DNA from: Solirubrobacterales bacterium
Lineage (GTDB): Bacteria > Actinomycetota > Thermoleophilia > Solirubrobacterales > 70-9
DNA: 32,568 nt
Direction: 5' to 3'
Assembly: GCA_035703345.1 (NCBI GenBank)
Contig: DASSYK010000012.1
Coordinates: forward strand, 1-32,568
The translations under genes and the position numbers were made by a program. The notes under the pieces were generated by a model. It worked only from the letters and a program-made list of their open reading frames with translations, did not search any database and had not been told where the DNA came from. Numbering within the stretch: position 1 is the first letter of the stretch; the number at the start of each line of letters is the position of its first letter. Below, one piece after another: positions 1-32,568 of this stretch.

Positions 1-148
1 TCAGGACGCGGCGCCTGCGGCGCGCGGCTCGCGCCCGTCGCTCCTGCGCAAGGCGCAGGCGGCGGTGCCTGCGGATGCGCTCCCGGTCCGGCTCGCCCGC
101 ACGCCCCGCCCGGGGCCGCGGCGGGCCCTCCATCTCATTCATCCGCCA

Positions 149-550
149 CTAGCCGGCCGCTTCCTCGCGCGCCGCGAACCCGAGGGCGTCGCTGTGCTTG
201 AGGAAGAAGTCGGTTCGGCGCACGCGGTCGCCGCGGAAGCTGACTACGACGGTGAACTCGAGCCGGCCGCCCAGTCCGCTGGTGGCTCCGTGGGCGTTCC
301 AGCTGCCGCGCTCGATCAGCAGGTCAGGGGCGAACATCTCGGGTTCGCCGATCCGCTCGTAGCGGAGATCGCTCCAGGGCTCCAGGAACTGCTCGAGGAA
401 GCCCATCTGCGCATCCCGGTCGCGGTATTCGCCCCCACCGGGCCAGCGAACGTCCGTGCGCAACACGAAGTCCTCCGTCGTCGTCGCATAGAAGCCTGCC
501 CAGTCCCGGCGATTGAACGCCTCCATGGCCTCGGCCATCACTCGCGCCAT
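149..550 (-). CDS. SnoaL-like / NTF2-fold family protein (133 aa)
   Basis: Inner part of ORF 149..691. I chose the ATG at 550 (MARVMAEAMEAFNRRDW...), which lies 39 nt after the fadD stop and has a G-rich SD-like run upstream. The N-terminal EAFNRRD motif and the C-terminal ...VVVSFRGDRVRRTDFF... pattern are typical of SnoaL_2/NTF2-like proteins. Confidence 0.6.
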   Translation of the reverse strand: MARVMAEAMEAFNRRDWAGFYATTTEDFVLRTDVRWPGGGEYRDRDAQMGFLEQFLEPWSDLRYERIGEPEMFAPDLLIERGSWNAHGATSGLGGRLEFTVVVSFRGDRVRRTDFFLKHSDALGFAAREEAAG

Positions 551-588
551 CTCGTCCCGTCGGCCCCCCGCCTCGGGGACCGGCCCGC

Positions 589-2403
589 TCACTCGCCGTA
601 GAGCTCCTCGATCTCCTTCGCGTACTTCTCCGAGATCGGCTTGCGCTTCAGCTTCATCGTCGGGGTCAGCTCGTCGCCGCCGGGCTCCCACTCGGTCTCG
701 AGGATCTTGAACTTCTTGATCTGCTCGACTCGCGCCATCTTCTCGTTGGCGGCGTCAACGGCCGCCTGGATCGCCTCGCGGACCTTCCCCTCGGTGGCGA
801 GCTCCTCGACCGGCTTGCCCTCGAGCCCGTTCTGGGCGGCCCAGACGGGCGCGTAATCGGGATCGAGCACGATCAGGGCGACGTTGTAGGGACGCTGGTC
901 CCCGATCGCCGCCGCCTGTCCGATGAGCGGGCTGGCGCTCTTCAGGTGCGACTCGATGTTCGCCGGCGACATGTTCTTGCCGGCCGCGTTGATGATCAGC
1001 TCCTTCTTGCGGTCGACGATCCTGAGGTAGCCCTCCTCGTCGAGCTCGCCGATGTCTCCGGTGAGCAGCCAGCCGTCCTCCGCGAAGGTCTCGGCGGTCT
1101 TCTCCGGCAGGTTGCGGTAGCCGGGCATGACGGAGTCGGCCTTGACCATCACCTCGCCGTCCTCCGCTAGGCGGATCTCGACCCCCGGCACCGGCGGACC
1201 GACGGTCCCCAGCTTCGCCTTGCCCGGCTGGTTGCAGGTGGCGACGCCGCAGGTCTCGGACATGCCCCAGAGCTCTCCGATCGGCAGGCCGATCGCGTGG
1301 AAGAACTCGAGCACCTCCACGGGCGTGGGCGCGGCGCCGACGTTGACGGCGACGCACTCGTCGAGCCCGAGCTGCTTGCGCAGGGGCGCGAACATCTGCT
1401 CGTCGGCCTGGGCGACCGCGGAGGCGAGCGCCTTGGGCACCTCCTTGCCCGCCTGCTCGAGGCGGACCTTCTGCTTCGCGGCCTCGATGCCCTTCTCCGC
1501 GGGCTCGCGGGCCCCCGCCGGCAGACCGTGGAACGTCGCCTCGAGCCCCGCCTTGAGCTTCTCCCAGACGCGGGGCACGGCGAAGAACCAGGTCGGGTGC
1601 ACAGCGGCGAGCGACTCCGTGATCTTGCGCGGGTCGGGGCAGATCGTCACAGACACGCCCTGGATCACGGGCAGGTAGTAGTGCGCCCCGCGCTCTGCGA
1701 TGTGCGCGGCCGGCAGCCAGGAGATCACCTTGGCTCCGCGCTCGGGCAGGTTGAGGATGCCGTCCACACCGGCGACCAGGGTCATCAGGTTGCGGTGGGT
1801 GAGCTGGACGCCCTTCGGCGGCCCGGTGGTCCCCGACGTGTAGATCAGGGTCAGCATGTCGTCGGGCTCGAGCTCCTCGACGATGCCGGCGGGATCGAAG
1901 TCCGGGTCCATCTCCTCGATCTCGGCCAGGGTGTGCTCGCCCCCGTCGCCGTCGACGACGATCAGGTGCTCGAGGTCGGGCAGGTTCTCGCGCGCCTTGT
2001 TGAACTGCTCGAGGAACGCCTTCTCGACGATCGCCACCTTGCTGCCGGCGTCGGAGCAGACGTACTGGATCTGCTCGGGTGAGGAGGTCTGGTAGATCGA
2101 GTAGGGGACCGCTCCGAGGGAGACCGCGGCCATGTCGCAGGGGATGAACTCGGGCCGGTTGTTGAGCATGAGCGCGACGGTGTCGCCCTTTCCCACGCCG
2201 AGCTTCGCCAGACCGCCCGCGATGCGGTGCACGCGGTCGCGCAGGTCGTTCCAGCTGATCGTGTACGAGTCGTCCTCGGTGCGGATCGCGACGTCGTCGC
2301 CGAGCTTCTCGACGGACATGTAGAAGGCCTTGACGAGATTGGGTGCGTGCAGCTCCCCGAGCCCGCCCCCGCTCGCGTAGCGCTCCGTCGTAGTCACTTC
2401 CAC
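589..2403 (-). CDS. fadD: AMP-forming long-chain fatty acyl-CoA ligase (604 aa)
   Basis: Contains the AMP-binding signature LIYTSGTTGPPKGV and the motif GWLLTGDIGELDEEGYLRIVDRKKELI. The start is GTG at 2403, preceded by GGAGGAGAGGAG. Confidence 0.85.
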   Translation of the reverse strand: MEVTTTERYASGGGLGELHAPNLVKAFYMSVEKLGDDVAIRTEDDSYTISWNDLRDRVHRIAGGLAKLGVGKGDTVALMLNNRPEFIPCDMAAVSLGAVPYSIYQTSSPEQIQYVCSDAGSKVAIVEKAFLEQFNKARENLPDLEHLIVVDGDGGEHTLAEIEEMDPDFDPAGIVEELEPDDMLTLIYTSGTTGPPKGVQLTHRNLMTLVAGVDGILNLPERGAKVISWLPAAHIAERGAHYYLPVIQGVSVTICPDPRKITESLAAVHPTWFFAVPRVWEKLKAGLEATFHGLPAGAREPAEKGIEAAKQKVRLEQAGKEVPKALASAVAQADEQMFAPLRKQLGLDECVAVNVGAAPTPVEVLEFFHAIGLPIGELWGMSETCGVATCNQPGKAKLGTVGPPVPGVEIRLAEDGEVMVKADSVMPGYRNLPEKTAETFAEDGWLLTGDIGELDEEGYLRIVDRKKELIINAAGKNMSPANIESHLKSASPLIGQAAAIGDQRPYNVALIVLDPDYAPVWAAQNGLEGKPVEELATEGKVREAIQAAVDAANEKMARVEQIKKFKILETEWEPGGDELTPTMKLKRKPISEKYAKEIEELYGE

Positions 2404-2488
2404 CTGCGTCTCCTCTCCTCCGCGTTGCGGCGGGACGAAAGCTACCGCAGCGGTCTGCCCTGAGGCGGGGCGGCAGCGGGCACGTTGC

Positions 2489-3715
2489 CTAGCGGACCCC
2501 GAAGCCCTCGCCGCTGATGCGGTCGATGTCGTTGCTGAGCCCGATGAAGAAGAGCATCAGGATCAGCACGAAGCCGATCGCGCCGCTGCGCTCCATCACC
2601 GAGAACGGGACGCGCTCGCCGCGGAGCTTCTCGACCACGGACCAGAAGATGTGCCCGCCGTCGAGGGGCAGGAAGGGGAAGAGGTTGATGATCGCGAGCG
2701 AGAGGCTGATCAGTCCGAGGATGAAGATCGCCAGCTCGGCGTCGAAGTCGATCGCCTGGCGCGTCGTCTCGTAGCCGCCGACGACGCTGCCGATCTGCTC
2801 GCGCTGCTGGGGGTCGATCAGCTTGGCGGGGATCTTCGCCGTCTCGCGGGTGATGATCCACATCTGGCCTATCGCGGTGTCGGCCGCCTCGAGCATCGAC
2901 GGGTTGACCGGGCTCACGTCGGTGGGGTCGAACTGGACGCCCATCAGCATCCGGTCCGCCTCCTGGTCGTACTTGGGCGTCACGAGCTCTGTCACCCGGC
3001 GCCCGTCCCGCTCGACCACCACGGTGACCGGTGAGGAGGCCGAGCAACCGTTCTCCTCGCCCTGGGGGCAGGTGTGGGTGTTGGTCTGATCGCGGAACTC
3101 GTCGGCGCGGTCGTCTCCCTCGAGGTTCGCCGCCGCGACGCCGTCGATGGACACGACCTTGTCACCCTCCTGGAGCTTGCCCTCGGCCGGCGACTCGCTC
3201 GAGATCGCCTCGATCTCGAGAGTCGGGCCGGTGATCTCCTCGGCGCCGAACGCGAGCCCGAAGAAGATCGCGAAGGCGATCAGGACGTTGACGGCGGGCC
3301 CCGCCGCGATCACGACGATCCGCTTCCAGACGGGCTGGTTGTAGTACGCGCGATCGACGATCTCGGGCTTCAGGCGGCCGTCCGGCAGACGGTCGTCGGA
3401 GGGGTTCTGGCCCGCGGACTCGATCCGGTTCAGGAGGTCGTTCGGCGTATCCCCCTCCTCTTCCGGGCCCTCCCTCTTCGGCGGCTTGGGCTCGAGGTCG
3501 TCGGGGTTCATCCCGGTGATCTTCACGAAGCCCCCCGCGGGGATCGCCCCGATCCCGTACTCGGTCTCGCCGCGCTTGAAGCTCCACACCTTCGGCGGGA
3601 AGAAGAGGAAGAAGCGCTCGACCCGCATCCCGGTCCACTTGGCGACGATGAAGTGCCCGAACTCGTGCAGGATGATCAGGACGGCGAAGCCGGCGAAGGC
3701 GAGCAGCCAGCTCAT
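2489..3715 (-). CDS. rseP: RIP zinc metalloprotease RseP / site-2 protease, M50 family (408 aa)
   Basis: HEFGH zinc motif in TM1, a PDZ-like middle region and NLFPFLPLDGGH near the C-terminus. The start is the ATG at 3715, which overlaps the dxr stop (ATGA). The 77 Arg/Gly-rich residues upstream in the ORF track were discarded. Confidence 0.85.
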   Translation of the reverse strand: MSWLLAFAGFAVLIILHEFGHFIVAKWTGMRVERFFLFFPPKVWSFKRGETEYGIGAIPAGGFVKITGMNPDDLEPKPPKREGPEEEGDTPNDLLNRIESAGQNPSDDRLPDGRLKPEIVDRAYYNQPVWKRIVVIAAGPAVNVLIAFAIFFGLAFGAEEITGPTLEIEAISSESPAEGKLQEGDKVVSIDGVAAANLEGDDRADEFRDQTNTHTCPQGEENGCSASSPVTVVVERDGRRVTELVTPKYDQEADRMLMGVQFDPTDVSPVNPSMLEAADTAIGQMWIITRETAKIPAKLIDPQQREQIGSVVGGYETTRQAIDFDAELAIFILGLISLSLAIINLFPFLPLDGGHIFWSVVEKLRGERVPFSVMERSGAIGFVLILMLFFIGLSNDIDRISGEGFGVR

Positions 3716-4866
3716 GCGACCGCCAGTCCCTCGATCAGCCCGCGGGCATGCTCGCGGGCGCGTAGGTCGGTCTCGAAGAGCTGCTCGAAGTGCGACGCGG
3801 GCTCGGCCGGGATGTCCCCGAGGCAGCGCTCGACCACCTCGGCGATCCCGGTGAAGGGGATGCGCCCGCCCAGGAACGCCTCGACCGCGACCTCGTCGGC
3901 GGCGTTCAGAACGCAGGGCCCGGTGCCGCCGGCCTCCCCCGCCCACCGGGCGAGCCGCAGGCAGGCGAACGTGTCCGTGTCGGGCTCCTGGAAGGTCAGC
4001 TCGCCGACGCTCGCGAGGTCGAGCGCCGGCACGGCGACGTCGGCGCGCTCGGGATGGTGGAGCGCGTAGGAGATCGGCACCCGCATGTCGGGGTAGCCGA
4101 GGTGGGCGAGTGACGCGCCGTCGTTCAGGTGCACGAGCGAGTGGACGATCGACTGCGGATGGACGACGACGTCGATGTCGTCGTAGGGCACGCCGAAGAG
4201 GTGGTGGGCCTCAATCATCTCGAAGCCCTTGTTCATCAGGGTCGCGGAGTCGATCGTGATCCGGCCGCCCATCTCCCAGGTGGGGTGCGCCAGCGCGTCG
4301 GCCGCGCTGATGCCGGCGAGGTCGGTGCGGCCGCGGAAGGGCCCGCCTGATGCGGTGAGGACGAGCTTGGTGACGGTGCCGGGCGGCTCGGCGCGGATCA
4401 GCTGGTGCAGCGCGGAATGCTCCGAGTCGACGGGGATCAGGCGGGCGCCCGTGGCCTCCGAGAGCGCGGTCACCAGCTCGCCGCCGATCACCAGCGACTC
4501 CTTGTTGGCCAGCGCGACGTCGATCCCCTCGGTGAGCGCGACGATCGTCGGGCCGAGACCTGCCGCTCCGACGATCGCGTTCAGCACGAGGTCGGCGCCG
4601 GCCGAGTCGATCAGGGCGCGGATCCCCTCCTCCCCGGGCAGCACGCGGCCGTTCCAGGCGGCGCCGGCCAGCTCGGCGGCCTCCGGGTCGGCGAGGGCCA
4701 CGGCGGGCACGCCGTACTCCCGCGCCTGCTCCAGCAGCGGCTCCCAGCTCGACCCGGCCGAGAGGCCGGCGACCTGGAGCGTTCCACCGCTCGTGGCGAC
4801 GACTTCGAGCGCCTGGGTGCCGATCGAGCCTGTCGATCCGAGTATCAGGACCTTCTTCGTGCTCAC
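3712..4866 (-). CDS. dxr: 1-deoxy-D-xylulose-5-phosphate reductoisomerase (384 aa)
   Basis: N-terminal VLILGSTGSIGTQALEVV NADPH-binding motif and Dxr-like sequence along the full length. GTG start at 4866. Confidence 0.95.
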   Translation of the reverse strand: MSTKKVLILGSTGSIGTQALEVVATSGGTLQVAGLSAGSSWEPLLEQAREYGVPAVALADPEAAELAGAAWNGRVLPGEEGIRALIDSAGADLVLNAIVGAAGLGPTIVALTEGIDVALANKESLVIGGELVTALSEATGARLIPVDSEHSALHQLIRAEPPGTVTKLVLTASGGPFRGRTDLAGISAADALAHPTWEMGGRITIDSATLMNKGFEMIEAHHLFGVPYDDIDVVVHPQSIVHSLVHLNDGASLAHLGYPDMRVPISYALHHPERADVAVPALDLASVGELTFQEPDTDTFACLRLARWAGEAGGTGPCVLNAADEVAVEAFLGGRIPFTGIAEVVERCLGDIPAEPASHFEQLFETDLRAREHARGLIEGLAVA

Positions 4867-4900
4867 GGGCGCCCAGTGTAGGGGCGACCCTTACGCCGCT

Positions 4901-5494
4901 CTAACCGCCGTCGCGCTTGCTGTACAGCTTGCCGCCGGCGAAGCAGAGCGTGAAGCGGTCGTCCTGGATCAGGCCCTCGCCCGACTCGTTGTAGTAGAGA
5001 CAGGCGGATGGCCCGAGGCTCGAGACGAAGCGCTTCACCTCGTCGGGCTCGCCGAGCCTCGCCACCACGGCGGCTCGGGTCTCGCCGAGACGTACCGAGT
5101 CGAACTCGCGCTGGGTGATCGCGTTCGACGGCTCGATCTCCTCGACCTCGTCGACGATGGCCGCGATCAGCAGTCCGCAGCCGCCCATCAGGAGCAGCAG
5201 CACGACGGCGGCGGCCACCAGGCCGACGATCAGCCCCGTGTTCTGCGTGTAGGAGCGGCCGCAGTTGGGGCACTCGGACGCGAAGGTCTCGGCCTCGGCG
5301 CCGCAGCGCCTGCAGACCCGCGTCGGCGGTGGCACCGCCTCGCCCATCGGCGCGTCCGGGGCCACGAGCGGCCCCATGCGCAGCGTCCAGGCCTTGCCGT
5401 CCCACCACCGGGCGCGCCCGGTGCGCAGCGGATCGGGGTAGTAACCGGCCTTCGCCCCGCGCCGCGGCGGGGGCAGGCCCTCGAGGGACGTCAT
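4901..5494 (-). CDS. Membrane protein with a DUF2510-like N-terminus, a CxxC...CxxC zinc ribbon, one TM helix and a small extracytoplasmic domain (197 aa)
   Basis: GYYPDP...RWWDGKAWT motif (DUF2510-type), CRRCGAEAETFASECPNCG zinc ribbon, hydrophobic stretch LIVGLVAAAVVLLLLMGGCGLLIAAI, and a C-terminal domain of about 80 aa. Confidence 0.6.
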   Translation of the reverse strand: MTSLEGLPPPRRGAKAGYYPDPLRTGRARWWDGKAWTLRMGPLVAPDAPMGEAVPPPTRVCRRCGAEAETFASECPNCGRSYTQNTGLIVGLVAAAVVLLLLMGGCGLLIAAIVDEVEEIEPSNAITQREFDSVRLGETRAAVVARLGEPDEVKRFVSSLGPSACLYYNESGEGLIQDDRFTLCFAGGKLYSKRDGG

Positions 5495-5533
5495 CGCCGC
5501 GAGGCTAACGCACGGGGATGCCCCGCAGGACGC

Positions 5534-5559
5534 GGACGGGGGCCCGCAGGCCCCCGTCC
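5534..5559 (-). terminator. Perfect 11-bp GC-rich hairpin (GGACGGGGGCC-N4-GGCCCCCGTCC) downstream of the 5587..6111 gene. It has no U-tract.
   Basis: The inverted repeat was read directly and lies 28 nt after the stop codon. Because there is no T-run, its role as a terminator is uncertain. Confidence 0.35.
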
Positions 5560-5586
5560 ACCCCGTCTGGGTTCAGCCGTCCCCGC

Positions 5587-6111
5587 CTAACGGACCTGGA
5601 AGGCGGAGAGCTGGAACTGATGCACCCGCAGGTCGCCGGCGTTCTCGTTGCAGGCGACGGAGATCTGGTGCTTGCCGCCGAGCGGCGGGGTGACGATGTT
5701 GATCCCCGTGCCCGTGCCGTGCTCGCCCGTGTGAGTCTGCGGCTCGACGCGGACTGTCGTGCCCGCGATCGGGTTGTTGTCGGCCTCGAGGCGGCAGTCG
5801 CCGCGAGAAGCGCCGCCGACGGAGTCGAAGACGCCGTCGAACGAGACGTACCACTTGCGCGGGAAGCCGCTCGAGCCGTCGACCGCGACCGTCGCGCAGT
5901 CGGTGTACGTCGCCGCCGCGTTCGGGTTGCAGTCCGTGCCCGATGCCGTCTTGCTGTACGGCAGGACCTTGAGCCTGGCGTCCTTGCTGAGGCCCTTGTA
6001 CTCGACCTTCTTCTTGGTGGCCGCGTAGGCGCCGCCGCCGAGGGCGGCGAAGAGGGCCACCAGGGCGATGATCATCGCCGGCGAGGGGCGCTTCTGGAAC
6101 AGCTTGCTCAT
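5587..6111 (-). CDS. Hypothetical exported or membrane-anchored protein (174 aa)
   Basis: The ATG at 6111 is preceded by the strong SD GGAAGGGAGAG. The N-terminal signal/anchor is KRPSPAMIIALVALFAALGGGAYAA, and the mature part contains four Cys residues. I recognised no family. Confidence 0.5.
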   Translation of the reverse strand: MSKLFQKRPSPAMIIALVALFAALGGGAYAATKKKVEYKGLSKDARLKVLPYSKTASGTDCNPNAAATYTDCATVAVDGSSGFPRKWYVSFDGVFDSVGGASRGDCRLEADNNPIAGTTVRVEPQTHTGEHGTGTGINIVTPPLGGKHQISVACNENAGDLRVHQFQLSAFQVR

Positions 6112-6243
6112 CTGACTCTCCCTTCCTGACGTTGCGAGCATCCTTCACGTAACAGGCCCGAGCGGCGAAGTTGCGCCACGCGGCGATGGCGGCGCAGAGT
6201 GAGCCCGGCGGCCTTCGCTGCTGGGTTTCGTCCCGCCGCCCGC

Positions 6244-7284
6244 CTAGTAGACGAAGGCGACCGCGAGGTAGTAGCCCGCGACCACCGTGAAGAGGACGGC
6301 GTCGAGGCGGTCTATGAGGCCGCCGTGGGGGCCGAAGAGGGTGCCGGTGTCCTTGACGTCGAAGTCGCGCTTGATCAGGGAGGCGAAGAGGTCGCCGATC
6401 GGGGCGACGGCGGCGACGACCATGCCCATCAGGAGGGCATCGATGCCGGGCAGCCAGTCCTGGTAGAGGCCGGCGAACCAGAAGCCGAGGGTGCCGCCCA
6501 CGAAGCCGCCGATGAGGCCCTCCAGGGTCTTGTTCGGGGAGATGCGCGGGGTGATCCTGCGCGAGCCGAACAGGCGGCCGGCGCCGTAGGCGGCCGTGTC
6601 GCCGAGGAAGGTGGCCACCAGGACGTCGACCAGCAGGGCGCCGCCGTGGTCGGGCAGGTCGCGCAGCAGCATCGCGTGCGAGAAGCCGAGGCCGAACCAG
6701 GTGATCCCCAGCACGGTGATCGCCATCGAGACGGTCACGCCCTCGTGCGAGTTCCGGGCGGCGGCGAAGATGAAGATCGCGGGGAGCGAGCACGCGAACA
6801 CCAGGAGGATCTGGAAGGCCGTGCCGTAGTGCGCGGCGATGACCATTCCCGCGACCGCGGCGTACGCGGGCAGCACCATTGGGATCGAGCCCGCGGCCAT
6901 CCGGAAGAGCTCGCGGAGGGCGAGCACCCCGAGGCCGACCATGGCGAGCATGAAGACCTCCCCGCCGACGGCGACGATGAAGATCGCGAAGGCGATCCAG
7001 GGGATCGCCACCAGCACGCGCTGCGCGGTCTCGCCCCTGGCGAACGGGAGCCTGCGCCACAGGGGCGGCTTGCGCTGGCCGGCGCCGGCGCCGACCGTGA
7101 TCTCGGGGCCCTGGCCGGCCGAGGGGAACTGCGGGATCTCGAGCTCCTCGTCGGACTCCTCGTCCAGGCGCACCTCGAAGTCCCCGGCCTCGTCGGCGGC
7201 GGCCTCCTCCATCTCGGCACGCCGGCGGCGGGCGCCGCGGCCGAACTGGAAGCTCGGGGGATCGAGGTCGTCGAGCGGGTTCAT
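6244..7284 (-). CDS. cdsA: Phosphatidate cytidylyltransferase (CDP-diglyceride synthase), 346 aa with an N-terminal extension
   Basis: CTP_transf_1 signature SLIKRDFDVKDTGTLFGPHGGLIDRLD and multiple TM helices. The ATG at 7284 overlaps the uppS stop (ATGA). Confidence 0.85.
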   Translation of the reverse strand: MNPLDDLDPPSFQFGRGARRRRAEMEEAAADEAGDFEVRLDEESDEELEIPQFPSAGQGPEITVGAGAGQRKPPLWRRLPFARGETAQRVLVAIPWIAFAIFIVAVGGEVFMLAMVGLGVLALRELFRMAAGSIPMVLPAYAAVAGMVIAAHYGTAFQILLVFACSLPAIFIFAAARNSHEGVTVSMAITVLGITWFGLGFSHAMLLRDLPDHGGALLVDVLVATFLGDTAAYGAGRLFGSRRITPRISPNKTLEGLIGGFVGGTLGFWFAGLYQDWLPGIDALLMGMVVAAVAPIGDLFASLIKRDFDVKDTGTLFGPHGGLIDRLDAVLFTVVAGYYLAVAFVY

Positions 7285-7943
7285 CGGGCCCCGAAGCGCC
7301 GCTGGCGCTCCTCGTAGTCCGCGAGCGCGGCCTGGAAGGCCTCGCGGCTGAAGTCCGGCCAGAGCTCGTCGCGGAAGACGAACTCCGAGTAGGCGCACTG
7401 CCACAGGAGGTAGTTGGAGAGCCGCTGCTCGCCGCTGGTGCGGATCAGGAGGTCCGGATCGTGCATCTCGGGCGCGTACAGGTGCTTGACGAACTCCTCC
7501 TCCCCCCCGCCCTCGTACTTCGCGGCGGCGTCGAGGATCTCCGCGCGCCCACCGTAGTTGAAGGCCACGAAGAGGGTGATGCGCTCGTTGCCGGCCGTCT
7601 CCGATTCGGCCCAGTCCATCTGGCGCTGGAGGTCTGCCGACACGCCCTCGCGGCGGCCGATGAAGCGCATCCGCACGCCCTCCTCCTTCAGCTCGGGCGT
7701 CTCGCTGTGGATCCGCTCGAGGAACATCGCCATCAGGCCCTCGACCTCCTCCCGCGGGCGCGACCAGTTCTCGGTCGAGAACGAGTACACGGTCAGCTCC
7801 TTGATCCCGAACTCGGCGGCGTCGCGCAGCCGCGCCTTGACCGCGTCGGCGCCCGCCCGGTGACCCTCCACCACGGGCAGGTCGCGGGCCTGGGCCCAGC
7901 GGCCGTTGCCATCCGTGATGATCGCGACGTATCGGGCGGGCAT
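7281..7943 (-). CDS. uppS: Isoprenyl transferase / undecaprenyl-diphosphate synthase (220 aa)
   Basis: Motifs VAIITDGNGRWA and RTSGEQRLSNYLLWQCAYSEFVF. Confidence 0.93.
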   Translation of the reverse strand: MPARYVAIITDGNGRWAQARDLPVVEGHRAGADAVKARLRDAAEFGIKELTVYSFSTENWSRPREEVEGLMAMFLERIHSETPELKEEGVRMRFIGRREGVSADLQRQMDWAESETAGNERITLFVAFNYGGRAEILDAAAKYEGGGEEEFVKHLYAPEMHDPDLLIRTSGEQRLSNYLLWQCAYSEFVFRDELWPDFSREAFQAALADYEERQRRFGAR

Positions 7944-7959
7944 GGAAGGAGCCTCGGGC

Positions 7960-8526
7960 CTAGACCTCGAGGATCTCCTCTTCCTTGCCCTTGAGGAGGT
8001 TGTCGATCTCGGTGATCGCGTCGTCGGTCTGCTTCTGCAGCCCGGTCTCGGCGCGGTGCTCCTCGTCAGACCCCGCCTCGCCCTCCTTCTTGAGCTCGCG
8101 CAGGTCGTGCATGACGTCGCGCCGGATGTTGCGGATGGCGACGCGCCCGTCCTCGGCGACGCCGTGGACGACCTTCACCAGCTCCCTGCGCCTTTCCTCG
8201 GTCAGCTCCGGGATGGAGAGGCGGATGACGTTGCCGTCGTTGGACGGTGTGAGGCCGAGATCGGACTCCATCACCGCCTTCTCGATCGCGCTGATCGAGG
8301 ACTTGTCGTACGGCGTGACCGTGAGCATGCGCGCGTCGGTCGCAGCGACCTGTGCGAGCTGCTTGAGCGGGGACTCGGTGCCGTAGTAATCGACCGAGAT
8401 GCGATCGAGCAGGTGCGGCGAGGCGCGCCCCGTGCGGACCGTGGCGAGCTCGTTGCGGGTCGCTTCGACCGACTTGCCCATGCGCTCCGAGGCGTCGTCC
8501 AGCAGCTCGTCTATCAGCTCCGTCAT
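7960..8526 (-). CDS. frr: Ribosome recycling factor (188 aa)
   Basis: RRF-like along the full length (…[16 protein letters not shown]…). The ATG overlaps the pyrH stop (ATGA). Confidence 0.95.
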
Positions 8527-9275
8527 GGCGTGCTCACGGGGTCGGTCGCGGGCTTGCTCGACACCAGCGTCCCCACCCTCTCTCCGCTGACGATCCTATC
8601 TATGTTGCGCTCGTCGGCCATGTTGAAGACGTAGATCGGCAGGTCGTTGTCCATGCACAGCGACAGAGCCGTGGAGTCCATCACCTTGAGCCCCCGCTCG
8701 ATCGCCTGGCGGTGGCTGATCTCGGGCAGGAACGTCGCGTCCGGGTCGGTCGAGGGATCGGCGTCGTAGACGCCCTCCACCCCGTTCTTCGCCATCAGGA
8801 TCGCCTCGGCGTGGATCTCGAGCGCGCGCAGGGCCGCCGCGGTGTCCGTCGTGAAGAACGGATTGCCCGTGCCGGCGGCGAAGATCACGACCCGCTCCTT
8901 CTCCAGGTGGCGGATCGCCCGGCGCCGGATGTAGGGCTCGGCGACCTCGGTCACCGCCATCGCCGACATCACCCTGGTGTTGACGCCCACGTTCTCGAGC
9001 GCGTCCTGCAGGGTCAGCCCGTTGAGCACGGTCGCGAGCATCCCCATGTAGTCGGCGGTCGCGCGGTCCATCCCCTCCGCGGCCCCCTCGAGGCCGCGGT
9101 AGATGTTGCCCGCGCCGACCACGATCGCCACCTCGATCCCCTTGTCGTGGACGTCGCGGACCTGCTTCGCGATCCGCTCGATCTGGGCCGGGTCGGTCCC
9201 GTACGGCAGCGAGCCCATCAACGCCTCGCCGGACAGCTTCAGGAGCACTCGCTTGAAGCGGGGCTCGGCCGCCAC
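8523..9275 (-). CDS. pyrH: UMP kinase (250 aa)
   Basis: Motifs [11 protein letters not shown] and [13 protein letters not shown] start at 9275. Confidence 0.95.
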
Positions 9276-9278
9276 GAG

Positions 9279-9899
9279 CTAGTCGACCTCTCCGCCGACC
9301 TCGAAGCGGGAGAAGCGGGCGATCTGGACGTTCTCGCCGGTCTTGGCGGCGACCTCCGTGCGCAGATCCTCGATCGTCTTGCCCTCGTAGCGCTCCTCGT
9401 TGAAGTGCTTCTGGTCGAGCAACACGATCTCCGAGGCCCACTTCTTGAGCTGCCCCTCGACGATCTTCCCGACGACGTCGTCGGGCTTGCCGTCCTCCTT
9501 GGCCTTCTCGGTCAGGATCCGGCGCTCGTTCTCGCGGTCCTCCTCGGGGATGTCCTCGAAGCTGACGTGCAGCGGGTTCATCGCGGTGACGTGGATCGCG
9601 ACCTGGCGCGCGAACTCCTGGAAGTCCTCGTTGCGCGCGACGAAGTCGGTCTCGCACCGGATCTCGACGAGGGCGCCCTTGCGGCTGTCGGCGTGGATGT
9701 AGGAGGCGATCACGCCCTCGGACGTGCTCCGTCCGCCGCGCTTCGCGGCCGAAGCCGCGCCCTTCTTGCGCAGGATCTCGATCGCCTTCTCGGTGTCCCC
9801 GCCGGCCTCCTGGAGGGCCGCCTTGCAGTCCATCATCCCCGCGCCGGTGCGGTCACGGAGCGCCTTGACGTCGGCGGCGCTGATCTTCGTCGCGGCCAT
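9279..9899 (-). CDS. tsf: Elongation factor Ts, short form (206 aa)
   Basis: N-terminal UBA-like segment ISAADVKALRDRTGAGMMDCKAAL. The ATG shares 1 nt with the rpsB stop (TGATG). Confidence 0.93.
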   Translation of the reverse strand: MAATKISAADVKALRDRTGAGMMDCKAALQEAGGDTEKAIEILRKKGAASAAKRGGRSTSEGVIASYIHADSRKGALVEIRCETDFVARNEDFQEFARQVAIHVTAMNPLHVSFEDIPEEDRENERRILTEKAKEDGKPDDVVGKIVEGQLKKWASEIVLLDQKHFNEERYEGKTIEDLRTEVAAKTGENVQIARFSRFEVGGEVD

Positions 9900-10954
9900 C
9901 AGGAGCCCCCTTCCTCGGTGGTCGCGGGGGGCGACTCATCGCCGGCATCTGCTCCGCTCGCACTCGCTTCACTCGTGCTCGCCTCCGCGCTGCCGGGTGG
10001 CTGCGCGGCAGCGGCGGGCTCGCTGGGGGCTTCTTCCGCGGGGTTCGACTGCGGTTCGGCCTTGGGAGCCGCCTCGGCCTTGGCCTTCTGCTCCGCGTCC
10101 GCCTTGGTCTTCTGCTCGGCGGCCGCGCGAGCCTTGGCCTCCGCCTCGGCCTTGGCCTTCTCCTCGGCCTCCTTCTTGGCCTTCTCCTCGGCCTCGCGCC
10201 GCTTGCGCTCCTCTTCCTCCTTGCGACGCTTCTCCTCCTCCTCGGCCTTGCGGCGGGCCTCCTCCTCGCGCCAGACCGACGCGGAGGCGTCGATCGCCTC
10301 GCCGAGTGTGCGGATGATCAGGCCGTCGGAGCGGATCGCGTCATCGTTGCCTGGGATCACGAAGTCCACCGGGGTCGGGTCGCAGTTGGTGTCGACCAGG
10401 CCGATGATCGGGATCTCGAGGCGCTTGGCCTCGCGCAGCGCGATCTCCTCGGTCTTGAGGTCGACGATCACGACCGCGTCGGGCAGCCGCTGCATGTCCG
10501 CCACGCCACCGAGGTTGAACTCGAGCTTGCGCAGCTCGGCCTCCATCGTCATGCGCTCCTTGGTCGGGAGCAGGTCGAGCCGGCCGTCCTCCCTGAGGCC
10601 GCGCAGCTCGTGGAGGCGCTGGATGCGCTTCTTGATCGTGTTGAAGTTCGTCAGCAGCCCGCCGAGCCAGCGCCGGCTCACGTAGGGCATGCCACAGCGC
10701 TCCGCCCACTCCTCGACCGCGTCGCGCGCCTGCTTCTTGGTGCCGACGAAGAGGACGGTCCCGCCCTTCCGGGCAACGTCGGAGACGAAGTCCGTCGCCT
10801 TGTTCAGCAGCTCCTCGGTCTGGAGGAGGTCGATGATGTGGATGCCCTCGCGCTCGCCATGGATGTAGCGGCGCATGCGCGGGTTCCATCGCCGCGTCTG
10901 GTGACCGAAGTGAACTCCGGCCTCCAGCAGCTCTCTGATGCCTACCTCGGCCAT
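9899..10954 (-). CDS. rpsB: 30S ribosomal protein S2 with a long charged, low-complexity C-terminal tail (351 aa)
   Basis: Motif LLEAGVHFGHQTRRWNPRMRRYI. The conserved S2 core runs to about residue 228 and is followed by an E/K/A-rich tail. The SD GGGAAGGA lies upstream of the ATG at 10954. Confidence 0.95.
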   Translation of the reverse strand: MAEVGIRELLEAGVHFGHQTRRWNPRMRRYIHGEREGIHIIDLLQTEELLNKATDFVSDVARKGGTVLFVGTKKQARDAVEEWAERCGMPYVSRRWLGGLLTNFNTIKKRIQRLHELRGLREDGRLDLLPTKERMTMEAELRKLEFNLGGVADMQRLPDAVVIVDLKTEEIALREAKRLEIPIIGLVDTNCDPTPVDFVIPGNDDAIRSDGLIIRTLGEAIDASASVWREEEARRKAEEEEKRRKEEEERKRREAEEKAKKEAEEKAKAEAEAKARAAAEQKTKADAEQKAKAEAAPKAEPQSNPAEEAPSEPAAAAQPPGSAEASTSEASASGADAGDESPPATTEEGGS

Positions 10955-11104
10955 CTTGTCCTTCCCATTCGCTTTGCTCTTCGCGAGCGGGGCCGTCCGT
11001 GGCCTCGCTCCTGGATGCCTCGCCGCCGCGGTGGGGAACCCGGGCCGTGGCCCGAGCAGCGTCCCCGCGCCTTGCGACGAGGGTCGGATTACGTTCGGCG
11101 GGGG

Positions 11105-11110
11105 ATTGTA
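11105..11110 (-). promoter_or_regulatory. Candidate -10 box TACAAT for the rpsB operon
   Basis: TACAAT is read on the minus strand about 150 nt upstream of the rpsB ATG, inside a 248-nt intergenic region. No convincing -35 element was found. Confidence 0.3.
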
Positions 11111-11202
11111 GAGAGCCTCACATTCACCGGCATCTACTCGGGCTTCGCCCTGCGGGGATGCCGGGTTGCGACGCGAGCGCGGGGGCTGCTGAGGCTCGCC
11201 CG

Positions 11203-11877
11203 CTACCGCGTACGGGCTTCGTCCAGGGCCGCCTGAAGGTCAGCCGGCAGAGGGGATTCGAAGCTCAGCTCGCGTCCGTCGACCGGGTGGCGCAGGGCCA
11301 GGCGCTGCGCGTGCAGGAACTGGCGCCCGAGCCCGTGCCTGCCCGCCGTGCCGTACTCGGGGTCGCCCGCCAGCGGGTGCCCGATCGCCGCGAAGTGGAC
11401 CCGGATCTGGTGCGTGCGGCCCGTCTCCAGGCGGGCGCGGACGAGCGTGTCCGCGGGGAGCCGCTCGATGACCTCGAAGTGCGTGCGGGCCTCGCGCTCG
11501 CCGGCGCCGCGCACGGCGCGCCGCGTGCGCCGGCGCCTGTCCCGCCCGAGCGGAGCGTCGATCGTGCCCGTGCGCGACCCGAGCGTCCCCTCGACCAGCG
11601 CGCTGTACTCGCGCACGACCTCGCGCGCCTTGATCTGGCGCGAGAGCTCCGCGTGGGCCTGATCGGTGCGCGCGACCACCATCAACCCGGAGGTGTCCTT
11701 GTCGAGGCGGTGGACGATGCCGCGTCGCTCGGCCTCGCCGCCCCCGGCGCGCTCGCCGAGCCACTCGACCAGGGTCGGTCCGCGGTGCGAGGGGGCGGGG
11801 TGCACGACCAGCCCGGCGGGCTTGTCGAGAATGATGATCGCCTCGTCCTCGAAGACGATTCGCGGCTCGGCGCTCAC
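11203..11877 (-). CDS. rluD: RluA-family 23S rRNA pseudouridine synthase in the RluD position, with no S4 domain (224 aa)
   Basis: Motifs HRLDKDTSG and GRTHQIRVH. The GTG at 11877 overlaps the lspA stop (GTGA). The upstream part of ORF 11203..12300 is out-of-frame overlap with lspA. Confidence 0.8.
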   Translation of the reverse strand: MSAEPRIVFEDEAIIILDKPAGLVVHPAPSHRGPTLVEWLGERAGGGEAERRGIVHRLDKDTSGLMVVARTDQAHAELSRQIKAREVVREYSALVEGTLGSRTGTIDAPLGRDRRRRTRRAVRGAGEREARTHFEVIERLPADTLVRARLETGRTHQIRVHFAAIGHPLAGDPEYGTAGRHGLGRQFLHAQRLALRHPVDGRELSFESPLPADLQAALDEARTR

Positions 11878-12341
11878 GATTCGGGCGGGTCGCGCTCGCG
11901 TTCCGGCAGCAGGATCAGCAGGAAGACGCCGGCGACGATCGCGACGTCGGCGAGGTTGAACGTCGCCCAGAACGGCAGGTCGACGAAATCCGTGACGGCT
12001 CCGTCCCGCACCCGGTCGGCGAGGTTGCCGAGCGCGCCGCCGATCAGCAGGCCCGCGGGAAGCCAGATCGCGACCCCGACCCGGCCGCGCCCGCCGAGGT
12101 AGACGAGCAGGCCCAGCAGGAGCAGCATCGTGGCGCCGATCAGCACCGGCGAGACGCCGTCCGCCATGCCGAAGGCGACCCCCTTGTTGCGCGTGTTCGT
12201 CAGGTCGAGGAACGGCAGGACCTCGACCTCGTCCCCGCGGCCGATGCGGTCCCGGACGACGTACTTGCTGGCCTGGTCCAAGACGACGACCACGCCGCAC
12301 ATCGCCAGCGCGAGCACCGCAGCTCGGAGGCGGCCGCTCAA
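11874..12341 (-). CDS. lspA: Lipoprotein signal peptidase II (about 155 aa)
   Basis: Motifs NTRNKGVAFGM and FNLADVAIV, which carry the catalytic Asp residues, plus four TM segments. The proposed start is the TTG at 12341, which overlaps the yggT stop (TTGA). The start call is less certain than the gene call. Confidence 0.8.
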   Translation of the reverse strand: MSGRLRAAVLALAMCGVVVVLDQASKYVVRDRIGRGDEVEVLPFLDLTNTRNKGVAFGMADGVSPVLIGATMLLLLGLLVYLGGRGRVGVAIWLPAGLLIGGALGNLADRVRDGAVTDFVDLPFWATFNLADVAIVAGVFLLILLPERERDPPES

Positions 12342-12649
12342 CCCGCGATCAGCCCGACGACGATGCGCTCCACGATCAGCAGGACGATGATCGCGAGGAT
12401 CGGGCTGATGTCGATCGCCATCCCGCCGCCGCCGAGCGGCGGCAGCAGGCGGCGGAAGACGTTCAGGTACGGGTCCGTGGTCTCGTGGACGAAGTCGACG
12501 AACCCGCGCAGCGCCCGGTTGTAGGGCATCCGCGGGATCCACGAGAGCAGGATCCGGACGAAGATCAGGACGAAGTAGACGAGGAAGAGCGCGCCGACGT
12601 AGTCGGCCACGTCGTTCCGGGTGAGAGCAAGCAGCGGCTGCAGGCTCAT
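12338..12649 (-). CDS. yggT: YggT family membrane protein (103 aa)
   Basis: Typical YggT layout and sequence (…FVRILLSWIP…PYLNVFRRLLPP…). The ATG overlaps the proC stop (ATGA). Confidence 0.85.
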   Translation of the reverse strand: MSLQPLLALTRNDVADYVGALFLVYFVLIFVRILLSWIPRMPYNRALRGFVDFVHETTDPYLNVFRRLLPPLGGGGMAIDISPILAIIVLLIVERIVVGLIAG

Positions 12650-13434
12650 CCGCTCAGCCCCCGAGCCCGCTCCAGCGAGGCGTCCACCGCCGCGCGCAGC
12701 GCCTCGTCGACCTTCCGCTCGGTGAGCGCGTCCAGCCCCGCCTCGGTCATGCCGCCGGGTGACGCCACCGCCTGCTTCAGCGCCGCCGGCTGATGCAGGT
12801 CGAGCAGCCCGCCGGTCGCCGCCATCGAGCGAGCGACCATGCGCAGGGCCTGATCCTCGGTGAGGCCGGTCTTGACCCCCTCCTCCACCAGCACCTCGGC
12901 CATCAGGGCGAGGTAGCCCGGGGAGCAGCCCATCAGCGCCGTCGCGGCGTCGATCAGGCCCTCGTCGAGCTCGATCACGTCGCCGAGCAGCCCGAGCAGC
13001 GCCGTCGCCTGGTCGCGCCGCTCCTGCTCGAGCTCCTCGGGGAACGCGACGCAGAACACGCCCTGGCGGAGCTGCGCGCCGAGGTTGGGCATCACCCGCA
13101 CGAGCTCGATGCCCGGCAGGGCCTCCTGGAGCCGCTCGACGGAGGTGCCGGCGAGGATCGAGAGCACGGGCGTGCGGGCTTCGACCAGGTCGGCCGCGAC
13201 GTCGTCGAGGACGTTGGGCTTGACCGCCAGCAGCACCAGGTCGGCGGCACCGGCCACGGCGCGGTTCGAGTCCAGGGCCTCGCCTCCGACCTCGGAGGCG
13301 AGCTCCTGCGCGCGCTCCGCCGACGCGTCGGCGAACACCATCGCGTCGGGGGCGCCGGGCTCCCCGGACGCCCTGGCCCAGCCGCGAGCCAGCCCGGTGG
13401 CCATGTTCCCAGCGCCGATGAATCCGACCTTCAC
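12646..13434 (-). CDS. proC: Pyrroline-5-carboxylate reductase (262 aa)
   Basis: Rossmann motif VGFIGAGNMATGLARG and ASPGGMTEAGL near the C-terminus. GTG start at 13434. The rest of ORF 12646..14133 overlaps sepF in another frame. Confidence 0.9.
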   Translation of the reverse strand: MKVGFIGAGNMATGLARGWARASGEPGAPDAMVFADASAERAQELASEVGGEALDSNRAVAGAADLVLLAVKPNVLDDVAADLVEARTPVLSILAGTSVERLQEALPGIELVRVMPNLGAQLRQGVFCVAFPEELEQERRDQATALLGLLGDVIELDEGLIDAATALMGCSPGYLALMAEVLVEEGVKTGLTEDQALRMVARSMAATGGLLDLHQPAALKQAVASPGGMTEAGLDALTERKVDEALRAAVDASLERARGLSG

Positions 13435-13451
13435 GGCCGGGACTCTAGAAG

Positions 13452-14048
13452 CTAGCTCTGGTTGAAGAAGCCGCCCTCGAGGATGCGCGCCTTCTCCTCG
13501 GCGCTGACGTCCACGTTGGCGGGAGTGAGCAGGAAGATGCCCTGGGAGATCCGTTGCATGCCTCCGCCGAGGGCGTAGGTCATGCCGGACGAGAAGTCGA
13601 TCAGGCGCTTGGCCAGTTCGCGGTCGGAGTTCTGGAGGTTGATGATCACCGGCTTTTGCCGCTTGAACTCGTCGGCGACCTGCTGGGCGTCGTTGAAGCT
13701 GCGCGGGGTGACTACGTGCATCGAGAAGTCGGAGCCTCCGCGCCCACCGCCGCCGTTGCCGGAGCGACGTCCACGCCTGGGCGCCTGCTCCTCGTCGACC
13801 GCACGCAGGCGGCTGCGGCGCGGAGCGGGCTCGTCGCCGAAGATGTCGTCGATGTCGTCCTCGCGGCCGCGCCTGCTGCCGCGGATGCTGCTCACGGGCG
13901 CCGCCTCGCGCGGAGCCGCGGTGGTTTCGTCCAGCGCCATCTCCGAGCCGGTGTCCGCCTCGTCGTAGTACTCGCCCTCCTCGATGTAATCGCCCTCGAC
14001 GAGGCCGAAGTACTCGAGCGAGCGTCGCCATGTGTCCTTGAAGCTCAT
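13452..14048 (-). CDS. sepF: Cell division protein SepF (198 aa)
   Basis: N-terminal MSFKDTWRRSLEYFGLVE, a disordered linker and the conserved C-terminal domain VTPRSFNDAQQVADEFKRQKPVIINL. Confidence 0.9.
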   Translation of the reverse strand: MSFKDTWRRSLEYFGLVEGDYIEEGEYYDEADTGSEMALDETTAAPREAAPVSSIRGSRRGREDDIDDIFGDEPAPRRSRLRAVDEEQAPRRGRRSGNGGGGRGGSDFSMHVVTPRSFNDAQQVADEFKRQKPVIINLQNSDRELAKRLIDFSSGMTYALGGGMQRISQGIFLLTPANVDVSAEEKARILEGGFFNQS

Positions 14049-14153
14049 CAGCGCTCAGTTTCGGCTTTCCGCTCCTTATTCCTTTTCCCGGAGCGGAAGA
14101 TTCCAGTCCGAACAGGATAGTGCGAGAGCGCACGAGTCCTGCATGTTCCCCGG

Positions 14154-14789
14154 CTACCCGTAGAGCACCGTCCCTACGCGGATGATCGTCGCGCCCTCCT
14201 CGACTGCGACCGGCCAGTCCTGGCTCGTGCCCATCGAGAGCCGCTCGAGGCCGTGCGCGGCCGCCAGCTCGGCGAGGCGCGCGAAGTAGGGCCGGGAGGC
14301 CTCGGGGTCATCGGCGAAGGGCGGCATCGTCATCAGGCCCTCGACGCGGGCGGGGCAGCGCTCGATGAAGCCGGCCAGCTCCTCGGGCGGCACCCCGCCC
14401 TTGCTCTCCTCGCCGGAGAGGTTGACCTCGACCAGCACGGACGTGTCGGGGGTGCCGTGCTTGGCGAGCTGCTCGAGCACCGAGTCGGTCGCAACCGAGT
14501 GGATCAGGCGCACGAGCGGCAGGATCCGGCGGACCTTGCGGCTCTGGAGGTTCCCGATGAAGTCCCAGGCGAATGCGTCGCCCCAGCGCTCGCGCTTGGC
14601 CTCGAGATCCTGGAGGCGGTTCTCGCCGACGAGTGTGACCCCGGCCTCCGCCAGCGCACCCATCGCCTCGACGGGCACGTACTTGGTGGCGGCGAGGATC
14701 TCCACCTCGTCGCCGGCCCGCTCGCGGATGCGCTCGAGGTTGGCGCGGACGCGCGCGGGGTCCAGGTCGTCGAACCGCCGCACGGCCAT
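14154..14789 (-). CDS. yggS: YggS-family pyridoxal-phosphate homeostasis protein (211 aa)
   Basis: AATKYVP (the PLP lysine) and SMGTSQDWPVAVEEGATIIRVGTVLYG. The ATG shares 1 nt with the pgeF stop (TGATG). Confidence 0.9.
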   Translation of the reverse strand: MAVRRFDDLDPARVRANLERIRERAGDEVEILAATKYVPVEAMGALAEAGVTLVGENRLQDLEAKRERWGDAFAWDFIGNLQSRKVRRILPLVRLIHSVATDSVLEQLAKHGTPDTSVLVEVNLSGEESKGGVPPEELAGFIERCPARVEGLMTMPPFADDPEASRPYFARLAELAAAHGLERLSMGTSQDWPVAVEEGATIIRVGTVLYG

Positions 14790-15547
14790 CAGGCGGCCAC
14801 CTCCCGCCCGTCGGCCTCGAGCCAGGCGAGCCCGGCCTGGCGGCCCGTGCGCTCGCCGTCGCGGCGGTGCGAGTAGAGCAGCCCGGGATTGCAGCTGGTG
14901 CAGAGCTCGGCCGCGTCGACCTGCTCCACCCCTGCCCGCTGCAGCAGCCGGCGGGCCACCGCGGTGAGGTCGAGCATCCGGCCCTCGGCGACGCCGTCGA
15001 GGCCGGAGAAGGCCGCGAGCACCTCCTCGCCGACCTCGTAGCAGCAGGGACCGATGCCCGGCCCGATCGCGGCAGCGGTCGCGTCCACGCGCTGCGCGGC
15101 CGTCGCGAGGATGCCGCCGGCGAGCCCGCGCCAGCCGCCGTGCGCCATCGCGACGCCGCCGGGGCCTGCCAGCGCGACCGGCAGGCAGTCGGCGGTCATC
15201 ACGAGCGGCACGAGGCCGGGCTGGTCCGTCGCGTGGGCGTCGGCCTCGACCGGGCTGGGGACGACGTCGGCGAATACGCGCGGCTCCTGCGGGTGGTCGT
15301 GCCAGACCAGATCGGCGCCGTGCACCTGGCGCGCCATCACGACGTTCTCGGGCGCGATCCCCAGCGCGGCCGCAAGGGCGCGGCGGTTGTCGTGCACTCG
15401 GCCCGGCTCGTCGCCCGTCTTGACGGCGACGTTCAGGGAGTCGTAGGGCGGCTCGCTCACGCCCCCCGCCCGCGTCGAGAAGGCCGCGCGGGCGCCGGGC
15501 AGGCCGGCCTCCAGCCAGCGCAGGCCGTCTCGCTCGCGCCATTCCAT
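14789..15547 (-). CDS. pgeF: Peptidoglycan editing factor PgeF / YfiH (DUF152, laccase-domain) protein (252 aa)
   Basis: Motifs FSTRAGGVSEPPYDSLNV, TADCLPV and HGGWRG. ATG at 15547. Confidence 0.85.
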   Translation of the reverse strand: MEWRERDGLRWLEAGLPGARAAFSTRAGGVSEPPYDSLNVAVKTGDEPGRVHDNRRALAAALGIAPENVVMARQVHGADLVWHDHPQEPRVFADVVPSPVEADAHATDQPGLVPLVMTADCLPVALAGPGGVAMAHGGWRGLAGGILATAAQRVDATAAAIGPGIGPCCYEVGEEVLAAFSGLDGVAEGRMLDLTAVARRLLQRAGVEQVDAAELCTSCNPGLLYSHRRDGERTGRQAGLAWLEADGREVAA

Positions 15548-15557
15548 CGCCCGCAGG

Positions 15558-16733
15558 CTAGTCAGTGGCACTGCCGGGCTCCTCGGCCGCCGCGAGGGCG
15601 ACCCGGAACTCGCCGTCGCGGTCGGAGACGGTGCCGTCCAGCTTCGCCGCAAGGGCGGCGTTCAGGGCGCGCCCGATGGCCGGGCCCTCCGGGACGCCGG
15701 CCTCGATCAGGTCGTAGCCCGTGATCTCGAGGTCCACGTGGCGCAGGCGCTCGGCGAAGTCGTCCAGCCAGCGCGCCCCGGCCGCCCGCGCGATGGCCAG
15801 CACCTCCGCGGAGTGGTCGTGGGCGAGGACGTGGATCTCCGCCGGCGAGCCGGGCGTCTTGTGGTGGCTGAGCCTGGCGGCCCTGCCCCGCAGGCTGCGC
15901 GCGCGCTCGGCCGGGGCGATCGCGAGCAGGATCGCGGTGTCGCGGTCGGCGAACTCCGCCCAGATCGGGTCGGCCTCGAACAGCCGCTCCAGGGCTGCGG
16001 CGAGCTTCGGCGCCGTGCCCAGGTCGAGCAGGCCCCAGTCGGCGATCAGCGCCAGCGCGCGGCTCGGCTGCTCCTCGATCGCGATCTTCCCGAGCTCGCC
16101 GATGATCCGGTCCTGGGAGACGGTCTCCAGGTCGGCGGCGCGGAGCTGGCGGGCGGTCTCCGGCTCCAGCTCGAACCCGAGCCGGGCGACGTAGCGCGCC
16201 GCGCGCAGCGCGCGGGTGGGGTCGTCCGCGAACGAGCCCGGGTGCAGCACGCGCAGCAGGCCCGCGCGCAGGTCGTCCAGGCCCCCGTGGGGGTCGATCA
16301 ACTCGGGCTCGCCGGCCAACGGAACGGCCATCGCGTTCATCGTGAAGTCGCGGCGCGCGAGGTCGTCGGCGATCGTCGCGGGGGCGACGTCGGGGAGCGC
16401 GCCCGGGTGGGCGTAGGTCTCGGTGCGGGCGCGCCCGATGTCGACGTCGAGCTCGCCGACCAGCACGTTGGCGGTCTGGAAGCGCTCGTGCTCGACCAGC
16501 TCGCCGCCGAGCGCCTCGGCGATCGGCCCGAAGTCGGACTCGACCACGATGTCCAGGTCGCTGCGCGCCTCGCCGCGCAGGAGGTCCCGCACGGCCCCGC
16601 CGACAAGGTAGGCGGGGGCGGCGCCCGCCGCGGCGCGCAGCTCGGCGATGCCGGGAAGCGCGTCGAGGCGCTCTCCGAGGGCGGAGGGGTCGATCTGCGG
16701 ATCGGCGGACATTCGCTGCGAGTTACCTACCAT
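15558..16733 (-). CDS. cca: Class II nucleotidyltransferase of the CCA-adding enzyme / poly(A) polymerase family (about 391 aa)
   Basis: Motifs YLVGGAVRDLLRGEARSDLDIVVE and RRDFTMNAMA. The start is the ATG at 16733, with an alternative ATG at 16712. The N-terminal 318 aa of ORF 15558..17687 is antisense to the beta-propeller gene and was discarded. Confidence 0.75.
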   Translation of the reverse strand: MVGNSQRMSADPQIDPSALGERLDALPGIAELRAAAGAAPAYLVGGAVRDLLRGEARSDLDIVVESDFGPIAEALGGELVEHERFQTANVLVGELDVDIGRARTETYAHPGALPDVAPATIADDLARRDFTMNAMAVPLAGEPELIDPHGGLDDLRAGLLRVLHPGSFADDPTRALRAARYVARLGFELEPETARQLRAADLETVSQDRIIGELGKIAIEEQPSRALALIADWGLLDLGTAPKLAAALERLFEADPIWAEFADRDTAILLAIAPAERARSLRGRAARLSHHKTPGSPAEIHVLAHDHSAEVLAIARAAGARWLDDFAERLRHVDLEITGYDLIEAGVPEGPAIGRALNAALAAKLDGTVSDRDGEFRVALAAAEEPGSATD

Positions 16734-16793
16734 GTGCGCTCGCCGAATGGCCTGGGATCCCGGCGCGCATCCGTACATGCAGGCAGGGACGAG

Positions 16794-18101
16794 ATGGGAA
16801 CGCTGAAGAAACTCTGGAGTGAGCACCGCACCGCGACGCTTGTCGGCGGCGCGGTCGCCCTTGTCGCGATCGGCGGCCTGGTGGGCTACCTCATCCTCAA
16901 GCGGCCGGCAGACGTTTCCAACCCGGACGCGGCCTTCGAGGTCACCGACCAGGGCCAGGAGCCGATCGGGGTCGCCAACTGGCCCCTCTACGGCCTCAAC
17001 CCGCAGCGCACCCGCTACCTGCCGACCGAGGGCGTGAAGCCCCCGTTCCGTGTCGCCTGGACCTTCAACGGGCGCAAGCTCCTCGAGTACTCGCCCGTCC
17101 TGCACGGCGAGCAGATCTTCGGGATCAACAACAACGGCGAGGCCTTCTCGGTGAAGACGCGCAACGGCAAGATCCGCTGGCGCCGCGAGATCGCCAGGCT
17201 GAACGCCGCCGCCCCCGCCTACCACGACAAGTGGCTCTACTTCGCGAACCTCGAGCCGGGCCAGGTCCTCGGCGTGAGCGCGAAGACCGGGAACACGCGC
17301 TGGAAGCGGCCGCTGCCGGGCCGCACCGAGACCTCGCCGGTGGTGGTCAAGGACCGCCTGATCGTCGGCTGCGAGTGCGGGAAGCTCTACGCCCTCGACC
17401 GCCTCAGCGGCAAGACGATCTGGGAGACGGACCTGCCGGGAGAGGTCAAGGCCGCGCCCGCGATCAGCGACGGGGTCGCCTACATCGGCGACTACAGCGG
17501 CACCATGAGCGCTGTCCGGCTCAACGACGGCTCGATCAAGTGGCAGTCGAGCTCCCAGGGCACGGGCTTCAGCGCCGGCGCCTTCTACGGCACGGCGGCG
17601 GTGGCGTTCGGCCGTGTCTACGCGGGCTCCAAGGACGGCCGCGTCTACAGCTGGGAGAAGGAGAGCGGGGATCTGGCCTGGAGCCACACGATCGGCGGCG
17701 AGGTCTACGCCGGCGCGGTCGCAGCCGACACCCCGAACACCGAGCCCACCGTGTACTTCGGCGTCTTCGGCGGCAGCACGTTCTACGCGCTGGATGCCCG
17801 CAGCGGGGACGAGCGCTGGTCGGCCGATGCCGGCGGGTCGGTGATCGGAGCAGCCAGCCTGATCGGCGAGACCGTCTACGTCGCGAACCTCGACACCACG
17901 GAGACCTACGCGTTCAACGCCGCGAACGGCGAGCGCATCTGGACCTTCCGCGACGGCGCCTACAACCCCATCATCTCCGACGGCAAGCGCCTCTACCTGA
18001 CCGGCTACAAGACGATCTACGCGATGCGGCCGGGCAAGCCGAAGACGGGCAAGCCGGGCGGCGGCAAGGGCGACGGCAAGGAGAAGGGCGGCAAGAAGTA
18101 G
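16794..18101 (+). CDS. Membrane-anchored PQQ-like (BamB-type) beta-propeller repeat protein with a Lys/Gly-rich tail (435 aa)
   Basis: ATG at 16794 after GCAGGGACGAG, and an N-terminal TM helix LVGGAVALVAIGGLVGYLIL. The repeat units are GKLYALDRLSGKTIWE, GRVYSWEKESGDLAWS, STFYALDARSGDERWS and ETYAFNAANGERIWTF. Confidence 0.75.
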   Translation: MGTLKKLWSEHRTATLVGGAVALVAIGGLVGYLILKRPADVSNPDAAFEVTDQGQEPIGVANWPLYGLNPQRTRYLPTEGVKPPFRVAWTFNGRKLLEYSPVLHGEQIFGINNNGEAFSVKTRNGKIRWRREIARLNAAAPAYHDKWLYFANLEPGQVLGVSAKTGNTRWKRPLPGRTETSPVVVKDRLIVGCECGKLYALDRLSGKTIWETDLPGEVKAAPAISDGVAYIGDYSGTMSAVRLNDGSIKWQSSSQGTGFSAGAFYGTAAVAFGRVYAGSKDGRVYSWEKESGDLAWSHTIGGEVYAGAVAADTPNTEPTVYFGVFGGSTFYALDARSGDERWSADAGGSVIGAASLIGETVYVANLDTTETYAFNAANGERIWTFRDGAYNPIISDGKRLYLTGYKTIYAMRPGKPKTGKPGGGKGDGKEKGGKK

Positions 18102-18120
18102 CGCCGCCTCCGGCGGGCCC

Positions 18121-18909
18121 TCAGGTCCGCACCGGGATCCCGGCCTCCGCCATCCGCTGCTTCGCCTCGGCGACCGTGTAGTCGCCGTAGTGGAAGATCG
18201 AGGCGCAGAGCACGGCGTCGGCGTGGCCGTCGCCGATCGCCTCGACGAGGTGGTCGAGGTTGCCGGCGCCGCCGGATGCGATCACGGGGACGTCCACGGC
18301 GTCGGCGACGGCGCGGGTCAGCTCCAGCTCGTAACCGTCGTTGGTGCCGTCTCGGTCCATGCTCGTCAGCAGCACCTCCCCAGCTCCGCGCCGGGTCGCC
18401 TCCCGCGCCCACTCGACGGCCTCGCGGCCCTCCACCTTGGTGCGTCCTCCGTGCGTGTAGACGTCCCACTCGGGCCGCTCGCACGCCGGCGACGCGAGGG
18501 CCGGGTCGCGGCGCCGGGCATCGATCGCGATCACGACGCACTGAGCCCCGAAGACCTCGGCCAGCTCGCCGATCAGCTCGGGGCGCGCCAGCGCGGCCGA
18601 GTTGACCGAGACCTTGTCGGCGCCGGCGTCGAGCACCGCCTGCGCGTCCTCGACGGAGCGGATGCCGCCTCCGATCGTGAACGGGATGAAGACGTTGTCG
18701 GCAGTGCGGCGGGCCAGCTCGACGATGGTGTCGCGGCTCTCGTGCGACGCGGTGATGTCGAGGAAGATCAGCTCGTCCGCGCCCTCGGCGTCGTAGCGCT
18801 CGGCGAGCTCGACGGGATCGCCCGCGTCGCGGATGTCGACGAAGTTCGTGCCCTTGACGACACGGCCGGAGTCCACGTCCAGGCAGGGGATCACGCGCTT
18901 CAGCACCAT
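18121..18909 (-). CDS. hisF: Imidazole glycerol phosphate synthase cyclase subunit (262 aa)
   Basis: Motifs RVIPCLDV and [11 protein letters not shown], and HisF-like along the full length. Confidence 0.95.
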
Positions 18910-18965
18910 CCGCCGCAGGGTAGCCGGGAGCCGCGCTCAGCCGGGATCGCGAGGGTCGGCGGGGC

Positions 18966-19183
18966 TCAGGCCGCGCCGGCGGCGGCCAGCGCTCCCTCCG
19001 GATCCACGAACGCTCGCCGCCGGACGATCTTGCCGTCCTCGAACCAGTAGGTGGAGTACGCGCGCATCTCGACCTCGATCCCGCTCTCGAGTCCCCGAGC
19101 CTCGAGGTGCTCGGTCACGACCAGCACGTCGTCGGCGTCGTGAAGGACTCCTGGCCGCGGCGAAGCTTCTCCAGGTTGCTCAA
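18966..19183 (-). pseudogene. Internally deleted, frameshifted remnant of a SnoaL_2/NTF2-fold gene
   Basis: The TTG at 19183 overlaps the doxX stop (TTGA) and encodes (M)SNLEKLRRGQESF, a typical N-terminus for this family, before a stop at 19115. A different frame then encodes the typical family C-terminus DADDVLVVTEHLEARGLESGIEVEMRAYSTYWFEDGKIVRRRAFVDPEGALAAAG, ending at 18966. The middle third of the fold is missing. Confidence 0.5.
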
Positions 19184-19545
19184 TCCGGTTCGTCCCAGTC
19201 GCCCGCTGCGTAGGCCCACGCGATGAAGAGGGCCTGCACCGGCAGACGAGCCCACAGCGCGGCCTCGCCGCCGGGTACGTCCTTGAAGTCGCCGGCGTTG
19301 ATCGCCATGTGCACGTTCGCGGGGAAGACGGCGAGCAGCGTCGCGATGCTGAAGGCGCTGCCGAAGCGCCGGGTGGCCGGGTGGAGCGTGGCGAGCCCGC
19401 CGGCGATCTCGGCGACACCGCTCGCGTAGACCGTCTCTCGGTGCGCCGGGACGTACGGCGGCATGATCCGCTCGTACCAGCGGGGCTTGAGGAAGTGCAT
19501 CACCCCGGCCAAGACGAAGAACGGCCCGAAGAGCCGGCGCAACAT
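19180..19545 (-). CDS. DoxX-like family membrane protein (121 aa)
   Basis: About four hydrophobic segments and DoxX-like motifs (FFVLAGVMHFLKP, VAEIAGGL). The ATG at 19545 lies 9 nt after the hisA stop. Confidence 0.7.
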   Translation of the reverse strand: MLRRLFGPFFVLAGVMHFLKPRWYERIMPPYVPAHRETVYASGVAEIAGGLATLHPATRRFGSAFSIATLLAVFPANVHMAINAGDFKDVPGGEAALWARLPVQALFIAWAYAAGDWDEPD

Positions 19546-19554
19546 GAGCCGACT

Positions 19555-20280
19555 CTATCCGCCGAGCGCGGCCTGGGCCTCCGTGACGCCGAATCTCCCC
19601 TCGTACAGAGCCCTGCCGACGATCACGCCGCCGACGTTGCCGAGGCCGAGCGAGCCGAGGGCGTCGAGATCCTCGAGCGACCCGACGCCGCCCGAGTAGA
19701 TCAGCTCGGACTCCGTCGAATGGGCCAGCTCCACGAGCGAGTCCAGGTCCGGGCCCTCCATCAGGCCGTCCACCTCGACGGGCGTGTAGACGAAGCGCTG
19801 GATGCCGCGCTCGGTGAGATGCGCAATCACCTCGGCAGGCCCGGATCCGGACTCCCGGGTCCAGCCCTCGGCGGCGACGCGTCCCGCGCGGGCGTCGACC
19901 GAGGCGACGACGCGGTCGGAATGCGCGGCGGCGATCGCCTCGGCCACGTCGGGGTCGCGGACCGCGGCCGTGCCGAGGATGACGCGCTCGACCCCGGTCG
20001 CGATCGCCTCCTCGACCTTGCCGGAGTCGCGCAGGCCACCCCCGAGCTGGATCGGGATGCTCGTCGCGGCGACGATGCGCCGCACCTGGTCGAGGTTGAC
20101 CGGCTCGCCGGTCCTGGCCCCGTCGAGATCGACGACGTGCAGCCAGCGCGCGCCGTCCTCCTGCCAGCGAAGCGCCGCGTCGACGGGATCGGCGTCGTAG
20201 ACCGTCTCGCGGTCGTAGTCGCCCTGCGTGAGGCGGACGGCATGGCCGTCGCGGATGTCGATCGCGGGGTAGAGGATCAA
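19555..20280 (-). CDS. hisA: ProFAR isomerase HisA (possibly PriA-type), 241 aa
   Basis: Motif [16 protein letters not shown]. The TTG start at 20280 overlaps the hisH stop (TTGA). Confidence 0.92.
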   Translation of the reverse strand: MILYPAIDIRDGHAVRLTQGDYDRETVYDADPVDAALRWQEDGARWLHVVDLDGARTGEPVNLDQVRRIVAATSIPIQLGGGLRDSGKVEEAIATGVERVILGTAAVRDPDVAEAIAAAHSDRVVASVDARAGRVAAEGWTRESGSGPAEVIAHLTERGIQRFVYTPVEVDGLMEGPDLDSLVELAHSTESELIYSGGVGSLEDLDALGSLGLGNVGGVIVGRALYEGRFGVTEAQAALGG

Positions 20281-20903
20281 GACGACGAGGCGCAGACGCC
20301 CGCGAAGTTGCGCAGCAGGCCGAGGCCGGCCGCGCTCGACTTCTCGGGGTGGAACTGGACGCCGTACAGCGGCCCGCGCTCGACGGCGCAGACGAAGCGC
20401 TCACCGTAGGCCGCGGTGCCGAGCACGTCGTCCGGGCGCTCGGGGCGCGGGACGAAGGAGTGGACGAAGTAGAACGGGGTCTCGGCGCCGAGCCCCGCGG
20501 TCAGCCGCGAGTCGTGCTCCCAGCGCACGGGCGACCAGCCGATGTGCGGGACCTTGTAGCCGTTGGCGGCGAGCGGCCCGACCGGCCCCGGCATCAGCCC
20601 GAGGCCGCTCGCTCCCTCGTTCTCGACGCTGTCCTCGAACAGGAGCTGCAGCCCGAGGCAGACGCCGAGCACGGGCCTGCCCTCCGCCACCCGGGCGGCG
20701 ACGAAGTCGTCGAAGCCGTCGGCGCGGATGCGCGCCATCGCCTTCGGGAACGCGCCCACGCCCGGGAGGATCACGCCGTCCGCCCGCGCCGCCAGCTCGA
20801 GATCGGCGGTCCGGGTCGCCTCGGCGCCGATGTGCTCGAGCGCCTTCTCGACCGAGCGGAGGTTGCCCATCCCGTAATCCAGGATCGCGATCGAGGCGCT
20901 CAT
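20277..20903 (-). CDS. hisH: Imidazole glycerol phosphate synthase glutaminase subunit (208 aa)
   Basis: Motifs [14 protein letters not shown] and GVCLGLQLL (the nucleophilic Cys). The ATG at 20903 overlaps the hisB stop (ATGA). Confidence 0.93.
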
Positions 20904-21490
20904 CCGCTCAGCGTCCCCTTGGTCGAGGGGACCCCGGTCTCGTCCGGGTCGATCGAGACGGCCTCGCGCAGCGCGCGGGCGAACGCCTTGAACGCGGCCT
21001 CGATCATGTGATGCACGTTGGCTCCGTAGCGGATCTCCAGGTGCAGGGTGAGCTTGGCGTTGTTGGCCACCGCCCGGAAGAACTCCTCGGCCAGCTCGCT
21101 GTCGAAGTTCGCGATCGCGACGTCGGGCAGCTCGGCCTCCCAGACGGTCATCGGCCGCCCTGAGATGTCGAGCGCGCACTCGGCGAGCGCCTCGTCCATC
21201 GGCGCGAGCGCCGAGCCGTAGCGTCGGATCCCGGCGCGGTCGCCGAGCGCCTGGTCGATGGCCTGGCCGAGCACGATGCCGACGTCCTCCACGGTGTGGT
21301 GCCCGCCCGTCTCCAGGTCGCCGGTGGCCTCGACCTCGAGGCCGAGGCGGCCGTGGCGCGCGAGCAGGTCGAGCATGTGGTCGAAGAATCCGACCCCCGT
21401 CTTGGCGCTCGCCTCTCCCCCGTCCAGCGACAGGCGCAGCGAGACCCGTGTTTCCTTTGTCTCGCGCTTGATCTCTGCGGTGCGGCTCAC
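20900..21490 (-). CDS. hisB: Imidazoleglycerol-phosphate dehydratase, monofunctional (196 aa)
   Basis: Motifs [16 protein letters not shown] and [16 protein letters not shown]. The GTG at 21490 overlaps the hisD stop (GTGA). Confidence 0.93.
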
Positions 21491-22776
21491 GCTCGCTCCC
21501 CTTGCTCGTCTTCGAGGCGGGCCTCGACCGACTCTGCGTGAACCGGGAAGCCCTCGGCGCGGGCCAGGGTAGCGACAGCGGGAGCGAGCCCCTGGGCGGC
21601 CTCCTGCGTGACGGTGACAGCGCCGATCCGGCGCCGGAAGACGGTCGGGCCCAGCGGGCCCGTGTAGCGGCCGGCGCCGCCCGTGGGAAGCACGTGGTTG
21701 GAGCCGGCCGCGTAGTCGCCGAAAGCGGTTGCGCCGCGGTCGCCGACGAAGACGCACCCGGCGGTGCTGACGCTCGCGGCGAGCGCCTCGGCGCCTTCGC
21801 AGGCGAGCTCGAGATGCTCGGGGGCGAGGGCGTCGGACAGCTCGAGCGCCGCCTCGGGCGAGGGGACCTTGACCAGCGCGAAGGGGGCATCTCCGACGGC
21901 GTCCCGCGCCGAGGCCGCCTCGTCGACGGCGCGCTCGATGCCCGCCAGCGTCTCGTCGGCGGCGGCGGCCGCCACGAGCAGCCCGTCGTCGCCGTGCTCG
22001 GCCTGCGCGCAGAGGTCGAGGGCGAGCCAGTCGGGGTTCGCGTCCTCGTCGAGGATCACCATCAGCTCGCTGGGCCCGGCGATACCGTCGATGCCGACCC
22101 GGCCGTAGAGCTGGCGCTTGGCCTCCTGCACGTAGCGATTCCCCGGGCCGACGATCACGTCGACCGGCGCGATGCTCTCGGTGCCGAGGGCGAGGGCGGC
22201 GATCGCCTGCACCCCGCCCGTCGCGTAGACCTCGTCCGCGCCCGCGATCGCGGATGCCGCCAGCACCGCCGGATTCGGCGCACCGCCCGAGGCGGGCGGG
22301 GAGACGACGGCGACCCGCTCCACCCCGGCCACCTTGGCCGGCACACAGCACATCAGGACGGTTGAGGGGTAGGCGGCATTGCCGCCCGGCGCGTAGGCCC
22401 CGGCCGCTGCCACAGGCACGCTGCGCAGCCGCACGGCCTGGCCCTGCGGGAGCGTGACCCTCAGGTCCGCCATCGCCTCCGCCTCGGCGACGCGCCGGAT
22501 GTTCCCGGCGGCGAGCTCGAGAGCCGCGGAGAGGTCCTCGGGGACCGCGGCGCGCGCGGCGTCGGCGTCGGCGGGATCGACGGACAGGGACTCGGGCCTG
22601 GCCCCGCCGAAGCGCTCCTCCGCCTCCAGCACGGCCGCGTCGCCACCCCGCTCCACCTCGTCGATGATCCGGGCGACGGCGTCGGCCACCTCGCCGGGCG
22701 GCGGCTGCAGGGCGCGCAGCTCGGCCGCAAGGCCGCGGGCGTCGCTCCCGTCCCAGTCGAAGCGCGAGACCTTCAC
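21487..22776 (-). CDS. hisD: Histidinol dehydrogenase (429 aa)
   Basis: Motifs [11 protein letters not shown] and QAEHGDD. The GTG at 22776 overlaps the hisG stop (GTGA). Confidence 0.95.
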
Positions 22777-23453
22777 GACGTCGCCTTCCTCAGGCGCTCG
22801 ACCAGGTCGTCGACCTCGGCCGCGCGCAGCTTGTGCGAGACGCGGTTGGCGACCAGGCGCGCGGTCGAGGGCGCGATCTCCTCGCGCACCTCGAGCCCGT
22901 TCTCGGCGAGGGTCCGCCCGGTGGCGACGAGGTCGACGATGCCGTCGGCGAGGCCGACCAGTGGCGCCAGCTCGACCGAGCCCTTGACCTCGATCACCTC
23001 GGCCTGGCGGCCGGTCTCGTCGAAGTAGCGCTCGGCGATGCGCGGGTACTTGGTCGCGATCCGCATCGCCCCGGTGCGGCGCTCCGCCTCATCCAGGCTC
23101 CCGTCGCCGGTCCGGGCCGCCAGAACCATCCGGCAGCCGCCGAAGCGCAGGTCGAGGATCTCGTAGACGATCCGGTCGCTCTGCTCCATCAGCACGTCCT
23201 TGCCGGTGATCCCGACGTCGGCGGCGCCCGCCTCGACGTACGTGGGCACGTCGGAGGGCCGCATCGTCACGATCGTCAGCTCCCCGACTTCGAAGATCAG
23301 GGAGCGCGAGTCGCCGCGCATCTCGGAGGTGTCGAGCCCGATCGCGTCCAGCGCGTCGAGCGTCTCGCCGAACAGCGCGCCGCGCGGCAGCGCGAGCTTC
23401 AGCGAGCCCCCGATGCGGGCCCGGACGGGACCCTCGACCGTCGGCGGGGTCAC
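22773..23453 (-). CDS. hisG: ATP phosphoribosyltransferase catalytic subunit, short form (226 aa)
   Basis: Motifs [18 protein letters not shown] and [24 protein letters not shown], with no C-terminal regulatory domain. The GTG at 23453 overlaps the hisZ stop (GTGA). Confidence 0.9.
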
Positions 23454-24448
23454 TTGCCCGTCTCCTCCGCCATGCGCTCCTCCTCCATCTGGGCGAGATG
23501 CACCCGCTCCAGGTAGAGGCTGAACCCGGCGGCCGGCATCTCCATCCCGAAGCGGGCGAGCAGGTTGTCATAGCGGCCGCCGCCGCCGAGGATGTGGCCG
23601 AGGGCCGGGTCGTAGACCTCGAGGATCGCGCCCGTGTAGTAGCCGAGGTCGCGGACCAGGCTGAAGTCGATCTGGAGCCGCCCCGCGACGCCCCGCTCCG
23701 CGAGGGCGTCGTAGGTGGCCCTCAGGCGCTCGGTCGCGCGCTCCACGGCGCCGCCGCCGAGCTCGTGAGCCTGCTCGAGGACCTCCGCCCCGCCCCGCAG
23801 GCCCGGCAGCCGCAGCAGTGCCTCGCGGCCGTCATCCGAGAGCCCCTCGAGGGCGTCGACCTCCTGCTCGAGCCCGACCAGGTCGTGCGCGGAGAGGCGA
23901 TCGAGGACCCGGCGGCGCGGCTCGTCCTCGACGCCCAGCTCGGCCAGCAGCTGCGGGTAGACGTCGGCGTTGCCCAGGCCGACCACCGCGCGGTTGAGGC
24001 CGACGGCGTCGAGCGCGGCGCTCAGCACGCCGATCACCTCGGCGGTGCCCTCGGGCGCAGGCGCGCCGAGCAGCTCCACCCCCGCGTGCATGAACTGGCG
24101 CATCTGCGCGCGGCCCTGCGTGACCGACCGGTAGGCGTTGCCGATGTAGGAGAAGCGGAGCGGCGGCTCGGCCTCCGCGTAGCGGCTCGCGGCGAGACGC
24201 GCGATCGGGATCGTCATGTCCGAGCGCAGCGCCAGCAGGTCGCCGCGCTCGTCGAAGAAGCGGTAGGCGCCCACGGCGCCGCGCTCGTCGCCGCGCTTCA
24301 GCACCTCGTCGTATTCGAGAGTCGGCGTCGCAACCTGGCCGTAGCCGTGACCCTCGAACACCTCGACCAGCGTGCCCTGCAGGGCGCGCAGCTCGCGCAT
24401 CTCGTCCGCGAGGATGTCCCGCGTTCCGGGTGGGATGGGATGGATCAT
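23450..24448 (-). CDS. hisZ: ATP phosphoribosyltransferase regulatory subunit (HisRS paralogue), about 332 aa
   Basis: Motifs PPGTRDILADEMRELRAL and LRFSYIGNAYR. I preferred the ATG at 24448 because AAGGTGG lies 8 nt upstream of it. The GTG at 24460 is an in-frame alternative. Confidence 0.85.
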   Translation of the reverse strand: MIHPIPPGTRDILADEMRELRALQGTLVEVFEGHGYGQVATPTLEYDEVLKRGDERGAVGAYRFFDERGDLLALRSDMTIPIARLAASRYAEAEPPLRFSYIGNAYRSVTQGRAQMRQFMHAGVELLGAPAPEGTAEVIGVLSAALDAVGLNRAVVGLGNADVYPQLLAELGVEDEPRRRVLDRLSAHDLVGLEQEVDALEGLSDDGREALLRLPGLRGGAEVLEQAHELGGGAVERATERLRATYDALAERGVAGRLQIDFSLVRDLGYYTGAILEVYDPALGHILGGGGRYDNLLARFGMEMPAAGFSLYLERVHLAQMEEERMAEETGK

Positions 24449-24640
24449 GCGGCGGTCCACCTTAGAGGTGGGCAGGTGGTCGTCCGCAAGCGGGGTCGCG
24501 GCTCGGCTTCAGGGTCTCCCCCGCTCGCGTCACACGGGCGAAGCCTCCGCAGCCCCCACGCAGGCGTCGCAACCGCGTACGCCCGCAGGCGAAGCCGAGG
24601 ACGTGCGCGTTGATGCCGAGGAGATGCCGGCCGATGACGG
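24449..24640 (-). promoter_or_regulatory. Structured 5' leader of the his operon with an SD-sequestering hairpin, possibly T-box-like
   Basis: The SD AAGGUGG (24463..24457) is complementary to two upstream CCACCU copies (24471..24466 and 24479..24474). A 9-bp long-range stem pairs CUCGGCUUC (24599..24591) with GAAGCCGAG (24510..24502). A second GGCUUCGCC copy could compete for the same partner. GGUGGACCGC resembles the T-box core. Confidence 0.35.
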
Positions 24641-25945
24641 CTAGGCCGGGACGCGCTCCGAGGCGACCCGCTCGATGCGGGCGCCGAGGTCGCGCAGGCG
24701 CAGGTCGATGCGCTCGTAGCCGCGGTCGATCTGCACGATGTTGCCGATCTCCGAGGTGCCCTCGGCCGCCAGCGCGGCGATGAGCATCGCCATGCCCGCG
24801 CGGATGTCCGGGCTCTCCAGTCGCTCGCCGTGAAGACGGCTCGGACCGCTGACGATCGCCCTGTGGGGATCGCACAGCGTGATCCGAGCGCCCATCGCGA
24901 CGAGCTTGTCGACGAAGAACAGCCGGTTCTCGAACATCTTCTCGAAGATCAGGATCGTCCCGTCGGCCTGCGTCGCGAGCGCCAGGGCGATCGAGGTGAG
25001 GTCCGCCGGGAAGGCCGGCCAGGGGCCGTCGTCGATCTTCGGGATCGCGTCGCCCTGGTCGTCCTTGACGGTCAGCTTCTGCTCCGGCGGGACCAGGACG
25101 TCGTTGCCCTCGATCATCGACTGCAGCCCGAGGCGGCGAAAGTGGCGGCGGATGCCGACCAGGTCCTCGGGATCGGCGTCGCGGATGCGCAGCTCGCCGC
25201 CGGTGGTCCCGGCGAGCGCCATGAAGCTCGCGATCTCGATGTGGTCCGGGCAGATCTTGTGCTCGGCGCCGCCGAGCTTGTCGCGGCCGTGCACGGTCAT
25301 CACGTTGGAGCCGATGCCGTCCACCTGCGCGCCCATCTTGCAGAGCATGCGCGCCAGGTCCTGGACGTGGGGCTCGCAGGCGGCGTTGCCGATCGTGGTC
25401 GGCCCGGGCGTCAGCGCCGCCGCGAGCAGCGCGTTCTCGGTGCCCATCACCGAGGGCTCGTCCATGAAGATCCGGCTGGCCTTGAGCCCGTCGGCGGGAG
25501 CTTCGAGCTCGATCCAGGTGCCCCCTCCCACCTTTGCGCCCATGTCCTTGAAGGCGTCGAGGTGGGCGTCGAGGCGGCGGCGGCCGATCGTGTCCCCGCC
25601 GGGCGACGGGAGCCTGGCCTCGCCGAAGCGGGCCAGCAGCGGGCCGGCAGCGAGGAAGGAGGCGCGGATGCGCTGGGCGGGCTCCTCGTCGACCTCGTGG
25701 CTCTCGTGGACGGAGTCGGCCCGGAGGCGGACCTCGTTCTCGGCGGTCCATTCCACCTTCACGCCCAGGCCCTTGAGGAGCTCGAGCATCGAGCCGACGT
25801 CGCGAATCCGCGGCACGTTGCTGATCAGCACCTCCTCCTCGGTGAGCAGGCACGCGGCCAGGATCGGGAGCGCCGCGTTCTTGTTGCCGGCCGCGACGAT
25901 CTCGCCCGAGAGAGGGGTGCCGCCTTGGATCACGAACTTCTCCAT
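24641..25945 (-). CDS. murA: UDP-N-acetylglucosamine 1-carboxyvinyltransferase (434 aa)
   Basis: Motif AAGNKNAALPILAACLL and EPSP-synthase-fold sequence along the full length. The active-site loop reads LPSPGGDTIGRRRLD. Confidence 0.95.
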   Translation of the reverse strand: MEKFVIQGGTPLSGEIVAAGNKNAALPILAACLLTEEEVLISNVPRIRDVGSMLELLKGLGVKVEWTAENEVRLRADSVHESHEVDEEPAQRIRASFLAAGPLLARFGEARLPSPGGDTIGRRRLDAHLDAFKDMGAKVGGGTWIELEAPADGLKASRIFMDEPSVMGTENALLAAALTPGPTTIGNAACEPHVQDLARMLCKMGAQVDGIGSNVMTVHGRDKLGGAEHKICPDHIEIASFMALAGTTGGELRIRDADPEDLVGIRRHFRRLGLQSMIEGNDVLVPPEQKLTVKDDQGDAIPKIDDGPWPAFPADLTSIALALATQADGTILIFEKMFENRLFFVDKLVAMGARITLCDPHRAIVSGPSRLHGERLESPDIRAGMAMLIAALAAEGTSEIGNIVQIDRGYERIDLRLRDLGARIERVASERVPA

Positions 25946-25969
25946 CGCCGTCTAGGGTAATCGTGAGCG

Positions 25970-26560
25970 ATGACCGAGGTCTCAAGGGACGATGCATGGC
26001 GGCTGGTGACAGAGTGGGTCGAGAGCGACTCGCTGCGGAAGCACCTGCTCGGGGTCGAGGCCTCGATGCGCGCCTATGCCCGCAAGTGGGGCGAGGACGA
26101 GGAGCTCTACGCGGTCGCCGGGCTCGTGCATGACCTCGATTACGAGCGCTACCCCGACCTCGACACGGGCCATCCACGCTACGCGTTGAAGGAGCTCGAG
26201 AAGCTGGACTATCCCCGGGAGGTGATCGACGCGGTGGCCGGCCACGCCGACTTCCTCGAGGTCCCGCGGGAGACGCAGCTCGCCAGGACCCTGTATGCGG
26301 TCGACGAGCTCTCGGGCTTCGTCGCGGCCTGCGCGCTCGTGCGCCCGACGGGCATCGAGGGCATGAAGCCCAAGTCGGTCAAGAAGAAGCTGAAGCAGCC
26401 CTCGTTCGCTGCAGCCGTGGACCGAGACCAGGTCCAGCGCGGGATCGACGAGCTGGGCGTCGACGCCGACGAGCACATGGCGCTGATCATCGCGGCGCTC
26501 GCGGAGCGGGCGGATGAGCTCGGCATCGGCCCGCGCACGGGCGACTCCGCGGACGGCTAG
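25970..26560 (+). CDS. HD/HDIG-domain metal-dependent phosphohydrolase (196 aa)
   Basis: H...HD motif (HLLGVEASM...GLVHDLDY). The ATG at 25970 lies only 24 nt from the divergent murA start. Confidence 0.8.
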   Translation: MTEVSRDDAWRLVTEWVESDSLRKHLLGVEASMRAYARKWGEDEELYAVAGLVHDLDYERYPDLDTGHPRYALKELEKLDYPREVIDAVAGHADFLEVPRETQLARTLYAVDELSGFVAACALVRPTGIEGMKPKSVKKKLKQPSFAAAVDRDQVQRGIDELGVDADEHMALIIAALAERADELGIGPRTGDSADG

Positions 26561-26565
26561 GGCGA

Positions 26566-27648
26566 GTGAAGCGCTGGGTCAAGATCCTCCTGGCGGTGTT
26601 CGCCGGGATCGTGATTTTGCTCGTTCTCAACGCGATCACGGTCTCGAACGAGACCAAGGACGCCGAGCGCAACGTCGAGGGGGCCGAGCTGATCGACACC
26701 GCCAAGGGCGAGGTCCAGGTGCTCGAGGAGGGCGATCCCGCGGGCAAGCCGATCGTGCTCGTCCACTGCTACACGTGCTCGATGCACTGGTGGGACGAGA
26801 TGGCGCCGCAGCTCGCCGCCGACCACCGCGTCATCCGCACCGACCTGCTCGGCCACGGCGGCTCCGCCAAGCCCGGAAGCGGCTACTCGATCGAGGACCA
26901 GGCCGCCGCCATCGCGGAGGTGCTCGGCCGGCTCGACGTACGCGACGCGACCATCGTCGGCCATTCGCTCGGCGGCACCGTCGCGGCCGCGATCGCCGAG
27001 CAGAGCCCGGACGTCGCAGCCAAGGTGGTCATCATCGACCAGGCCGCCGACGACAGCTACGAGGACCTCTCGTTCCTCGCCGAGCTCGGCTACGAGCCCA
27101 TCGTCGGCCAGGCGCTGAAGCGCGTCACCGAGGTGGCGCCGAACTCGGTCGTCCGCGACGAGTACGAGCAGGCCTTCGCGCCGGACTTCAACATCGCCAG
27201 CGGCTTCGAGAACCCCGACCAGGTCGTCGACGACTTCGACGCGATGACCTACACGGCCTACAAGGAAGCCGCCGAGGCCGAGGGCGACTACACCGAGGTC
27301 CGCCCCCTCGACGACCGCCTCAGCGCGCTGCAGATCCCGGTGCTGGTGATCTTCGGGACCGAGGACCAGATCTACGACACGCCGGCCGCGGTCGAGCGCT
27401 ACGAGGACATCGAGAACGTGCGGATCGAGCTGATCGAGGGCGCCGGCCACTCCCCCAACGTGGAGGCGCCCGACCGCGTCGCCGCCCTGATCGCCGCGTT
27501 CGCGGCAGCCCCGACACCCGCGGAGATCGCCGCCGCCAAGGCGGCCGAGCGCGCCGCCGCGAAGAAGAAGGCGCGGGCGGCCAAGGAGAAGTCCGCGGCG
27601 GCGAAGGGCGGCGCGAAGAAGAGCGCCCCCGAGCAGCAGGGCGAGTGA
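26566..27648 (+). CDS. Membrane-anchored alpha/beta-fold hydrolase with an Ala/Lys-rich tail (360 aa)
   Basis: GTG at 26566, 5 nt after the HD gene stop. N-terminal TM helix ILLAVFAGIVILLVL, nucleophile elbow VGHSLGG and a late GAGHSPNVE His motif. Confidence 0.8.
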   Translation: MKRWVKILLAVFAGIVILLVLNAITVSNETKDAERNVEGAELIDTAKGEVQVLEEGDPAGKPIVLVHCYTCSMHWWDEMAPQLAADHRVIRTDLLGHGGSAKPGSGYSIEDQAAAIAEVLGRLDVRDATIVGHSLGGTVAAAIAEQSPDVAAKVVIIDQAADDSYEDLSFLAELGYEPIVGQALKRVTEVAPNSVVRDEYEQAFAPDFNIASGFENPDQVVDDFDAMTYTAYKEAAEAEGDYTEVRPLDDRLSALQIPVLVIFGTEDQIYDTPAAVERYEDIENVRIELIEGAGHSPNVEAPDRVAALIAAFAAAPTPAEIAAAKAAERAAAKKKARAAKEKSAAAKGGAKKSAPEQQGE

Positions 27649-27681
27649 GGCAAAACAAAGGGCCCAGTTGCCTGGGCCCTT
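27649..27681. terminator. Bidirectional intrinsic terminator
   Basis: A perfect 10-bp stem, AAGGGCCCAG-ttgc-CTGGGCCCTT (27658..27681), begins 10 nt after the hydrolase stop codon. On the minus strand it is followed by UUUGUUUUG (27657..27649). On the plus strand it is preceded by the matching A-tract. Confidence 0.7.
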
Positions 27682-27762
27682 CGCCTTGGATCGGCCTTGC
27701 GGCTTTTCCAGTTCGAGTGGTCTTTCGACCTCTCTGGAAACGACTTGCGTCGTTCCCTATGC
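27650..27762 (-). ncRNA. Predicted orphan sRNA of about 110 nt, family unknown
   Basis: Bounded by the promoter at 27796..27768 and the terminator at 27681..27649, with no ATG or GTG inside. Four adjacent hairpins lie at 27757..27736 (loop GCAA), 27734..27715 (loop GAAA), 27710..27687 (loop GCAA) and 27681..27658 (loop GCAA). Confidence 0.45.
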
Positions 27763-27767
27763 AGAGC

Positions 27768-27796
27768 AATCTACGCCCCGGCGCACGTCACGTCAA
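27768..27796 (-). promoter_or_regulatory. Near-consensus sigma-70/SigA-type promoter TTGACG-N17-TAGATT
   Basis: On the minus strand the -35 TTGACG lies at 27796..27791 and the -10 TAGATT at 27773..27768, with an exact 17-nt spacer. It sits in a non-coding, lower-GC stretch. Confidence 0.5.
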
Positions 27797-27870
27797 GTGG
27801 TTGTGAGCCGCGCTTCCCGCAAATCGCGGACAAGTCGGCCCTTCGAGCCTTCGACTCCCGGCCGCAAAGA

Positions 27871-27905
27871 GGTCTTTGTGGGGTCCATAGGCCCCACAAA
27901 CGACC
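27871..27905 (-). terminator. Long hairpin followed by UCUUUG, a candidate terminator for the zinc-ribbon gene
   Basis: GGUCG-UUUGUGGGG-loop-CCCCACAAA-GACC forms about 13 bp with one bulge. On the minus strand it is followed by TCTTTG. It lies 61 nt downstream of the stop codon at 27966. Confidence 0.4.
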
Positions 27906-27965
27906 GACATTCGCCGAGCGCGCCCGGGGCGCCGCGTCCGACGCGAAACGGCGGGCGCCCGAGCC

Positions 27966-28301
27966 TCAGCGCCAGCGGCCGCCTTCCTTCGCCCACTGGG
28001 CCAGGTGGTCGACGGAGCAGAAGCCGTCGGGGATGCGGAAGTCGCCGCGGTGGCTGACGAGGAGGACGTGGACGTCGCCGAGCTCGGCCTCGCAGAAGGA
28101 GCAGCGGGAGACCTCGTCGTCGATGCCGCCGTCCTCGGTCAGCGTGCCCGCGTCCCAGTGTGCGTCCTGCATGGCCCAGGGGACGACGTGCTCGAGGCGG
28201 CAGAAGACCGCACGGCGATCGCCGGCGGGCTCGTAGGCGCGGAAGCCCTCGCCCATCTCGACGGCGGCGCCGCACCAGGTGCACTTCTCGGTGCCCGTCA
28301 T
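27966..28301 (-). CDS. Small protein with tandem CxxC-X23/24-C-X3-H (TRASH/FCS-like) zinc-ribbon repeats (111 aa)
   Basis: Start at the ATG at 28301. Repeat 1 is CTWCGAAVEMGEGFRAYEPAGDRRAVFCRLEHVVPWA. Repeat 2 is CSFCEAELGDVHVLLVSHRGDFRIPDGFCSVDHLAQWA. The rest of ORF 27966..29348 is antisense to the dehydrogenase gene. Confidence 0.65.
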   Translation of the reverse strand: MTGTEKCTWCGAAVEMGEGFRAYEPAGDRRAVFCRLEHVVPWAMQDAHWDAGTLTEDGGIDDEVSRCSFCEAELGDVHVLLVSHRGDFRIPDGFCSVDHLAQWAKEGGRWR

Positions 28302-28337
28302 GGGTGAGCCGGCGCTCGCCGGGGTAGGTTGACCGCC

Positions 28338-29405
28338 ATGGCGGCGCTCAGGATAGTCGTGCTCGAGGGCGACCAGACCGGCCAGGAGCTGCTCGAGCAG
28401 TCGCTGCGGGTGCTCGAGCCCGGGGTGATCGGCCTGGAGGTCGAGCTGCAGCGGTTCGACCTCTCGCTGGAGAGCCGGCGCGAGACGAAGAACGAGGTCT
28501 GCGAGCGAGCGGCGGCGGCGATGGTCGAGGCCGGCCTCGGGCTGAAGGCCGCGACGATCACGCCGGAGGGCGCCGACGACGTCGGCAGCCCGAACCGGAT
28601 CATCCGCGAGGGGATCGACGGCAAGGTGATCGTCCGGACCGGGCGGCGGATCCCCGGGGTGACTCCGTTCGGGGGCATCCACCACCCGATCTCGGTGGTG
28701 CGGATGGCGGTCGAGGACGCCTACGGCGCGAAGGAGTCGCGCGAGGTCACCGACGGCGACGAGGTCGCCTACCGGACCGAGGTGATCCACCGCTCCAACT
28801 GCCGGGCGGTCGCGGAGTACGCCTTCCGCACCGCACAGAAGATCGAGGGAAAGGTCTACGGCGGGCCGAAGTGGACGGTCAGCCCCGTGTACGAGGGGAT
28901 GCTGAAGGAGGAGATGGACGCCGCCGCCGAGCGCCACCCCGGCACGCCGTACGAGCCGGTCCTGATCGACGCGACCTACGCCGGGCTGATCACCGGCCGC
29001 GCGGACTGCCCGCTGGTGGTCCCGTCGTTGAATCGCGACGGCGACCTCCTGTCCGACTTCGTCCTGCCGCTGTTCGGATCGATCGCGGGGGCCGAGTCGA
29101 TCCTGCTCTCGCTCGACGAGGAGCTGCGTCCGCGGGTGGCGATGGCCGAGGCCCCACACGGGACCGCGCCCGCCCTGGAGGGCAAGGACCTGGCGAACCC
29201 GATGGCGATGATCCTCGCCGTCGGGGCCCTGCTCGACTACGCGGCGACCAGGGGGCATGACGGCGCCGAGCGCGCCTCGCGGGCGGTCTACGCCGCCGTG
29301 ATGGAGACCACCGTCGCGGGCATCCGCACACCCGACCTCAAGGGCCACGCCTCGACCACGGAGTTCACCGACGCCGTGATCGAGCGCATCGCCGGAGCCC
29401 GCTAG
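28338..29405 (+). CDS. Isocitrate/isopropylmalate dehydrogenase family protein (355 aa)
   Basis: Motifs RIVVLEGDQTGQELL and PSLNRDGDLLSDF (the family metal/substrate motif). I preferred the ATG at 28338, with GGGGTAGG upstream. The TTG at 28329 is an alternative. Substrate specificity was not assignable. Confidence 0.85.
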   Translation: MAALRIVVLEGDQTGQELLEQSLRVLEPGVIGLEVELQRFDLSLESRRETKNEVCERAAAAMVEAGLGLKAATITPEGADDVGSPNRIIREGIDGKVIVRTGRRIPGVTPFGGIHHPISVVRMAVEDAYGAKESREVTDGDEVAYRTEVIHRSNCRAVAEYAFRTAQKIEGKVYGGPKWTVSPVYEGMLKEEMDAAAERHPGTPYEPVLIDATYAGLITGRADCPLVVPSLNRDGDLLSDFVLPLFGSIAGAESILLSLDEELRPRVAMAEAPHGTAPALEGKDLANPMAMILAVGALLDYAATRGHDGAERASRAVYAAVMETTVAGIRTPDLKGHASTTEFTDAVIERIAGAR

Positions 29406-29881
29406 ACGACCGGCCCCTCGGGGACGGGCAGCGGCGCGTCGTCCTCATCGACGACCCTGATCCAGCGCTCGATCTTGCCGTCGCGGATCCCGAACGCGGT
29501 CTTGGCGGTGCTGCCGACGCCGGCCCCGCATTCGCCCGGCCCGGGCCGCTCGGTCAGCTCGAAGGTCGCGATCGTGTAGTCGCCCGCAGTCTCTGCGCTC
29601 ACCAGCTCCGCGCCGCAGGGCAGCGCCTCGTTGAACGAGACCACGTCCTCGCGGGTGCGCAGGGCGAGCGGCGCCGTGCCGTTCTGGGCGAGGGCCGGCA
29701 GCGCGAAGTACTCGGCGGCGCCCTCCACGTCGCCCTCCCGCAGCGCCGTCGACCACTCCTCGATCACGCGGGCCTCCTCCTGGTCGGCGCCGCCGGGGAT
29801 CTCCTCGCCGTCGCCGTCGTCCCCGCCGCAGCCGGCGAGGGCCGCGGTGACCAGCAGCGAAGCGACGAGACGGGGTCTCAC
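29402..29881 (-). CDS. Putative lipoprotein (159 aa)
   Basis: GTG at 29881. Signal peptide with lipobox LVTAALAGC followed by a Gly/Asp linker. I recognised no family. Confidence 0.6.
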   Translation of the reverse strand: MRPRLVASLLVTAALAGCGGDDGDGEEIPGGADQEEARVIEEWSTALREGDVEGAAEYFALPALAQNGTAPLALRTREDVVSFNEALPCGAELVSAETAGDYTIATFELTERPGPGECGAGVGSTAKTAFGIRDGKIERWIRVVDEDDAPLPVPEGPVV

Positions 29882-29893
29882 GACTCCATGTTC

Positions 29894-30397
29894 TCAGGGC
29901 AGCTCGACCAGCTCGAAGGCGATCTCTCCCCCGCTCGCCCGCGCCAGGCCCATCGTGTGCGCGGGCGCCCGGCGCCGCTCGGTCGGGCTGCCCGGGTTGA
30001 AGATCTGGAAGCCCTGGCGGGCCTCGTGCAGGGGCAGATGCGAGTGGCCGAAGACGACGGCGTCCGCCTCCGGGAAGCGGGCCCGCATCCGCTCGAGGCG
30101 ACCGCGACGAGGGCCGGAGTCGTGGACCACCGCGATCTCGGCGCCGCCCGCCTCGAAGCTCACGCTCTCGGGCAGCTCGCGCCGCAGCTCCGGGCTGTCG
30201 ACGTTGCCGTGCACCGCGACCACCGGTCCGATCCCGCGCAGCCGGTCAAGCACGACCCGCTCGCTGAGGTCGCCGGCGTGGACGATCAGGTCGGCCTCGG
30301 CGCAGAGCTCGAGGCAGCGCTCCGGCAGGCGCCGCCCGCCGCGCGGCATGTGGGTGTCGGCGAGGATCGCGAGCCGCACGGCGGGGCCGCGCGCCAC
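29894..30397 (-). CDS. YfcE/MJ0936-type metallophosphoesterase (167 aa)
   Basis: Motifs LADTH, HAGDL, HGNVD and GHSH in the canonical order. GTG at 30397, 1 nt after the GST stop. Confidence 0.85.
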   Translation of the reverse strand: MARGPAVRLAILADTHMPRGGRRLPERCLELCAEADLIVHAGDLSERVVLDRLRGIGPVVAVHGNVDSPELRRELPESVSFEAGGAEIAVVHDSGPRRGRLERMRARFPEADAVVFGHSHLPLHEARQGFQIFNPGSPTERRRAPAHTMGLARASGGEIAFELVELP

Positions 30398-30398
30398 C

Positions 30399-31022
30399 TC
30401 AGGCGCGCGGGAGCCGGTTGATCCGGTCGACCCAGGCGGCGAGCCGCGGGTGGTCGTCGCCGGGCTGCTGGTGCACGTCGAGGATGCGGTGAAAGAGCTC
30501 GTCGTCGTCGGGGTCGCGCAGGCTCGCGTACTTGAGGAACGGGAAGGCGACGAAGTCGGCGGCCGAGACCTCGTCGCCCATCAGGAAGTCGCGGCCCTGG
30601 AGCATCCGCTCGAAGAGGGCGAGCGACTCCTGCATCCGCGCGCCCTCGCTCGCGATCACGTCCTGGTCGGGCTCTTCGCTCGAGAGCTCGAACTCGATCG
30701 TGTTCGGCGGCCCCTTCCAGACCTCGTTGAACCATTCGATGAAGACGTCCATCTCCGCCCGCCGCGCGGGGTCCGCGGGAAAGATCGCCGGCTCGGGGTA
30801 GCGCTCGTCGAGGTAGCGCAGGATCCGGGCCGAGTCGATCACGATCGTGCCCTCGTCGTCGATCACCGGCACCAACCCCTGGCCGCTGATCTCCTCGACC
30901 TCGGTGCGGTCGTCGTAGGAGATGACGATCGACTCGACCTGGTCTGTGAGGCCCTTGTGGGCGAGTGCGAGGACGACGCGCTCGACGTTGGTCGAGTACG
31001 GAGCCCGGTAGAGCCAGATCAC
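30399..31022 (-). CDS. Glutathione S-transferase family protein (207 aa)
   Basis: N-terminal thioredoxin-like pattern LVPVIDDEGTIVIDSARILRYLDERYP and a helical C-terminal domain. The GTG at 31022 overlaps the upstream stop (GTGA). Confidence 0.85.
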   Translation of the reverse strand: MIWLYRAPYSTNVERVVLALAHKGLTDQVESIVISYDDRTEVEEISGQGLVPVIDDEGTIVIDSARILRYLDERYPEPAIFPADPARRAEMDVFIEWFNEVWKGPPNTIEFELSSEEPDQDVIASEGARMQESLALFERMLQGRDFLMGDEVSAADFVAFPFLKYASLRDPDDDELFHRILDVHQQPGDDHPRLAAWVDRINRLPRA

Positions 31023-31225
31023 TCTTCGGGCTCGCGTTCTGAGCGCTCGCGCTCGGCCAGCTTGCGCGCCAGGTAGGCGGCCTTGTCGGCCCGCCGCTCG
31101 TGCTGCTGGGCCTCGTCAGGCGTCGCCGAGCCCTCGAGCGCCTCGTGCTCGTCGGTGGTGCGCTCGGCCTGCCTCAGGCGGAGCTCCCGGGTGGAGGGCT
31201 CCCGCTTGCGCTCGCGTTCGGACAT
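31019..31225 (-). CDS. Small, highly charged hypothetical protein (68 aa)
   Basis: The ATG at 31225 (MSERERKREPSTREL...) lies 13 nt after the upstream TAA, and the stop is coupled to the GST start. The sequence is R/E-rich and probably helical, with no recognised family. Confidence 0.45.
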   Translation of the reverse strand: MSERERKREPSTRELRLRQAERTTDEHEALEGSATPDEAQQHERRADKAAYLARKLAERERSEREPEE

Positions 31226-31238
31226 CGCGGCCCGAAGC

Positions 31239-31481
31239 TTAGAACGGAGCCTTGGACCTGCCCTCGCGCCCCTTGGCACCGCTCTTGCCGACGGCCTTGC
31301 GCGACTTCGAGAAGGGCTTCGAGAGCCACTCGCCGAGCTTGCCCGGCGCGCTGGATCCCGCTCGCTGGCCCACTTGCAGCGGCTTGTCGCCCGCCTTCTG
31401 GAAGTGGCGCGAGAGCCGCGGCGCCAGGAAGGCCAGCACCAGCAGGACGATGCAGAATGCGATCACGGCTAGAAGTGTCAT
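31239..31481 (-). CDS. Small membrane protein with one N-terminal TM helix and a basic tail (80 aa)
   Basis: MTLLAVIAFCIVLLVLAFLAP followed by a Lys/Gly/Ser-rich tail, ending in a TAA stop. No clear SD. Confidence 0.5.
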   Translation of the reverse strand: MTLLAVIAFCIVLLVLAFLAPRLSRHFQKAGDKPLQVGQRAGSSAPGKLGEWLSKPFSKSRKAVGKSGAKGREGRSKAPF

Positions 31482-31518
31482 GGCCGTTGATTACCCGGGC
31501 CGCCGCCTTTCACACCTC

Positions 31519-31538
31519 ATGAAAGTGGGCTCTTTCAT
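31519..31538. promoter_or_regulatory. Operator-like palindrome ATGAAAG-N6-CTTTCAT
   Basis: A perfect 7-bp inverted repeat, with a third half-site CTTTCA at 31507..31512. It lies in the divergent promoter region between the small membrane protein gene and imuB. Confidence 0.3.
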
Positions 31539-31579
31539 CGAGTTCTTCGCGGAAGCCTTGACTGTGCGGGAGTCCTATA

Positions 31580-31593
31580 CGAACATATGTTCG
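31580..31593. promoter_or_regulatory. LexA (SOS/Cheo) box CGAACATATGTTCG
   Basis: A perfect 14-bp palindrome that matches the Gram-positive/actinobacterial GAAC-N4-GTTC LexA operator. It directly abuts the imuB ATG. A -35-like TTGACT lies at 31558..31563. Confidence 0.75.
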
Positions 31594-32568
31594 ATGACGG
31601 TCGCATGCGCCCTCGCCCCTCGCTTCAGGCTCCTGACGGCGCTGGGCGAGCGGCGGGAGTTGCTCCGCCGGCCGGCCGCCCTCGCACCCGAGCCCGGCGC
31701 GGCGCAGCTGATCGGGGAGGTCTCCCCCGCCGCCGAGCGCTTCGAGCTGCGAGCGGGGATGCGCCTCGGCGAGGCGCTCTCGCGCTGCCCCGAGCTGCTG
31801 CTGGTGCCGCCCGATTCCGAGCGCGCCGAGCGCGCGTGGGAGGGCGCCGTGCGCGGGCTGGAGGAGATCGGCGCCGAGGTGGAGTCCGAGCGGCCCGGTG
31901 AGGCCTTCTTCGAGGCCGAGGGGCTGCGCCGCCTCTGGGGCGGGATCGACGGCGTCCTGGACCGCGCCCGCCGCGCTCCGCGGATGCCGGTGCGGCTGGC
32001 GGTCGCGCCCGGGCGCTTCTGCGCCTACGCGGCCGCCCGCCGGGCCCGGCCCCGCTGGCGCCCTCCGGTGGTGCCCGCCGACGGGGCCCGCCGCTTCCTC
32101 GCCCCGCTCCCGATCGCCCTGCTGCACGGCCGCCTCCGCCGGCCGCGCTCGCCCGCGCTCGCCGACGAGATCGAGCCCGACGACCTCCCCAACGAGCTCG
32201 AGCGCCTCGGTGTCGCGACCCTCGGCAGGCTGGCCGAGCTCCCGCGCGGCGCGGTCGCCGACCGCTTCGGCGAGGGCGGCCTGCGCGCCCTGCGCCTCGC
32301 CCGGGGGTCCGACGAGCCGCTGCGCCCGCGCCGCCCCCACCAGGAGCTGGCGGTCGAGCTCGAGCTGCCCGACGCCTCCTCCGGCCAGCAGCTCGAGCGC
32401 GCCCTGGAGCTCCTGATCTCGCGCCTGCTCGCCCACCCCGAGCGCCGCGGGCGCACGCTGCGGGCGCTGCGCCTCTCCGCCCGGCTGGCGGCCGGCGGCG
32501 GCTGGAGCCGCAGGGCGACGCTCCGCAGCGCCGCCTCCGACCGCGGCCGGCTCTCCGACCTGCTGACG
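31594..32568 (+). CDS. imuB: ImuB-like Y-family DNA polymerase homologue, 5' partial (325 codons, runs off the window)
   Basis: This open frame is absent from the supplied track because it has no stop inside the window. It translates as MTVACALAPRFRLLTALGE...RAGMRLGEALSRCPELLLVPPD...EAFFEAEGLRRLWGG...RFLAPLPIALL...ELERLGVATLGRLAELP. This is a Y-family palm/fingers/little-finger layout that lacks the DMD catalytic acidic motif, as in ImuB. Confidence 0.7.
   Translation, partial: MTVACALAPRFRLLTALGERRELLRRPAALAPEPGAAQLIGEVSPAAERFELRAGMRLGEALSRCPELLLVPPDSERAERAWEGAVRGLEEIGAEVESERPGEAFFEAEGLRRLWGGIDGVLDRARRAPRMPVRLAVAPGRFCAYAAARRARPRWRPPVVPADGARRFLAPLPIALLHGRLRRPRSPALADEIEPDDLPNELERLGVATLGRLAELPRGAVADRFGEGGLRALRLARGSDEPLRPRRPHQELAVELELPDASSGQQLERALELLISRLLAHPERRGRTLRALRLSARLAAGGGWSRRATLRSAASDRGRLSDLLT

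Follow-up and report, generated by a model that had tools for sequence, protein, structure and literature searches.

Does the gap between a convergent hydrolase gene and a small zinc-ribbon gene in a Solirubrobacterales genome hold an RNA gene of its own and, if so, what might such an RNA do? The window, by which we mean the whole 32,568-nt stretch of contig DASSYK010000012.1 (assembly GCA_035703345.1) that was analysed, comes from the Solirubrobacterales/Thermoleophilia, a group of Actinomycetota that is abundant in soil and whose molecular genetics has hardly been studied. An alpha/beta-hydrolase gene (26566..27648, plus strand; Pfam Abhydrolase_1/6, E about 1e-26) and a gene for a 111-aa double zinc-ribbon protein (27966..28301, minus strand) converge here on a gap of 317 nt (27649..27965). 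A first-pass annotation had pointed to this gap and to its low GC content, and both the sequence and the coordinates are as it described: GC at 27650-27799 is 0.59, compared with about 0.70-0.77 in the flanks. It had proposed a stand-alone, terminator-ended structured sRNA of no known family on the minus strand. That proposal, for a gene that lies directly downstream of the zinc-ribbon gene, withstood each test applied here. The conserved promoter, 5' hairpin and terminator, the covarying helices and a negative Rfam search together indicate that 27762..27651 (minus strand), a predicted transcript, is very probably a genuine, independently transcribed sRNA gene of an undescribed Solirubrobacterales family. 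Stand-alone bacterial sRNAs are a known kind, but the family itself is undescribed. The gene has what generally marks stand-alone sRNAs, namely its own conserved promoter, an intrinsic terminator without an open reading frame, and a covarying structure; direct reading of the sequence finds no ATG in the RNA.

The sRNA has a housekeeping-type promoter. The near-consensus elements with an exact 17-nt spacer that had been claimed are present on the minus strand as a -35 hexamer TTGACG (27791..27796) and a -10 hexamer TAGATT (27768..27773). In the aligned family promoters TTGAC is nearly invariant, and the -10 consensus is TAGGGT/TAnnTT. Farther upstream lies a palindrome, TCCGCGATTTGCGGGA, with a CCGC-N5-GCGG core (27815..27830, minus strand), 20 nt upstream of the -35 and centred near -62. 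This palindrome falls outside the coordinates first given for the feature, and it belongs to the sRNA gene: the motif (TCCGCnnnTTGCGGA) is common to 113 of 113 family promoters and lies exactly 20 nt upstream of the -35 whether located by regular expression, alignment or HMM. Because this spacing is invariant, we infer that the palindrome is the site of a regulator, and a predicted dimeric transcription factor probably controls the promoter from there. The exact CCGCNNNTTGCG motif occurs in the window at the palindrome and at one further place, 11065. A GCTCAC box (27803..27808, minus strand), about 11 nt upstream of the -35, forms a conserved column block in the promoter alignment; it is the family's TTCAC/TTGAC-like box, with a putative function.

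The predicted start of transcription from this promoter, 6-8 nt past the -10, is G27762-A27760, and the predicted end lies within the U-run at 27659-27652, giving an RNA of about 108-112 nt (27651..27762, minus strand). The interval 27762..27650 (minus strand) folds with an MFE of -61.2 kcal/mol (z = -7.13; 0/200 shuffles fold as well), and the fold of the plus-strand complement is 10 kcal/mol worse. Four abutting GNRA-capped hairpins had been drawn from the letters, and the MFE structure contains exactly those four. Hairpin 1, GGGAACGAC-GCAA-GUCGUUUCC (27736..27757, minus strand), corresponds to the family's ancestral 5' hairpin. It is followed by hairpin 2, GAGAGGUC-GAAA-GACCACUC (27715..27734, minus strand), which is the first internal module and contains an A-A mismatch, and by hairpin 3, UGGA-AAA-GCC-GCAA-GGC-CGA-UCCA (27687..27710, minus strand), which is the last module and has a 3x3 internal loop. 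Outside the loops and the internal-loop and mismatch bases, only UA, A and GAAC are unpaired. The recurring single-stranded AGG/GGA motifs of the first-pass annotation are therefore not borne out, since almost all of them are base-paired in the MFE structure.

The fourth hairpin is an intrinsic terminator, AAGGGCCCAG-GCAA-CUGGGCCCUU followed by UUUGUUUU (27652..27681, minus strand; hairpin 27681-27658), with a 10-bp G+C stem. As claimed, the hairpin and U-run of a canonical terminator are plain in the sequence. A consensus terminator scan of the window did not list it, probably because G-T pairing extends the stem into the T-run. The terminator adjoins the hydrolase stop codon (27646-27648), its palindromic stem scores on the plus strand too, and the hairpin probably also ends the convergent hydrolase mRNA.

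A promoter-like site and a row of hairpins could in principle arise by chance, beside REP-like palindromes or terminator hairpins in a convergent gap, with no functional RNA gene present. Within the window alone this reading draws some support: three promoter-like sites, including that of the sRNA, occur on both strands of the 32.6 kb where about 0.9 is expected, which is not decisive by itself, and abutting G+C hairpins of labile number resemble REP/BIME clusters. The relatives, gathered with the zinc-ribbon gene as a marker, argue strongly against it. Of 80 species-level Solirubrobacterales/Thermoleophilia genomes, 39 have homologous units, as do 31 of 80 metagenome contigs; the units occupy the same gap, with the double zinc-ribbon gene on one side and the 3' end of the convergent alpha/beta-hydrolase gene on the other. 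Altogether 75 of 168 sequences (the window and 167 loci) carry 113 homologous promoter units, all on the zinc-ribbon strand. In 108 of these, an RNA with a terminator-like hairpin at its end is found within 300 nt (96 distinct sequences); the other five are contig-end truncations or misses of the terminator pattern, and none of those that were read runs into a protein gene. The palindrome, the fixed spacings and the start region are kept across the 113 units, in species between which identity of the flanking protein has dropped to 60-80%. The sRNA had been called an orphan, which is right in that it belongs to no described family and wrong in that it has many homologues: over 100 units keep the promoter, the 5' hairpin and the terminator.

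Dispersal is also not what would be expected of REP/BIME- or MITE-like repeats. In 750 kb around one locus type, 29 copies of the GCCGCAAGGC core were counted. About 20 of them fall within the sRNAs of this family and share their strand. The other nine are scattered singles on either strand; the six that were read look like chance matches, several of them in protein-coding sequence. Tandem Repeats Finder reported no repeats at 27650-27800. Finally, covariation of the helices, G-U pairs included, is confined to one strand. The no-gene reading is thus already largely refuted, and we regard it as very improbable.

The covariation is clearest for the outer parts of the RNA. Across 33 minimal relatives, the 22 pairs of hairpin 1 and the terminator are paired in 100% of cells and 10 of them show compensatory changes; none of 500 shuffles is as good, and slid controls reach at most 64% paired. 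In 11 expanded relatives the pairing of hairpin 1 is kept through GAC:GUC, AAC:GUU, UAC:GUG and GGC:GUC variants. The outer-stem statistics for these expanded relatives are partly circular, because the stems were chosen by folding. The G-U pairs, together with the 10 kcal/mol difference between strands, indicate that the minus-strand RNA is the one under selection. The covariation of the window-specific modules is thin and supports them modestly: ten sequences give two compensatory pairs, a measure equalled by 135 of 500 shuffles. In the orthologous hairpin 2 module of two relatives (L008 and L046), GGAGAGACC-GCAA-GGUCAcUUC, two compensatory pair changes separate it from the window's hairpin 2 and the A-A mismatch is retained. 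In MAFFT alignments, whether of the 5' hairpins or of the whole expanded RNAs, the 3' arm or loop came out one column off or was split by gaps, so hairpin 1 and the modules were counted on loop-anchored sequences, and alignment A2 was used for the last module and terminator only.

Comparison of the relatives also explains the four-hairpin form. The ancestral form, type B, is about 60 nt long and consists of the 5' hairpin GGAAC..GNRA..GUUCC followed directly by the intrinsic terminator. The ancestral parts of the window's RNA are hence its first hairpin and its terminator, and the two middle hairpins are lineage-specific modules. In the window's sub-clade, one to six such modules are inserted between the 5' hairpin and the terminator (two in the window), and their number differs over this whole range even between close relatives, with hairpin 3, the last module, kept throughout the expanded clade. 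Within each module, an outer stem leads through a symmetric, purine-rich internal loop to a G+C stem of 3-4 bp, which a tetraloop closes (GCC-GCAA-GGC). A covariance model built from the minimal relatives (CM R1) matches the window at 27714..27653 (29.4 bits, E 2e-5) and places their 5' hairpin on hairpin 3, suggesting that the modules arose by duplication of the functional hairpin. Whole genes have multiplied as well. L046 and L040 carry tandem duplicates of the sRNA gene, and sister types A and B and the tandem duplicates lie side by side with the same upstream motif and -35/-10 architecture.

None of this corresponds to a described RNA. The first-pass annotation had failed to match the RNA to SRP, 6S, RNase P, tmRNA, 6C or the hammerhead, and Rfam 15 (4227 models, including all of these and the riboswitches) likewise gives no match at gathering threshold for the whole window or for 13 related loci carrying all variants. 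In E-value mode, a 451-nt query (27550-28000) reaches 16-18 bits at best against gathering thresholds of 39-45 (E 0.1-1.5), with BjrC68 (RF02353), M-box (RF00380) and STnc40 (RF02057). These share with the sRNA a local GCAA hairpin plus a G+C terminator stem and are chance-level generic hairpin matches. ARAGORN finds neither a tmRNA nor a tRNA, and BLASTN against plasmids gives no match. The 5'-hairpin pattern has three matches in viral contigs, which score 11-16 bits with the covariance model, lack a terminator and are thus attributable to chance. Our literature search found no paper on sRNAs of Solirubrobacterales, nor any that matches this family. The 6C RNA of Actinomycetota, which we take to be Rfam RF01066, is likewise a small, highly structured and widely conserved actinobacterial sRNA of stable hairpins plus a terminator. 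It is defined by two C-rich loops, however, whereas the loops here are GCAA and GAAA, there is no 6C match at any threshold, and the distribution seen here is confined to Solirubrobacterales/Thermoleophilia.

Several other identities were considered and dropped. A LexA (Cheo) box for GAAC..GTTC was rejected on its spacing (12-14 nt, not 4). For the internal loops, mimicry of SRP domain IV was dropped because the conserved SRP loop nucleotides are absent, and a K-turn because there is no asymmetric bulge. The observation that no same-strand gene lies downstream was confirmed in the window and in all relatives' flanks read: the antisense hydrolase 3' end follows directly past the terminator, and the convergent hydrolase is the only real gene there. 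This argues against a riboswitch or cis-regulatory 5' leader, as no same-strand gene follows the terminator, and also a type III toxin-antitoxin RNA (ToxI-like), for which no ToxN/AbiQ-like gene follows on the same strand and the repeats are not exact tandem units.

What, then, might the RNA do? Because it is almost wholly helical and offers no single-stranded seed, the reading that we tentatively favor, at less than even odds, is that it serves as a regulated decoy and titrates a protein that binds hairpins. Once the promoter is induced, the RNA would display its sequence-conserved hairpin, in a single copy or in several, and so titrate a hairpin-binding or dsRNA-binding protein; the varying hairpin number could tune how many protein molecules each RNA binds. 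Variable module number and tandem gene duplicates are, by analogy, the pattern of titrating RNAs. The conservation of the stem sequences GGAAC/GUUCC and GCC-GCAA-GGC exceeds what pairing needs. Also counted for a decoy is another sRNA scaffold of the family (L007/L010/L020), whose long hairpin has the module's GGAA-GCC-GCAA-GGC-GGAA unit as its cap; in L040 the cap is a similar unit, GAAGGAA-CCC-GAAA-GGG-CGACGGA. The loops are more permissive. In ten expanded relatives 41 of 45 are GNRA, three are UCAC and one is CUUG, and UCAC, UUCG or UCCG occur in some relatives, so that GNRA is strongly preferred and not obligatory. That loops can switch to UNCG or UCAC implies that what counts is how stable the hairpins are and what flanks them, rather than pairing between loops. 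Counting against a decoy is the minimal form, whose single non-terminator hairpin means that multivalency is not ancestral.

The same stem conservation would be expected of a seed, and base-pairing is the commonest mode of stand-alone, terminator-ended bacterial sRNAs. A trans-acting sRNA would open some of a hairpin arm, for instance GGAAC/GUUCC or the purine-rich flanks of the modules, and pair with mRNAs to alter their translation or decay. Tandem paralogues with a shared promoter motif resemble multi-copy base-pairing sRNAs: Qrr1-5, PrrF1/2 and AbcR1/2 are multi-copy families under one shared regulator site, much as the sister types and tandem duplicates here share an upstream motif and promoter architecture. 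Those sRNAs, however, use conserved single-stranded seeds with Hfq, whereas the sRNA here is nearly all paired: the few unpaired bases noted above are all that is exposed outside the loops, internal loops and mismatches, the loops are closed 4-nt GNRA loops, and very stable stems would need melting. Predicted duplexes (RNAduplex) with five neighbouring gene starts and the hydrolase 3' end are like those of shuffles (z -2.2 to +1.5), by a weak method that over-extends duplexes. Moreover, the context of a seed would keep shifting as modules are gained and lost. We therefore consider base-pairing in trans unlikely, at perhaps one chance in five.

The position of the gene would also fit a different role, as convergent partner in cis of the alpha/beta-hydrolase-HD operon, with which it would share its terminator hairpin. 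Read-through hydrolase mRNA would be fully antisense to the sRNA, and pairing, RNase III cleavage or polymerase collision would set hydrolase expression. In all type-B loci with a downstream flank read, the sRNA runs up to the 3' end of the hydrolase gene, including loci in which other genes, 1-2 kb of them, have come between the type-A and type-B units, and in minimal forms the hydrolase stop codon lies within the sRNA 3' tail (GCUAUUU). On the hydrolase strand the hairpin has no U-run, which makes read-through into the sRNA gene plausible. On the other hand, convergent genes often use one terminator bidirectionally, not necessarily for regulation, and the neighbourhood as a whole is syntenic among relatives anyway. 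In some genomes the hydrolase gene adjoins the zinc-ribbon gene with no sRNA between them, and the strong terminator restricts overlap from the sRNA side. Like bidirectional intrinsic terminators and 3'-overlapping convergent pairs, the hairpin adjoins a convergent stop codon and folds on both strands, but a mere shared terminator would have neither a dedicated conserved promoter nor additional conserved hairpins. A cis role also leaves the conserved hairpin sequences and the multiplication of modules unexplained, and we hold it to be as doubtful as pairing in trans.

If the RNA is a decoy, the closest precedents are CsrB/CsrC and RsmX/Y/Z (Rfam CL00106), which also have their own promoter with an upstream palindrome, a Rho-independent terminator, a chain of short hairpins whose number varies between relatives, and paralogues within one genome. 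In the rsm/csr genes the palindrome upstream of the promoter is the GacA/UvrY box, which the palindrome here recalls. Most modules are flanked by GGA/AGG (GGAA-GCC-GCAA-GGC-GGAA), and the repeat number is variable, as for a sponge of the CsrB/RsmZ type in which recurrent GGA/AGG motifs bind a CsrA-family protein. CsrA-FliW usually accompanies flagellar genes. In basal actinobacterial classes including Thermoleophilia, flagellar gene clusters occur in 41%-91% of species (PMC10746217). PMC10746217 did not yield a statement on csrA presence in Thermoleophilia. Against such a sponge, the GGA motifs are found in stems and internal loops and are exposed neither in hairpin loops nor in single strands, and the loops are GNRA, not ANGGA. 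The Rfam model PrrB_RsmZ scores 10.4 bits against a gathering threshold of 44, on the wrong strand. Unlike CsrB/RsmZ, which present GGA in a loop, this family repeats a hairpin that has a purine-rich internal loop and is capped by GNRA, occasionally by UCAC; the ancestral form has a single hairpin, and minimal family members have no such array. A CsrA sponge is accordingly improbable.

A candidate partner for the decoy lies next to it. The adjacent double FCS/TRASH-like zinc-ribbon protein might serve as the RNA-binding partner or as the promoter regulator. It is DUF7576-like, with the FCS/TRASH-like C-x2-C...C-x3-H arrangement occurring twice; Pfam gives sub-threshold zf-FCS and L24e-like hints only, and a PDB sequence search finds no match. 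Foldseek of its AlphaFold model (pLDDT 92) against the PDB returns nothing with E < 1 and no significant fold neighbour indicating RNA binding. In half of the genomes the zinc-ribbon gene is present without any sRNA, which argues against an obligate protein-RNA pair. A full Csr/Rsm-like titration circuit is a more speculative extension of the decoy, and rather unlikely as a whole: a factor-controlled sRNA would carry an evolvable array of identical internal-loop hairpins that sequesters a hairpin-binding protein, possibly the upstream zinc-ribbon protein, with the copy number tuned by lineage from 1 to 7.

Neither Hfq nor ProQ is known from Actinomycetota, and CsrA has not been established in that phylum, so that a titrating array would be new in it. 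If the array does titrate a protein, it would be a new solution to post-transcriptional control in Actinomycetota; if it does not, Rfam and the annotation of metagenome-assembled genomes still gain a clean new family. The precise, conserved promoter architecture makes both the regulator (through the palindrome) and the RNA partner directly testable. The family also shows unusually clearly how an sRNA can grow by module duplication: the series starts with an RNA of 60 nt that has two hairpins and extends to arrays in which near-identical hairpins add up to 200 nt, along with genes duplicated in tandem.

The intergenic gap at 27649-27965 (317 nt) is bounded by the stop codon of an alpha/beta-hydrolase of 360 aa (26566-27648, plus strand; Pfam Abhydrolase_1/6, E ~1e-26) on one side and that of a zinc-ribbon protein of 111 aa (27966-28301, minus strand) on the other. 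Re-reading the minus strand from 27840 to 27640 bore out the sequence reported in the first-pass annotation, and the gap is indeed less GC-rich than its surroundings, with a GC content of 0.59 at 27650-27799 compared with 0.70-0.77 in the flanks. The promoter described there, TTGACG-17-TAGATT, is found at 27796-27768 (minus). The 32.6-kb window holds only three promoter-like sites including this one, against ~0.9 expected by chance, a result that is suggestive but not decisive. The predicted transcript (~27762-27651) folds into exactly the four abutting hairpins that had been proposed, at -61.2 kcal/mol (z = -7.13). On the minus strand, the prediction places H1 at 27757-27736 (GCAA loop), H2 at 27734-27715 (GAAA loop), H3 at 27710-27687 (GCAA loop) and a terminator at 27681-27658 (GCAA loop), followed by UUUGUUUU. 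The complement folds 10 kcal/mol worse, and the sRNA contains no ATG. A consensus terminator scan did not list the sRNA terminator, we think because G-T pairs extend its stem into the T-run. A 9-bp hairpin, UUUGUGGGG-CCUAUGGA-CCCCACAAA, at 27880-27906 (minus), ~60 nt past the stop codon of the zinc-ribbon gene and ahead of the promoter of the sRNA, is probably the terminator of the zinc-ribbon gene itself, making it unlikely that the sRNA is a 3' UTR of that gene.

The sRNA had been called an orphan, but its relatives are numerous. There are 939 homologues of the zinc-ribbon protein, the named ones being Solirubrobacterales MAG proteins, a result that assigns the window to Thermoleophilia (Actinomycetota), and the contigs encoding them keep the gene order Iso_dh, zinc ribbon, gap, convergent hydrolase, HD protein, EPSP synthase and HisRS. 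We sampled 80 species-level genome loci and 80 metagenome loci, all picked through the zinc-ribbon protein, so that linkage of the sRNA to the zinc-ribbon gene is partly by construction, whereas its linkage to the hydrolase is not; coverage is of the zinc-ribbon loci rather than the rest of the same genomes. A promoter-region HMM (E <= 1e-3) detected 113 units in 75 of 168 sequences (the window and 167 fetched loci), every one on the zinc-ribbon strand. A terminator-like hairpin ends an RNA within 300 nt of the promoter in 108 units, the other five being contig-end truncations or misses of the terminator pattern used. Of the 80 species-level loci, 39 carry a member of the family, and in many loci lacking it the hydrolase gene directly abuts the zinc-ribbon gene.

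Two sister types make up the family. Type A RNAs (alignment A5; fetched loci L011 3431-3520, L055 3434-3521, L061 3434-3521 and many others) are ~80 nt long, lie directly after the zinc-ribbon gene in many relatives and consist of one long imperfect hairpin, CUUGAAC..GGUUGAUC-GNRA/UNCG-GGUCAAUC..GUUCAAG, and a terminator; they share the promoter architecture of type B and are missing from the window and from the expanded type-B clade. Type B RNAs (~60 nt) comprise AACGGAACAAGG-GAAA-CCUUGUUCC, a 2-5 nt linker and a terminator. Their 3' end meets that of the hydrolase gene in every locus where the downstream flank was read, and in minimal type B the GCUAUUU tail of the RNA contains the hydrolase stop codon.

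The window sRNA is a type B RNA whose 5' hairpin and terminator are separated by further hairpins. These modules number two in the window (H2 and H3), one in L014, L095 and L112, three in L151/L166 and L004, four in L001 and L089, and five in L008. Whole genes are also duplicated, each copy with its own promoter, palindrome and terminator: L046 has two tandem expanded type-B genes (3364-3610 and 3674-3850, with 3 and 2 modules) and L040 has three copies of a divergent variant (3958, 5038 and 5232). A module is built from a 2-7 bp outer stem, a purine-rich, symmetric internal loop (1x1 to 4x4, e.g. GAAA/GGAA) and an inner stem of 3-5 G+C pairs, mostly GCC..GGC, topped by a tetraloop. Among 45 hairpins in ten expanded RNAs, the loop is GNRA in 41, UCAC in three and CUUG in one, and UUCG or UCCG can form the type A apical loop; the occurrence of these alternatives points to selection for extra-stable tetraloops rather than for GNRA per se. 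R1, a covariance model built from minimal type-B RNAs only, scores 29.4 bits (E 2e-5) at 27714-27653 of the window and aligns the ancestral 5' hairpin with the last module, a hint that the modules may be duplicates of that hairpin. The unit GGAA-GCC-GCAA-GGC-GGAA also tops a long hairpin in the L007/L010/L020 scaffold, and a similar unit, GAAGGAA-CCC-GAAA-GGG-CGACGGA, tops that of L040. An inverted duplication at a contig end (L088 1080-1166), folding back through the sRNA 5' hairpin, is almost certainly an assembly artefact arising from the hairpin.

Covariation of the stems is clear for the minimal 5' hairpin and terminator and thin for the window-specific modules. Across 33 distinct minimal type-B RNAs, all 694 cells of 22 pairs are standard and 10 pairs show compensatory changes; 0 of 500 shuffles reached any of five measures, and slid controls were at most 64% paired. 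Hairpin 1 of the expanded clade keeps its pairing across several compensated variants, with two pairs becoming an internal loop in L089. Between H2 and its orthologue in L008/L046, two pairs have undergone compensated changes and the A-A mismatch is identical, and H3 is mostly invariant across expanded relatives. H3 and the terminator jointly (10 sequences) have only two pairs with compensatory changes, a measure equalled by 135 of 500 shuffles. The window-specific modules are therefore supported by their conservation and by comparison with paralogues, not by strong covariation, and counts for the outer stems carry some circularity, as folding was used to pick those stems. A dispersed REP-like repeat is argued against by the distribution of the GCCGCAAGGC core: ~20 of its 29 occurrences in 750 kb fall inside family sRNAs, on the sRNA strand, the remaining 9 being scattered singles on either strand, several in protein-coding sequence.

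No other part of the family is as well conserved as its promoter. All units share a palindrome, exactly 20 nt, TTGAC(N), 17-18 nt and TAGGGT/TAnnTT, together with a TTCAC/TTGAC-like box ~11 nt upstream of the -35 and a conserved CA close to the inferred transcription start. The palindrome, with a CCGC-N5-GCGG core, reads TCCGCAGATTGCGGAA and is reversed in type A; the window copy, TCCGCGATTTGCGGGA, lies at 27830-27815 (minus). If transcription starts 6-8 nt past the -10, the palindrome is centered at about -62, a classic position for class I activator sites, and the natural inference is a putative site for a dimeric transcription factor. This architecture was not seen before any protein-coding gene in the 750 kb sampled. 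The -35/-10 spacer TCGCTGTTGCRAGRCG, which holds a second TTGCG half-site, is kept between types A and B in many loci (e.g. L017 3794-3860 and L061 3374-3434) and is not conserved in the window's clade. This half-site, taken with the TTSAC box located 11 nt before the -35, hints that a second regulator binds or that a looped complex forms.

Rfam 15 gave no matches at gathering score in the window or in 13 related loci spanning all variants, and sub-threshold rows were set aside as generic hairpin matches. ARAGORN found no tRNA or tmRNA, there were no plasmid matches and no convincing viral ones, and full-text literature on Solirubrobacterales, Thermoleophilia or Conexibacter sRNAs yielded nothing relevant. 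These RNAs very probably constitute a real sRNA family that has not been described before, whose regulatory signature is clean and whose modular evolution is unusual. The nearest architectural analogue is the CsrB/Rsm class, likewise regulated stand-alone genes with a labile count of repeated hairpins. However, that class is defined by GGA in the loops, a feature the window family lacks, and a CsrA sponge proper is very unlikely.

Sequence comparison establishes a conserved promoter, a conserved, covarying and strand-specific hairpin and terminator RNA, module multiplication and a fixed position against the hydrolase 3' end; that the locus has no function is extremely improbable. We tentatively favor a decoy RNA, in which firing of the promoter would produce an sRNA that titrates a hairpin-binding protein, because nearly all of the RNA is helical, its stem sequences are conserved beyond the needs of pairing and one hairpin type has been multiplied. 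A hairpin array that proved to titrate a protein in this phylum would be of high interest. The GGA/AGG motifs previously described as single-stranded are nearly all paired in the predicted fold, in which UA, A and GAAC are the only unpaired stretches apart from hairpin loops, internal loops and mismatches. This leaves no single-stranded seed and weakens the idea of a base-pairing sRNA, which we consider unlikely. The invariant convergent placement favors a partner of the hydrolase operon that would act by antisense pairing in cis or by collision, a role that we regard as similarly doubtful. As for the partner of a decoy, the zinc-ribbon protein is a candidate, as sRNA partner or regulator. It has two C-x2-C...FC-x3-H units, and Pfam matched zf-FCS in 13 of 33 members and the ribosomal L24e in 4 of 33, both below gathering cut-offs, as well as DUF7576; zf-FCS and L24e are nucleic-acid-binding folds. 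Against its candidacy, its AlphaFold model (pLDDT 92) has no PDB fold neighbor below E = 1, and in half of the genomes the zinc-ribbon protein occurs with no such sRNA.

Several other features accompany these loci. A conserved leader, GGCCGAUGAGUCGG..GGUCAGUAGGU, lies between type-A and type-B units (L065 3560-3625; also L031, L037, L060 and L067), immediately before an inserted ORF for a membrane protein (MPTSRSIQRTYLLL...). Rfam has no match for this leader, which could be a cis-regulatory element not described so far. The hydrolase C-terminus (27500-27648, plus) is a Lys/Ala-rich, histone-H1-like tail, AAKKKARAAKEKSAAAKGGAKK, part of which is encoded by a 21-nt tandem repeat at 27562-27607, and similar basic tails adjoin the sRNA terminator in relatives whose flanking sequence was read. 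The Iso_dh and zinc-ribbon genes are divergent with almost no spacer. The third promoter-like site, TTGACC-17-GATAGT at 28329-28357 (plus), coincides with the TTG that automatic ORF listing gives as the Iso_dh start; the actual start codon probably lies 3' of it, and the mRNA may lack a leader. Finally, a coding region contains CCGCCTCCGCCTTGGCCTTCTCCT-like tandem repeats at 10069-10252, their periods being 24, 18 and 27 nt; the presumed product is a low-complexity stretch rich in Glu, Lys and Ala, encoded on the opposite strand.
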